Source of the DNA: a virus
Strand: one strand, 5' to 3'
UHGV virus genome: UHGV-0210064
Length of the DNA stretch: 47,461 bases
Every line of letters begins with the position of its first letter. Position 1 is the stretch's first letter. This document shows, in pieces, positions 1-47,461 of the stretch. The position numbers were made by a program, and so were the translations under genes. The notes beneath the pieces are model-generated. The model saw nothing but the letters and a program-made list of their open reading frames with translations. It did no database searches and was not told the DNA's origin.

Positions 1-33
1 ATTCAGCCATTCCAAACAACACCAGAGGAAGTA

Positions 34-324
34 TTGCAGATGGAGAATTCAACAGCACGAAACAAACACCAGGCCAGGAATATTGAGTCATGGCTGCATA
101 ACCAAATCGCAATGAAGGGGACGACCAATGTGGCCAATGCCATGGGTCTTACAAAGTCGAGCATCAGTAAATGGAAGGAAACCTGGATTCCGAAAATAGC
201 GATGTTACTGGCGGTCTTGGAGTGGGGAGTGGTCGATGACGATATGTCTCGACTGGTGAAAGAAGTAGCAAGCCTGCTTAGAAAAGAGATGGCCCCAAAG
301 TGCTCGCAACACTTTGAGGCCTGA
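34..324 (+). CDS. cII: CII-like transcriptional activator (lysogeny establishment)
   Basis: The 96-aa product aligns by eye with lambda CII (shared ...IESALLNKIAMLG / WIPKFSMLLAVLEWGVVDDDM... core). An HTH is present and a RBS (gaggaag) precedes the ATG. Confidence 0.8.
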   Translation: MQMENSTARNKHQARNIESWLHNQIAMKGTTNVANAMGLTKSSISKWKETWIPKIAMLLAVLEWGVVDDDMSRLVKEVASLLRKEMAPKCSQHFEA

Positions 325-358
325 TGCGAATTAACTGAACAAATTCACAGGAGTAATT

Positions 359-505
359 ATGCCTAAGAGCAACAGATTTTACCAGGCGAAAACACACAAA
401 AATGTTACTCGTGACCGTTTTGTTCGCTCGGTAAATCCAGTGGTGGCCGAAAAGATACGCGCCATCCTGGAAGAGCTGAAACGGAAGGAGGAAGGCCGTG
501 AGTAA
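359..505 (+). CDS. small basic hypothetical protein (48 aa) between cII and the replication gene
   Basis: ATG at 359 follows a RBS (aggag) and the frame runs to TAA at 503-505. It is under 60 aa and so is absent from the ORF track. Product is MPKSNRFYQAKTHKNVTRDRFVRSVNPVVAEKIRAILEELKRKEEGRE. Confidence 0.3.
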   Translation: MPKSNRFYQAKTHKNVTRDRFVRSVNPVVAEKIRAILEELKRKEEGRE

Positions 506-1397
506 CGTTCTCCGCATATCCGATTTTAGAGGGTCTCAGAAGCCCATGGAGAAACCTCAGCCATCAGGGCAGGGGTTGGTATTCCTGCACCGTAAAGTAA
601 GAGAACTGCCGTTCTACAAGACCGACAGTGAAGCCGTCCATCTGTGGATCCATCTCATCATGGAGGTGAATTCAGCTGACGGGATGGTAACCACAGAGTT
701 TGGCGAGTATCCGGTTTCCCGCGGTCAGGTGATCACTGGGCGACATACCCTGTCGAAAGATACGGGAATAGCACCTGACAGGGTTAAGTACCTGCTGAAC
801 AAGTTCGCGAAAATGGGCATGATCACCACCCTGGCAAACAAGAAATTTACACTCTTAACCGTCACCAAATATGACGATTATCAGCAATTTTTTGTGCCAA
901 CAGAATGCCAACAAAGTGCCAACGCAAACCCAGTAACCACGCTGCGTACCGGCGAGGTTGTGCCAACAGAATGCCAACAAAGTGCCACAAACAATATATT
1001 AAATAATATCTCTTCTACTGACGTAGAAGAGAGTGCATCAGCGTCACCAAAATCCGAACCTAAAAAACAGTCTCTCAGCTGTGAGCAGGTTGTCGATGTT
1101 TATCACCAGGTGCTACCGGAAGCGCAGAGCATCAGGGTCCTTACTGATAAGCGCCGCAACCTGATCCGCTCGTTCTGGCAGAAAGCCAACAAAATTACCC
1201 GTCAGCTTGATGGCCACAGCTTTACCCTGGCCGACTGGGAGTCTTACCTGAGCTACATCGCCAGTAACTGCCGCTGGATGCTTGAGAATCGCCCTGATCA
1301 GCGCACCGGGAAAACCTGGCGCCGGAAGTCGCTGGAATACTTCCTGAACGTCGATGTCTACGCCAAAACGCGCGAGGGGGCCTGTGATGACCTCTGA
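498..1397 (+). CDS. replication initiator protein (lambda O / P22 gp18-like functional analogue)
   Basis: It lies directly upstream of, and 4 bp overlapped with, the DnaB-type helicase. Iterons followed by an AT-rich stretch sit inside the gene (894-1020). GTG start at 498 after ggaggaagg; an alternative ATG is at 546. Confidence 0.55.
   Translation: MSNVLRISDFRGSQKPMEKPQPSGQGLVFLHRKVRELPFYKTDSEAVHLWIHLIMEVNSADGMVTTEFGEYPVSRGQVITGRHTLSKDTGIAPDRVKYLLNKFAKMGMITTLANKKFTLLTVTKYDDYQQFFVPTECQQSANANPVTTLRTGEVVPTECQQSATNNILNNISSTDVEESASASPKSEPKKQSLSCEQVVDVYHQVLPEAQSIRVLTDKRRNLIRSFWQKANKITRQLDGHSFTLADWESYLSYIASNCRWMLENRPDQRTGKTWRRKSLEYFLNVDVYAKTREGACDDL
893..987. repeat. candidate origin iterons: two perfect 29-bp direct repeats, each holding 3 copies of TGCCAAC, followed by an AT-rich tract
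   Basis: tgtgccaacagaatgccaacaaagtgcca at 893-921 and again at 959-987, inside the initiator gene; the AT-rich stretch acaatatattaaataatatctcttc follows at 988-1015. Same layout as lambda ori inside O. Confidence 0.5.
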
Positions 1398-2817
1398 TTT
1401 CATGACACCTCCGCACAGCATTGAAGCAGAGCAGAGCGTACTTGGCGGACTCCTGCTGGACGACGACAACAGCGAGCGTACTCAGAAGGTACTTTCGATT
1501 CTCAAGCCAGAATCGTTCTACGCGCGTCAGCACCAGGTCATTTTTGCTGAAATGCGCCAGATGTACCGCGACCATAAGCCTGTCGATCTGCTGACCCTGT
1601 TTGATGCTCTGGAAAGCAAGGGACTGACAGAGACCGTTGGGGGCTTTGCATACCTGGCTGAAATGTCCAAGAACACGCCCAGCGCGGCGAACATCGTGGC
1701 CTATGCAATGCGTGTCCGTGAGACCGCTATGGAGCGCTACGGCATCGAGAAAACAACGAAGGCTATCGAGTTGCTTTATGCCCGCAACGGCATGACGGCA
1801 GAACAGAAGTTTGACGCAATTCAGGGATTATTCACTGAGATAACCGAGCACGTAAAAACAGGGCGACGGACTGGGCTTCGCACGTTCTATGACGCTGTAA
1901 CTGACTGGTCGGCGGAATTCGACGAAAGGCTCAAGCCGGATGGTCGTTCCCGCGGGTTGTCGACCGGGATCCGCTCTCTGGATGAGCTTCTCGGTGTGAA
2001 GCGCATTGTGCGCGGCAGCCTGTTTGTTATCGGCGCACGTCCGAAGATGGGTAAAACCACGCTCTACACCCAGATGGGGATCAACTGCGCGACGGTCGAG
2101 AACGAGCCGGCCCTTATGTTTTCTCTGGAAATGCCGGAAGGGCAGATGGTGGAGAAAATCACTGCGCAGAAGGGGCAGATCTCTCCAAACCTGTTTTACC
2201 CGGATATGACTAAGGATGACTACGGCTATCGCGGGGACTGGAACAGCGATCTGCAAAAGGCCACCGGTGTAATGGGCGCCCTTATTGAAACCAACAATCT
2301 CCTGATTGATGACACACCGGGTATTTCACTGGCGCATGTCATGGCTGAGTCACGTCGCATCAAGCGCGAACGCGGCAAGGTCGGAATGATCCTCGTTGAC
2401 TACCTGACGCTGATGACTGCCGATAAGGCAGAGCGAAATGACCTCGCTTACGGGCTGATCACCAAAGGCCTCAAGACCCTGGCGAAGGAGCTGGATTGCG
2501 TCGTGGTTCTCCTGACTCAGCTTAACCGTGAGCTTGAGAAGCGAACCAATAAGCGCCCTTTGCCGAGTGACTCCCGCGACACCGGGCAGATTGAACAGGA
2601 CTGCGATTACTGGCTGGCCATATACCGGGAGGGCGCCTACGACGAGAACGCAAACCAGAGTGACACAGAGCTCCTCCTGCGCCTTAACCGGCATGGTGAG
2701 ACTGGTGTTGTCTACTGCGAGCAACGTCACGGGGCGATTTATGACTGCGATCAGGAGGCTGCCAGTCAGCGCCGGCGCGAGAAAGAGGAAAAACCAACCA
2801 AGCGGGGTGGATTCTGA
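1387..2817 (+). CDS. DnaB-family replicative helicase (P22 gp12-like)
   Basis: N-terminal SIEAEQSVLGGLLLD motif. Walker A/RecA-like core (GARPKMGKTT). ATG at 1387 overlaps the upstream stop (gtgATGAcc). Confidence 0.85.
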   Translation: MTSDFMTPPHSIEAEQSVLGGLLLDDDNSERTQKVLSILKPESFYARQHQVIFAEMRQMYRDHKPVDLLTLFDALESKGLTETVGGFAYLAEMSKNTPSAANIVAYAMRVRETAMERYGIEKTTKAIELLYARNGMTAEQKFDAIQGLFTEITEHVKTGRRTGLRTFYDAVTDWSAEFDERLKPDGRSRGLSTGIRSLDELLGVKRIVRGSLFVIGARPKMGKTTLYTQMGINCATVENEPALMFSLEMPEGQMVEKITAQKGQISPNLFYPDMTKDDYGYRGDWNSDLQKATGVMGALIETNNLLIDDTPGISLAHVMAESRRIKRERGKVGMILVDYLTLMTADKAERNDLAYGLITKGLKTLAKELDCVVVLLTQLNRELEKRTNKRPLPSDSRDTGQIEQDCDYWLAIYREGAYDENANQSDTELLLRLNRHGETGVVYCEQRHGAIYDCDQEAASQRRREKEEKPTKRGGF

Positions 2818-3119
2818 TGAAAAAGAACTCGGGCAAACAAGCCGTAATCAATTACGTCGGCCAGCACCCTGGCTGCAGCTTTCAGGATATCCGCCGCGGT
2901 ACCGGGCTTGACTCTTCAGTGGTCAATTCCTCCCTGTGGCAGATGCACCGTGACGGCCAGGTTAAGCGTGCGGGTGAGTGCAGGAGCTACCGCTACACCC
3001 TGATTGACACAACAGCCGTAACCGAAAGCGATCCCTCTGTTCAGTATCGCCAGCGTCCTGGCGGCGTAAACCCAATGACCAACCTGTTTAACTATTGCCT
3101 GGCGGGAGTAAGAAAATGA
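2817..3119 (+). CDS. hypothetical early protein, possibly winged-helix DNA-binding
   Basis: ATG overlaps the helicase stop. 100-aa product. Confidence 0.4.
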   Translation: MKKNSGKQAVINYVGQHPGCSFQDIRRGTGLDSSVVNSSLWQMHRDGQVKRAGECRSYRYTLIDTTAVTESDPSVQYRQRPGGVNPMTNLFNYCLAGVRK

Positions 3120-3592
3120 AAAACGAAGTCGAACAGATTGCACTGCAAAACGATATGAGCATTGAATTCGTAACCTGGTTCTTTAACGAGAAGAAAGCGG
3201 GTTGCGGAAATGTCTGGTTCATGATGATGGCTGCAATGTGGGAGGGCTGGAAAGGTCGTAGCATCGAAATGGATAAGCTGGCTGCGGAGAATGTGGCGCT
3301 GAAGGACATCAACGCATGGTGCAAAACGGATGCATTCAAAAACATGTACCGGGAGTTTAAAACAGCAGAGTCTCTTGGGTGCTCAGATGTGGATTGCATG
3401 CATGATGCAATGCTTGTCGCAATTATGCATGCGCCTGCCACCCCCGCCACCGATCGCATCGTAGCCGAAGCCGAGGCGCGCGGGGTTGAAAAGGCCATCG
3501 CCCACCTGGAGAAGAAGTTCAGCAATATCGGCGTGCAGATCATGAATTTGCAGTGGCTGGCAGACTCGCTGCGCAAGGGAGCATCAGAATGA
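3116..3592 (+). CDS. hypothetical phage protein
   Basis: ATGA overlap with the upstream gene at 3116-3119, which suggests translational coupling. Confidence 0.4.
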   Translation: MKNEVEQIALQNDMSIEFVTWFFNEKKAGCGNVWFMMMAAMWEGWKGRSIEMDKLAAENVALKDINAWCKTDAFKNMYREFKTAESLGCSDVDCMHDAMLVAIMHAPATPATDRIVAEAEARGVEKAIAHLEKKFSNIGVQIMNLQWLADSLRKGASE

Positions 3593-3795
3593 CAAACCGA
3601 ATCCCTAACTTCGGCTGGAACCGCCTGAAACTGGCAACGCTCACCTATGAGCAACTGGCGGAGCTTGAAGAGCAAGTGAAGGCCGAGCATGCCTGCAAAA
3701 ACGGCATCCACCTCTTCGATAAAGCCGGTCAGCGAAAACTCGATGCCCTTAGCTGGGCCGTATACAACAAGCAGAAGGCGGAGCGTGCAGCATGA
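3589..3795 (+). CDS. hypothetical phage protein
   Basis: ATGA overlap at 3589-3592 with the upstream stop. Confidence 0.35.
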   Translation: MTNRIPNFGWNRLKLATLTYEQLAELEEQVKAEHACKNGIHLFDKAGQRKLDALSWAVYNKQKAERAA

Positions 3796-4061
3796 GCAAG
3801 TCATACATAGTGATTCTGCAATACCTGTGGTGCAACGAAACTGGCGGAGGCATTGAATACACTTCGGACTGCATCAAATTCGATAAGCGCGATAAGGCTA
3901 TCAGGCACGGATTTAAGCTGCGTGAAAGCGACGATTTCAACATCGGCGTAACCGAGGGCGGCAAGTTGATTTCGTTTGACTGGATGGATAAGCCGGTTGG
4001 AGAAAGCGAAGACACGCTGGCGCAGATTGCCGAGCTAATCGGTCTGGAGGGTGCAGCATGA
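3792..4061 (+). CDS. hypothetical phage protein
   Basis: 89-aa ORF in the nin-like operon, with an overlapping start and stop. Confidence 0.4.
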   Translation: MSKSYIVILQYLWCNETGGGIEYTSDCIKFDKRDKAIRHGFKLRESDDFNIGVTEGGKLISFDWMDKPVGESEDTLAQIAELIGLEGAA

Positions 4062-4789
4062 CTGATATCACCGAACTGGCGCTGATCACCAAAATCAAAA
4101 AGCAGCTCGAAAACTTTGACACCGTAGTGCTGAAAGAGGGTGAAGCCGTCGCGCTGGTAGCGGCTCTGGAGAAGGCGCAGCAGATGATTGACGAGCTGGA
4201 GGGCCGAATGGCGCTGGCCGCAATGGACAGCAGCGAGTCGGTTGAACTGCCTCTTGACTACCTGCAGGGGCACAAAGACGGTCTGGAGTGGGCCGCCCAA
4301 CTGGCAGAAGCCAATCACCCTGACACCGGAGACTGGCTTTACGATGACCCTATCGAGCTGGCAAAAGCTATTCGCAAAGGTCCAGATATGCCGCCAGTGC
4401 AGCCAGCGCCGGTAGTTCCTGAATTGATGGTGGATTGGCAGGAAAATGAGTTTAGCGCAGGCTGGAACGCCTGCCGCGCCGCCATGCTCGCAGCTGCGCC
4501 GCATGATACCCCCACTCTCAACTCGGTGCAGAGCGTCGTTACTGTGCCAGGTAAATGGATTCCGGTAAGCGAGCGGATGCCTGAAGATGATGACTTTGTC
4601 TATATCTGGCCTCGCCCTGACTTTGGTGTTGAGCTTCACGTCGGTCAGTACTGCGAATGTAGCCCTAAAGGTGACGGCTGGTATGCTCAGGTTTATGAGC
4701 AAAACTATGGCATTGAGTGGTATCCAATCACTGTAACTCACTGGATGCCGCTGCCAGCAGCACCGCAGGAGGTGAAGAGTGAGTCATGA
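4058..4789 (+). CDS. DUF551-domain protein (C-terminal WIPVSERMPE...VTHWMPLP module common in enterobacterial prophages)
   Basis: The C-terminal motif pattern matches DUF551. The N-terminal part is Ea22-like and helical. Confidence 0.55.
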   Translation: MTDITELALITKIKKQLENFDTVVLKEGEAVALVAALEKAQQMIDELEGRMALAAMDSSESVELPLDYLQGHKDGLEWAAQLAEANHPDTGDWLYDDPIELAKAIRKGPDMPPVQPAPVVPELMVDWQENEFSAGWNACRAAMLAAAPHDTPTLNSVQSVVTVPGKWIPVSERMPEDDDFVYIWPRPDFGVELHVGQYCECSPKGDGWYAQVYEQNYGIEWYPITVTHWMPLPAAPQEVKSES

Positions 4790-5003
4790 GCTTACAGATA
4801 GCCAGATCCTTGCTGACCTCATTGGCACCCTGCAGCGTTATGGCTACAACGTCGATCGGAAGTCTCTTTCGCCAGTCTTGCTAATCGTGCTTCAGGATTT
4901 AAAGGCTCGCCAGCAGGTTGCAGAAACGATGATTCGTTATCTTGAATCGCCACATTTGCTGGCTATCGACACTGCACCGACGCGGGGATCTGGCGATGCC
5001 TAA
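4779..5003 (+). CDS. hypothetical protein
   Basis: 74-aa ORF, last gene before a strong terminator. Confidence 0.3.
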   Translation: MSHELTDSQILADLIGTLQRYGYNVDRKSLSPVLLIVLQDLKARQQVAETMIRYLESPHLLAIDTAPTRGSGDA

Positions 5004-5027
5004 ATCCCCCGCAGAACGCAAAGCAAC

Positions 5028-5052
5028 AACCCACCATCAGGTGGGTTTTTGT
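5028..5052 (+). terminator. rho-independent terminator (tR2-like position)
   Basis: Hairpin aacccacc-atca-ggtgggtt followed by a T5 run. Confidence 0.6.
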
Positions 5053-5108
5053 TCCCGGCCAATGCAATTGTTTTGCAAGATAAAGCACATTTCGTGAGCA
5101 GTCTCTGG

Positions 5109-5138
5109 TTGACTAAACTTAACCAAAGTACATAGAAT
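5109..5138 (+). promoter_or_regulatory. candidate sigma70 promoter for the HEPN cassette (TTGACT-18-TAGAAT)
   Basis: -35 ttgact at 5109-5114 and -10 tagaat at 5133-5138. It sits in AT-rich DNA upstream of 5171. Confidence 0.3.
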
Positions 5139-5170
5139 TCTAAACCCACATAGCATAGGCGCAAGTTGGA

Positions 5171-5950
5171 ATGGCTGCAGGCATACCAAAGGAAAAATCT
5201 GTTGAGTACATTGAAGTATTCGGTGACATGCTCAAAACAGGGGCAACACTGAACGAATTGTCATACCACAGATTTCTGCGTGAAATTACAACGTTAAAGT
5301 CGCCTTTGTCGGCAACGGCCGTGGGGCTTCTTCATGCAGTGGCGGGCAAACTCGACAAATCGAACGCAGCCTTCATAGAGGCTCACGCTGAGTACAATGA
5401 TGTTTCCATTGCCTATAACCATTTAGTAACTCTGCGCCTGACCTGGCAAGACCACTTACTGAAAGATAAGTCATACGAATACGCAGATCTTCATGAGTCG
5501 AAAAGGCTGTCAATGATGGCATACTCTTTTGCTTATCGGTTCGGAGATAGAGACGGTCTGGTACGATACATGGATCGTCACATCAGGTTGTTATCCGATG
5601 GGGAGGGAAGGGAATTGGCAAATAGACACAAAGACGAATTGCTTTCTGAGTTAAACGATGCTTACCAATCATCAAATTGTACGCAAGAACAATTTGAAAA
5701 GCTGGCCCTTATAATTAGTCGCGTCGCTAAAGATTTCAATGCTGAAATGGGGTTGGTAGAGGTAAGCAGGAAGGGAAGCTCTTGCTATGTAGCCGACATA
5801 AAAAACAAAGATCCTAAAACCATTGCTGAGATGAATTACGTTCTTGCGGAAGCGGTCTGTGATGAGCCAATGCTGGATGATTGCAACCTAATTGGCCGGT
5901 TTTCACCACAAAGAGAGCTACATGTTGGGGTGAGCTATGTGTGTCAATAG
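5171..5950 (+). CDS. unrecognised 259-aa protein, upstream partner of the HEPN protein
   Basis: AT-rich relative to neighbours. No motif I can assign. No minimal-nucleotidyltransferase (MNT) signature (GSx..DxD). Its stop overlaps the HEPN gene start. Confidence 0.5.
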   Translation: MAAGIPKEKSVEYIEVFGDMLKTGATLNELSYHRFLREITTLKSPLSATAVGLLHAVAGKLDKSNAAFIEAHAEYNDVSIAYNHLVTLRLTWQDHLLKDKSYEYADLHESKRLSMMAYSFAYRFGDRDGLVRYMDRHIRLLSDGEGRELANRHKDELLSELNDAYQSSNCTQEQFEKLALIISRVAKDFNAEMGLVEVSRKGSSCYVADIKNKDPKTIAEMNYVLAEAVCDEPMLDDCNLIGRFSPQRELHVGVSYVCQ

Positions 5951-6332
5951 CATCGATTTCGTAAGTTCAGCTAGGCTCTACCTAAATCACGGTGACGAGG
6001 TGGGGTATAGGAATTGTATATCTCGCGCATATTATGGAATGTTTCATGAGGCAATGACATCTCTGACCAGCGTGCCATCCTATAGCGCCAACCATCACGG
6101 TAACCTAATTGGGTACATGACAACGGCTTCAGAATGCAAAAATGAGCCATTTGATAAACACAAACTAAAAGTCATGGGGTACAACCTAAAGCAGATGCGG
6201 GACTGCAGGAATGAAGCAGACTACGACATAACTGAGGTTACCGTATCCAAGGAAATGGCCGAGGCAGGATTAGAAGCTGCTGACATCTTTTTCGGCAAAT
6301 GGTTAGCACTCAAGGAAGCAAAAGCATCTTAA
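5937..6332 (+). CDS. HEPN-domain protein (COG2250/PF05168-like; predicted RNase toxin or effector)
   Basis: 131 aa. Contains SRAYYGMFHEA (Rx6H with the typical SRAYYAMFHAA context) and a C-terminal RNEADYD (Rx2ADY). Both are hallmarks of HEPN proteins that pair with an MNT. Confidence 0.65.
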   Translation: MCVNSIDFVSSARLYLNHGDEVGYRNCISRAYYGMFHEAMTSLTSVPSYSANHHGNLIGYMTTASECKNEPFDKHKLKVMGYNLKQMRDCRNEADYDITEVTVSKEMAEAGLEAADIFFGKWLALKEAKAS

Positions 6333-6396
6333 GCAAAAATTAAACGTTAACCAACTTCTGGCGGTTGATTTCTTTCTGTCACTACCAAATCACAAA

Positions 6397-6418
6397 CCTC
6401 GCTTCGGCGGGGTTTTTT
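6397..6418 (+). terminator. rho-independent terminator (cctcgc-ttcg-gcgggg + T6)
   Basis: GC-rich hairpin with a TTCG tetraloop followed by tttttt. The identical 22-bp element recurs at 30732-30754. Confidence 0.6.
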
Positions 6419-6434
6419 CTCGCCTATGCTCATT

Positions 6435-6463
6435 TTGCATTTATCCCCGGGAAGGGCGATAAT
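6435..6463 (+). promoter_or_regulatory. candidate sigma70 promoter TTGCAT-17-GATAAT restarting rightward transcription
   Basis: -35 ttgcat at 6435-6440 and -10 gataat at 6458-6463. An inverted repeat gtcagt...actgac lies downstream. Confidence 0.35.
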
Positions 6464-6517
6464 TACTTAGTCAGTCTGGACAACTGACAACTTTACCCCG
6501 GCGCCAAGTGGGGACAC

Positions 6518-7114
6518 ATGGCGCAAACACTGCAATTTGAGAAGAGTTATCAAAACGTACTGATTCCCGCAGAGCCGGGAACCAGCGAATACCTGCAACT
6601 TATCCCCGTAGGGCAACTGCTTTGCGGTGAGTTCCGCAAGCCCCGGAATTACGCATTCCACAAGAAGTTCTTCAAGCTTCTGACTCTCGGGTATCACTAC
6701 TGGACCCCTTCCGGTGGACTCATTGAGCCCGCTGAGCGCACCCTCATATCCGGGTTTATCGACTTCCTCTCACCCGAATTCGATCAGCGCGCTGCGCTCC
6801 AGAACGCCGCGGAGATGTATCTCTCCTCTGTCGGTATTTCTCGTTCCCGCGATATGGCGCTGCTAAAACACTTCGAATCCTTCCGCGAGTGGGCAACCAT
6901 TCAGGCTGGCTTTTACGACGAATACCAGATGCCTGACGGCAGCCGTCGTCGTGTCGCAAAGTCGATCTCCTTCGCCAGCATGGACGACAGCCAGTTTAAC
7001 GGCGTCTACAAATCAGTGCTGAATGTGCTCTGGAACTACATTCTGCGTCGCAAATTCCACTCGCCGGCTGAGGCTGAAAACGCCGCCAGTCAGCTGCTGA
7101 GCTTTGCGGGGTGA
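6518..7114 (+). CDS. conserved nin-region phage protein (possibly DUF1367-like)
   Basis: 198-aa ORF in the position of the lambda ninB-ninD genes. The family assignment comes from memory only. Confidence 0.35.
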   Translation: MAQTLQFEKSYQNVLIPAEPGTSEYLQLIPVGQLLCGEFRKPRNYAFHKKFFKLLTLGYHYWTPSGGLIEPAERTLISGFIDFLSPEFDQRAALQNAAEMYLSSVGISRSRDMALLKHFESFREWATIQAGFYDEYQMPDGSRRRVAKSISFASMDDSQFNGVYKSVLNVLWNYILRRKFHSPAEAENAASQLLSFAG

Positions 7115-7290
7115 TGGCTATGCAATGTCTTCTCGCCAAAGTAATGGAACGCGGCATCTTCCGCGTGCCGGCGCGCCGCAAGCGCAAGGTCGAAGTTAAG
7201 CCTTCCGACATCCCGACCCTGAAAGACTACACAGCCCGCCTGGTCGATAAGAAGTGGCTACGCCTGAGAGCACGGAGGCCACATGCGTAA
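7114..7290 (+). CDS. ninE: NinE-like protein (58 aa)
   Basis: Absent from the ORF track (under 60 aa). Its C-terminus ...DYTARLVDKKWLRLRARRP matches lambda NinE ...YTAHLWDIRWLRRRARK. ATG overlaps the upstream TGA. Confidence 0.55.
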   Translation: MAMQCLLAKVMERGIFRVPARRKRKVEVKPSDIPTLKDYTARLVDKKWLRLRARRPHA

Positions 7291-7921
7291 ACCAGCACGT
7301 CGTAAATGCGCCCACTGCCGCGAATGGTTCCATCCTGCCCGGGAAGGGCAGGTGGTATGCAGTTTTGAATGCGCCAGCGCGATCGGCAAAAAACAGACAG
7401 CAAAAGCCCGGGAGGCGGCGAAGGCCAGGGCGGTGAAGCGCCAGCGCGAATCCGAAAAGGAAGGTCGCCAGCGTCGCCGGGCCAAGCGAGAGTCATTCAA
7501 GACAAAGGCCCAATGGGATAAAGAGGCTCAGTCAGCCTTTAACCGGTATATTCGCATTCGTGATGAAGGTAAGCCCTGCGTGAGCTGCGGAAACCCGCTT
7601 ATTGGTAAGAGCAACTACCTGACCGGCAGCGCAATTGACGCCAGTCATTACCGTTCCCGTGGTGCGGCGTCGCACCTGAAATTCAACGTGTTCAATGTCC
7701 ACTCCGCCTGCACCCGCTGCAACCGGCAGTTGAGCGGCAACGCTGTTGAATATCGCATTCACCTGATTGAACGCATTGGCCTGGATCGCGTAGAGCGCCT
7801 TGAGGCTGATAACGAGCCGCGCCGGTTCGATATTCCCTACCTGCAGCGAATCAAATCCATATTCACCCGCAGAGCCCGCGCGCTGGAAAAGCGCCGCGCC
7901 CGCCATCAGGAGGCCGCATGA
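7283..7921 (+). CDS. ninG: NinG/Rap-family recombination-promoting nuclease
   Basis: MRKPARRKCAHCREWFHP... aligns with lambda NinG MAKPARRRC..CREWFHP. Conserved Cys/His clusters are present. Confidence 0.8.
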   Translation: MRKPARRKCAHCREWFHPAREGQVVCSFECASAIGKKQTAKAREAAKARAVKRQRESEKEGRQRRRAKRESFKTKAQWDKEAQSAFNRYIRIRDEGKPCVSCGNPLIGKSNYLTGSAIDASHYRSRGAASHLKFNVFNVHSACTRCNRQLSGNAVEYRIHLIERIGLDRVERLEADNEPRRFDIPYLQRIKSIFTRRARALEKRRARHQEAA

Positions 7922-8058
7922 GCCGTGACGTTATCGAACGCATCCGCGACCGCTGGCAAAAGCTCCGCCTCTGCCGGCACCGCGGAACCGTACTGGTTGA
8001 CTACAAAATATTACGCAATTTCGTCCGTATCTATCATACCCTGGGAGAGACAGCATGA
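7918..8058 (+). CDS. small hypothetical ORF (46 aa) between ninG and Q
   Basis: ATGA overlaps at both ends, 7918-7921 and 8055-8058. Not in the ORF track. Confidence 0.25.
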   Translation: MSRDVIERIRDRWQKLRLCRHRGTVLVDYKILRNFVRIYHTLGETA

Positions 8059-8864
8059 ACCTCGAATCTATCGCCAAATACTTCGCGCCTAAATCACCAA
8101 TGCTGAGCGACTCGCCACGGGCTACTGCATCGGATGGTTTAACCGGCACTGACATCATGGCCGCTCTTGGGCTGGTAAATGCCAAGTGCGGATTCGGCTT
8201 CGACCTCTATCTGGCAAAGATCGGGGTAAGCACACCTGACCGAGCAATGGAGCTACTTTATGAATCAGCAGAGCGACTATCAATCCGCTTTAACATCGTT
8301 TCAGAACTCAGCCAGGACGTTCGCAAAAGAGTTCTCGAAGTTCTGTGCGCTTTTGCATACCAGGATTACACGCGAAGTGCTGCCAGCGTTAGAAAATGCT
8401 CTTGCTGCGATGGGACTGGCTTCACAGAGGCTCAAGTGTTCACCAACAAATGCTCATATCCGTGGGGCAAGCCGCCTTATTGGGCAAAGATGTCCCGAGC
8501 GGTTCGCCCAAGCCATTGGGAGAGCTGGAGCGAAGTGCGCGAGGTGGTCAAAGTTAAATGCTCAACCTGTAACGGAAAGGGTGTTATCAGCAATTCGTGT
8601 CGCTGCAATGGGAAAGGAAAGGTACTGGATAAAGAGACCAGCGAGCGACTTGGCCTACCGGTAATGAAGGTGTGCGATCGCTGCAGCGGAAGAGGCTATG
8701 CGCGCATGAAATTTTCGACGGTAATGGAAGGGGTAAGGGCCGTTGCTGACATTAAGAAAACGGTAGCTTATGAGCAGCTGAAGCCGTTCTTCGAGGAGCT
8801 GGTCTCCGAATGTCACAAACAGGAATCATACGCTGATGTCATTCTCTCCCGGGTGACGAGATGA
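8055..8864 (+). CDS. Q: late-gene antiterminator Q candidate (PF06530-like) with four CxxCxGxG zinc-finger motifs
   Basis: It sits immediately upstream of a PR'-like promoter and tR'-like terminator. Cys-rich C-terminal half. Confidence 0.55.
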   Translation: MNLESIAKYFAPKSPMLSDSPRATASDGLTGTDIMAALGLVNAKCGFGFDLYLAKIGVSTPDRAMELLYESAERLSIRFNIVSELSQDVRKRVLEVLCAFAYQDYTRSAASVRKCSCCDGTGFTEAQVFTNKCSYPWGKPPYWAKMSRAVRPSHWESWSEVREVVKVKCSTCNGKGVISNSCRCNGKGKVLDKETSERLGLPVMKVCDRCSGRGYARMKFSTVMEGVRAVADIKKTVAYEQLKPFFEELVSECHKQESYADVILSRVTR

Positions 8865-8906
8865 TGAGAATTTTCTATAAAAATATATTTTTGTGGAAAA
8901 TGGCTA

Positions 8907-8935
8907 TTGCAATTCCCGGAAAAACTGGTTAGATT
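8907..8935 (+). promoter_or_regulatory. late promoter PR' (TTGCAA-17-TAGATT)
   Basis: -35 ttgcaa at 8907-8912, 17-nt spacer, -10 tagatt at 8930-8935. It lies about 40 bp downstream of the Q gene. Confidence 0.6.
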
Positions 8936-8984
8936 CATCTCTAACGCTGGGAATCCGTTCAGTCGTTCCGAAGCAAAAAAATTC

Positions 8985-9013
8985 AAGCCCGAGGTTAACG
9001 CCTTGGGCTTTTT
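8985..9013 (+). terminator. tR'-like intrinsic terminator ending a short leader transcript
   Basis: Hairpin aagcccgagg-ttaacg-ccttgggctt followed by a T5 run. About 50 nt downstream of the PR' -10. Confidence 0.55.
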
Positions 9014-9020
9014 CATTTCA

Positions 9021-9095
9021 GGGTCAGAAGCACAGCGGTTGTGCGTTCGGCTGTTAACCGAATGGTCGAAGGTTCGAATCCTTCCTGTCCCGCCA
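9021..9095 (+). tRNA. tRNA-Asn (anticodon GTT)
   Basis: Cloverleaf folded by hand: D stem gcac/gtgc, anticodon stem ttcgg/ccgaa with loop ctGTTaa, T arm gaagg-ttcgaat-ccttc, 3' G-CCA. One T-T mismatch in the acceptor stem. Confidence 0.7.
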
Positions 9096-9099
9096 GATT

Positions 9100-9175
9100 G
9101 CTGGTTTGGCTCAGCAGGTAGAGCGCCTGCCTTGTAAGCAGGATGTCGGCGGTTCGATTCCGTCAACCAGCACCA
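9100..9175 (+). tRNA. tRNA-Thr (anticodon TGT)
   Basis: Acceptor gctggtt/aaccagc, D stem gctc/gagc, anticodon stem cctgc/gcagg with loop ctTGTaa, T loop ttcgatt, 3' A-CCA. Confidence 0.8.
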
Positions 9176-9611
9176 GACACGGGCATGAGCACTAACGCTT
9201 AAATAAGTCCTGATAGGTGCCAGATTGATCGCCTGGCCGTCAGCTCCACGAAACGGAGCACATAACAGGTAAGAGCATTGGGTAATGTCAGCCTTGGTTC
9301 GAAGTCGAAAGACATGCGGTAATACCCAGCCCAAGTTCCAGTGCTCTTTCCGTTGTGGTGAATGCGTAGGCTGATACGTTAGAGACGGCACCCCTTGATG
9401 AGGACAGCGCTATCTCTGGAGAATAGTCTTGGGTACGTGTAATGCCAGAGAAAGCCGGAGATCAGCACCGGCCACCACTCACGAAACCGAGCTGCAGCCC
9501 TAACTGGCTATCCTGCATCACCAGTGATAGTTATGCTGCAGCCTTCTAAATCCCTCTACCTTGGGACCATTACGGCTACCGCGCCGTCACTTTTTACCCT
9601 TGGTATTACTT

Positions 9612-9633
9612 CCCGCCTTGAGCGGGTTTTTTA
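9612..9633 (+). terminator. intrinsic terminator upstream of the lysis cassette
   Basis: cccgc-cttga-gcggg followed by a T6 run. Confidence 0.45.
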
Positions 9634-9756
9634 TTGAGCATGCCCAGGCCCTCGGGAATCATCCCCGACGTGCTTTGTTGATAAATCAGCCCGCAGGGTC
9701 TGGGCCTCTTTTCCCCTTTACGCACAGCGCCATCCGTCATCAACGGAGGTGAGGTT

Positions 9757-10026
9757 ATGACAAAAATGAGCACCATTTACAGCAGACTTTCATACGGCAC
9801 CGGGACCGCACTGACGGGCTGCGGTGTCTCAGCAAAGGCGTATGCCGGGGCAGTTAAGGCAGAGGTATGGATTTTGGCCGACAAAATAGCGGGGATGACC
9901 CTGAGTGACTGGGCAATTATTGTCGGTATCGCCTGCACCATTACCACCTGTGGGGTGAACTGGTACTACCGGCGGAAAGAACGCGAGGATCGGCTCAATG
10001 GCTATGACACCAAAACTGAGGAATAG
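9757..10026 (+). CDS. holin (dual-start MTKM motif, two TM segments)
   Basis: 89 aa. N-terminal Met-Thr-Lys-Met dual start. Hydrophobic stretches are present. It lies directly upstream of the endolysin. Confidence 0.65.
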
Positions 10027-10501
10027 CGTTATCGCTGCCGTCGGCGGTGGCGCCATAGCCATTGCTTCTGCGCTCATCACCGGCCCAACCGGTAACGATG
10101 GTCTTGAAGGTGTGCGGTACGATCCCTATCAGGATGTGGTAGGCGTATGGACTGTCTGCTATGGCCACACTGGCAAAGACATCATGCTCGGCAAGAAGTA
10201 CACCGAGGCCGAATGCCGTGCCCTTCTCAGTAAAGACCTGAACACCGTCGCTCGCCAGATTGACCCATACATCCAGAAGCCGATCCCCGAGACAATGCGC
10301 GGGGCTCTTTACTCGTTCGCCTATAACGTCGGCGCTGGCAATTTCCAGACCTCCACGCTGCTGCGCAAAATCAACCAGGGCGACCAGAAAGGTGCATGTG
10401 ATCAGCTGCGCCGCTGGACCTACGCCAAGGGTAAGCAGTGGAAAGGCCTAGTAACTCGCCGCGAGATTGAGCGCGAAGTTTGTCTGTGGGGGCAGAAATG
10501 A
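9998..10501 (+). CDS. SAR endolysin (GH24 T4-type lysozyme with N-terminal signal-anchor-release domain)
   Basis: Gly/Ala-rich N-terminal TM segment. Catalytic E-D-T pattern [24 protein letters not shown]. Confidence 0.8.
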
Positions 10502-10887
10502 GCCGCACAATAGCAGTTTTTGGCGTCGCCATAATTAGCCTGATTCTTATCCTTTGGTGGGGGCTGAGTCACTTCCATGAGGCGTATCAGGCGGAAAAAA
10601 CTCGCGCTGATAATGCAGAACAGCAGGTAAACGCAGCGCAGGCGATCACATCCAACGTTCTGACCACCATGACCATCTTCAACACCATCGCCGAGGCCAA
10701 TCAGCATGCAAAAGAGCAGATCGCACTGGACGCATCGGGAGCCTCGGCTGATATCCGGGTTGCTGTTGCGAATGATGATTGCACTAATCGCCCTGTGCCT
10801 GCTGGCGCAGTTAAGCGGCTGCAACAATTCGCGAACGGTCTACGTCAAAGTGCCGGTGGTCCCGTTACCGGCCAGCCTGACGGCTGA
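10498..10887 (+). CDS. Rz-like i-spanin
   Basis: N-terminal TM segment followed by coiled-coil periplasmic sequence. ATGA overlap with the endolysin stop. Confidence 0.7.
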
Positions 10888-11023
10888 CACCCCGCAACCA
10901 GAAATCCCTGACAACCTGACGTGGGGCCAGAGCCTTGATTTAAACGTCAGTCTGCTATCAGCGCTAGGGCAGTGCAACCGGGATAAAGCGGATATCAGGC
11001 AGGCGGAAACAAAACGTCAGTAA
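10772..11023 (+). CDS. Rz1-like o-spanin (lipoprotein, +1 frame, overlaps and extends beyond Rz)
   Basis: Lipobox LSGC. Proline-rich mature part. The frame starts inside Rz and ends 136 nt after it. Confidence 0.6.
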   Translation: MMIALIALCLLAQLSGCNNSRTVYVKVPVVPLPASLTADTPQPEIPDNLTWGQSLDLNVSLLSALGQCNRDKADIRQAETKRQ

Positions 11024-11088
11024 GGCATTACAGAAGCCATTCTAATGATTGGCTTCGATAATGCTCCCGCACTCACCAGAGGTACAAC

Positions 11089-11379
11089 ATGTCACAAGTC
11101 CCATTAGATGCCCCCGAAACTAAACTTTCCGCCATCATCGATAATGCAATCCGCAACTCCATGGGAGTGGCGAATATCCGAAGCCGGATTTCAGTGCTAC
11201 TGGGTTCTCTGCGCGGTGCAGAAGAAAGTGAGTCGGAAGATGCCGAAAAAGCGCTTTCTCCCGATGGTTCCCTGAATCAGTTACATGTGGTTCTGAGCGA
11301 AACAGAATCCTCCGTGCTCGCGTTGCAGAGCGAACTTGACGAGCTGTTTTCTCTGCTCTGCTCGGTATCTGACGACTAA
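11089..11379 (+). CDS. hypothetical acidic protein
   Basis: 96-aa ORF with a RBS. Confidence 0.35.
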   Translation: MSQVPLDAPETKLSAIIDNAIRNSMGVANIRSRISVLLGSLRGAEESESEDAEKALSPDGSLNQLHVVLSETESSVLALQSELDELFSLLCSVSDD

Positions 11380-11503
11380 TAATTATAAAGTTCTGCAAAA
11401 GGCGTCTAAAAAGCGCCATTGACAGAGTTTTATATAAGTTTGTTGATGCCTCGGTGTCGAAATTACCGAGCAAGTATCTTTGGTGCCCAGAGGATTGTTC
11501 TGC

Positions 11504-12139
11504 ATGACTGAAAATGACAATCGCAGACCATACCCTCCCGTCAACTTCACTGGCGAAAACTGGCTGCCGTATACCCGGCTAATCCCTGCTGCCGAAATCG
11601 GCGAATGGGTAAATCAGAACATCCTCTCTGAAGACGGGCGAATCCATAATCACGACCATACGCACTTGCTCGACGCTGATGTCGCGTTCATGTGGGCCTC
11701 TGGCTCATTCGCCAAAAGCGGACGCATTGTACTGGGCCAGTGTGAGCAGGTAATGATGCGCGCAGGCGGCTGGCAGAAGTCCCGCATGGAGCAACAGATG
11801 CATGAATGGTTCGGTCGCATACCGAAGTTCATCATCACCCTGGCTGCTGACTACTGCGAGCAATGCAACGATCTGGAGTTCTGCGCACTGGTGGAGCATG
11901 AACTTTACCACATAGCCCAGGCTACCGATGACTATGGCGCGCCGAAGTTCAACAAAGAGACCGGTATGCCGGTTCTGAAGCTTCGTGGCCATGACGTCGA
12001 GGAATTCGTTGGCGTGGTCCGGCGTTACGGCGCCAGCAAAGACGTGCAGGAAATGGTGGATGCGGCGAACAGGCCGGCGGAGGTTGCTCATATCGATGTT
12101 GCCAGAGCTTGCGGGACGTGCATGCTGAAGTTGGCATAA
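11504..12139 (+). CDS. putative phage metallopeptidase (HExxH)
   Basis: ALVEHELYHIAQ zinc-binding motif. It sits between the lysis and packaging modules. Confidence 0.5.
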   Translation: MTENDNRRPYPPVNFTGENWLPYTRLIPAAEIGEWVNQNILSEDGRIHNHDHTHLLDADVAFMWASGSFAKSGRIVLGQCEQVMMRAGGWQKSRMEQQMHEWFGRIPKFIITLAADYCEQCNDLEFCALVEHELYHIAQATDDYGAPKFNKETGMPVLKLRGHDVEEFVGVVRRYGASKDVQEMVDAANRPAEVAHIDVARACGTCMLKLA

Positions 12140-12170
12140 ATTCAGGACTAGTTAGGACGGATGGTGAATT

Positions 12171-12656
12171 ATGGCGGCATTAAAACCAGAGATTAAAGCC
12201 TTCATAGTTCAATCAGTTGCGTGCTTTGATACCCCCTCTCAAGTGGTCGAGTCCGTCCTGAAAGAATTTGGTATTCAGATTACCCGCCAACAGGTTGAGC
12301 AAAACGACCCGACGAAGATAAGCGGCAAGGGTCTGGCTCAAAAATGGGTCGACCTCTTCAACCGCACCCGCGACCGATTTCTCAACGAAATTTACGACAT
12401 ACCGATCGCTAACAAAGCCTATCGCCTGCGCGTCCTGCAGCGAATGTCTACGACTGCCGAAGGTATGAAAAACCTCGGCATGACAGCTCAGTTACTGGAG
12501 CAGGCCGCAAAAGAGGTAGGCGATGCCTACAGCAACAAGCAAAAGGTCGAGCTGACCGGTAAAGACGGCGGCCCGCTGAATCAGGTGACGTACACCGCTG
12601 AAGACTATGCAAAGGCCCAGCAGAAGCTGGAGGGAAGGTTAGAAGGGCTGGACTGA
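12171..12656 (+). CDS. terminase small subunit (DUF2280-like)
   Basis: Its position is directly 5' of the large terminase. ~160 aa with a helical N-terminal DNA-binding region. Confidence 0.55.
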   Translation: MAALKPEIKAFIVQSVACFDTPSQVVESVLKEFGIQITRQQVEQNDPTKISGKGLAQKWVDLFNRTRDRFLNEIYDIPIANKAYRLRVLQRMSTTAEGMKNLGMTAQLLEQAAKEVGDAYSNKQKVELTGKDGGPLNQVTYTAEDYAKAQQKLEGRLEGLD

Positions 12657-12657
12657 T

Positions 12658-14334
12658 ATGAGCGGAATTATCGAATGGGATGACCTGTCATTCCCGGAGC
12701 GCGTGATCATCCGTTCAAAGTCCACGAAGTCATTCCTGAACTTCACCCGGATATGGTTCGAGCTGATTCAGGGCGACCGGTTGCTGGTTAACTGGCATCA
12801 CCGCCTGATGGCTTCGAAAATTGATGATCTGCTTGCCGGGCGTCTTGTCCCGCGAAACCTGATTATCAACATACCGCCAGGCGGTACGAAAACTGAGTTC
12901 TTCTCCATTCACTTCCCGGCGTATGTCAACGCCCTGGTGCAGGAGAAGCGGCTTAAACGCTTTCGCAACCTGAATATCTCTTTTGCTGACACGCTGGTAA
13001 AGCGTAACAGCCGGCGAACCCGCGACATTATCGCCAGCCGCGAATATCAGGAATTCTGGCCCTGCTCGTTTGGTGTCAACCAGGCGGAAGAGTGGGAGAT
13101 AAAGGATGAACGAGGGCGTTCTATAGGGCAGACGGTATCGCGCTCAAGCAACGGGCAGATCACCGGTGGTCGTGGTGGCTACTACGGACCAGAGTTCTCC
13201 GGCATGGTGATGCTGGACGACTACAACAAGCCGGTGGACATGCTCAGCGAGTCCCGACGCAAAAGCGCGAATACGCTGCTGGTTAACACCATTCGATCGC
13301 GGCGCGGCGATAAGTCGAAAGAGCACCCGACTCCGTTTGTGAGCATTCAGCAGCGCCTGCACACCGACGATGCAACGGGCTTCATGCTTGCCGGCGGAAT
13401 GGGCGTGCCGTTTCACCATGTAGCCATACCGGCCATGATCGACGAGAAGTACATCCAGTCGCTCGATGAGCCATGGCGTTCGCTTTGCTGGGAAACGGTC
13501 AAAGATACCGATTCTGTGGTCGTTGGTGGCGTTCGCTACTGGTCATACTGGCCGCAGATGGAAGACGTTAACGACCTCCTGCAACTGTGGGAAAAGGACC
13601 GCTACACCTTCCTGTCGCAATACCAGCAAAACCCGATGGCGCTGACTGGCGGGATCATCGACACCAGCTGGTTCAGGACGTACACCACGCTGCCGAAGCT
13701 TACGCACCGCGCCGTGTACGTCGATACGAACAGCGGTAAGGTAGAGGACTGGCTGGATTACACCGTGTTTACGCTGGCTGGCATGGGCGTGGACGGGAAT
13801 CTGTACATCATCGACGTCGTTCGCGGTCGATGGGACCCGGAAGACCTCCTGAAGAAAGCGGAAGAGGTTTGGGAAAAATGGCGCCTCTCTGGCTCCATGC
13901 GGGTTATGCCGCTGCGTCATATGGCCATTGAAGAGAAGCAGGCCGGACAGGGCCTCATCACCACTCTGAAAAAACGTAGCCAGACCCCAGGACAACTCGC
14001 CATCCCGGTGAGGGAAATTCCGCGCGGCACCGGGCAGAACAAGCTTGTTCGCTGCCTTAACGTCATCCCCCAAATCAAAACCGGGAAAGTGTTTGTCCCC
14101 GCGACGCACACCGACGACGGACAGAAGCTTTCCAGCATCTTCTACGAGGACGGCACGATCGCAGGCTCAACGGAGTGGGTTCTGACGGCGATGACGGAAT
14201 GCGCTGCTTTCTCCGCTGATGACAGTCACGACAACGACGACATCCTCGATACCTGGATGGACGCAATCGACGACAACCTGATTTCCGGCCCGCAGCCGAT
14301 GGTTATCGACCCGAATCAACTCAGGAGAATTTAA
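12658..14334 (+). CDS. terminase large subunit
   Basis: 558 aa. ATPase and nuclease architecture. Precedes the portal gene. Confidence 0.85.
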   Translation: MSGIIEWDDLSFPERVIIRSKSTKSFLNFTRIWFELIQGDRLLVNWHHRLMASKIDDLLAGRLVPRNLIINIPPGGTKTEFFSIHFPAYVNALVQEKRLKRFRNLNISFADTLVKRNSRRTRDIIASREYQEFWPCSFGVNQAEEWEIKDERGRSIGQTVSRSSNGQITGGRGGYYGPEFSGMVMLDDYNKPVDMLSESRRKSANTLLVNTIRSRRGDKSKEHPTPFVSIQQRLHTDDATGFMLAGGMGVPFHHVAIPAMIDEKYIQSLDEPWRSLCWETVKDTDSVVVGGVRYWSYWPQMEDVNDLLQLWEKDRYTFLSQYQQNPMALTGGIIDTSWFRTYTTLPKLTHRAVYVDTNSGKVEDWLDYTVFTLAGMGVDGNLYIIDVVRGRWDPEDLLKKAEEVWEKWRLSGSMRVMPLRHMAIEEKQAGQGLITTLKKRSQTPGQLAIPVREIPRGTGQNKLVRCLNVIPQIKTGKVFVPATHTDDGQKLSSIFYEDGTIAGSTEWVLTAMTECAAFSADDSHDNDDILDTWMDAIDDNLISGPQPMVIDPNQLRRI

Positions 14335-16281
14335 GTGTGGTGGTTTAAAAAGAAAGAAGTCGCCGCGCCTGAGCCGGCAAAAGAACCTGAAGCACCGAAG
14401 GTCGGGATCAGACCAGAGGCCGTGGCCGAAGTCCGTGCATTACCGAAAAGAGAGTTTCAGCGCTACGAGCCGCCGAAAGGGGTGATCCCAGAGTCTATCA
14501 AAAGCGCCATTCTGGCAATGGACTCCACGCCTTACGATGACCTCAATGCAGCATATGGCGGTTACGGCTACGGTGACTTTGATAGCTTCCCTGGCTATCC
14601 GTACCTGGCCACGCTGGCGCAAAAGCCTGAATATCGCAAGATGGTTGGCACCATCGCGGAAGAAATGACCCGCAAATGGATAAAGCTCAAAACTGTCGGC
14701 GATGAAGACAAGGCGGATCGGGTAAAACAGCTCGAAGAGGCCATGAAGCGGTTTAAGGTGCGCGAGCGCTTTAAAGAAGCCGCAGAGCATGACGGCTACT
14801 TTGGCGGCGGCCAGATTTATATCGACGTTCGTTCGCCGCGGGGAATCTCCGCATGGATGGACGACAACGAGCTGCAATCGAAGCTCTTCATGAGCGACAA
14901 GAAGATCACGAAAGGCAGCCTGCAGGGGTTCAGGGTCATCGAGCCTATCTGGACCTATCCGGGGATTTATAACTCCGACAACCCGCTGAGCCCGGATTTC
15001 TACAAGCCGACTCAGTGGTTTGTCATGGGCCGGACCGTACATGCAAGCCGGATGATTGATTTCGTCTCGCGGCAGGTACCTGATCTGCTGAAAGCATCGT
15101 ATAACTTCCGCGGCCTGTCTCTCTCGCAGATTGCCGAGCCATACGTCAATAACTGGCTTCGCACCCGCGACAGCGTCAGCGACATGATTCACTCGTTCTC
15201 TGTTCCGGTAATCGGAACAAATATGAGCACGATTCTGCAGGGCGGGGCGGCAGATGGCCTTCTGGCAAGGCTTGATGTCTTCAACCGATGCCGTGATAAC
15301 CGTGGCGCATTCGCTAAAGACAACAACCCTACCCAGCCAGAAACGGTTGAGTTCGTTAACGCCCCGCTTAACGGTCTGGATGCCCTGCAGGCACAATCGC
15401 AGGAGCACATGTCAGCGGTTTCGAGCATCCCGCTCGTCAAACTGCTGGGCATCACTCCAAATGGCCTTAACGCAACGTCTGACGGCGAAATCCGCGTTTT
15501 CTACGACTACATTCACGCTCTGCAGCAGTCTGTTTTTAAAGACAACCTGAAGCGTGTGATGGACATCATTCAGCTCTCTGAGTTCGGGGATATTGACGAC
15601 GGCATAACCTTCGACTTTGAGCCGCTGTACGAAATGAGCGCTAAAGAGCGGGCGGAAATTCGCAAAGTAGACGCTGACACGGACGCTGTCTATGTGGCCG
15701 CCAGCGTGCTCTCTGGCAACGAAGTCCGCGAAAAAATTGCCGGTGACCCTGACTCTCCTTATCACTCTCTGGACCTGAATGATGACCTCGAAATCGAAGA
15801 CGACTACGACGAAGAGGAAGAGCCCACCGTGACAGCTAATGACTCGAATCAGATGAATGGGTATGCAAGTGTCAAGCCCGATGCAGAAACGGCGTCTGCC
15901 ATATATTCGCACCTTGAATCTCTTGGCATAAATAATTTAATCGCCCCGAGTGACATGCATGTAACGCTCATGTACTCACGCAACAAGCCAATCACGGTAG
16001 ATGCTGACCCTGTTAGGGTTTATGAGGCACAAATTAGTGGCGATATCGAAATTATGGGCAAGGAGCCTTGGCGAGCCTTGGTTATGCATCTTGAAAGCCC
16101 TGACCTGCAAAAGCGTTTTGCGGAGCTGAAGGCCTCTGGTGCAGAACATTCATACCCAGAATATCGTGCTCATCTTTCCATTAAATACAACCCCGAAAAT
16201 GGCGACTTGCAAAAGCTGAAAGATACTCCGCTACCCATCAAGGTTATTCGTCTAGATGGAGAGGAGTTTAAGCCAATATAG
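14335..16281 (+). CDS. portal protein (DUF1073 type) with a C-terminal ~130-aa 2H-phosphoesterase-like extension
   Basis: GTG start after a RBS (aggag). Residues ~1-470 are portal-like and are followed by an acidic linker. The last 130 aa carry two H-h-[TS]-h motifs (MHVTLMY, AHLSIKY) 72 residues apart. Confidence 0.75.
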   Translation: MWWFKKKEVAAPEPAKEPEAPKVGIRPEAVAEVRALPKREFQRYEPPKGVIPESIKSAILAMDSTPYDDLNAAYGGYGYGDFDSFPGYPYLATLAQKPEYRKMVGTIAEEMTRKWIKLKTVGDEDKADRVKQLEEAMKRFKVRERFKEAAEHDGYFGGGQIYIDVRSPRGISAWMDDNELQSKLFMSDKKITKGSLQGFRVIEPIWTYPGIYNSDNPLSPDFYKPTQWFVMGRTVHASRMIDFVSRQVPDLLKASYNFRGLSLSQIAEPYVNNWLRTRDSVSDMIHSFSVPVIGTNMSTILQGGAADGLLARLDVFNRCRDNRGAFAKDNNPTQPETVEFVNAPLNGLDALQAQSQEHMSAVSSIPLVKLLGITPNGLNATSDGEIRVFYDYIHALQQSVFKDNLKRVMDIIQLSEFGDIDDGITFDFEPLYEMSAKERAEIRKVDADTDAVYVAASVLSGNEVREKIAGDPDSPYHSLDLNDDLEIEDDYDEEEEPTVTANDSNQMNGYASVKPDAETASAIYSHLESLGINNLIAPSDMHVTLMYSRNKPITVDADPVRVYEAQISGDIEIMGKEPWRALVMHLESPDLQKRFAELKASGAEHSYPEYRAHLSIKYNPENGDLQKLKDTPLPIKVIRLDGEEFKPI

Positions 16282-16290
16282 GAATTCCTG

Positions 16291-17088
16291 ATGACCGGAA
16301 AGAAAAAGCCAAAAACTATCCGGCCTATCAGGCCTAACGCTGGCGTAGAAGCATGGTACCGCCGCCAGCTTGATAAGCAGGTGCAGGAAATGCAGGCATC
16401 TGTTGTCTACTGGCTGTCTGCAAACTATCGGGCCAGCGGCGCGGCTGTCGCCATGGATGCATCACCTGCAGTGATGATGCGTAATGCCATGCAGAAACTG
16501 GCTAAGCGCTGGACTCGGCGGTTTGATGACATGGCGCAAAAGCTGGCAGACAGGTTCGCTAACGACGCCATGAAGAACGCAGATGCGTCACTGGCCACAG
16601 CCTTCAAAGATGCGGGGTTTACTGTCGAGTTCAAGATGACCTCGCAGATGAATAACGCTCTTCAGGCGACTATCGCCGAGAATGTCGGCCTTATCCGATC
16701 CATCCCCGAGAAGTATTTCACTGAGGTGGAAGGGCTGGTTATGCGGTCGGTAGCGCGTGGGCGCGACTTGTCCTATCTCACTGATGAACTCCAGAAGCGA
16801 TACGGGATTACCCGGCGCCGTGCGGCGTTCATTGCCCGAGATCAGAACAACAAGGCTACCTCAGTCGTTCAGTCGGCACGGCAGCAGGCGCTTGGCATTA
16901 CGCAAGGTATCTGGAAGCACTCCCACGCAGGCAAAAAGCCTCGCCAGTCCCATGTGAAAGCTAATGGCAGGCTTTTCGACCTCTCGGAGGGGATGCTCAT
17001 TGATGGCGAGCACATCATGCCAGGCGAATTACCAAATTGTCGTTGCACCTGGGAGGCTGTCATTCCAGGGCTTTCAAAACAGGATTGA
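16291..17088 (+). CDS. head morphogenesis protein (Mu gpF / SPP1 gp7 family)
   Basis: Lies after the portal gene. The conserved C-terminal region resembles Phage_Mu_F. Confidence 0.7.
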   Translation: MTGKKKPKTIRPIRPNAGVEAWYRRQLDKQVQEMQASVVYWLSANYRASGAAVAMDASPAVMMRNAMQKLAKRWTRRFDDMAQKLADRFANDAMKNADASLATAFKDAGFTVEFKMTSQMNNALQATIAENVGLIRSIPEKYFTEVEGLVMRSVARGRDLSYLTDELQKRYGITRRRAAFIARDQNNKATSVVQSARQQALGITQGIWKHSHAGKKPRQSHVKANGRLFDLSEGMLIDGEHIMPGELPNCRCTWEAVIPGLSKQD

Positions 17089-18261
<1,173 letters not shown>

Positions 18262-18262
18262 C

Positions 18263-18745
18263 ATGGCAGGTTTTCAGACACGAATTAACCAGTATCCGGC
18301 CCCCGGCGTCGAAGGGGCCTTTGCTGGCACCAACCCTCACGCGACCTATCAGGCTGGCGAGGGCGCTCTGGTTGCTGGCGAGGATGGCCTGACTGTCGGC
18401 CGCTTCGCCTGGGACGTTGACGGTGTGGCTTCCAATGCCGGTAGCGGTGTTCCGTCTGGCTTTGTCCATCGTGATGGTCAGGCCTCGATCACCGTTTGGC
18501 TGGGTCAGGCATCCATGCTTATCCAGCCCGGCCGCGAAATCACCCTGATGGTAGCCGGTGACTTCTGGGCCAAAACGTCAACCGCTGCCACCCGGGGGCA
18601 GAAGGTTTTTGCATCCCTGACCACCGGTGAGGTGCAAGTCGCCGCAGCCGGCGCAACCGTGGCCGGTTTTATCGAGACCGCATTCTATGCCGCAAGCGAT
18701 TGTGACGCTGGCGAGCTGGTCAAAATCAGCACCTGGAGCAAGTAA
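18263..18745 (+). CDS. head decoration or minor head protein (DUF2190-like)
   Basis: 160-aa Gly/Ala-rich product immediately upstream of the major capsid gene. Confidence 0.4.
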
Positions 18746-19782
18746 TGAACGAATTTCAGCGACACTACGCCGCAGCCAGCGGGAAATATGGCATTGTGCT
18801 GCCCGGCGCGAAGGACTACCTGAAGCCGGAGTTTGCGGAGAATTTCGCGCTGGCGATGGATGCCCAGCCGCAAATGGTTACTGCGAATAACGCCGGTATC
18901 CCGGCCTACTTCACTAACTACGTCGATCCGGAACTTATTCGCGTTCTCGTAACGCCGATGAAGGCCGCCGAGATTATCGGTGAAGTGAAAAAAGGCGACT
19001 GGACGACGCTGACCTCGCAGTTCCCGATCGTCGAGTCGACTGGTGAAACCAGCGCTTACGGCGACTTCAACAACAACGGCATGACGTCCGCCAACGTCAA
19101 CTGGGTACCGCGCCAGTCGTTCCATTATCAGACTCACACCCGCTGGGGTGAGCGCGAGCTGGACATGTACGGCGCCGGGCGTATCGGCTATGCCGCCGAG
19201 CTTAACGTGGCCTCTGCGCTTGTGCTGAACAAATTCCAGAACAAGTCCTACTTCTACGGCATCGCCGGGCTGGAAAACTACGGCCTGCTCAACGATCCGT
19301 CTTTGAGCGCTCCGGTGACGCCGGCGGCGACTGGTTCCGGCGGTGGCGTTACCTGGGCAACTAAAGACGGGCAAGCTGTATATGACGACATCTCCGGCCG
19401 TCTCTATAAGCAGCTGGTCTCTCAGACCAAAGGCCTCGTAGAGCGCACCGATCGCATGGTGCTCGGCATGTCGCCGGAAATGGAAGTCAACCTGACCAAG
19501 ACGAACCAGTACAACGTGAACGTCACCGATCAGCTGAAGAAAAACTTCCCGAACATGCGTATCGAAACCGCTGTTGAATACAGCACCGACGCAGGCGAGC
19601 TTGTGCAGCTGATTGTTGAGCGTCTGGGTGAGCAGGACACCGCTTACGCAGCGTTCACCGAGAAGATGCGCGCCCACGCTGTCGTGGTGGAAGAGTCTTC
19701 CTGGCGGCAGAAAAAATCCGGTGGCACCTGGGGTGCAATCATTCGTCAACCGCTGGGCATTGCCAGCATGATTGGGGTGTAA
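18745..19782 (+). CDS. major capsid protein (DUF2184-type HK97 fold)
   Basis: 345 aa. Position and composition fit a major capsid protein. Confidence 0.7.
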
Positions 19783-19783
19783 C

Positions 19784-20110
19784 ATGGCCGAAACAGTAAC
19801 TGTAGGATGCAAACTGCCGAACGGCCTGATCCTGGAGCAGGGCGGGTACAAAGTGGAGCTTAACGGCTCCAACTCCTCTCTCGTTTTCGGCGGCTACGGC
19901 CTGACCGAAAACGTGGACAAGGAAGCCTTTGAGGCGTGGCTGGCAGTACATGCTGATCAGCCCTACGTTCGCAAAGAGCTGGTGTTTGCCCAGGCGAAAA
20001 CCAGCAGCGCCCAGGCGAAAGCGAATGAAAACGCTTCGGAGAAAACCGGTCTGGAAGGTCTGGATCAGAACAACCCGGCCCCGGGCATTGAGAAGGCGGA
20101 CAAAAAATAA
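19784..20110 (+). CDS. hypothetical head-associated protein
   Basis: ATG at 19784 lies just after the capsid gene stop. Confidence 0.4.
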
Positions 20111-20553
20111 TGGCGATCGTTGTCTTTGATGTTGCCGCATTTCATGAGCGTTATCCGGAGTTCGATGCCGTAAGTGAAACGCTGCTTAATGCGTACTTCA
20201 CGGAGGCAACGATTTACCTTGATAACACGGACCGCAGCCTGGTTGCGGATGTTGCTGTCCGTGCCGTCTTCTTAAATATGCTGGTTGCTCACATCGCGGC
20301 TTTGAATTCAGGCGTAAACGGCGAGAAGGCGTCTGGTCTGGTAGGTCGGGTGGCAAGCGCATCAGAGGGGTCTGTATCGGTTTCGACTGATGCGGGTCCT
20401 TCCAGTGCGTCATCGTGGTGGTATCTCCAGACGCCATACGGCGCTGCTTACTGGCAAGCTACGGCCCCTTATCGCACAGTGCGATATGTCCCTGGCTCAT
20501 CCCCTTCAATGTACCCGGGCCATTATAACCGTCGTTCATTCATCCGGAGGTAG
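20110..20553 (+). CDS. head-tail connector/adaptor (DUF4054-like)
   Basis: Position and size (147 aa). Confidence 0.45.
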
Positions 20554-20555
20554 CT

Positions 20556-21119
20556 ATGGATGGAATGTCAGGCGGCGATAAGCTGATGGAGCATCTGCAG
20601 TCTATCGCAAAGGGGCTGTCCTCTGGAGATGATTTGAAGGTGGGGTTCCTTGAGGGGGCTAAGTACCCAGATGGGACGCCGGTAGCACTTGTGGCAGCCA
20701 CTAACGAATTTGGCGGCACTGTAAAAATCCCGGCGCATACCAGGGATTTGAACTTTTACGTTCGCCGTGACGGCGTTTCGCGCTTCGCAAAGCCATCAAA
20801 GGCCAATTTCGCGCAGTCAGTAATGATACCCGAGCATATCGTTACGATCCCATCCCGGCCGTACTTCAGGAAGACTATTTCTGAACATGGTCCGGAGTGG
20901 GGCGGAGAGCTCGGGAAACTCATGAAGGCAAACGATTTTGACGCCAGTAAAAGCCTGGCGCTGATGGGGGAGCGGATCAAGGGGCAGATTCAGTCGTCAA
21001 TCATCGCCTTTTCTGAGCCGCCGAACGCAAAAAGCACGGTCGATAAAAAAGGGTTTAATGACCCGTTAATCGACTCGGCCCACATGCTGAACTCGGTCGA
21101 CTACGAGGTGAAAGAGTGA
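20556..21119 (+). CDS. head-tail joining / tail completion protein (HK97 gp10-like)
   Basis: Position only. Confidence 0.4.
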   Translation: MDGMSGGDKLMEHLQSIAKGLSSGDDLKVGFLEGAKYPDGTPVALVAATNEFGGTVKIPAHTRDLNFYVRRDGVSRFAKPSKANFAQSVMIPEHIVTIPSRPYFRKTISEHGPEWGGELGKLMKANDFDASKSLALMGERIKGQIQSSIIAFSEPPNAKSTVDKKGFNDPLIDSAHMLNSVDYEVKE

Positions 21120-21484
21120 ATCTTCATTCCATAGTGCGAGGCGCCATTAGTGCGGTTAATCCTCGCGTCGAGGCGCAGATTTACCGCTCGATCGGACCAA
21201 TCAAAAACCCGGATTACTCGACCTCTCCGGGCTTCGCGCCGCCGGTAACGATGATGGTGCAAAAGCAGGCGCTGAGTCAGGCTGATATCAGGCACATGGA
21301 TAACATGAACATCCAGGGTGTGCTGGTCAGTATCTGGACGGATGGCAACTGGTGCGGGATTAACAGAGATCGGCAGCAGGGCGGCGATAAGTTCGTTATC
21401 GGCAATGAAACATGGCTGGTTGTGGATGTGCCTGAAATCTGGCCGGACTGGACGAGGGTTATCGCATGTCAACAATTGACGTAG
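21116..21484 (+). CDS. hypothetical tail-associated protein
   Basis: Translationally coupled to its neighbours. Confidence 0.35.
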   Translation: MNLHSIVRGAISAVNPRVEAQIYRSIGPIKNPDYSTSPGFAPPVTMMVQKQALSQADIRHMDNMNIQGVLVSIWTDGNWCGINRDRQQGGDKFVIGNETWLVVDVPEIWPDWTRVIACQQLT

Positions 21485-22017
21485 GCCTGCAGGTCACTGA
21501 AAGCGATCTGTTTAAGGCGACTGGCGATTTCCTTTCTGTCCTCTTCCCGGAGGCAGAGATCACGCAGACTCAGCAAAATCAGACCCCCATGCCGAAAGGC
21601 GGCTTCATTACTATGACGCCGCTTTTTCTGACGGACCTCTCAACCAGTGCTGTCAATTACGAGTATGACGGCGTTAGCGATTACGGGCGGGCAGAACTTC
21701 GCCGCGTTGATGAATGGCAATGTCAGCTCGATTTCTACGGAGATCAGGCGCAAAACAATGCCACCATCTTTTCGCGCATCGCCCGCTCCGAATTCGCATG
21801 CACCTGGTTCAGAGAAAACGCAAATGTCCTGGTGCCGCTATATTCCGGCCCCCCGCGGCAAACCTCGATGATCAACGGCGAGAAACAGTGGGAATCCCGC
21901 TGGACGCTTGAATTCCACGCAAACCCGCTGATTGTCGTCAGCGTTCCTCAGCAGTTTATGACAGGCGCAGATGTGATATCTCAGCCGGTCGACGTGAGAT
22001 TTCCTCCGGAGAAATAA
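21466..22017 (+). CDS. hypothetical tail-associated protein (possible tail terminator)
   Basis: Position is just before the sheath gene. Confidence 0.35.
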   Translation: MSTIDVGLQVTESDLFKATGDFLSVLFPEAEITQTQQNQTPMPKGGFITMTPLFLTDLSTSAVNYEYDGVSDYGRAELRRVDEWQCQLDFYGDQAQNNATIFSRIARSEFACTWFRENANVLVPLYSGPPRQTSMINGEKQWESRWTLEFHANPLIVVSVPQQFMTGADVISQPVDVRFPPEK

Positions 22018-22020
22018 TAA

Positions 22021-23502
22021 ATGGCAATTTCGCTATCAAAAATCGCCCAGATGCTTCCCGGCGTACTGAAGGCGACAGGGACAGCTATTGATCTCAATGG
22101 CCTGTTCCTGACCGACAGCGCATACGCGCCGGTTGGTGCAGTACCCTCATTTTCCAGTGCGGATGAGGTAAAGGCGTACTTCGGCAGCGCGTCGATTGAG
22201 TACACCGCCGCGGTGCTGTATTTCGCCGCTTTCACCGGTAAAACGCAGATGCCTGGCAAGCTGTATTTTAGCCGATTCAATACCGCAGCAGTGGCGGCAT
22301 TCCTTCGTTCTGGATCGCACGCCGCGACCACGCTGGCACAGCTCAAGTTGCTTTCTGGTACGCTGACTCTGACCGTTGACGGCACGGAGGAGACTTCTGC
22401 GGCTATCAACCTCAGCGGCGCGACCAGTTTTGATAACGCGGCAGAGCTGATTGAAACCGGCATTGGCTCCTCGGTTGTAGTGACCTGGGATAGCGTGCTG
22501 AAGAAATTCATCATCACCTCTGCCACCACAGGCGTGGATAGCACCATTACCTTTGCCGATGAAGGTACGCTGGCCACAGGTCTTAAACTGACCGAAGCGA
22601 CCGGCGCGGTGATCTCTCAGGGTGCGGCGCCGGCAGTGGTTGACGATATCTTTACTGCCATTCTGGCCAAAGAGCAGGACTGGGTAACATTCTCCACGAC
22701 ATTCGCTGTCACCAAAGACCAGGCTAATGCGTTTGCGCTCTGGACAAACAGCCAGAACCACCGCTTTGCCTATGTCCCATGGGACGCATCAGGAACGGCA
22801 ATCGTGGCGGGCAGCTCGAATGCACTGGTGTACGACATCATCAACACCTACGCCTATAACGATACCTGCCCGGTGTATGGTTATCCGAACCACGCAGCAA
22901 ACGCTATGGGGTTTGTGGCTGCGCTGAACTTCACGCAGGCCAATGGGCGCTGTTCTCTGAATGGTCGTCAGGTGTCCGGCCTGCTGCCGATGATCAGTAA
23001 CGATACTGATTACGAGGCGGCCAAGGCCAACGGCTATAACTTCTACGGCAACTATGCCTCGAATGCCGTCGAAACCAACCAGTGGGCGCCCGGCTCTATT
23101 ACCGGTGATTATGCGTGGCTTGACGCATGGGCTGGTCAGGTATGGGTAAATGCTCAGCTTCAGGCGGCTCTCGTTGCGCTGTTCCAGCAGGCGAGCAATC
23201 TGCCCTACGCAGCAGCCGGAAAAGCTCGCATTGAGTCGTGCATGAAGCCGACCATTGAGCAATTCAGGGCGTGGGGTGGCATGACGGCGGGCACCGATCT
23301 TGACCAGTCGCAGATCGACCAGATTAACGCCATCGCTGGCGTCGATGTTACGGATTCGCTTATGGCTGAAGGGTATTACGTCTACATCGGCCCGTTCACC
23401 GCGGCAATGCGCGCCGCGCGTACCAAGCCAACGGTTTACTTCTGGTACACCGACGGCGGGATCATCCAGGGTATCACCGTTAACAGCGTGGAGGTGCAGT
23501 AA
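22021..23502 (+). CDS. tail sheath protein (DUF3383-like)
   Basis: 493 aa. Followed by tube and chaperone genes, a tape measure protein and baseplate genes, i.e. a contractile tail. Confidence 0.65.
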   Translation: MAISLSKIAQMLPGVLKATGTAIDLNGLFLTDSAYAPVGAVPSFSSADEVKAYFGSASIEYTAAVLYFAAFTGKTQMPGKLYFSRFNTAAVAAFLRSGSHAATTLAQLKLLSGTLTLTVDGTEETSAAINLSGATSFDNAAELIETGIGSSVVVTWDSVLKKFIITSATTGVDSTITFADEGTLATGLKLTEATGAVISQGAAPAVVDDIFTAILAKEQDWVTFSTTFAVTKDQANAFALWTNSQNHRFAYVPWDASGTAIVAGSSNALVYDIINTYAYNDTCPVYGYPNHAANAMGFVAALNFTQANGRCSLNGRQVSGLLPMISNDTDYEAAKANGYNFYGNYASNAVETNQWAPGSITGDYAWLDAWAGQVWVNAQLQAALVALFQQASNLPYAAAGKARIESCMKPTIEQFRAWGGMTAGTDLDQSQIDQINAIAGVDVTDSLMAEGYYVYIGPFTAAMRAARTKPTVYFWYTDGGIIQGITVNSVEVQ

Positions 23503-23945
23503 TGGCCGGTCAAAATATTACGTCGGCAGACGCCATCATTGAGCTGGTAATTCCTGAGCTCTATCCATCCGGATTTAACCTTGAACAGTTCGAAGCGCAA
23601 AACATCTTCGAAATGGGTGATACCGACATGGCCGAGTACCAGCGTACTGCTGACGGGAAGCTACTTGCCGGTTTTGTTTATGGTGATTTTCCATGGACTT
23701 TCCATCTGGCGCCATCATCCCCATCAATAAAGTACATTAACGCTTGGCAAACTACACAGATAACCACGCGATCTGTGTTACGTGCCTATGGAACAGTGAT
23801 ACTTCCTTCTCTGGGAGAAAAGTACACCATGACTAATGGTGTATTGCAGCGCGCACGCCGCATGCCGTCTGCCGGCCGTGTGCTTCAGCCGGTAACTGGA
23901 CTCATCCAGTGGGAAACTGTCACCCCGCAAGAGTACTCAGCGTAA
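23502..23945 (+). CDS. tail tube protein
   Basis: 147 aa, directly after the sheath gene. Confidence 0.5.
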   Translation: MAGQNITSADAIIELVIPELYPSGFNLEQFEAQNIFEMGDTDMAEYQRTADGKLLAGFVYGDFPWTFHLAPSSPSIKYINAWQTTQITTRSVLRAYGTVILPSLGEKYTMTNGVLQRARRMPSAGRVLQPVTGLIQWETVTPQEYSA

Positions 23946-23951
23946 ACAATC

Positions 23952-23977
23952 AGCCCGGCTAAGCCCGGGCTTTTTTA
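23952..23977 (+). terminator. intrinsic terminator after the tube gene
   Basis: agcccgg-ctaagc-ccgggct followed by a T6 run. Confidence 0.6.
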
Positions 23978-24121
23978 TTCCTGCAATTCCCCGCGCTTCA
24001 CACGCGCACGTTATAATCCCGGAACCTTACAGAAAGCGATCCTGAGAACTGCCGTTAGTGCCGGCGGGCCTTCTGGGGCGGCTTTTCTGTGTGACAGGTT
24101 CGCTTTCTTAAGGTAATTCGC

Positions 24122-24652
24122 ATGAAATATCCAACCGTATCAGTAAACGGCGTCTCCGTTCGCGTCGACGATGAGGGACGTTATAGCCTTAATGATCTCC
24201 ATGCGGCCGCCGTGGCAAATGGGGAGGCTACAGAGTCCCAACGCCCAAGCGTATTCCTCAGGAGCGCCCAAATAAAACGCTTTATTAAAGCGCTTCAATC
24301 CAAAGCACTAAAAAGTGCTTCGGAACAAAATCAACCGCTTAAGGTGATAAAAGGCGGCTCTGAATCAGGAGCGTGGGGCGTAGAGCTACTTGCTATTCGC
24401 TACGCCGCCTGGATTAAGCCGGAGTTCGAAATTGAAGTGTATGAGGTATTTCGAACCGTTGTGCGTTTAGGGATCGGCGCGATGTCCAGGCTGAACAAAA
24501 TCGACCATATCATCAGCTCCGAAACCAAAGCGATTAGCCAGTGCGCCAGCCAGATGGCGAAGTGGGGCGTTGGCGGCCGCAAGAAATTGCTCCACGCAGC
24601 GCGCGAGCGGGTAGCTGATGAGGTGCAGATGTATTTGCCCGGTATTGTATGA
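24122..24652 (+). CDS. KilA-N domain protein (moron; possible antirepressor or Bro-like protein)
   Basis: N-terminal KilA-N/APSES-like motifs (VRVDDEGRYSLNDLH, GAWGVELLAIRYAAW). It is flanked by terminators. A TATAAT is present at 24012-24017. Confidence 0.65.
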   Translation: MKYPTVSVNGVSVRVDDEGRYSLNDLHAAAVANGEATESQRPSVFLRSAQIKRFIKALQSKALKSASEQNQPLKVIKGGSESGAWGVELLAIRYAAWIKPEFEIEVYEVFRTVVRLGIGAMSRLNKIDHIISSETKAISQCASQMAKWGVGGRKKLLHAARERVADEVQMYLPGIV

Positions 24653-24660
24653 ATGCAAAC

Positions 24661-24684
24661 GGCCCACTACGGTGGGCTTTTTTA
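24661..24684 (+). terminator. intrinsic terminator after the KilA-N gene
   Basis: gcccac-tacg-gtgggc followed by a T6 run. Confidence 0.6.
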
Positions 24685-24713
24685 TTGCCAGATAACTCAT
24701 TCAGGAAACAAAA

Positions 24714-25190
24714 ATGGCTCGTAAAAGCATCGTATTTACGGTTGAGGCAGATAACCGTGACAAGGGTAAGCAGTTCAAAATCACTGAAATGCCGGCGAGA
24801 AAGGCCGAAGAGTGGGCGATCCGCCTGGCGTGCGCTGTGATTGGCGCCGGGGTTACAGTTCCCGACAATATGATGGCGGCCATCGGTGCCGCGGTGGCTC
24901 CGGCCCCGGCCGAAGATAACGCAGAAGCACGCGAGCTGTACGAAAGCGTGATGGCCAGCGGTATGGCCGGTCTCGCTCAGTGGGGTATCACTTCACTGGC
25001 TAAAGTCCCGTTCGCGCAGTCGAAGCCTCTGCTTGATGAGTTGCTTGGCTGTGTGAAATTCCTCGGCGGCAGTGGTATCGAAACGGCGCTTGTTGACGAA
25101 GGGCAGATCGAAGAAATCAGCACCTGGTCGCGCCTGAAAATCGAAGCCTTCAAACTCCATATCGCTTTCTTAGCAGCCACCGCAAGTTAG
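24714..25190 (+). CDS. tail assembly chaperone
   Basis: Position between the tube and tape measure genes. A -1 frame is open across its 3' end (see findings). Confidence 0.5.
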   Translation: MARKSIVFTVEADNRDKGKQFKITEMPARKAEEWAIRLACAVIGAGVTVPDNMMAAIGAAVAPAPAEDNAEARELYESVMASGMAGLAQWGITSLAKVPFAQSKPLLDELLGCVKFLGGSGIETALVDEGQIEEISTWSRLKIEAFKLHIAFLAATAS

Positions 25191-25388
25191 AAATCCCCTT
25201 ATCCGTCCCGGAAGACTCAGATCGTGGCTTCATTCAGTACGAGAACGTGCCGCGCAGTATCGCCGCGGTGATCTCCGGGAAAATGGCGACACTCCACGAA
25301 CTGGACACGGTATACAGCGTCCAGGATATGTGGTGGCTGATTGAAATAATGACCGTGGATAACACCAACAGAGCCATAGCAGCGGAGA

Positions 25389-27311
25389 ATGATCATGGCA
25401 GCAACGGTAATTGATGCCCTCCTGGTAACGCTGGGCCTTGATACTTCTCAGTTCCGCAAAGGCCAGCAGGAAGTCAGTGACGACCTGAAAAAGCAGCGCG
25501 AAGACGCCAAAAACACCGCCAAGGAAATGGCGGAGCAGGGCAAGAAAGCCGCTTCGTTCTTCAGCAGCATAAAGACGGAATTGCTGGCACTGACTGGCGT
25601 TACCGTCACTGCCGGCGGCCTGATAAGCTTTGTGAAAAGCACCACTTCCGGCCTGATGGATTTATCGATCCAGTCGAAAGCACTGGGGCTATCGGCCCGT
25701 GAGCTTGACGGATGGTCAAAGTCAGCTGAGGCGGCAGGGAGTTCGGCTGAGAAGATAAGCGCTTCTCTGCAGGGGTTTCAGGGCGCCATACAGGGAGCGA
25801 GAGTCGGCGATTACAGTAGTTCTATTTTTGGTGGTCTGGCGCAATTAAATGCGCTGACGGGCCAGAATTTTGACGTGTGGGGACAGGACGCCAGTTCTCT
25901 GGCCAAAACATCCCTTGATGCGCTACGGAAAATCAGCGATCCAAACCTTCGCCGGCAGGTCGGGTTAAGTCTTGGATTTGATGATGCAACCTTGCAGCGT
26001 AATCAGGAAGGGAAATTCCTGCCTGACGTTGATCGCCTGACCAAAAGCTCCGGCATTACAGACGCCTCAACCAAGGGAGCAAAGGAATTTACAGCCGCAT
26101 GGGCGGAGCTGGGGCAAAACCTCGACACGGTAAAAAACCAGATTTACGTGGGTTTGATACCAACTATTCGCGATCTGAATGGTCTCCTCATTGAGTGGTC
26201 GTCTGGTAACGCAAAATCCTCTTCATTCTTCAAAGAGCTGAAGCGGGACATTAACGACATAACTGGTATTGACCTTGGTAGCTGGACGCTATCAGGCGAT
26301 CTTCGCAACCTCAAAGATAACTTTTCCATGCTCGGGAAAGTGCTTAACCACCTGGGTAATGCTTTAAACGAGCTCAATAACGGCAACTTCTCCAAGGCTG
26401 CCGATGAGTTTAAAAAGGCGTGGTACGGCACTGAAGACGGAAAGCCTACCGGTAATGATGCTCTACCTGGGGTCACGAGTAATTCTCAAAGTATTTACGA
26501 AAACGAAACGTATAAAAAATATAATGACCTCTTGAACAAGTATCTTCCTGAGTGGCTGGGGGGAACCCCCTCAGACAGAAAGAAGGATCAGGATGAGAAG
26601 TCTTACTGGGACACCACAAAGGCTCTGCTTTCTAAAATAGCAGATGCCATTGTCACCCCTGCCGGAGCTTCCTCTGCAGATCCAAATATCGGTGGCTATC
26701 AGCCAAACGTTCCGCTTAACGCACAGGCCGCTCGTCTTGGCGCTAAAGGAAAGGCTTTTCTTCAGGCAATGGCTGGCGAGTTCGGGGCGCTGGAAGGTAA
26801 ATATGGACTTCCCTCCGGCCTACTGTCTTCGGTAGCTGCTACTGAATCTGGAGGCGACCCCTACGCAGAATCACCAAAAGGAGCAAAAGGCCCATTCCAG
26901 TTTATGGATGGAACTGCCAGGGATTTGGGCTTGAAAGGCATGGATGTTTATGACCCCCATAAGTCAGCCGATGCCGCTGCAAGATACCTTCGCTATCTGC
27001 TGGACGCCACAGGTGGGGATCTGGAAAAGACCCTTGCTTCCTATAACTGGGGGCTCGGAAACGTCCAGAAGAAAGGCATGGATAACCTGCCGTCGGAAAC
27101 TCGCAATTACGTCCCTAAAGTCATGGCCGGGATGCGCCCTGGCGCCGGTATGGCCGTAGACCGTGCGATGCCAGGGCAGTCCGGTGCGACTTATCAGTTT
27201 TATGGCACCAAAATCACCACCCAGGCCCAGAACGTGGAACAGCTTACCAGCGACATCAAAAAGCACGGGGACAACCGTGTCATGCTTTTGGCTGGCTACT
27301 CAGGACAATAA
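25389..27311 (+). CDS. tape measure protein with C-terminal lytic transglycosylase (SLT) domain
   Basis: 640 aa, helical. C-terminal motifs ATESGGDP...GPFQFM...SYNWG. Confidence 0.8.
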   Translation: MIMAATVIDALLVTLGLDTSQFRKGQQEVSDDLKKQREDAKNTAKEMAEQGKKAASFFSSIKTELLALTGVTVTAGGLISFVKSTTSGLMDLSIQSKALGLSARELDGWSKSAEAAGSSAEKISASLQGFQGAIQGARVGDYSSSIFGGLAQLNALTGQNFDVWGQDASSLAKTSLDALRKISDPNLRRQVGLSLGFDDATLQRNQEGKFLPDVDRLTKSSGITDASTKGAKEFTAAWAELGQNLDTVKNQIYVGLIPTIRDLNGLLIEWSSGNAKSSSFFKELKRDINDITGIDLGSWTLSGDLRNLKDNFSMLGKVLNHLGNALNELNNGNFSKAADEFKKAWYGTEDGKPTGNDALPGVTSNSQSIYENETYKKYNDLLNKYLPEWLGGTPSDRKKDQDEKSYWDTTKALLSKIADAIVTPAGASSADPNIGGYQPNVPLNAQAARLGAKGKAFLQAMAGEFGALEGKYGLPSGLLSSVAATESGGDPYAESPKGAKGPFQFMDGTARDLGLKGMDVYDPHKSADAAARYLRYLLDATGGDLEKTLASYNWGLGNVQKKGMDNLPSETRNYVPKVMAGMRPGAGMAVDRAMPGQSGATYQFYGTKITTQAQNVEQLTSDIKKHGDNRVMLLAGYSGQ

Positions 27312-27314
27312 CTC

Positions 27315-28154
27315 ATGTCGTTTTCTCTGAATGTCTCGACAGTGCTTTCCGCCATTCAGGGAGGAAGCCTGTTATCCGTCCTTAACAGCGCCCTGTCGCC
27401 AACTTACCGGATCACCTATAACACCGTTGATGAGTCGCTTTTGACGGCTGCAGCCGGGCAGGAGGTTTTCTCTCCTTCCGGCTGGGTTAGTGTTGATCGC
27501 TATGGTGATGCGGCAGTGACTAAGGGGCCGGTAGAAAAGGGCCGGTACACGTCCTACAACAAAGTGAAACAGCCGTCTGAACTCAGGATCATTTTTGCCC
27601 TTGAGGGGTGGACGGCTTTTTCCGGGTCACTGCCTAACCTGACCAATTTCTCTCTGCTGAGCCGGAACAATTTCATTCAGAAACTGGATGAGATGAAAAA
27701 CACGGCCAGCACCTACAACATCGAGACGCCGGACACGGTGTATTACAGCTACGATCTGACCCACTTCGATTATTTTGTGGGGTCATATCGCGGGCAGACG
27801 TTGTTGATGGCGAACTGCACTTTCGAGGAGATCATGGATGGCGGGGAGGTCATGCTTTCAAATGCTGTGATTGAAGGGCCGCCGACCAGCAACGCGAAAA
27901 CCAACAATGGCGCCGCAGCATCAACGCAGGTGATCACCGGGGCAACGAAAGAGGTGACATTGAGCGAAGTTAAGAATGCCTGGTCAAGTGCAGATACAAC
28001 CTTATCAGACGCTCTCCAGACTACAGGGGCGGCGATTGTATCTAACGTTAACTCGGCGGCCGAGTCGGTATCTAAGGCGTGGGACAGCTCTTCTACTGCA
28101 GTTTCTAAGCAGATAAAAAGCACCGTCTCCGACTTTCTGGAAAAGGTGATGTGA
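27315..28154 (+). CDS. baseplate/tail protein (DNA circularization-like N-terminus)
   Basis: Position. Confidence 0.4.
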   Translation: MSFSLNVSTVLSAIQGGSLLSVLNSALSPTYRITYNTVDESLLTAAAGQEVFSPSGWVSVDRYGDAAVTKGPVEKGRYTSYNKVKQPSELRIIFALEGWTAFSGSLPNLTNFSLLSRNNFIQKLDEMKNTASTYNIETPDTVYYSYDLTHFDYFVGSYRGQTLLMANCTFEEIMDGGEVMLSNAVIEGPPTSNAKTNNGAAASTQVITGATKEVTLSEVKNAWSSADTTLSDALQTTGAAIVSNVNSAAESVSKAWDSSSTAVSKQIKSTVSDFLEKVM

Positions 28155-28155
28155 C

Positions 28156-28461
28156 ATGCAGGAAATTAGCTTATCACCGTCACTATCCCAAAAGGTGTAT
28201 GTCACGCTTGGCGGCCAGAACTGCGCTATCAAGTTGCATCAGCGCTCAACCGGTTTTTACGCCGATCTGTATGTCGATGACAAGCCGATATTTCAGGGCG
28301 TTCTCTGCCTGAACTGCGTTTACCTGGTTCGGTATAAATATCTGGGCTTCAGTGGCGATCTGGTTTTCGTTGACTCGAAAGGCACAGCCGACCCCTATTA
28401 CGACGAAATCGGCACCAGATTCAAGCTGTATTATGCGACGAGCAGTGAGGTAGGCAGATGA
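28156..28461 (+). CDS. hypothetical baseplate protein
   Basis: Position. Confidence 0.35.
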   Translation: MQEISLSPSLSQKVYVTLGGQNCAIKLHQRSTGFYADLYVDDKPIFQGVLCLNCVYLVRYKYLGFSGDLVFVDSKGTADPYYDEIGTRFKLYYATSSEVGR

Positions 28462-29327
28462 GTTACAAGGAGAGAGAGCTTACCGTATCGTTCACGCTGG
28501 CTAACGGTACGTTTGACGGCGGAATTGGTAACACGCTGACGGTTAAAGGCTTCAAGTGTGAAGCTGCTATATCTGCCTTTGGCGGCGCTACAGGCACAAT
28601 GATGGAGCTAAGTCTGTGGGGCCTGTCGCTGGAGAACATGGCCAAGCTGACGACCAATGCGCAAAAAATAATCGCTGCTGAGCAAAACGCTATCGTCGTT
28701 TATGCCGGTGATACCCGTGTTTTTTCCGGGTCGATAACATCTGCCAGGATTAACCTGAACCAGATGCCTGATGCGCCGATCGAGATAACCGCGGCGGCCG
28801 CCGGCAGGGAGCGCCTGATCCCCTGTGAGCCCACATCCATTCGCGGCGATGCGGATGTGGCTGATATGATTCGCGCTCTTGCCTTTAAAGTTGGCCTGAA
28901 ATTCATCAATGTCGACGTCAAAAGCACCGAGCGCAACCCGGTGTACAAAGGCAATGCGATAAAGCAGATCATTGAAATAGCAGCTGCGCATAAAATAACG
29001 GTAAATATTGATTTTGGCACCGTCACTATTTACACCGGGAAGAAACCCTCTGACTCTGTCGTTCCATATGTTTCTCCATCAACAGGGCTTATTGGGTATC
29101 CGATTTTTTATGACATGGGGATTAACTTTCGCTGCATTTACTCTCCATCTCTGAAACTGAACACCAAAATCATCCTTGAGACTGACCTGCCGCACGCAAG
29201 CGGGGAATGGATTATTCAGGCAGGAACCACTCATTACCTTTCCTGTAAAGTTCCCGGTGGTCTGTGGGAAACGTTCGTTGTGGCCGCGCCGGGATATCTT
29301 GTAAAAGGGAACGAAAATGCTAACTAA
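28458..29327 (+). CDS. baseplate hub protein (P2 gpD / Mu gp44-like)
   Basis: Position and size. Confidence 0.45.
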   Translation: MSYKERELTVSFTLANGTFDGGIGNTLTVKGFKCEAAISAFGGATGTMMELSLWGLSLENMAKLTTNAQKIIAAEQNAIVVYAGDTRVFSGSITSARINLNQMPDAPIEITAAAAGRERLIPCEPTSIRGDADVADMIRALAFKVGLKFINVDVKSTERNPVYKGNAIKQIIEIAAAHKITVNIDFGTVTIYTGKKPSDSVVPYVSPSTGLIGYPIFYDMGINFRCIYSPSLKLNTKIILETDLPHASGEWIIQAGTTHYLSCKVPGGLWETFVVAAPGYLVKGNENAN

Positions 29328-29904
29328 CCAGACTCCTGAGAGCGTGTCATCGCAGGGTAACGCCATATTATCGCTGCTACATTCAGCGCTGAAGGGAATG
29401 ACGTTTGTCGATATTGTTCTGGTTAGAGAGGTTGAAGGCGATGTATTGACCGTTCTCCCCCTGGTCAATGATGTAGACGTTTCTGGCCGGGCCATTGCCA
29501 ACCAGGACGTTTACCAGATCCCATACCTCAGACTTCAGGCGGGAAACAGCGCGGTAAAAATGGAGCCAAGGCCAGGAGATATTGGTCTGATTGTGGTTTG
29601 CGACAAGGACACGACGAACGTTAGGGAAACCAGAGCGGAAGGCCCGGCGCCAACGCAGCGCCGGCACTCGTATTCCGATGCGATGTACATAACCGCAATA
29701 GCCAGCATGAATGGCGAGCCGACTGAATTCGCAGAATTTACCGGGAGTGGCATAAACATAAAGAGCCCCGGCGTTATTAACATCAATGGTTTGAAAGTCC
29801 ATCCGAGCGGACAGCTTGAGCTTGTCGATGGTTCTATCGTTGATGGACACTCTCATGGCGGAGTACAATTCGGAGGAGACAGAACCGAACCTCTGGAGCC
29901 GTGA
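29317..29904 (+). CDS. baseplate spike/assembly protein V-like
   Basis: Position. N-terminal OB-like region. Confidence 0.45.
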   Translation: MLTNQTPESVSSQGNAILSLLHSALKGMTFVDIVLVREVEGDVLTVLPLVNDVDVSGRAIANQDVYQIPYLRLQAGNSAVKMEPRPGDIGLIVVCDKDTTNVRETRAEGPAPTQRRHSYSDAMYITAIASMNGEPTEFAEFTGSGINIKSPGVININGLKVHPSGQLELVDGSIVDGHSHGGVQFGGDRTEPLEP

Positions 29905-30692
29905 TGAAAAAATTAATAGTCATTTCAGCATTTATTCTTTTTGCCTTATCTCCGCCAGCCATATCAAAGCAGATAACATCACATTTAAAAATGGTTGATG
30001 GTTATTTTAATGGAATCCTAACGGCACATGATGACGAGCCGATATGGTTTGGTATCTTGGAATTTGACTTTTTAGGCAGTCAGCACCTAACCTGCAGAAT
30101 GGACTCAATGCACACTTCTGGGGATGCGCCGGACAGGATGTCGTCAGTAAACTACCGTTGCCAAAATGGGTTTTCTGTCCAGCTATCAAAAAATGAAAAT
30201 GACAGGTACGCTATTTTAAACCTTCAAAACATAAACTTTGAAAGCGGAGAGGAAAGCCAGTTAGGTAGTTACAAGGTCACCTCATCAATTCCTTTAATGA
30301 TGATTGAAAATAATAAATATAATGATGATTTGTTTAATAAGAGGAATGCCGAGAGGGAGCAGTGGGTAAAGGAAAATACTGTTGACGTTTTTTCCGCATG
30401 CGACATTATCATGTCATCGCACCTTCTGGCTTATCAAATGGTTAATGCTGGAACACAAAATAACAGCGCAGGCAGGAATGAAATAAGGGATGCGCTGTCA
30501 AAACTTTACCCAAAAAATGCGGATGAAATGGTGCAATCATTTATAAGCTTTCACTCTGGCGACAAAGAGCCTTTTGGAATGCCGCTTACATTTGGAGTCA
30601 AGGGGCGAATGATTAAAATGTGCACGGATCAGCCAGGTGATTACATACCTGAGTTTGGCTCGCTGGTCATGTCAGGTAAAATATTCAGATAA
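29904..30692 (+). CDS. AT-rich moron encoding a secreted protein (cleavable Sec signal peptide)
   Basis: MMKKLIVISAFILFALSPPAIS-KQ signal peptide. Roughly 35% GC by eye against ~55% around it. ATG overlaps the upstream gene stop (gTGATGa). Its own terminator follows. Confidence 0.55.
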   Translation: MKKLIVISAFILFALSPPAISKQITSHLKMVDGYFNGILTAHDDEPIWFGILEFDFLGSQHLTCRMDSMHTSGDAPDRMSSVNYRCQNGFSVQLSKNENDRYAILNLQNINFESGEESQLGSYKVTSSIPLMMIENNKYNDDLFNKRNAEREQWVKENTVDVFSACDIIMSSHLLAYQMVNAGTQNNSAGRNEIRDALSKLYPKNADEMVQSFISFHSGDKEPFGMPLTFGVKGRMIKMCTDQPGDYIPEFGSLVMSGKIFR

Positions 30693-30731
30693 AAATTTAT
30701 TATTTATAAACCACTGCAATTAAATAATAGA

Positions 30732-30754
30732 CCTCGCTTCGGCGGGGTTTTTTT
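30732..30754 (+). terminator. intrinsic terminator (identical hairpin to 6397-6418)
   Basis: cctcgc-ttcg-gcgggg followed by a T7 run. Confidence 0.6.
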
Positions 30755-30767
30755 ATGGGCGAAATCC

Positions 30768-31124
30768 ATGAAAACAATCTCTCTCAAACTCGATCCCGAC
30801 ACCTGGGACCTTGTCCTTGATGAGCTGGGTAATATCGCCACGGTAGAAAACCCCTACGCCTGCGCTCAGGACGTAGCGACGGCATGCCTGGCTATACGCG
30901 GCGAATGCATTTACGAAAAAGACACCGGCGTTAATTACAAAGAGCTGCTGAACGTTAAGGCCAGTACTGGCGCCATGGCGGCCGCGCTTCAGGTTGAAGC
31001 GTTGCGGATGAGCTATATCGCGCGCGCTGAGCCGACGCTGATTAACAACCGAGATACGCGCCGCACTACCGGCGTTATTGCGATCGTGGATACCAACGGC
31101 CTGGATTCCAGCGTCACCCTGTGA
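30768..31124 (+). CDS. baseplate wedge protein (gpW / gp25-like)
   Basis: 118 aa, directly upstream of the J-like gene. Confidence 0.5.
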   Translation: MKTISLKLDPDTWDLVLDELGNIATVENPYACAQDVATACLAIRGECIYEKDTGVNYKELLNVKASTGAMAAALQVEALRMSYIARAEPTLINNRDTRRTTGVIAIVDTNGLDSSVTL

Positions 31125-31131
31125 GGAAAAA

Positions 31132-32364
31132 ATGACGACAATCTCTACGGCGGTACCGGCCGTGACCTTTTCCACCACTGGCCTTGATGTTCCAGATGAG
31201 GGAGACATTCTTGCCGGGCGTATAGCAGATATTGGTTCTGCATTCGGGACAGCGATGAGCACGAACCTTAAGACGCCGCAGGGGCAACTGGCTGTCACTG
31301 ATACTGCAATCATCGCTGACAAAAACGATCAGCTTCTGGCTATCGTCAACAACATGAACCCGGACTTTTCCTCCGGCAGATTTCAGGATGGCATCGGCAG
31401 GATTTACTTCCTCGACCGCATTGCTGCGGCGGGCACCGTTGTAACGGCCACATGCTCCGGCGTGCCGGGAACGGTAATTCCCGCACAGTCCTATGCAACC
31501 GACGATAACGGCTATATGTACGTGTCTTTGGCGGCCGGAACGATAGGCGCAGAAGGGACGGTAAAAATCGAGTTCCAGAACCTGACTACCGGGCCGATGG
31601 CCTGCCCAATCGGGACGCTGACAAACATCTATGTCGCGGTAAGTGGCTGGTCGAGCATTACCAACGAGACCGCAGGCGTTCCGGGATCAAATGTGGAAGG
31701 GCGATCTGCCTTTGAGTATCGGCGCCGTCAGTCGGTAGCGCGTAATGCCTTCAACACAGCAGCGGCTGTGCGGGCTGCCGTTCTGGAGGTCGACGGGGTG
31801 CTTGATGTCTATGTTATCGACAACAAAGAACCCACCCCCGTCGATAAAGGCTCGACGAATTACACGCTTCTGGCCAGCTCAATTTATATCGGGGTTTATG
31901 GCGGGGCGGTCGCTGACATTGCAGCGGCCATTAATAATAAGCTACCCCCCGGTACCGTCATGAACGGTGACACCACCGGAACCGTGCAGGATACCGAAAA
32001 TTATGACGCCCCTTATCCGGAGTACACCTACAGGTGGAAAACGCTGGATGCGGTGAGCGTTCATATCAAGGTGGAATACGAGGCGAATGACGGCCTTCCC
32101 TCGGATATCAACGCGCAGATCAGAACGGTCGTCCTGAATGCCTTCTCCGGCGCAGATGGCGGCACCCGGGCGCGTGCTGGCGCGCGAATTTATGGCAGCC
32201 GGTTTATCGGCCCTATCCAGGCGCTTGATGCACAGAACATGAACGTTCTCTCGGTCCAGATCTCTCTGGACGGAACCACCTGGTCGAGTGCTTTGACCAT
32301 GGGTATTGATCAGGAGCCGACTCTTGATGCGACAAACATCACAACGGAGGCGGTAAGTGAATAA
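31132..32364 (+). CDS. baseplate J-like protein
   Basis: ~410 aa. ATG at 31132 after a RBS (gaggaaaaaa). Confidence 0.6.
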   Translation: MTTISTAVPAVTFSTTGLDVPDEGDILAGRIADIGSAFGTAMSTNLKTPQGQLAVTDTAIIADKNDQLLAIVNNMNPDFSSGRFQDGIGRIYFLDRIAAAGTVVTATCSGVPGTVIPAQSYATDDNGYMYVSLAAGTIGAEGTVKIEFQNLTTGPMACPIGTLTNIYVAVSGWSSITNETAGVPGSNVEGRSAFEYRRRQSVARNAFNTAAAVRAAVLEVDGVLDVYVIDNKEPTPVDKGSTNYTLLASSIYIGVYGGAVADIAAAINNKLPPGTVMNGDTTGTVQDTENYDAPYPEYTYRWKTLDAVSVHIKVEYEANDGLPSDINAQIRTVVLNAFSGADGGTRARAGARIYGSRFIGPIQALDAQNMNVLSVQISLDGTTWSSALTMGIDQEPTLDATNITTEAVSE

Positions 32365-32944
32365 CGTCGACTGGACGATCTACGCGCAGTATGTGAACTC
32401 AACAAGCCTGCGGTCGCTGATTGATACCTTTAACGCTTCCGTCGCGCCTGAGGAATGGATAGACACGTTCTATGACCTCGTATTCAACATCGAGACATGC
32501 GGCGATTACGGGCTGATGTGCTGGGGAAAAATCGTTGATGTTGAGCGGTTGCTGACCGTCACGCCATCACAGCAGTTTCTGGGGTTTGGCGAAGCTACCA
32601 GCACCCCGGCGGAGCTCACTGATCCGCAGCCATTTAACCAGGCTCCTTTCTATACCGGCGTGCAGGACACGAACACTGTCGTCCTGACCAATGACGCATA
32701 CCGCAAGCTGATCATGTGCAAAGCGATGGCGAACATCAGCGACTGCACTGTGCCGGTCATGAATCGCATGCTGATGTACATGTTCGGCACCAGTGGGCGG
32801 GCTTACGTGCGTGACGATGGCAACCATGTCATGAGCTACGTCTTTGAGTTTCAACTTTCCGATTCGGAGCTGGCCATAGTGCAAAGCTCCGGCGCGCTTC
32901 CTTCCCCTCCCGGGGTAAAAGTTAACATCGTTCAGGAGGTCTGA
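32357..32944 (+). CDS. tail protein (P2 gpI-like)
   Basis: Position, and it overlaps the J-like gene. Confidence 0.45.
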   Translation: MNNVDWTIYAQYVNSTSLRSLIDTFNASVAPEEWIDTFYDLVFNIETCGDYGLMCWGKIVDVERLLTVTPSQQFLGFGEATSTPAELTDPQPFNQAPFYTGVQDTNTVVLTNDAYRKLIMCKAMANISDCTVPVMNRMLMYMFGTSGRAYVRDDGNHVMSYVFEFQLSDSELAIVQSSGALPSPPGVKVNIVQEV

Positions 32945-32945
32945 A

Positions 32946-34241
32946 TTGAATAATTCAGCCATTCCGTCACGTCTGACGGTTGTCTTTTCTGTGAGCGGCG
33001 ATAAAAACACGATCCCGGTCAATTCCACCTCTGAAACGCTGGCTGATGGCCTGGCGGCGATGGACTCCGGTTTCCCGCCCCTGACCCGCATCGCACTCTC
33101 TGCCGGCGGTAAGCCGCCAAAGGGGCAGGACTTTAACGGGATTTTCAATGACGTTTACACGCGCCTGCAATGGTCGGCTGCCGGGATGGGCTACCCCTTT
33201 AACGCGGATTTCAGAACGGCAATTTCCGGCTACCCGAAAGGCGCGGTGATCCCGTCCAGCGATTACTCGGTGTCATGGCTCAACACCATCGACTCCAATA
33301 ACACCGCACCGGAAAAAACCGATGCCACTGCATCTGGCTGGATGCCTTCATGGGGATGCGGAGCGGCGAGTATTTCAATATCGACGGCGAACGTTAACGC
33401 CACCGATCTGCAGGCCGCTAACCCGCGGTTAATTCTCACTGGTGCGCTAACTGGTAACCGGGTGCTTTATCTTCCGCCATGGGTGAAAGACTGGACCATT
33501 GAAAATAACTGCACCGGCAGCGCTTATTACGTCCAGATCAGCACCAGGGCTGCGGGAATGACCGTTGTCAGCAAGCCGGGGACAGTCACCCAAATTCATT
33601 CTGACGGAACCAACGTAACCTCCCTTTCTAAGCCGCACGGAAACATTGTTTACGCAGTAAACGGGACATATTCGTTCGTCGTGCCTGCAGGGGTAACGCG
33701 CATTCGTTACACCGTGACAGGTGCAGGCGGATCAGGAAGCGGATGTCAGGCGTCATCCTCAAGTGAGTCCTATAGCGGCGGCGGGGGCGGGGCTGGCGGT
33801 ACAGCTTTAGGCTGGCTGGATGTTGTTCCGGGAACGACGTTATCCGTTGTCGTAGGCAAAGGCGGCACAGCGGTATCAGGCGCCGTGTCCGGCAATGACG
33901 GCGGTGACTCTTCTTTGGGCGGGGTCATCTTCGGACGGGGCGGGAAAAAATCCAACAAGGCCAGCATCGTGAACAGCGCCGGGGGGGATGGCGGCGTTGC
34001 GTCAGGTGGCGATGTCAACATTCAGGGCGGTACCGGTCAGGACGGACAGGCCGCGACCAATATGCTTACCGGTTCTGGTGGAGCTTCGTTCTGGGGCGGT
34101 GGTGGTCGTAGCGGCGCAACAGGCGGCGTAAAAGGGAAGGCTGCTGGCTCTGGTGGTGGTGGTGCATACGATATTGATTTCAGCGGAATAGCTTACCCAT
34201 CCGGCGATGGCGCCGATGGCATTGTGCATATCGAGTGGTAA
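32946..34241 (+). CDS. tail fibre protein with Gly-rich C-terminal repeats
   Basis: Gly-rich runs (GGGGGAGGTALGW, GGDGGVASGGD...). Position after the baseplate genes. Confidence 0.55.
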   Translation: MNNSAIPSRLTVVFSVSGDKNTIPVNSTSETLADGLAAMDSGFPPLTRIALSAGGKPPKGQDFNGIFNDVYTRLQWSAAGMGYPFNADFRTAISGYPKGAVIPSSDYSVSWLNTIDSNNTAPEKTDATASGWMPSWGCGAASISISTANVNATDLQAANPRLILTGALTGNRVLYLPPWVKDWTIENNCTGSAYYVQISTRAAGMTVVSKPGTVTQIHSDGTNVTSLSKPHGNIVYAVNGTYSFVVPAGVTRIRYTVTGAGGSGSGCQASSSSESYSGGGGGAGGTALGWLDVVPGTTLSVVVGKGGTAVSGAVSGNDGGDSSLGGVIFGRGGKKSNKASIVNSAGGDGGVASGGDVNIQGGTGQDGQAATNMLTGSGGASFWGGGGRSGATGGVKGKAAGSGGGGAYDIDFSGIAYPSGDGADGIVHIEW

Positions 34242-34255
34242 TAACAGGAAAAATT

Positions 34256-36652
34256 ATGGCGACTACCGACACACAGCAAACGGCACAGTTCGCGGCAGAG
34301 GCATCCGTGAGTGCCGCAGAGGCAAAGCAATATCTGATCGAGGTCCAGCAGGGCTATCAGGACATTAGCGCCACCACTCAGGAAGCGATTAATGCAGCGA
34401 CCGCGGCCGAAGCAGCAAAAGTCGCAGCAGAAACGGCGGAACAAGATGCAGCAAATGCTGCCTCGTCTTCAACCGAATCGGCGACAGCAGCAGCCGATTC
34501 AGCCGCTCAGGCCGCGCAATCTGCGGCAGCTGCTACAGAGTTTGCAGATAATAAATTCACGTTTCCTACTACCACAGCCGGCCTGGCAGCAACGACTAAC
34601 GGGCAGTATTTCCGAGTACCCCAAGGGGTAGATAACGATACGTCGTTTATCTATTACCAAAACAATTCTGGTGTCGCTGTAGAGTCTGCTGCTTTGCCTG
34701 GCGCGGAGTCGATTGCCGAGTTAAACAGAAAAATAACCTATGATGACCTCCAGTTAATAGGCACGCTAGGCGGCGACGACTCCAATGCTTGCATTTTGGT
34801 TGATCAGTATGGTGAGGTATTTCTTGTAGGGATTGGGTCTCAATCACTTCAGTATAAGCTGAAGATTATCGATAAAAGAATAAATGTAAACTCATCTGGA
34901 AATATTCAAGAGTTTCAAGACCTGATGGGGAATAAGGTTGCATTCATTGACTCCCTCGGAGGGTTGTTTATACCAGGTCTCGGGAATCTTTCTGTTCAGG
35001 ACAAAATAAAGGTTCTTGAAAGTATATCCAGTTACAGCTCATCTCAGGCTATGTTTACGTCTATAGATAAGCTGAAGAATAAAGTGTCATTTGTGGATCA
35101 GTATGGCTCTTTGTTTCTACCAGGCATGAACGGAGTGTCTTTACAGGATTCAATTAAAGGAATAAAGAAAAATGTAAACACTGATAGAGCGCCATTCATA
35201 AATAAATTAACTGACGCCCAGAGCAGAGCGCTGGAGTTTACAGATGAAGACGGTAAGTATTACCTGAAAGGATTCGGGGCTAAATCGCTGGAGGAACATT
35301 TTAACTCGCTTAAAAAGCGCGTTAACACGCTGTATAAGGCGAAAGCGATTTTTGATGCCTGGCTGGATTTTGGTATTGACTGGAACGGTAACGAATCCAT
35401 TTCCCTGCAGTTGCAGACAGCAGTCAACTATGTGAGCAAGTTGCCATATGGTGGCGAAATAGTTCTTCGCCCTGGTGTGTATCGCCTGCATACCTATATC
35501 ACTGCAAAACCTAACGTGACGATCCGCTGCGTTCCAGGCGCGGTATTCATGCCGATGCTGGCAAATGCGGCGTTTTATTACCGTTCGCCGCAGGAAATTT
35601 ACCTCGAAAACTTTAACCTGATTGATGTCGAGATTGACGGGTCGGAACAGCACTCACCGTCTTATGACGTGGGAGCAAAGGGAACATACCTGCAGTATTT
35701 CCGTCAGTGCATGTTCCTGCGCTGTAACGTTCACGACACCGGGGCCACCGGTATCGGTAATGATTATCCTGACCGGTCTTTCATTTTGGACTGCTATGCG
35801 GATAACTGTGGCCGGCTCGCCCCTGACGGCAGCGGTGGCGCTTCCGGAATTGGCATCGGTCTTGGGGCGATCCAGGACGAGGCACTGATTGTTTCTCGCG
35901 CCATCACCAAAAACTGCAAGAATTTTGGGATGTTCTTTGAGCAGCAAAGGCTTTCAGGGCCTGGTCAGCCATACGTCGCGCGACAGATAATCGTTTCCGA
36001 CGTTGTGAGCACTGGAAATGGCCACGGGTTCGGCGACTGTGGCGCATCCGGACTGGTGGTGGTCAACGGCCAGTTCAATGACAACCTCAAAACCGGTATC
36101 AGCATTGACGCTGGGACGCTGGCTAACAACGGTATCGCTCCCCGCCCGGGTAAGAACGGGCTGATGCTGAACTGTCAGGTTGAGCGTAACGGGGTGACCG
36201 GGCTCCATTATGACTCGACCAAAATTCAGGCCGATGGTGGCTATTCATTCTCCGACCTGCACATCAACGACAACGCCCAGGATGCGATTTTAATCGAGGC
36301 TGGCGATAACACCCTGGCGGATGTTCGCTTCGACAATATGGACATCAAAAATAACGGTCGTTATCCGGTGAATGTTGCCAGCGGCGTATTTACCGACCTC
36401 GACTTCACGAATCTTCGCATGCTGCGAAATGGCGGAGATACCGCGTTTAAGCTGGATGGAAATATCACGCGGGGCACAATTCATAATTGTAAGCTTCGCT
36501 CACAGAATGGCGCCGCAGCAATTACCGGCGGAGGTAATATCAGCAATTTCGACATTGCCGAAAACCAGTACACCGACACCAACAGCAACCCCATCAATCT
36601 TACCGGCACACTGACGAATGTCACTTATGGCCGTAACCCAGGACTGGAGTAA
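34256..36652 (+). CDS. tailspike / putative polysaccharide depolymerase (right-handed beta-helix), mosaic
   Basis: Ala/Gln-rich N-terminal anchor. Four ~49-aa internal repeats in an AT-rich segment. The C-terminal region has pectate-lyase-like motifs (NxxGxGIGxD...). Confidence 0.5.
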   Translation: MATTDTQQTAQFAAEASVSAAEAKQYLIEVQQGYQDISATTQEAINAATAAEAAKVAAETAEQDAANAASSSTESATAAADSAAQAAQSAAAATEFADNKFTFPTTTAGLAATTNGQYFRVPQGVDNDTSFIYYQNNSGVAVESAALPGAESIAELNRKITYDDLQLIGTLGGDDSNACILVDQYGEVFLVGIGSQSLQYKLKIIDKRINVNSSGNIQEFQDLMGNKVAFIDSLGGLFIPGLGNLSVQDKIKVLESISSYSSSQAMFTSIDKLKNKVSFVDQYGSLFLPGMNGVSLQDSIKGIKKNVNTDRAPFINKLTDAQSRALEFTDEDGKYYLKGFGAKSLEEHFNSLKKRVNTLYKAKAIFDAWLDFGIDWNGNESISLQLQTAVNYVSKLPYGGEIVLRPGVYRLHTYITAKPNVTIRCVPGAVFMPMLANAAFYYRSPQEIYLENFNLIDVEIDGSEQHSPSYDVGAKGTYLQYFRQCMFLRCNVHDTGATGIGNDYPDRSFILDCYADNCGRLAPDGSGGASGIGIGLGAIQDEALIVSRAITKNCKNFGMFFEQQRLSGPGQPYVARQIIVSDVVSTGNGHGFGDCGASGLVVVNGQFNDNLKTGISIDAGTLANNGIAPRPGKNGLMLNCQVERNGVTGLHYDSTKIQADGGYSFSDLHINDNAQDAILIEAGDNTLADVRFDNMDIKNNGRYPVNVASGVFTDLDFTNLRMLRNGGDTAFKLDGNITRGTIHNCKLRSQNGAAAITGGGNISNFDIAENQYTDTNSNPINLTGTLTNVTYGRNPGLE

Positions 36653-36654
36653 AT

Positions 36655-38037
36655 ATGTCGTTAAAAACTGTATCTAACATGCCTTATCTTGGTGATATTG
36701 CAGACCTGCCGCCTTTAACTGCGCCAATGCCTAATGGTGGCGTGTATTACGGCGACTTCGTTTCTGGCATGTACATTAATAATGTTCCCGTCCCATTTCA
36801 GAAAAATAAGTTATACGCAACGGTACTATCATTTGCCCGCAACTCACTTGCTTCATTGGTTAACGCTTCTGGAGCCCTTGATTATGCGGCGGTAAACACA
36901 CCTCGTTTTGATCATCATCCCTTAACACTGGAGAATATAGGTGTAAGGGTCGAGAACTCCACTACTAACTATGCGTTAAGCGCAACAGATCAAACAGGGG
37001 CAAACTACATCCCTACTGGCCTGGCTGTGTCTTCTCCTTCAAATGGGTGGTGTACATTAACAGAGAGCACGGCTAATGAGGTTCATACCCTCTTAGATAA
37101 TCAGAGCCAGATTGATAGCTCGCTTTATAATGCGATATCTGTTCTTGCAAAAGCCGGGTCTGCTCAATTTATGCAAATACAGGTTTTGGGCGCAGGGGCT
37201 CAGGCGTTTGCTAACTTTGACCTGAGAAACCAGAAAGTGACGAAAATGGGGCGTCTGGCATACCGGGCAAACATTTTCCAGTCGGTGAATAACAGCTTGC
37301 GCTGTGTGCTTTGTGTTAAGGGGGCAGGAAACACAACTGCATCTGTGAAATACAGCATCATTAACGACCCTTTGGCAGAGCCAGATGTTGCATATACGGG
37401 GACTGCGCGCAACATTCAGGTAAGCCTGATGCAGATCGAGAAAAATACTTACCACGCCAGCTCTCCATTTTTCCCGAATGGCGCCGTAGGTGGCACAACC
37501 AGCGCGAATCGCCAGGCAGATGCCGCCCGTCTGCTGGATATCCCTGCGGGGGTTAAATCCAACTTCTCGGTATTTGTTAAAGGATTAATGACGCCTGTTC
37601 CATTGGGCAATGCTGGCGGTAACATTCTTTTCTCACTACTGAATAATACCGCGTTGAAATATGTTGGATTTGGCCTTGGCGGGGCTGACAGTTCAAATGC
37701 GTTTCAGTCCCTGGCTGCGCACAACATTAACGCCGGTAGCACGCTGGCGGGCATTCCGTTTACCGGGAAAATGTTTTCTCAGTATGGTGAATATGCTCTG
37801 ATGATCACCGTTAATAACGGGGTACTTAAAGTCTATAGCGGCATGACGTCAGCACCTGAAACACTTCTAACCTCATGCCCGGCATTTGATTATGTAATGC
37901 TGGGACGCAATAGCTCAGTGTCAGGGTCTACCGTCTCGAACACTGGTTTTTGGGGTGGGTGGCTACAGAAAGCTGTGCTTTTCGATTCTGCGTTAAGTGA
38001 CGCTGACATGATGGCTCAGTTCGATCTGCTTTCTTAG
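36655..38037 (+). CDS. second receptor-binding / tail fibre-like protein
   Basis: 460 aa, directly after the tailspike. Confidence 0.4.
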   Translation: MSLKTVSNMPYLGDIADLPPLTAPMPNGGVYYGDFVSGMYINNVPVPFQKNKLYATVLSFARNSLASLVNASGALDYAAVNTPRFDHHPLTLENIGVRVENSTTNYALSATDQTGANYIPTGLAVSSPSNGWCTLTESTANEVHTLLDNQSQIDSSLYNAISVLAKAGSAQFMQIQVLGAGAQAFANFDLRNQKVTKMGRLAYRANIFQSVNNSLRCVLCVKGAGNTTASVKYSIINDPLAEPDVAYTGTARNIQVSLMQIEKNTYHASSPFFPNGAVGGTTSANRQADAARLLDIPAGVKSNFSVFVKGLMTPVPLGNAGGNILFSLLNNTALKYVGFGLGGADSSNAFQSLAAHNINAGSTLAGIPFTGKMFSQYGEYALMITVNNGVLKVYSGMTSAPETLLTSCPAFDYVMLGRNSSVSGSTVSNTGFWGGWLQKAVLFDSALSDADMMAQFDLLS

Positions 38038-38104
38038 CAATAACTTGCGACAGAGAGAAAAATTGATAGCCAGAGCCGGACTTGATCTGCCTACATTATA
38101 AAAT

Positions 38105-38124
38105 TACTGTATATAAAAACAGTG
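38105..38124 (+). promoter_or_regulatory. LexA (SOS) box tactgtatataaaaacagtg
   Basis: CTGT-N8-ACAG with an AT-rich centre, 19 bp upstream of the ATG at 38143. Confidence 0.6.
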
Positions 38125-38142
38125 TTTATCGGAGGGCAGATC

Positions 38143-38382
38143 ATGCTTCGACAGTCAGACATCGCCGCGGCTTTCCGCGAGTCCATTTTGCGCAGTTCCA
38201 AGGGTTTCCAGTACCTTCACACCCGCGACTTCGTTACCGCGCTGCGCCGGCGCGGAATCCACTTTTCCGAGGTGGAGGCTAACGCCTGGATCTCACGCGA
38301 GCAGACGTATTTCGTTGATAAGACACCGGACCATAGCGAAAACAGGCTGTGGATGATGGCAAACATGGGGAGGGTCATCTGA
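38143..38382 (+). CDS. hypothetical 79-aa protein, first gene of the SOS-regulated operon
   Basis: RBS ggaggg. ATG at 38143. Its stop overlaps the next start (TGATG). Confidence 0.45.
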   Translation: MLRQSDIAAAFRESILRSSKGFQYLHTRDFVTALRRRGIHFSEVEANAWISREQTYFVDKTPDHSENRLWMMANMGRVI

Positions 38383-38699
38383 TGGGATTTCCTTCACCGG
38401 CGTCCGACTACGTCGAGCAGCGACTGTCCGTTAACTCGATCTGCAATGTCGGCCCAAACACGCTAGTTTTCGAGCGATCTGGTGGTTACGTTGTACTGGA
38501 TATCTCCCTGAAGCCAAAGCAGGGTAGTCAGATTCTGATCCAGCACGGCGGCGGGATGGAGCTTGCCAAGCTGAGAGGAAGGTCACTGATTACCGAAGAT
38601 GGTGAAGCGATCGAGGGCGAAGCCCTGGACGATGTTACTGTCATCGGCGTCGTGACGTTTACTATCTGCGATGTGCGCCAGGACAATGCGGTTGTTTAG
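38382..38699 (+). CDS. UmuD'-like protein (S24-peptidase fold, begins at the equivalent of the UmuD cleavage site, nucleophile motif degenerate)
   Basis: MGFPSPASDYVEQR... aligns with UmuD starting at G25 (C24^G25 is the cleavage site). GDSM is replaced by SGGY. No umuC gene follows. Confidence 0.6.
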   Translation: MGFPSPASDYVEQRLSVNSICNVGPNTLVFERSGGYVVLDISLKPKQGSQILIQHGGGMELAKLRGRSLITEDGEAIEGEALDDVTVIGVVTFTICDVRQDNAVV

Positions 38700-38930
38700 T
38701 TGCTGTCAATTGATGGAAGATTTCGCGTGGCAGGCGTCTTGGGGCATGGGTGGGGCATGAGAAATCAGTGAATTTCGCCAAACATTGCAAACAACTTATG
38801 TTGGATGCTATCTCCAGCCATTAAAAATGGCGCTCCTGGACGATATTTGTCGATTTTTAAATTTCCAGCGTCACCGTGGTGATATGACGAGAGTGATTAA
38901 TTACCTTGTTGATATATAAGCTTATTGTTC

Positions 38931-40193
38931 TCAAATAACTATGCATTGGGGCATGGATGGGGCAAAGTCCGATAATTTCTGGTTCAACATAGCAATCTGA
39001 TCGCTGTTACTGTCGGCCATCCAGGCGCCGTAGACATTGAAAACCATTTGGGCGCTTGTGTGCCCCATCTGGCTCGCAATGAAGCTGGGGTTGGCCCCGG
39101 CTGACAGTGACCAGCAGGCATAAGTGTGTCTGGACTGATATGCTTTGCGATGCCTTAAACCAGCTCGTTTCAGCGCCGCCTCCCATGAGTCACCAATTGA
39201 ATCAACCTTGTAATGATAACCAACGTTACTGCTTTTTCTGACCAGCTGAGGATTGAACACAAATGTACAGTCATGAATAGCCGTTCGGCCATACTCCCGT
39301 AGTTGTACCTCAATCTGATACTGCTTTCCCAGTCTGGTCATTTCCGCCTGGTTCCTCAAAGCGTCAATGGCTGGTTTGATCAGATGCACGACCCTGTCGG
39401 TGCCGGCTTCGGTTTTTGGTGGAGTGAAATCACCGAGTTTCGTATAATTTCGGCGTATGGTCATCGTTCCAGCTTTCAGATCTATGTCTTCCCATGCAAG
39501 GGAGACCAACTCACCGTGGCGTAATCCTGTGTAAACCGCAACGGACCACAGGTTTTTCGTTTGCTGATGCGGGCAGGCATCTATGAAACGAATAAATTCG
39601 TCACGAGTGAGTGGATCAGGTTCTATCCTGGCCCTTTTAAGCGGCCTGATTCCGTTAAATGGGTTTTCCCGGATATAACCATTATCAGCGGCAAACTGAA
39701 ACATGCCCGCCATGGTGGTCATGTAATAGTTTGCTGTCGCCACACTCAAACCGTTCTTCACCGATCCCGCCGACAACATATCTTTCCTGACATACAACAG
39801 ATCTTCCCTGTTCACGGATGAAGCAAGCTTGTTTCCACCAATCCTCAGCAGCATATTCCTTACAACCGATTCATATCGGTCCAGAGCATTAGCGCAGATC
39901 TCCAGCCGTTTCAGCTCCAGCCATTTTTCAGACAGAAATTTCACGGTGATATCTTTCTTGCAGATGCCGAAAGTTTTCAGGTTTGGCGAATTGGGGAATT
40001 GCGCCGCATAGTCAAAGGTCCCCATGCGGATAGCGAAACAAACTGACGTTCGCAGTTCCCCGGCCACCTTCCTGTTTTTAGCGGTGTCAGGGACACCGAG
40101 ATTTTCCCTGACACGCTTACCTTTAAAAATGAACCATATGCGGAGTGATTTTCCGTGGTTCTCAACGCCCGTTGGGTATGATTCTTTACTCAT
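38931..40193 (-). CDS. int: tyrosine integrase
   Basis: C-terminal R..HxxR..Y catalytic signature (HRKAYQSRHTYACW...MGHTSAQMVFNVYGAW). Confidence 0.85.
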   Translation of the reverse strand: MSKESYPTGVENHGKSLRIWFIFKGKRVRENLGVPDTAKNRKVAGELRTSVCFAIRMGTFDYAAQFPNSPNLKTFGICKKDITVKFLSEKWLELKRLEICANALDRYESVVRNMLLRIGGNKLASSVNREDLLYVRKDMLSAGSVKNGLSVATANYYMTTMAGMFQFAADNGYIRENPFNGIRPLKRARIEPDPLTRDEFIRFIDACPHQQTKNLWSVAVYTGLRHGELVSLAWEDIDLKAGTMTIRRNYTKLGDFTPPKTEAGTDRVVHLIKPAIDALRNQAEMTRLGKQYQIEVQLREYGRTAIHDCTFVFNPQLVRKSSNVGYHYKVDSIGDSWEAALKRAGLRHRKAYQSRHTYACWSLSAGANPSFIASQMGHTSAQMVFNVYGAWMADSNSDQIAMLNQKLSDFAPSMPQCIVI

Positions 40194-40235
40194 TTATCCC
40201 TCCCGACGTCCAGGAGCGTTGCAAGTTTACCTGTT

Positions 40236-40481
40236 TCATACCGCCCGATCACCCAATGGTTGCTTTTGCGCCTGAATCCATGCGTCTACCGCTTTGCGGT
40301 TGTACATGCATTCGCTGGTTGGCTTTGGCTCTCCTTCAGGGGAAACGTGCTTATACTCCCGGCCAAGCAGCCAGGATGATTTACGGGCCCGTGTAATAGT
40401 GCCGCGCTTCATCCCGGTGACCGCCATCAGCAAGTCCTCTGAAACCCATTCGTTTGGCTCGATCTGGATAATTGTCTGCAT
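40236..40481 (-). CDS. xis: excisionase-like protein
   Basis: 81 aa, adjacent to int. Motif resembles PF07825. Confidence 0.6.
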   Translation of the reverse strand: MQTIIQIEPNEWVSEDLLMAVTGMKRGTITRARKSSWLLGREYKHVSPEGEPKPTSECMYNRKAVDAWIQAQKQPLGDRAV

Positions 40482-40484
40482 TTA

Positions 40485-40700
40485 TCACCTCCGATGCTTA
40501 CCGCGCAATTCCTCTTCTTCTTGGCAATCAGCGCAGCGCTGGCAGCCAGCCACCAGTCCCCGGCGCCGCTCTGGTATCTCTTCCCCGCAGTCGCGGCAGT
40601 GAGTAGCTGAAACCGCCGCATGGTTGATGCGACATTTCGCAATGGCGGCTTCCCGCTGGAGTTCCTCTAACTCGTTGGCCTGATCAATGATTTCTGGCAT
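40485..40700 (-). CDS. TraR/DksA-family C4 zinc-finger protein
   Basis: CRDCGEEIP...CQRCADC motif. Confidence 0.65.
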   Translation of the reverse strand: MPEIIDQANELEELQREAAIAKCRINHAAVSATHCRDCGEEIPERRRGLVAGCQRCADCQEEEELRGKHRR

Positions 40701-40701
40701 G

Positions 40702-40920
40702 TCAGCGCTCCTTTATATATCCGTTCAAAATACCTATCTCCACATAGAGATGGCTTGGCGTTAACCCAAGCTGCTTTATCAGCGGCATGCATCCGTTGAG
40801 GATCGGTCGTGATATCTCGTCGCAACTTAAAGCGGGAGATGACCGCCGTTTTGCCTTAACCTCATCGTTAGCCCTGCGTGCGATGCTTCTGAGCGCATTT
40901 TTCTTTTCTTCTGGCGTCAT
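40702..40920 (-). CDS. hypothetical protein
   Basis: 72-aa ORF with overlapping stop and start. Confidence 0.35.
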   Translation of the reverse strand: MTPEEKKNALRSIARRANDEVKAKRRSSPALSCDEISRPILNGCMPLIKQLGLTPSHLYVEIGILNGYIKER

Positions 40921-41687
40921 GCTGCCTCCCGTTTCTTATTGAGGTGGGGTGCATTCGAAAGGAAAACGGCCTTTGCAAATCCCAGGGGAGTAGCACTGCG
41001 AATGTTGGCACGCTCGTCGCTGGGCGGACATTCGTGAATTCGGTTGTCCGGATACCAGTCAGTCACCAATCCGGCAAAGGACGTTCCGGATATGGCCTCG
41101 ATCGCCTTTTTCTTCGGCATCATGCGGCCGCAGGCCAGCTTCACGGCGTCGATAGCCGCTTCAACCATCGGGTGCATATTCTCTGCCGGCGCCTTGAAGC
41201 CGTTACCCGTCCAGAGGCATGTCTGCTTCGTGTAGTTGTCATCCGCGCACAGCCCAGTGAACTGGTACGGATGGAACGTGTAATCGGCAGAGCCGAAGAT
41301 GCTACTGAACACGCTCACCGGGTTTTCGAATGCCCACGGGCAGCCAGCCGCCAAGCCAACCATCCGGCATTGCTCAGCGACCAGCGCGGCCTTGCCCTGG
41401 AAATGCGGGTCTTTGGCGCGCTTGGACTCGAACCAGCGGGACCCGGAAACAGCCACGTCCGTGCATGGTGGGAAGCCGATGACGATGACGACGTTCTCAG
41501 AGCGGATGATCTGAGATAGCCTCGGCATCGCCTCAAGGATGGTTGCCGATATGCGCTCAACAGGACCGTCGATCGAAGTTTCAGGGTGCTGCGGGTCCAC
41601 CAGGACTGCGCGATAACCTGCTTCGACCCATGGCTCAGCCATGACGCCAGTGATATCGCACAGGCAGATAATGGTACCTTTGCTCAT
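40917..41687 (-). CDS. putative DNA methyltransferase (C5-cytosine-like PC and ENV motifs)
   Basis: GFPPCTDVAVSG and AFENP motifs. Confidence 0.4.
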   Translation of the reverse strand: MSKGTIICLCDITGVMAEPWVEAGYRAVLVDPQHPETSIDGPVERISATILEAMPRLSQIIRSENVVIVIGFPPCTDVAVSGSRWFESKRAKDPHFQGKAALVAEQCRMVGLAAGCPWAFENPVSVFSSIFGSADYTFHPYQFTGLCADDNYTKQTCLWTGNGFKAPAENMHPMVEAAIDAVKLACGRMMPKKKAIEAISGTSFAGLVTDWYPDNRIHECPPSDERANIRSATPLGFAKAVFLSNAPHLNKKREAA

Positions 41688-42211
41688 GCTGCCTCCAGAT
41701 TCCCGATCCGCTTTAACTCAGCCAGCGATACAGTCGTGATGATGTGTCGCGGGGTGATGTACGGACGCCAGATAAACAGGAGCGAGCCTTTGGGGTTGCT
41801 CTGGCGCTTTCCTGTAACGGATGCCGGAACAAACTGAACACGGCCGCCGGTTATGAGTCTGAGTTCATCAGCTGATTGCATGGCTGAAATAAACCAGCCA
41901 GTAGAGATGTCAGCAGGTAACAGCATCACTACGGCCTGAGATTGCGCCCGGGATTGTTCAGCAGCTTTTTCCACCCATGGACCGATATCGGAATAGGGCG
42001 GGTTACACCATATCGCGCCGCATGACATCCATTCGCTGTTCAGCGAGTCATCCAGCTCAGTGAGATAGTGAGCGCATAGCGCATTACTCTCAGAGGCTGC
42101 AGCATCCAGCCAGAAGCCAAACTCGCGGTCGAGCGCGTTGAAAATTTCAATCGGCGTTTGCCAGTAGTCACGTTCATTTTTTGGAGTTTTCGATCCGCCG
42201 AAATCAGTCAT
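41684..42211 (-). CDS. DNA N6-adenine methyltransferase (phage Dam, PF05869-like)
   Basis: NPPY motif (WCNPPYSD). Confidence 0.65.
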   Translation of the reverse strand: MTDFGGSKTPKNERDYWQTPIEIFNALDREFGFWLDAAASESNALCAHYLTELDDSLNSEWMSCGAIWCNPPYSDIGPWVEKAAEQSRAQSQAVVMLLPADISTGWFISAMQSADELRLITGGRVQFVPASVTGKRQSNPKGSLLFIWRPYITPRHIITTVSLAELKRIGNLEAA

Positions 42212-42239
42212 TGCGCACCTCTTTTCGTGTCTGCCTTTC

Positions 42240-42863
42240 TCATGCGGCATGGTCGTGGTTTTTTATGCTGGAAATCTCTTTCTCCAGATCTTCCAGGAAC
42301 TTTTTCACTTCGGACTGAATCTCATTTGCCAGTGCTTCGTCGAAGTGAATGCGCTTTTTGAAATAGGCGAGGTCTGGCGGTAGACGATCGTCGAAACTAA
42401 CGAAATCACACCATTTGCGCCCTGTGCACATCATCTGAGCGTGCATCTGCAACAGGTACTGGCGTTTTGGCTCGCCAGTTTTTAAGGTCTCAAGATGAGT
42501 CCAGGTGTTGGGGCACTTAATTTCGATAAGCCCATCACCATTAACAAGCCCATCAGGGCTTGCTGCGAATCCTGGTATAGTTGGGTGATCGATAAGCCCC
42601 ACCTCAGTGATTTCGGCATCGAACTCATTCAGCGCATACATCTCGCGTGCTACCGGCTCGAGTTCTGTTCCGCGTATCATTGCGGCGTTGGAGAAACCTT
42701 CTTCAAGCTTCCCGGTGAGGCGCTGGCAAATCAGCTCGGCCATGTAGTTCTGTCGGCTTGCTGCATAGCCAGACTTGGTTCTGGCCATGACGTCAGCAAG
42801 GCGGCTGGCTGTGACTTTTCCGCAGCGAGCGGCAAACCATTCTGGGGTGCGTTGTTCCATCAT
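42240..42863 (-). CDS. YqaJ-type 5'-3' exonuclease (PD-(D/E)XK)
   Basis: Motif pattern ...GLIEIKCP... Adjacent to recT. Confidence 0.75.
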   Translation of the reverse strand: MMEQRTPEWFAARCGKVTASRLADVMARTKSGYAASRQNYMAELICQRLTGKLEEGFSNAAMIRGTELEPVAREMYALNEFDAEITEVGLIDHPTIPGFAASPDGLVNGDGLIEIKCPNTWTHLETLKTGEPKRQYLLQMHAQMMCTGRKWCDFVSFDDRLPPDLAYFKKRIHFDEALANEIQSEVKKFLEDLEKEISSIKNHDHAA

Positions 42864-43606
42864 TTATCCTCCGGCGCTGCGGCATCGACAGGTTCTGCGT
42901 TGTCGACTGCAAGGCTCATGTCATACATGCGACGCTTCTCAACCGCGCCGATAACCTGTTTCTCTTCTGCGCTTAACGCAACCCAGAATTCCTGGTACTT
43001 AACAGTTCCAAGGCGTGCGGCAGACTCGCCTTTTGCGATCAGTTCGGGGCGACGACCATCCGACTCATGCCCTACATGAACCTCTGCCGTACTCCCTTCA
43101 ATGACACGCTCGGCTTCGTCCTGATCGAAGATGCCAGCAAACCCAAATGCGAGACGCGCACACTGGATCAGCGTCTTGTGACGAAGCATACGGGTAGGGT
43201 GGGACTGCCATGGCTGAGTGTTGCGTTTGCACTCTCCCATGTACTCAGTAACGATGGTCGGGTGTGTCCGGTCTTTCCGGTATATCTTGCAGGTACACGC
43301 GCCTTCTTCCTTGTCGTAGGCAAACTCCATTCCATCAAACTGAGGATGTTCGTTGATGATTCGAGCCCAGCCGTCAACGCCGACCACTGGAACAATTCCG
43401 CCTTTATCCGGGAATGCATAAATCTCCTTCGTCCACGGATTTAGTCCGTACTGGTTGGCGACGATCAGCAGTGCCGTGAACTGCTCATCAGTGACATTCC
43501 CACCCTTAAATGCTGTATTTTTCAGAGTGTTCATCAGGTCAGTTCCGGCATCCATGCCGAGGCGGGAGGCAAGCTTCCCGGCCATTGTAGAAAGTGCTGT
43601 GCTCAT
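42860..43606 (-). CDS. recT: RecT-family single-strand annealing protein
   Basis: RecT motifs NPWTKEIYAFP, GGIVPVVGVDGW. Confidence 0.8.
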   Translation of the reverse strand: MSTALSTMAGKLASRLGMDAGTDLMNTLKNTAFKGGNVTDEQFTALLIVANQYGLNPWTKEIYAFPDKGGIVPVVGVDGWARIINEHPQFDGMEFAYDKEEGACTCKIYRKDRTHPTIVTEYMGECKRNTQPWQSHPTRMLRHKTLIQCARLAFGFAGIFDQDEAERVIEGSTAEVHVGHESDGRRPELIAKGESAARLGTVKYQEFWVALSAEEKQVIGAVEKRRMYDMSLAVDNAEPVDAAAPEDK

Positions 43607-43622
43607 AGAATTCCCCTCAAAG

Positions 43623-43913
43623 TTAAAACGGGCAGCCGGTGCGGTGATCCCAGTCGTATTCCGCCTGGGCGTAAGCTACTGCCGAGATGAGATCGTTATA
43701 TGCCTCGCCAGCTGCATCGCTGCGGAGGCCTTCGTATGGGCTTTTGTCCATTGGTACAGAGAAGCGGAACAGGCCTGACGGCTCTTTCGGCAGGGCGTCG
43801 ATAATTTCCTGCGCCCGATCGTCAATCCACTTCTGCTTCTCTTCGGTCAGCGTTTGCTCGGCCCACTTACGCTCTTCAATCACGTCATATGCGCGGTATG
43901 CGTTCATAAGCAC
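43623..43913 (-). CDS. hypothetical protein
   Basis: 96-aa ORF. Confidence 0.35.
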   Translation of the reverse strand: MLMNAYRAYDVIEERKWAEQTLTEEKQKWIDDRAQEIIDALPKEPSGLFRFSVPMDKSPYEGLRSDAAGEAYNDLISAVAYAQAEYDWDHRTGCPF

Positions 43914-43914
43914 C

Positions 43915-44886
43915 TCAGTAACTGATCCCGGTGTGCGGGATGTTTCCGTCTTTAATCTCGGTGAGCACCTCGATAGCCTGATCCCGGGTAAGGCTGGTAT
44001 TGGCCACCAGGGCTTTGACGATGTCAGTGCCGACAGTTTTGCGGTGCTTCACGTCGGCTTCGCGGCGCGCCTGCTCATCTGCTTTGCGCTTCTCTTCAGC
44101 CAGTCGGGCCTGTTCGCGTTGCTCTGCCTCGCGGCGGATGCGATCGGCTTCTTCCTGTGCTTTGCGGCGTTCCGCTTCAACAGCGGCCTGCTTTTCACGC
44201 TCAGCACGTTCAGCTGCTTCTCGCTGTTCGCGTTCTGCGCGCTCTTTGGCCAAAATCGCCTCACGCTCTCTGGCTGCAGCGGCGTCAATTTCACGCTGCG
44301 CTTGTTCTTCCGCTTCACGTTTCGCTTTCTCTTCTGCCCGGCGCTTAATCTCTTCTTCGCGGGCAATGAGCTGGCGTTCTGCTTCTGCCTTCTTCTCGGC
44401 CTGAACACGGTCGAAAGCGTCATTCATCAGCAGGGCTATTTCGTGGTCAGACTCAATCCGAGCAGCCAACTGCCGATCGAAGTCTTCATTCATGGCCAGC
44501 GCTTCGGCATGAAGTGCGTTCATGGCTTCTTCGGCCTTAATGCGTTCCTGTTCGGCTTCCCATTCGGTCAGCGGCTTACGTGTCGCATCGCGCAGTTCGT
44601 CACATGCGTCAACGAACCGCTTAATTTCCGCCTCAGCAGGGCGCACAGCCTCTTTAAGGCGTTTCAGGTACTCGCGCCCCGGCTTTTCGATTGCCGTCTT
44701 GCTGCGTGATACCTGCGCCGCCAGAGAAGCAACACGGTCACGACCTTTCTTGGTGGTCAGGTCCGGAACCTCGTTCACGGCCTGGCGAATCTGCTCAAGG
44801 TAAGCGTCAAGACCGCCAGCCCGGTACAAAGCTGGCGCCTGCTCTGGCTTTATTTCGATAACGGTTAAATCCATTATTTCGCTCAT
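43915..44886 (-). CDS. DUF1351-like protein with long E/R/A/K-rich coiled coil
   Basis: Start chosen at MSEIMDLTVIEIK. Repetitive charged helix. Confidence 0.45.
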   Translation of the reverse strand: MSEIMDLTVIEIKPEQAPALYRAGGLDAYLEQIRQAVNEVPDLTTKKGRDRVASLAAQVSRSKTAIEKPGREYLKRLKEAVRPAEAEIKRFVDACDELRDATRKPLTEWEAEQERIKAEEAMNALHAEALAMNEDFDRQLAARIESDHEIALLMNDAFDRVQAEKKAEAERQLIAREEEIKRRAEEKAKREAEEQAQREIDAAAAREREAILAKERAEREQREAAERAEREKQAAVEAERRKAQEEADRIRREAEQREQARLAEEKRKADEQARREADVKHRKTVGTDIVKALVANTSLTRDQAIEVLTEIKDGNIPHTGISY

Positions 44887-44974
44887 GGTTCCCCCTGAAA
44901 TTTGGTTGTAAGAATCCCCGGCGCGATGAAAGCCGCCTGATAGCTCAGTTAAATTCGTGCGCTGATATGCGCGG

Positions 44975-45169
44975 TTAATGCGTCCCGGCTGGAACCAGGT
45001 TCGGCTCGATACTGCGTGAAGCGTATGGCCGGCGGATGTGGCGCAGATTTCCCTGCGGCTCATGCCAGTAGCTGCCGTCGCGATAGTCGAAGCTGACCAG
45101 CCAGGCGGCGCCGGTGCGGCGATTGCGCATCATCACGGCGCGTCCGCTGTTAGGAATTGAGTTAGCCAT
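44975..45169 (-). CDS. hypothetical Arg-rich protein
   Basis: 64 aa. Confidence 0.3.
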   Translation of the reverse strand: MANSIPNSGRAVMMRNRRTGAAWLVSFDYRDGSYWHEPQGNLRHIRRPYASRSIEPNLVPAGTH

Positions 45170-45272
45170 TGAACACCCCCGTAGCGTGCAGAATTTTGAT
45201 AACCACCGCTGTCCAGATAACGCCGCAGATCAGCAGGCAGTAAATCAGTGAACGAATGCCTTGTTTGCTCAT
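45162..45272 (-). CDS. small hydrophobic peptide (36 aa)
   Basis: Found by hand translation: MSKQGIRSLIYCLLICGVIWTAVVIKILHATGVFNG. Overlaps its neighbours via ATGA. Confidence 0.35.
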   Translation of the reverse strand: MSKQGIRSLIYCLLICGVIWTAVVIKILHATGVFNG

Positions 45273-45376
45273 TTTCCACCCCAGCATGCGAAGCTAAAAA
45301 AGAGGACAGCAACCAAAAACGGAACGACCTTTAACCAAAAATTACGCCATGCAGGCTTGTCTTCTTCGCGGATCAT
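45269..45376 (-). CDS. small hydrophobic peptide (35 aa), first ORF downstream of PL
   Basis: MIREEDKPAWRNFWLKVVPFLVAVLFFSFACWGGK. RBS aaggtg. Confidence 0.35.
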   Translation of the reverse strand: MIREEDKPAWRNFWLKVVPFLVAVLFFSFACWGGK

Positions 45377-45455
45377 CTCTTCACCTTTGCCTTATCGCGG
45401 CTAACGGGACGTTTTGACTTCACCCCGGCGTTGCCGGTGTTGTTTGGATGAGATG

Positions 45456-45497
45456 ATAATACTCCGGGTATTATTTTATATCAATACCGCTAGTATT
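45456..45497 (-). promoter_or_regulatory. PL promoter (minus strand TTGATA-17-TATTAT) with two operator sites AATAC-N5-GTATT
   Basis: Operators at 45458-45472 and 45483-45497 overlap the -10 and -35 elements. Confidence 0.5.
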
Positions 45498-45596
45498 ATG
45501 AAATTTAATAAAACTACTAAAGGTATGATTTTAAAGTTGATTTATTTTTGTAAAGAGTGCTGTTATGCTCAAAAAACATCATAAAGGGGTGTTGGC

Positions 45597-45800
45597 ATGT
45601 CGAATGAGGATGAGTTTTTCGCAGAAATGCATCCGCAGATAGCGCAGATTATCGGGATAGCGGTTATGCAGCTGCTGGTTGAGAAGCGCGAGCCATCAAG
45701 AGAGGCGTTGATAGAGATGATTCAGATGTTGTGGCAGGGTGACCAGGTAGATCTGCCTGTGGAGCTGGCACTGGACGTGCTGATGCTGCGGGAAGAGTGA
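45597..45800 (+). CDS. hypothetical acidic 67-aa protein
   Basis: ATG with a RBS (aaagggg). The orientation is opposite to its surroundings. Confidence 0.3.
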   Translation: MSNEDEFFAEMHPQIAQIIGIAVMQLLVEKREPSREALIEMIQMLWQGDQVDLPVELALDVLMLREE

Positions 45801-45826
45801 TTCCTTAAACTATGATTAATATGGTT

Positions 45827-46231
45827 TTATTTTCTTGTTATAAGGGAGAGCAGCTTTTCTGAAGCGCGTATCGGCTTTGATAAGTCTCCTGCGATATAAG
45901 TATATTTATTGGTTTTTATCAGAACCTCTTCCCCTCTGTGTGAGCTTTCGAACTCATCAAATGCACTCATAAGATCACTGTTATCAATTTTTTTCCTAAT
46001 GTCAGAAAACCTCAATATATCAATTCGTTTTACTTGAGGATGAGAGAATTCTCCTCTACGCATATCATCAATATGGATTATCAATTTCTCTCTAATCGGT
46101 ATTGATACCTGATTCCACTCCTTTCTTTTTTCACCTTTTATGGCAAAGTAGTAGCTTATATAACCAGTTGCAGGAACTGCAATAGAGGCTACAATCATGG
46201 CAATTGTTGCAACGCAGTCGCTATATGTCAT
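45827..46231 (-). CDS. membrane protein in rexB-like position downstream of cI (candidate exclusion/abortive-infection factor)
   Basis: One N-terminal TM segment. AT-rich gene. Co-oriented with cI. Confidence 0.45.
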   Translation of the reverse strand: MTYSDCVATIAMIVASIAVPATGYISYYFAIKGEKRKEWNQVSIPIREKLIIHIDDMRRGEFSHPQVKRIDILRFSDIRKKIDNSDLMSAFDEFESSHRGEEVLIKTNKYTYIAGDLSKPIRASEKLLSLITRK

Positions 46232-46414
46232 GAGGTCTTCCTATGCCAGATGTATTTACATTTTCCGAAATGCTTTCAACAGTGGCGCTGGCAATATCTT
46301 TAACCAACGCTGTCTGGTTGTTCTTTTTTTGGTTGACAGTCAAGAGGATGTAATAGCGATTAACATCCTCTACAAATCAACCGTGCTTCCTGTACGTCTG
46401 CGGCATGCTGCCGA

Positions 46415-47125
46415 TCACACAAGCCTTAACTTAGTTTCTACGGCCACACCAATGATTCGACAGTTTCCGTTGATGGGAACCAATGGCCATTGAGGGTTTA
46501 AGCCCTTCAGGTACTTCTGGTCACCATCAATGATCAGTTTTTTAAATGTCGCCTCGTTTGATTCCGAGAGTTTTGCAATAACGAGGCTTCCGTTGACCGG
46601 CTCCCTTCCGGTATCAAAAAGAACATATGTACCCTCAGGTATGCTGAGCCCGACCGGGGCAGTCATGGATTCCCCCTCGACCAACAACCAGAACGCTTCC
46701 CCCTGGATGTGAGCGTCTGATTCGAGCCATAGATCGATATCTTTAAGTGCATACGGCTCGCACGCTTCAGACCAATTCCCAGCCTGAATCTTGCTTAATA
46801 CAGGGTATTTAATGCCTGGGGCGTACTGGCCTACATACTTGGCATTCGATGTAGCGGCAGCACTCATTGCAGATATTTCTTTCGCAAGGCTGGGGCTAAA
46901 ATCAGAGACATCCACCTGGAGGGCTCTGGCAAAAACAGCAGCCACGGCAGCATTAAGGGCATTCCTGCCATTCAGGTAATGCCCAACGCCACCCTGAGAT
47001 ATGTCTAGCATGTCAGCTATTGATTGCTGTGTGATCCCAAGCTCTTTTTTCTTGGCTTCATAGAGGGCTTTCAGCCTTTCTGCGTCAGCGATCTGAGCCG
47101 ATGTCAGTGTCTTTTTCTTTTCCAT
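46415..47125 (-). CDS. cI: CI repressor (lambda-like HTH plus S24 autopeptidase)
   Basis: Aligns along its whole length with lambda CI: QSGVG HTH, GESMTAP, FKKL. The ATG at 47123-47125 is preferred over the TTG at 47131. Confidence 0.85.
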   Translation of the reverse strand: MEKKKTLTSAQIADAERLKALYEAKKKELGITQQSIADMLDISQGGVGHYLNGRNALNAAVAAVFARALQVDVSDFSPSLAKEISAMSAAATSNAKYVGQYAPGIKYPVLSKIQAGNWSEACEPYALKDIDLWLESDAHIQGEAFWLLVEGESMTAPVGLSIPEGTYVLFDTGREPVNGSLVIAKLSESNEATFKKLIIDGDQKYLKGLNPQWPLVPINGNCRIIGVAVETKLRLV

Positions 47126-47136
47126 TTTCAAATAGT

Positions 47137-47200
47137 AATACCAATGCTCTTATTTTAAAAATACTTGCGGTATTGCAATGTTTAATACTTGTGGTATTGT
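47137..47200. promoter_or_regulatory. OR/PR region: operators AATAC-N5-GTATT at 47160-47174 and 47184-47198 (weaker site 47137-47154), PR -35 TTGCAA 47173-47178
   Basis: Same palindrome as at OL. Divergent cI and cro genes flank the region. Confidence 0.5.
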
Positions 47201-47229
47201 TTGCTCATGAGTTGATAGGAGCTAACCAC

Positions 47230-47421
47230 ATGAAAATTTCTTTAGCTGAATACGTTGACGAAGTTGGACAGGCAAGAGCTGCTGATGCCATCGGCGTTCA
47301 CCAGACCGCAATTAGTAAAGCTATCCGGGTAGGACGGAAGATTTTCGTTAACACCCTGCCTGATGGAAAAATTAAGGCTGAAGAGATCAAGCCTTTCCCA
47401 CATAACAGAAATCCTGATTAA
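47230..47421 (+). CDS. cro: Cro repressor
   Basis: MKISLAEYVDEVGQARAADAIGVHQTAISKAIRVGRKIFV aligns with lambda Cro. ATG at 47230 with a RBS (aggag). Confidence 0.75.
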   Translation: MKISLAEYVDEVGQARAADAIGVHQTAISKAIRVGRKIFVNTLPDGKIKAEEIKPFPHNRNPD

Positions 47422-47461
47422 ACAAAGCTGAATTGAGCAGTCAGCGGGTTCTGACTGAGTA

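Follow-up and report, generated by a model that had tools for sequence, protein, structure and literature searches.

Class II HEPN proteins (PF05168) are very abundant and lack the canonical RNase motif, and about 9,600 pairs of such proteins with a minimal nucleotidyltransferase (MNT) were found in one survey. In the 2020 literature, class II (PF05168) HEPNs are described as lacking RX4H, with both toxicity and RNase activity explicitly stated to be unproven. PF05168 members without the motif histidine carry a conserved histidine elsewhere (Anantharaman et al. 2013). A small HEPN without the canonical motif acts as a defence tRNase in the type IX retron retron-Kva2 (bioRxiv 2026), where the active site is formed by the distant residues H64 and R122 and a Y40-42 cluster positions the RNA. 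This HEPN is held inactive in a complex and is released by a phage protein (bioRxiv 2026). Helical-repeat partners are also on record for HEPN proteins, with the LA2681 family either fused to TPR or sharing an operon with it, and AbiU2 linked to a gene for a Sel1-repeat protein (Anantharaman et al. 2013, Table 1). Herein, we describe a compact, strictly paired and phage-borne version in which a TPR adaptor replaces the usual nucleotidyltransferase partner. It lies in the virus genome UHGV-0210064, and the window is the whole stretch of 47,461 nucleotides that was analyzed.

A two-gene insert in the nin region

The host of the insert is a lambda-like Klebsiella/Raoultella phage. The cassette consists of two genes, A and B, in the nin region between the DUF551-region gene and ninB. 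Alignment with the cassette-less Klebsiella phage ST11-VIM1phi8.1, together with GC content, marks an inserted low-GC block at 5025..6420 (plus strand, as are all features below). In ST11-VIM1phi8.1, the homologue of the 74-aa ORF is joined directly to the ninB upstream region, and the window holds approximately 1.36 kb extra at this point. The left junction was placed at ~5023-5025 and the right junction between 6387 and ~6423; in other phages and E. coli prophages, homology resumes at 6393 or 6415. No copy of the cassette was found in E. coli complete genomes at megablast sensitivity, where the backbone flank alone matches. The insert has a GC content of 44.3%, compared to 53.3% and 55.4% in the left and right flanks and 52.5% in the whole window, and ranks in the lowest 2.3% among equal-length windows. 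GC3 is 46-49% in the cassette and 60-66% in the neighboring genes.

Gene A (5171-5950) encodes 259 aa, and gene B (5937-6332) encodes 131 aa. Both are real genes, given that homologues reach E = 1e-164 for A and 4e-80 for B and that each has a PHROG family of its own, with no function assigned to either. The two genes share the overlap ATGTGTGTCAATAG, which is 14 nt in the window and 11-20 nt in 13 of 14 aligned loci. A Shine-Dalgarno-like GGGGTGAG at 5927..5934 lies inside the 3′ end of A, 2 nt before the ATG of B, which suggests that B is translationally coupled to A. Purine-rich GGAG or GGGG motifs occupy the matching place in most of the 14 loci. Gene A first with an overlapping gene B is the usual antitoxin-toxin order (Anantharaman et al. 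2013).

An intrinsic terminator is predicted ahead of the cassette at 5028..5054, with an 8-bp GC-rich stem, a 4-nt loop and a U-tract. Its hairpin spans 5028-5047, and hairpin plus U-tract reach −18.8 kcal/mol (z = −3.8). ST11-VIM1phi8.1 has none at the matching point, and the predicted terminator would shield the cassette from early-operon read-through. It is followed by a sigma-70-like promoter at 5109..5138 (TTGACT, 18-nt spacer, TAGAAT; 10/12 positions). Promoter-like sites across the region are not above chance in number, with 4 found and 2.7 expected. Over the ~40-nt promoter stretch, a distant copy from a K. pneumoniae tail module, whose genes share only ~76% DNA identity with those of the window, shows 100% identity, and 5109-5138 is also 100% conserved in a Raoultella copy. 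In 7 of 14 contexts, a promoter-like site matching 9/12 positions or more ends 29-40 nt 5′ of A.

After B, an intrinsic terminator is predicted at 6394..6420, within the junction zone (9-bp stem, TTCG loop, U-tract; hairpin 6394-6415; −13.1 kcal/mol with the U-tract, z = −2.45). A different hairpin is present at this site in ST11-VIM1phi8.1. The stem in the window is identical to that 3′ of B in an unrelated metagenomic copy (L023), and similar hairpins followed by T5-7 are found after B in 12 of 14 contexts. This terminator probably travels with the cassette. A weak promoter-like site upstream of ninB at 6434..6463 (TTTGCA, 18-nt spacer, GATAAT; 9/12), the candidate for restarting the phage operon, is backbone DNA common to cassette-less phages and lies outside the cassette.

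Based on its precise presence or absence relative to a related phage, its own predicted promoter and terminators, and a composition foreign to the backbone, the block reads as an autonomous, horizontally mobile phage moron made up of promoter, gene A, gene B and terminator. The marks of a moron (presence/absence in related phages, own promoter and terminator, atypical composition) are thus all found, as judged from sequence. The initial annotation had proposed this moron layout, with a strong terminator, a candidate promoter, two genes with overlapping stop and start, a second terminator and a GC content below that of the flanking genes, and each of these elements was recovered.

The HEPN protein and its TPR partner

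Several lines of evidence identify B as a predicted five-helix HEPN domain of the PF05168/UPF0332 (class II) type that is normally MNT-partnered. The AF2 model of B (pLDDT 92.8) has five helices, and Foldseek returned 2hsb as the best match (TM 0.69-0.71), with HEPN domains making up most of the other top structural matches. A profile search with the B family retrieved 9xbd at 1.5e-7 and 2hsb at 1.6e-6. The Pfam HEPN match of the window protein itself reached only E = 0.014, below the gathering threshold, and several B-family members carry a precomputed PF05168 match or the source name "UPF0332". Profile, Foldseek and AF2 fold therefore agree with the earlier assignment of B as a small HEPN of the MNT-partnered class.

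The canonical Rx4-6H motif is absent from B, where the corresponding position reads R91-N-E-A-D95-Y96, with no histidine. The initial annotation had pointed to an Rx6H motif. Its residues, R30 and H37, are indeed both invariant in the family, but they lie in helix 2 and not at the canonical HEPN motif position. Across 53 B variants with 29-75% identity to the window protein, R25, R30, Y32, Y33, H37, H54, Y60, E70, R91, D95 and Y96 are invariant. B looks catalytic on account of these eleven polar or aromatic residues kept in variants so divergent, and the invariant H54 and H37 fit the published note on conserved histidines elsewhere in PF05168 members. The conservation pattern makes B a probable RNase of a small, non-canonical HEPN type. 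The label "HEPN RNase" is less safe than initially assumed, because class II HEPNs were without RX4H and without published biochemistry as of 2020.

B may instead be a HEPN without catalytic activity that serves to bind nucleotides or RNA or to regulate, in which case A and B would form a regulatory or adaptor complex and not a toxin system. The missing Rx4-6H motif favors this, as does the lack of demonstrated RNase activity among class II HEPNs, and non-catalytic HEPNs do exist, such as MtlR, sacsin and NTase substrate-binding domains (Anantharaman et al. 2013). We consider it quite improbable, since eleven polar or aromatic residues, two Arg-His combinations among them, stay invariant at 29-75% identity and since the motif-less retron HEPN is an active tRNase that uses a distant His and Arg.

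Protein A combines a TPR-like array with further helices and a small alpha/beta domain. Residues ~7-140 form the TPR-like helical array and are recognized as TPR repeats, residues 147-188 form two long helices, and a small three-stranded domain (beta-beta-alpha-beta, residues 193-246) has no detectable relatives. The TPR array corrects the earlier statement that no motif was recognized in A. Searching BFVD with A returned two uncharacterized phage proteins of the same overall fold. For the C-terminal domain, PDB sequences were searched with a profile of residues 143-259, and the only matches were low-complexity ones to designed helical proteins. Within the family, the N-terminal half is variable and the core is conserved, with conservation at residues 111-170 and 213-250, and no conserved catalytic set was found. 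Based on the TPR fold, the lack of a conserved catalytic set, and the variable N-terminal half with its conserved core, A is an adaptor and not an enzyme.

The absence of a nucleotidyltransferase motif from A, stated in the initial annotation, was borne out in the family. A divergent or degenerate MNT was considered and rejected, as Pfam NTP_transf matched 0/64 A-family members at E ≤ 1, no G[SG]...DxD motif is conserved, and the C-terminal domain has three strands only. Stand-alone proteins of ~100 aa that seemed to consist of the C-terminal domain only were also discounted. Both examples examined resemble gene fragments or split genes, with one on a 521-bp contig and the other belonging to a split A gene. 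One A-like protein in a phage tail region (L039) ends in a HicB-like C-terminal tail and is directly followed by a HicA toxin gene; the HicB-like match, from just one contig of 1.8 kb, falls short of the Pfam threshold.

Pairing, genomic contexts and proposed function

The pairing of A and B is strict. In IMG/VR, B was present in 67/67 A-seeded loci and A in 42/44 B-seeded loci, the two A-less loci being contigs that are cut off on the upstream side of B. Of 32 further loci with an A-like gene, 28 have B next to it; three of the remaining four belong to the P0139 lineage, and the fourth is a contig too short to judge. A and B have diverged together, with pairwise identities that correlate at r = 0.93, and in 98% of pairs B is better conserved than A. 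A compact two-gene operon, strict co-occurrence and co-evolution, the generic signature of toxin-antitoxin (TA) systems, are all present here. From the co-divergence and the translational coupling we infer a physical interaction between A and B.

Every locus with a readable context is phage or prophage DNA. Beyond the nin region, the cassette occurs in a siphovirus tube/tape-measure region, a myovirus baseplate, a lambda-like tape-measure/minor-tail region, the P2-like integrase end in Yersinia, a P2-like variable locus adjoining replication gene A in Vibrio, a Q-lysis region beside HicAB and a methylase, and a Mu-like region after Mor (Mu-middle). Many copies are co-oriented inside late tail operons, so that late lytic expression or a role of the phage's own is possible, an observation that speaks against a TA reading.

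Our best explanation, about which we are evenly divided between belief and doubt, is that the cassette is a TA-like or abortive-infection-type anti-phage module in which A sequesters and gates B. The cassette would probably be expressed from the prophage, with A made first and B coupled to its translation. A would hold B inactive by direct binding via its two conserved parts (residues 111-170 and 213-250), and the variable N-terminal TPR surface would sense a phage-derived cue; alternatively, A may simply be the less stable of the two proteins. B would be set free once A is lost or occupied. B would be the effector, a dimeric non-canonical HEPN with an active site built from residues far apart in sequence, namely R91, D95 and Y96 with H54 and/or H37, and with Y32 and Y33 positioning the RNA. 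It would then stop translation by cutting RNA, the likeliest substrates being tRNA or mRNA. In this proposal we infer the toxicity of B, its neutralization by A, the RNase activity, the trigger and the defence phenotype.

The same architecture would equally serve a TA pair that only stabilizes the prophage or moron by post-segregational killing, with no anti-phage activity, and the HEPN/MNT relatives are classed as TA systems (Anantharaman et al. 2013). We regard pure addiction as unlikely. The cassette sits where accessory and defence genes gather (P2 variable loci, Q-lysis, after Mu Mor), and such locations and the variable N-terminal TPR surface of A fit sensing better, although neither point is decisive. 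A benefit to the phage in lytic growth, whereby the A-B complex, produced alongside late or early genes, would cleave host RNAs, counter host defence or exclude rivals without suicide, carries a comparably low probability. It would agree with the co-orientation of most copies within tail or baseplate operons and with the phage or prophage DNA surrounding all loci whose context was read. However, the predicted promoter and bracketing terminators found in most contexts look designed for operon-independent expression, for example, in a lysogen, and the many unrelated positions argue that the cassette is tied to no single phage process. The frequent placement in tail modules might also suggest a structural or assembly accessory of the tail, with the TPR protein as a chaperone. 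This is highly improbable, as the cassette lies in the nin region of the window and elsewhere next to an integrase, after Q or after Mor, and it is missing from phages closely related to that of the window. To our knowledge, HEPN domains have no virion role.

The sequestration module favored here can be extended to a wider reading, which is conceivable but doubtful. The A-type protein would be a portable phage-sensing antitoxin or gate for different RNase toxins, with consequences for class II HEPNs. Its partner would be a class II HEPN in the window, HicA in L039 and perhaps other effectors in L031; the A-like/HicB-like fusion hints at the TPR module as a reusable sensor for RNase toxins. If true, this reading would for the first time make the function of class II (PF05168) HEPNs accessible. 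They would be RNases with a split His/Arg/Tyr active site that can be controlled by sequestration, and not by AMPylation as their usual pairing with an MNT has led one to assume. In either case, the cassette offers a two-gene system for asking whether class II HEPNs are toxins, which residues form their active site, and how a non-enzymatic partner controls them. If lysogens are protected, it would add a prophage-encoded defence module for Klebsiella, Enterobacter, Serratia, Yersinia and related hosts, with a bearing on phage therapy against those pathogens.

Comparison with known systems

Neither window protein matched PADLOC 2.0 (PADLOC-DB 2.0.0), which also gave no system-level match, and PADLOC on the A family gave scattered single matches only, at chance level. 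The PADLOC HEPN_IX model matched 5/33 B-family members weakly (best E = 1.5e-4). No function for the A-B pair was found in PADLOC 2.0, NCBIfam, PHROGs or the searchable literature, and the initial impression of an undescribed pairing stands with respect to PADLOC 2.0, NCBIfam and that literature. A TPR and HEPN pair is not described in the Rousset 2022 or the 2026 P2/P4 hotspot papers, and the literature on UPF0332, class II HEPN and 9XBD yielded nothing useful. DefensePredictor DS-28, a HEPN family nuclease with a 252-aa protein, was rejected as the same system; it has the opposite gene order, a HEPN with a canonical RNSVAH motif, and sequences clearly unrelated to those of A and B. Rfam on the window returned two tRNAs only, both outside the cassette.

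The closest likeness is to the class II HEPN/MNT pairs (PF05168 + PF01909; HEPN-T in Anantharaman et al. 2013, e.g., AF0298/2hsb). B shares their fold, likewise lacks RX4H while having the R...D-Y tyrosine and a conserved His elsewhere, and is likewise the downstream gene of a two-gene operon. The upstream partner, in contrast, is not an MNT, having no GSX10DXD, no NTP_transf match and a TPR fold; AMPylation of the B tyrosine therefore cannot come from the partner. Type VII HepT/MntA, a class I HEPN/MNT pair, similarly places a small HEPN effector 3′ of its neutralizer in a compact two-gene operon, and in both a tyrosine stands next to the motif arginine. B differs from it in lacking RX4HXY, in belonging to PF05168 and not DUF86, and in having a partner that is not a nucleotidyltransferase.

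B is small and lacks the canonical motif, as does the type IX retron HEPN, and Y32, Y33, H54 and R91 are invariant in B. The sequestering partner here would instead be a TPR protein, and the homology is weak, consisting of the HEPN_IX model matches only. The insert holds A and B only, with no reverse transcriptase, ncRNA or winged-helix protein of a type IX retron. LA2681 and AbiU2 likewise join a HEPN effector to a helical-repeat partner in conflict-system contexts. [quoted passage not shown]

As a genetic unit, the cassette resembles classical lambdoid morons and prophage defence genes such as lambda rexAB and the P2 old/tin hotspots, being likewise an autonomous unit of foreign composition between conserved phage genes. 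P2-type variable loci host some of its members, as with the P2 old/tin hotspots, but its proteins are unrelated to those of rexAB, old or tin. The window cassette also contains no HicA or HicB domain of the HicAB system, and yet, in the one A-like protein with a HicB-like tail, whose gene is directly followed by one for a HicA RNase toxin, the A-type module stands on the antitoxin side of an RNase TA pair.

The cassette and its insertion in a lambdoid phage

The window spans a complete lambdoid temperate phage genome in circularly permuted form, with an integrase (38931-40193), a methyltransferase (40917-41687), Dam (41684-42250), YqaJ (42240-42863), RecT (42860-43606), an uncharacterised 381-aa protein (43915-45063, phrog_1376), a CI-like S24 repressor (46415-47131, minus strand), replication, nin and structural genes, the Q antiterminator gene (8055-8864) and, directly downstream of it, two tRNA genes (9021-9092 and 9100-9172, plus strand). 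Its nearest DNA relatives were Klebsiella phages, and a Raoultella contig carried gene A at 98% identity. Genes A (5171-5950, plus strand, 259 aa) and B (5937-6332, plus strand, 131 aa) overlap by 14 nt (ATGTGTGTCAATAG), with a Shine-Dalgarno-like element (GGGGTGAG, 5927-5934, plus strand) within the end of A. Both are real genes: each has homologues in a 5.8-billion-protein collection (34 and 35 clusters at 90% identity, best matches 7.8e-164 and 4e-80 for A and B, respectively) and matches one PHROG, in both cases of "unknown function".

Hairpins with U-tracts bracket the pair at 5028-5047 (−18.8 kcal/mol, z = −3.8) and 6394-6415 (−13.1 kcal/mol, z = −2.45). The GC content of the insert was 44.3%, within the lowest 2.3% among equal-length windows, compared with 53.3% and 55.4% for the left and right flanks and a window mean of 52.5% (sd 3.4%). 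GC3 was 46-49% against 60-66% for neighbouring genes. The overlapping genes, flanking terminators and low GC described in the initial annotation were thus all recovered. Its two promoters fared less evenly. The site proposed for the cassette (5109-5138; TTGACT, 18-nt spacer, TAGAAT; 10 of 12 positions) would not, taken alone, exceed chance, as four promoter-like sites were observed in the region and 2.7 expected; nevertheless, about 40 nt spanning its −35 and −10 elements are 100% identical in a distant copy of the cassette, in Klebsiella phage ST405-OXA48phi1.3. The promoter said to restart the phage operon has a candidate at 6434-6463, but it matches only 9 of 12 positions and lies in backbone DNA.

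Klebsiella phage ST11-VIM1phi8.1 lacks the cassette. There, nothing separates a homologue of the upstream 74-aa ORF from the conserved sequence that precedes ninB, so that both flanks are joined at the point where the initial annotation had placed a moron. Alignment with this phage set the left junction at approximately 5023-5025 and the right junction between 6387 and approximately 6423; in other phages and E. coli prophages, homology resumes at 6393 or 6415. On these alignments, the cassette is an insertion. The downstream terminator lies within the junction zone, where the cassette-less phage has a different hairpin. Its stem (CCTCGC/GCGGGG) is identical to that following B in an unrelated metagenomic myovirus copy (L023) and resembles those following B in Serratia, Rouxiella, Phytobacter and Enterobacter copies. 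The different hairpin and the shared stem together indicate that the terminator probably came with the cassette and moves along with it. Post-B terminators in L008, L011, L016, L017 and L023, although in unrelated phage contexts, are strikingly similar and share with the window the form AACC(C/T)(C)GC, a T(T/C)CG loop, GCGGG(G) and T6-7.

Elsewhere in the window, 45100-46600 is the lowest-GC stretch (approximately 42%) and adjoins the repressor gene, the place held by rexAB in lambda. It includes a 134-aa ORF (45827-46231, minus strand; phrog_34525, "unknown function") with no PADLOC match, and may be a second moron.

Mobility and strict pairing of A and B

The A-B unit is mobile and autonomous. 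Among isolated GenBank phages, only ST405-OXA48phi1.3 (MK416008.1) carried it, within its tail region and ahead of the tape-measure gene. The stretch homologous to the window begins at 5084, stops precisely at the B stop codon (6332) and is approximately 76% identical overall. The deposited annotation of that phage gives the HEPN gene as two small CDS, and an intact 131-aa ORF is present there (19076-19471; 4854-5249 of the fetched locus L001). The contexts of the cassette are unrelated to one another: the tube/tape-measure region of siphoviruses, the myovirus baseplate (K. aerogenes, Serratia, metagenomes), an Enterobacter lambda-like tape-measure/minor-tail junction, the integrase end of a Yersinia P2-like prophage, a variable locus adjoining replication gene A in a Vibrio P2-like phage, the Q-lysis region of a lambdoid phage alongside a methylase and HicAB, and, in a Mu-like element with Aeromonas in its protein cluster, the stretch that follows Mor. 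In 7 of 14 contexts, a promoter-like site scoring 9/12 or better ended 29-40 nt upstream of A, and in 12 of 14 a GC-rich hairpin with T5-7 followed B within 32-109 nt. Some contexts have small uncharacterised genes alongside the cassette, such as a 219-aa protein between integrase and A in Yersinia (L019 3255-3914; weak PADLOC NsnC match, E = 0.0025) and a 156-aa protein after B in the opposite orientation in K. pneumoniae (L002 7218-7688, minus strand; weak YjcQ match).

Pairing of A and B is strict. In HMM scans of all fetched loci, B directly followed A wherever downstream sequence was present, with the P0139 lineage as the sole exception. In IMG/VR, B was found in 67/67 A-seeded loci and A in 42/44 B-seeded loci, the two exceptions having B within approximately 400 nt of a contig end. 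The pair is retained down to 18-24% identity for A and 30-38% for B. Pairwise identities of the two proteins were correlated (r = 0.93 over 91 pairs), and B was the better conserved partner in 98% of pairs. At L038 2510-3680, two ORFs seem to take the place of A, one of 156 aa with the TPR part and one of 100 aa with the C-terminal domain, and a 126-aa B homologue comes after them; the copy is either decaying or genuinely split.

A-like proteins also occur with other partners. P0141, a 324-aa A-like protein (L039 199-1376, Logan SRR12008660 contig), aligns to A residues 31-242 (hhalign probability 97%) and has a DUF1902/HicB-like C-terminal tail (E = 0.0017, below threshold). Its gene is followed, with a 1-nt overlap, by a HicA toxin gene (PF07927, 1.8e-10) and then a tail-assembly-chaperone gene. 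In this arrangement, seen on one short contig only, an A-type module takes the antitoxin position of a different RNase TA pair within the tail region of a phage, which suggests that the TPR/alpha-beta module can couple to another RNase toxin. In the distant P0139 lineage (L031 4001-6134), what comes after the 244-aa A-like gene is no HEPN but a 440-aa protein carrying a PEP-utilizers mobile domain, which may be an effector swap.

Proteins A and B

The AF2 model of A (pLDDT 91) has three parts: eight helices (residues 7-140), two long helices (147-168 and 172-188) and a beta-beta-alpha-beta unit (193-246). No relative of this C-terminal domain was detectable among PDB sequences, and the whole fold is common to two uncharacterised metagenomic phage proteins (TM 0.62-0.67). 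An exhaustive profile search returned 160 cluster representatives at E ≤ 1e-3 and 68 at E ≤ 1e-10, mostly of 245-270 aa, though it also picks up generic TPR proteins via the repeats. Those repeats displace the initial statement that the protein has no recognisable motif; its statement that a nucleotidyltransferase motif is missing extends to every family member. Named members, from Enterobacterales and Aeromonas, are called "hypothetical" or "tetratricopeptide repeat protein". Conservation is lowest over residues 1-110 (mean identity to the window residue 33%) and highest over 111-170 (49%) and 213-250 (55%). Only seventeen residues are kept at ≥90% (P6, L88, A117, G125, H137, L141, A150, Y206, N222, L225, A226, L235, D236, C238, R243, F244 and Y256), and the family has no conserved catalytic-looking set.

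B is modelled as a five-helix bundle (AF2, pLDDT 92.8). Its top structural match was AF0298/2hsb (TM 0.69-0.71, 30% identity), and the others were mostly HEPN domains, including sacsin, HepT, TT1696, TM0613 and AbiV. The family profile matched 9xbd (1.5e-7) and 2hsb (1.6e-6). Pfam HEPN (PF05168) was sub-threshold on window B (E = 0.014), with precomputed matches in some relatives, and in source records the family goes by "UPF0332" or "HEPN domain-containing". A small HEPN of the nucleotidyltransferase-associated class, as first proposed, agrees with this fold.

Anantharaman et al. (2013) listed PF05168/2hsb with nucleotidyltransferase-associated HEPN-T families and noted that another residue often takes the place of the motif His and that a His conserved at a different position may play a part in activity. 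Yao et al. (2020) termed PF05168/PF01909 pairs "class II"; these lack RX4HXY, keep a conserved tyrosine and were without biochemistry at that time. In B, the canonical motif position reads R91-N-E-A-D95-Y96. Across 53 unique sequences (29-75% identical to window B), R25, R30, Y32, Y33, H37, H54, Y60, E70, R91, D95 and Y96 are invariant, as would be expected if B is an enzyme and not a scaffold. Helix order, rather than coordinates, suggests that H37, H54 and R91-Y96 are together at one end of the bundle. The "Rx6H" motif of the initial annotation, R30...H37, is away from the canonical position and not invariant in 2hsb/9xbd, although both residues are invariant in the B family. Two recent PDB entries, 9xbd and 9xbc, are the same class II HEPN, matched by B residues 27-127; where B has Y96, one has Tyr and the other Phe (RNRSDY and RNRSDF). 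That tyrosine appears to be under study by someone; a literature search found no paper for the two entries.

Predicted function and known systems

We propose, at even odds for the model as a whole, a toxin-antitoxin or abortive-infection system in which A sequesters B. The cassette would be transcribed from its own promoter, with terminators insulating it from the early operon and from Q. A would be translated first and B by translational coupling. A would bind the B dimer via its conserved core and C-terminal domain and keep the RNase site closed. Its variable TPR face would bind a phage-derived ligand, or A would be proteolytically labile. Released B would cleave RNA and arrest growth, blocking a superinfecting phage or punishing element loss.

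Four rival readings were each judged less likely. Under addiction alone, the pair would punish loss of its element and take no part in excluding phages. A lytic-cycle or counter-defence function would instead serve the carrying phage. A non-catalytic B would fit a HEPN class whose RNase activity is not yet secure, and is to be weighed against its enzyme-like invariant residues. A tail accessory would suit the tape-measure and baseplate positions; those near integrase, replication and lysis genes lie elsewhere. The initial interpretation is upheld in part: the insert is a moron, B is a class II HEPN and its partner is novel and not a minimal nucleotidyltransferase, but the function is a prediction and RNase activity is less secure than it assumed.

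The structure and PADLOC checks suggested initially were run: B has the HEPN fold (2hsb), A has TPR helices and an unmatched C-terminal domain, and neither window protein matched PADLOC 2.0 or NCBIfam. Full-text searches of freely accessible literature returned no system of TPR and PF05168-HEPN, in keeping with the first impression of an undescribed pairing, and the pair is not among the systems in the P2/P4 hotspot papers. DefensePredictor DS-28 (HEPN and a 252-aa protein) was considered as the same system and rejected as unrelated. The cassette is therefore classed as a predicted TA or abortive-infection module that is built on a HEPN and has a new partner without enzyme signature. It is one among many uncharacterised candidate defence modules; as a clean, strictly conserved phage-borne two-gene module, it would make class II HEPN biology testable.

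Comparison with known systems separates it from several. The type VII mechanism, AMPylation by a nucleotidyltransferase partner, cannot apply because A has no such domain, yet B retains the acceptor-like Tyr96. Likeness to HicAB, a HicB-like tail and a HicA neighbour, belongs to the P0141 locus. The type IX retron offers a functional precedent, its HEPN, like B, lacking the canonical motif. In retron-Kva2, the site is formed by distant H64 and R122 across the dimer and Y40-42 position RNA; sequestered in the complex, this HEPN is freed by a phage protein and degrades tRNA. Family-wide PADLOC scans of A and B gave only weak matches of the HEPN_IX model to 5/33 B-family members (best E = 1.5e-4), a lead rather than proof of homology. 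The HEPN families that Anantharaman et al. (2013) linked to TPR or Sel1 partners, LA2681 and AbiU2, are different HEPNs and carry the canonical motif that B lacks.

Follow-up and report, generated by a model that had tools for sequence, protein, structure and literature searches.

Acb1 is known as a stand-alone phosphodiesterase of about 150 amino acids from T4 (gene 57B), Erwinia phage FBB1 (PDB 7T26/7T27) and Burkholderia phage BCSR5 (9Q2G/9Q2Y), and roles have been assigned to its catalytic histidines and threonines, its stacking aromatics and its adenine-contacting glutamate (Hobbs 2022, PMC9117128). In the Acb1 discovery paper, the words portal, capsid and fused are all absent. CBASS, the defence system that Acb1 counters, acts late in infection; prohead proteases and scaffolds were reported to activate it (for the protease link, see PMC12991175), and inhibition of CBASS by a virion ejection protein has also been described. 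Fusions of 2H domains to portal and MuF proteins were noted by Iyer, Burroughs, Anantharaman and Aravind in 2022 (Viruses 14:1977, PMC9503650), who proposed that 2H domains packaged in the head and injected counter oligonucleotide immune signalling. Their report, which covers the matter in one sentence and a figure and is purely computational, contains the identical architecture class and functional proposal, so that the gene analysed here adds to a computationally described class and the original prediction, according to which such a fusion was undescribed, is not supported. New with respect to that work are the assignment to the Acb1 clade, the demonstration of purifying selection, a presence/absence polymorphism between near-identical phages and additional fusion partners, i.e. 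the Mu-type portal, DarA and the XkdF protease. Our literature search retrieved no experimental study of Acb1-portal or virion-packaged Acb1 fusions. The same logic of capsid-loaded anti-defence proteins or effectors is represented by P1 DarA/Hdf, T4 Alt and internal proteins, MuF-fused toxins and ICP3 Gp15; P1 DarA coats the inner face of the capsid, and emptied heads no longer contain it.

The window analysed here, a stretch of 47,461 nucleotides (virus genome UHGV-0210064), derives from a contractile-tailed temperate lambdoid phage of the Klebsiella type. It contains an open reading frame in which a PF06381 portal, an acidic linker and a C-terminal Acb1 domain follow one another (Table 1). 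The portal identity of the N-terminal part, which had been predicted from the letters of the sequence, was confirmed by a match to PF06381 (Phage_portal_3 / DUF1073 / HI1409 family; E 8e-92, 308 bits at a cut-off of 33.8), and the portal part also matches the phrog_146 portal (E 9e-137), the E217 portal gp19 (PDB 9b41/8fvh; E 8.5e-34, residues 84-494) and Pam3 gp3 (E 6e-16). The gene order TerL - portal - MuF - protease - cement - major capsid protein fits a head module. Neither a sigma-70-like promoter nor a plus-strand terminator was found within positions 15400-16500, and we therefore rejected an autonomous moron with a promoter or terminator of its own. Since the fusion gene lies in a structural cluster without a promoter or terminator of its own, and since a Q-like antiterminator is encoded upstream, it is probably expressed late, together with the head proteins.

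Table 1 Features of the portal-Acb1 locus (positions refer to the 47,461-nucleotide window).
Feature	Position	Strand	Basis
TerL (terminase large subunit), directly 5' of the fusion gene	12658..14334	+	phrog_38 E 7e-100
Portal-Acb1 fusion gene	14335..16281	+	648 codons plus stop; GTG start abuts TerL stop codon
Portal core, PF06381 Phage_portal_3, residues 89-451	14599..15687	+	Pfam E 8.2e-92
Acidic linker, predicted disordered, residues 481-508, LNDDLEIEDDYDEEEEPTVTANDSNQMN	15775..15858	+	sequence, pLDDT
Candidate internal start: SD-like GAGGAAGAG, then in-frame GTG (V499) at 15829-15831	15814..15831	+	SD-plus-start match
Segment replacing ~30 bp of the closest Acb1-less relatives	15823..16332	+	alignment with Klebsiella phage RCIP0114, GC profile
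Acb1-family 2H phosphodiesterase domain, residues 509-648	15859..16278	+	PF23474, AF2, Foldseek, dN/dS
First catalytic motif H542-V-T544 (MHVTLMY) = Acb1 H44/T46	15958..15966	+	H and T invariant in alignment
Second catalytic motif H613-L-S615 (AHLSIKY) = T4 Acb1 H113/T115	16171..16179	+	His invariant
E643 codon = adenine-N6-contacting Glu (T4 E141 / FBB1 E142)	16261..16263	+	alignment with FBB1, invariant
MuF-like head morphogenesis / minor head protein, directly 3' of the fusion gene	16291..17088	+	phrog_324 E 6e-99; PF04233 E 1.6e-13
Head maturation protease (DUF2213) with acidic repeat tail	17092..18261	+	phrog_2229 E 3e-168; PF09979 E 2e-47

The C-terminal part had been proposed to be a 2H-phosphoesterase-like domain on the basis of two histidine motifs. 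Such an HxT/S pair alone could occur by chance, whereas the matches described in the following could not, and they identify the domain as a real Acb1 domain. The whole protein matches the Pfam family Acb1 (PF23474) over residues 510-637 with 84.5 bits (E 8e-24), and the isolated domain reaches 89 bits (E 3e-25; cut-off 27 in both cases), the alignment ending at position 129 of the 144 profile positions. A phmmer search of the PDB with the single sequence found Acb1 7T26 at E 2e-9, and a family profile retrieved the same structure at E 7e-21. The AF2 model of residues 497-648 (mean pLDDT 93.6, pTM 0.86) shows a compact 2H fold, as had been anticipated, and the best five Foldseek matches in the PDB are all Acb1 structures (9q2y, 7t26, 9q2g, 7t27) with TM scores of 0.69-0.79 and E values of about 1e-8, at an identity to the solved Acb1 proteins of just ~25-32%. 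From this we conclude that it is well supported that the last ~140 residues represent a 2H phosphoesterase of the Acb1 clade, which shares the Pfam family, the compact fold and the HxT/S pair with the Acb1 proteins known to date but is attached C-terminally to a portal encoded within a structural gene cluster. The location of the domain at the C-terminus was thus predicted correctly, while its start had to be shifted from residue 519 (nucleotide 15889) to about residue 509 (nucleotide 15859), where the strand GYASVKP begins.

The two H-hydrophobic-[T/S] motifs are in frame as predicted, the distance between the histidines being 71 rather than 72 residues. The catalytic tetrad of T4 Acb1 (H44, T46, H113, T115) is present as H542, T544, H613 and S615, all of which are invariant or nearly so in the alignments; across 22 diverse homologues the two histidines, the threonine and the glutamate are invariant, and both HxT/S motifs are kept, at a distance of 60-85 amino acids, in 53 of 53 related loci. 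According to the alignment with FBB1 and T4 Acb1, three of the four stacking aromatics are retained (Y12 as Y510, W74 as Y563 and F107 as Y607). An equivalent of the lid tryptophan (T4 W147; lid residues 145-152) is missing, since the chain terminates at I648, five residues past E643, and F645 is the sole aromatic residue nearby; more distant portal-Acb1 fusions retain a C-terminal ...DW. Together with the end of the Pfam alignment before the end of the profile, the missing lid tryptophan suggests that substrate range or efficiency may differ from those of the T4 and FBB1 enzymes.

Between the portal and the Acb1 domain lies a linker of about 28 residues, which includes the strongly acidic stretch DDLEIEDDYDEEEE (residues 483-496). 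Residues 481-510 have a pLDDT of ~30 in the AF2 model of the full-length monomer, a low-confidence model (pLDDT 60) that was used solely for linker disorder, and residues 497-506 have a pLDDT of 53 in the domain model. With a dN of 0.28, the linker is the fastest-changing part of the gene at the protein level.

The same open reading frame, 648 amino acids in each case, was found in 21 independent IMG/VR contigs from both isolate genomes and metagenomes, with an Acb1 domain that is 99-100% identical, and a 22nd copy is truncated at its 5' end. Lineages at 76-78% identity (L022-L024, P0007) retain the fusion frame despite saturated synonymous sites, and the dN/dS ratios are 0.066-0.082 in the Acb1 part and 0.087 in the portal core. 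As predicted, the portal is indeed fused to this domain, and the fusion is genuine, in frame and under purifying selection.

The closest relatives of this locus lack the domain. Portals that are 99% identical end at 506 amino acids, and the Acb1 domain is absent from all seven GenBank phage matches as well as from all five E. coli genomes with a match to this locus; E. coli prophages match the flanks only (219 bp in the record compared to 701 bp in the query). The net insertion of about 480 bp comprises the Acb1 cassette and a rebuilt 5' end of the MuF gene, and the inserted segment has a GC content of 46-48%, compared to ~55% in the flanks. Klebsiella-type temperate phages with head modules that are 95-99% identical occur with and without the ~0.5-kb cassette, and we conclude from the domain-less relatives that the Acb1 domain is dispensable for assembly and readily gained or lost.

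Homologues were collected by an exhaustive representative protein search and a scan of IMG/VR. Related Acb1 domains are carried by PF06381 portals in 40-41 of 51 IMG/VR loci, a proportion that is biased upward since the IMG/VR sample was drawn by peptide patterns of this clade, and in addition by a Rhizobium portal (L004). A scan of genome contigs yielded two distant loci only, and a word-indexed protein search using just the Acb1 domain as query three hits only. Further carriers are a Mu-type PF06074 portal (L003), MuF (P0131), DarA (P0125, P0128, L026, L028), the XkdF prohead protease (L038, L048, L053, P0357) and an Alt-like ADP-ribosyltransferase (P0259). Most of these partners reside inside the head, the location of the ADP-ribosyltransferase being taken from the literature. 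Here, an enzymatic domain is likewise covalently linked to a structural protein of the head interior, which places the gene in the class of head-packaged effectors. Its carrier, the portal, is retained in the capsid, unlike cargo of the DarA, Alt and MuF type, so that delivery would need proteolytic release.

The rarity that the original prediction implied is not apparent: portals of this architecture are frequent in IMG/VR, and the portal gp3 of cyanophage Pam3, which was solved by cryo-EM (PDB 8HDS), also has an Acb1-like domain (residues 475-610 of 621; Acb1 profile E 1.2e-15, both histidine motifs present). Pam3 gp3 and the E217 and Pa193 portals (8HDS, 8FVH, 9B41) share with the present locus the PF06381-type portal and the head module, including a cement protein and a DUF2213 protease. 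In its passages on the portal, the Pam3 paper describes the order barrel-crown-wing-stem-clip from inside to outside and does not mention a nuclease domain. The C-terminal barrel of the homologous E217 portal 'projects into the head', and a 237-residue C-terminal extension of the E217 and Pa193 portals, which is unresolved in the structures, points into the head. Since portal C-termini face the capsid interior, procapsids as well as mature heads should contain one Acb1 domain for each of the 12 subunits; 12 copies per virion would thus be a reasonable expectation from portal topology.

Taken together, a late-expressed, capsid-loaded anti-CBASS Acb1 is in our opinion the best overall explanation of the fusion and a fairly probable one. 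By homology, the Acb1 domain is predicted to cut 3'-5' bonds beside adenosine in the cyclic di- and trinucleotides of CBASS in a metal-independent manner, using its two histidines, and thereby to blunt abortive-infection signalling. The fusion would serve as a capsid-targeting device by which the enzyme is available to the producing cell when CBASS reportedly fires; most likely, a ready-made dose would in addition be freed from the portal and travel with the DNA into the next host. The individual steps differ in strength. The domain is very probably an active Acb1-type phosphodiesterase, and its presence inside heads appears likely; its delivery into the next host is possible but distinctly less certain. 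Only after cleavage could a domain tethered to the portal leave the capsid, and the DUF2213 protease is the sole candidate for freeing it. We tentatively propose that up to 12 copies per head may be released by the head protease at the acidic linker and enter the next cell, in which case the phage would arrive armed against CBASS. It is also possible that the protease class that reportedly triggers CBASS could itself liberate the antidote.

Two alternative readings concern the nature of the fused domain. An artefact, be it a lost stop codon, a frameshift or a misassembly, or else a decayed and inactive structural appendage could be suspected, because the closest portals stop at 506 residues and because one metagenome fragment (P0002) is chimeric 3' of the domain. 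However, the occurrence of the identical reading frame in 21 contigs, the additional 5'-truncated copy and the diverged fused lineages rule out an assembly artefact, and the dN/dS ratio of ~0.07 together with catalytic residues that are intact throughout the 53 related loci speaks against decay, so that this reading is effectively refuted. The domain could also be a LigT-type 2',3'-cyclic phosphodiesterase for the healing of tRNAs after cleavage by anticodon nucleases, as the original prediction had considered. The chemistry of the 2H superfamily is identical, homologues are labelled 'RNA ligase' in PHROG 755 and in many GenBank records, and 2H domains in phage RNA repair are discussed by Iyer et al. 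(PMC9503650). Against this, Acb1 is the sole Pfam family to match the domain at E<=10, a threshold at which neither LigT nor 2_5_RNA_ligase2 nor any other LigT-type family matches the fusion protein; other 2H enzymes reach Foldseek TM scores of ~0.45-0.63, with ~0.5 and E >=1e-3 for LigT, CPDase and Usb1, compared to 0.7-0.8 and 1e-8 for Acb1; the stacking aromatics and the adenine-contacting glutamate that are specific for Acb1 are conserved; and the ~27 open reading frames scanned in the window include neither an RNA ligase nor a polynucleotide kinase. We therefore reject RNA repair, which we consider highly improbable, on the Pfam and Foldseek evidence.

Two further readings accept an Acb1 enzyme and differ in how it would be put to use. 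A nested gene, comparable to lambda C/Nu3, might yield a free Acb1 of ~150 amino acids as its main active product from the GTG at position 15829 (codon 499), with the read-through into the portal fusion as a tolerated by-product of a cassette insertion that left no stop codon in between. The SD-like GAGGAAGAG is located 6-11 nucleotides 5' of this GTG, in one of only three SD-plus-start sites of the reading frame; the arrangement is conserved in L022 and L024 (GAAGAGGAGCCNNCCGTG), and L027 has an ATG preceded by GAGGA at the same place. In addition, a Cronobacter protein at NCBI (P0001, 152 amino acids, 76% identical) is annotated precisely from this GTG codon. However, P0001 is identical to the last 152 residues of the L024 fusion and thus represents the end of that reading frame from its in-frame GTG, which speaks against a stand-alone ancestor gene and probably reflects an annotator's choice of start codon or a truncation rather than a fission. 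The evidence for an internal start is weak because the glutamate codons of the linker (GAA/GAG) yield SD-like strings automatically; moreover, 13 distinct reading frames of more distantly related portal-Acb1 fusions lack such a start, and the frame with the portal, which a free product would not need, has been kept across saturated synonymous divergence. A nested gene is compatible with the other models and seems quite improbable to us. According to the remaining reading, Acb1 acts in the producing cell only, late in infection and as part of free portal subunits, rings and procapsids, so that the fusion merely ensures co-expression with the head genes, its presence in virions is incidental and nothing is delivered. 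This would agree with the late action of CBASS and its reported activation by prohead proteases and scaffolds, the fusion gene lying two genes 5' of the head protease, with the absence of a promoter of the cassette's own, and with the fact that neither a cleavage site nor a release mechanism is evident. Yet adjacency in the operon would suffice for co-expression without any fusion, portal subunits are presumably few relative to the enzyme needed in a late-infected cell, and the partners of the family (two portal families, MuF, DarA and the prohead protease) have residence in the capsid interior in common. We regard an action restricted to the producing cell as rather unlikely, and we prefer a capsid-loaded anti-CBASS enzyme.

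The idea of packaging and injection dates from the genomics of 2022 (Iyer et al., PMC9503650), and the locus described here offers a clean natural experiment, in which near-identical head modules with and without the cassette can be compared, and the same architecture occurs in Pam3, for which a cryo-EM structure of the virion is available. Proteins of this kind are labelled 'hypothetical', 'DUF1073' or 'portal', so that their anti-defence content is missed in annotation. As a rough estimate, 12 molecules in a cell of ~1 fL would correspond to ~20 nM enzyme, which might hold down a micromolar signal over the infection cycle. Judging from its fusion partners, which comprise portals of two unrelated families as well as MuF, DarA and a prohead protease, this branch of Acb1 may be primarily capsid-delivered, unlike the cytoplasmic T4 Acb1. 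The known anti-CBASS proteins (Acb1-4) are treated as being made after infection; if Acb1 is loaded into the capsid via the portal, counter-defence could start before any phage gene is expressed.

The portal gene of the window starts with a GTG codon directly after the TerL stop codon and encodes a protein of 648 aa. Residues 89-451 match the portal family PF06381 (Pfam, E 8e-92), and the E217 portal (Pseudomonas phage, structure solved) aligns over residues 84-494 (E 8.5e-34). As the original prediction stated, two H-hydrophobic-T/S motifs follow behind an acidic linker in the C-terminus of the same ORF; the two motif histidines, H542 and H613, are separated by 71 residues and not by 72, and the fold begins ten residues before the previously assumed residue 519.

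Features of the fusion gene, its surroundings and related loci (nucleotide positions refer to the window unless a contig handle is given).
Feature	Nucleotides	Residues	Strand	Remarks
Q-like antiterminator	8055-8864
ORF just upstream of TerS (DUF2280)	11480-12139			phrog_513 match, E 2e-100
Terminase large subunit (TerL)	12658-14334
Portal-Acb1 fusion ORF	14335-16281	648 aa	+
Acidic run DDLEIEDDYDEEEE		483-496	+	between portal part and tail
Extra segment	15823-16332			in place of ~30 bp in Klebsiella phage RCIP0114
In-frame GTG	15829	499		SD-like GAGGAAGAG upstream
Start of Acb1 fold	15859	~509
MHVTLMY motif (H542-V-T544)	15958-15966	542-544	+	tail of fusion protein
AHLSIKY motif (H613-L-S615)	16171-16179	613-615	+	tail of fusion protein
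Head protease gene	17092-18261			two genes downstream of fusion gene
45-bp tandem repeat	17789-17916			2.9 copies, 80% matches
Portal-Acb1 junction, ENA contig k141_516029	L002:113-520			97% identity
Mu-type portal-Acb1, Sphingopyxis MAG	L003:2531-4687			PF06074, E 8e-100
XkdF-type (Peptidase_S78_2) protease-Acb1	L038:1023-2351, L048:3560-4996, L053:2909-5014			also protein P0357
DarA_N/DarA_C with internal Acb1 domain	L026:1913-5056, L028:1583-4978	900-1130 aa		also proteins P0125, P0128

The tail had been assigned to the 2H phosphoesterases, with either Acb1 or LigT as its possible type. The sole Pfam family on it is Acb1 (PF23474), with 84.5 bits against a curated cut-off of 27 (E 8e-24), and no LigT-type family appears among the Pfam matches even at E<=10. 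In a phmmer search against the PDB, the tail matches Acb1 of the Erwinia phage FBB1 (7T26, E 2e-9), and this match strengthens to E 7e-21 with a profile of 22 homologues. For residues 497-648, AlphaFold2 gave a model, based on 59 sequences, with a mean pLDDT of 93.6 and a pTM of 0.86. The expected 2H fold was recovered when this model was compared with the PDB by Foldseek: the top five hits are the two solved Acb1 proteins, from FBB1 and Burkholderia phage BCSR5 (TM 0.69-0.79, E ~1e-8), followed by LigT, CPDase, Usb1 and a poxvirus cGAMP phosphodiesterase (TM ~0.45-0.63, E >=1e-3). Profile matches and structural model thus identify the tail as an Acb1 domain rather than a LigT-type one or a chance resemblance.

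In an alignment with full-length FBB1 Acb1, the residues to which Hobbs et al. 2022 (PMC9117128) assigned roles, Y12, H44/T46, W74, F107, H113/T115 and E141, correspond to Y510, H542/T544, Y563, Y607, H613/S615 and E643, and H542, T544, H613 and E643 do not vary in 22 diverse homologues. All sequence and structure comparisons made agree with Acb1 membership except for one feature, the C-terminal lid tryptophan (W147 in T4), which has no counterpart in the fusion protein. The protein ends five residues past E643, and the Pfam match stops at profile position 129 of 144. Because of the absent lid tryptophan and the shortened match, the substrate range or catalytic efficiency of the fused domain could differ from those of T4 and FBB1 Acb1.

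Sequence comparison among relatives indicates that the fusion is real and under purifying selection. A scan of IMG/VR returned 22 contigs with a 99-100% identical domain, 21 of them in the same 648-aa ORF (the remaining one, L020, is truncated on the 5' side), and the fusion is retained in three further contigs (L022-L024) and one protein (P0007) that are 76-79% identical, which together rule out an artefact. The fused lineages have diverged to saturation at synonymous sites (dS ~1.6); their dN/dS is 0.066-0.082 in the Acb1 domain and 0.087 in the portal core. On the ENA metagenome contig listed in the table, the sequence beyond the junction diverges abruptly after ...WRALV and a Terminase_2 gene lies downstream of this point; the contig is probably chimeric.

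At this locus the fusion is recent. The comparison with portals of normal length that had been suggested showed that, of the 120 portal homologues with the best scores (56-99% identical), 119 comprise 473-518 aa with PF06381 alone; the closest one (P0004, 99% identical) ends in ...DYDEEEEADPDDKGGSS. At the DNA level, all seven GenBank phage matches to the fusion gene (six Klebsiella phages and Lambdavirus PDP110P1) end at about nt 1490 of 1947, and in five complete E. coli genomes the flanks alone match, with 219 bp in the record compared to 701 bp of the query. The extra segment has a GC content of 46-48% versus ~55% on both flanks, contains neither a promoter-like site nor a plus-strand terminator, both of which were sought, and looks like a horizontally acquired cassette inside the structural gene cluster. 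By our reading of the alignment (window 16282-16332 against RCIP0114 3170-3260), the homologue of the MuF N-terminus is encoded, in Acb1-less relatives, by a frame that overlaps the portal 3' end, although the RCIP0114 record itself places the MuF start later. The portal-MuF gap in the window is 9 nt, and the new MuF N-terminus (MTGKKKPKTIRPIR) has its own AGGA ribosome-binding site.

The portal-Acb1 architecture recurs widely. In 1.84 billion representative proteins, an exhaustive HMMER search identified 821 relatives at E<=1e-3, and the best 150 of these include four 50%-identity clusters of PF06381 portal-Acb1 fusions (P0126, P0136, P0137, P0180) as well as fusions of Acb1 to DarA_N/DarA_C (P0125, P0128), MuF (P0131), an ADP-ribosyltransferase (P0259) and a GNAT acetyltransferase (P0144). 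Among 51 IMG/VR loci, 40-41 are PF06381 portal fusions, some of them sharing just 25-35% identity over the Acb1 part; DarA is the partner in two and an XkdF-type prohead protease in three, and Acb1 stands alone in four. These proportions represent a biased census because the scan patterns came from this clade. Both histidine motifs are kept in 53 of 53 loci, 60-85 residues apart. A PF06381 fusion is also present in a Rhizobium tropici prophage, and in GenBank the domain lies under CDSs named 'portal protein' in Vibrio phage vB_VpM-PP270 and Aminobacter phage Erebus. The Sphingopyxis fusion arose independently, since PF06074 is unrelated to PF06381; its ORF has an additional ~90-residue tail beyond the Acb1 domain. 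Some protease-Acb1 proteins bear an N-terminal ChaB domain, and the DarA-Acb1 proteins are candidate polyvalent packaged anti-defence proteins. The UniRef name of one Acb1-less portal (P0100) begins 'anti-CBASS protein Acb1 family', and Acb1 names may thus be spreading to portals without the domain.

Residues 475-610 of the 621 residues of cyanophage Pam3 portal gp3 (PDB 8HDS chain A, cryo-EM) match the Acb1 profile (E 1.2e-15) and, with the motifs ELHVTIAYSK and SHISLSL, form a complete Acb1-like domain, which the portal passages of the structure paper do not mention. These passages order the Pam3 portal from inside to outside as barrel-crown-wing-stem-clip; the C-terminal barrel of the E217 portal 'projects into the head', and in both E217 and Pa193 the portal structures leave the final 237 residues unresolved. 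By homology, the Acb1 domain would hence hang inside the capsid, on a linker with predicted disorder (pLDDT ~30 across residues 481-510 of the full-length model, itself of low confidence, and 53 across residues 497-506 of the domain model).

The genome in the window is complete and belongs to a lambdoid temperate phage of the Klebsiella type, with O-like and DnaB-like replication proteins, NinB, TerS, TerL, an E217/Pam3-like head module, a contractile tail, an integrase, a methyltransferase and a CI-like repressor. As in lambdoid late operons, late expression is predicted for the fusion gene. In its C-terminal part, the head maturation protease carries the translation of the 45-bp repeat, which is very acidic and rich in Lys; AT skew is strong in this region. 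The 1119-position profile phrog_30637 (portal 1-259, head protease 731-1105) matches portal residues 231-490 and protease residues 6-373, implying that in certain phages the portal, perhaps with MuF, and the protease are made as one polyprotein. The phrog_513 label 'transposase' is odd for an ORF within the packaging module.

Most fusion partners (two portal families, MuF, DarA, prohead protease) reside in the procapsid interior, and Iyer et al. (PMC9503650) argued that Alt-type ADP-ribosyltransferases are head-packaged too. Since co-expression would need no fusion, we read the fusion as a device that would target an anti-CBASS enzyme to the capsid. This is consistent with P1 DarA, which is located along the inner surface of the capsid and missing from emptied heads, with a reported virion ejection protein that inhibits CBASS, and with the late firing of CBASS, for which escape mutations lie in the prohead protease and scaffold. 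Release of the domain from the portal and its ejection into the next host is a tentative further step, to which we give somewhat less than an even chance. As CBASS fires late and prohead proteases are reported to activate CD-NTases directly (2026 preprint), a role of Acb1 in the producing cell is plausible; such proteases being reported CBASS triggers, their fusions to Acb1 deserve attention.

In addition, free Acb1 might be made as a second product from the in-frame GTG at codon 499, which has an SD-like stretch upstream, is kept in the 76-78% identical lineages and was taken as the start by an NCBI Cronobacter annotation. Against this, SD-like strings arise from Glu codons, and such an internal start is absent from fusions at greater distance. 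The only 'stand-alone' close homologue (P0001, Cronobacter sakazakii, 152 aa) is identical to the C-terminal 152 aa of a portal-Acb1 ORF (L024:2513-4465) and starts at the in-frame GTG of that ORF; its status is probably an effect of annotation or truncation.

The original prediction was right on the identity of the domain and on its fusion to the portal, but wrong on the LigT alternative and on novelty: the portal-2H architecture was already described computationally (Iyer et al. 2022, PMC9503650), and a specialist would find the existence of the fusion unsurprising. Our literature search found no experimental study of a portal-Acb1 fusion, and the words portal, capsid and fused are absent from the Acb1 discovery paper. 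What we add is the specific placement of the domain in the Acb1 clade, the gain/loss polymorphism among near-identical phages together with the evidence for purifying selection, further carriers (Mu-type portal, DarA, XkdF protease), and the Acb1-like domain in the solved Pam3 portal. With its natural insert-less relatives, this locus is a good testing ground for the virion-delivery hypothesis.
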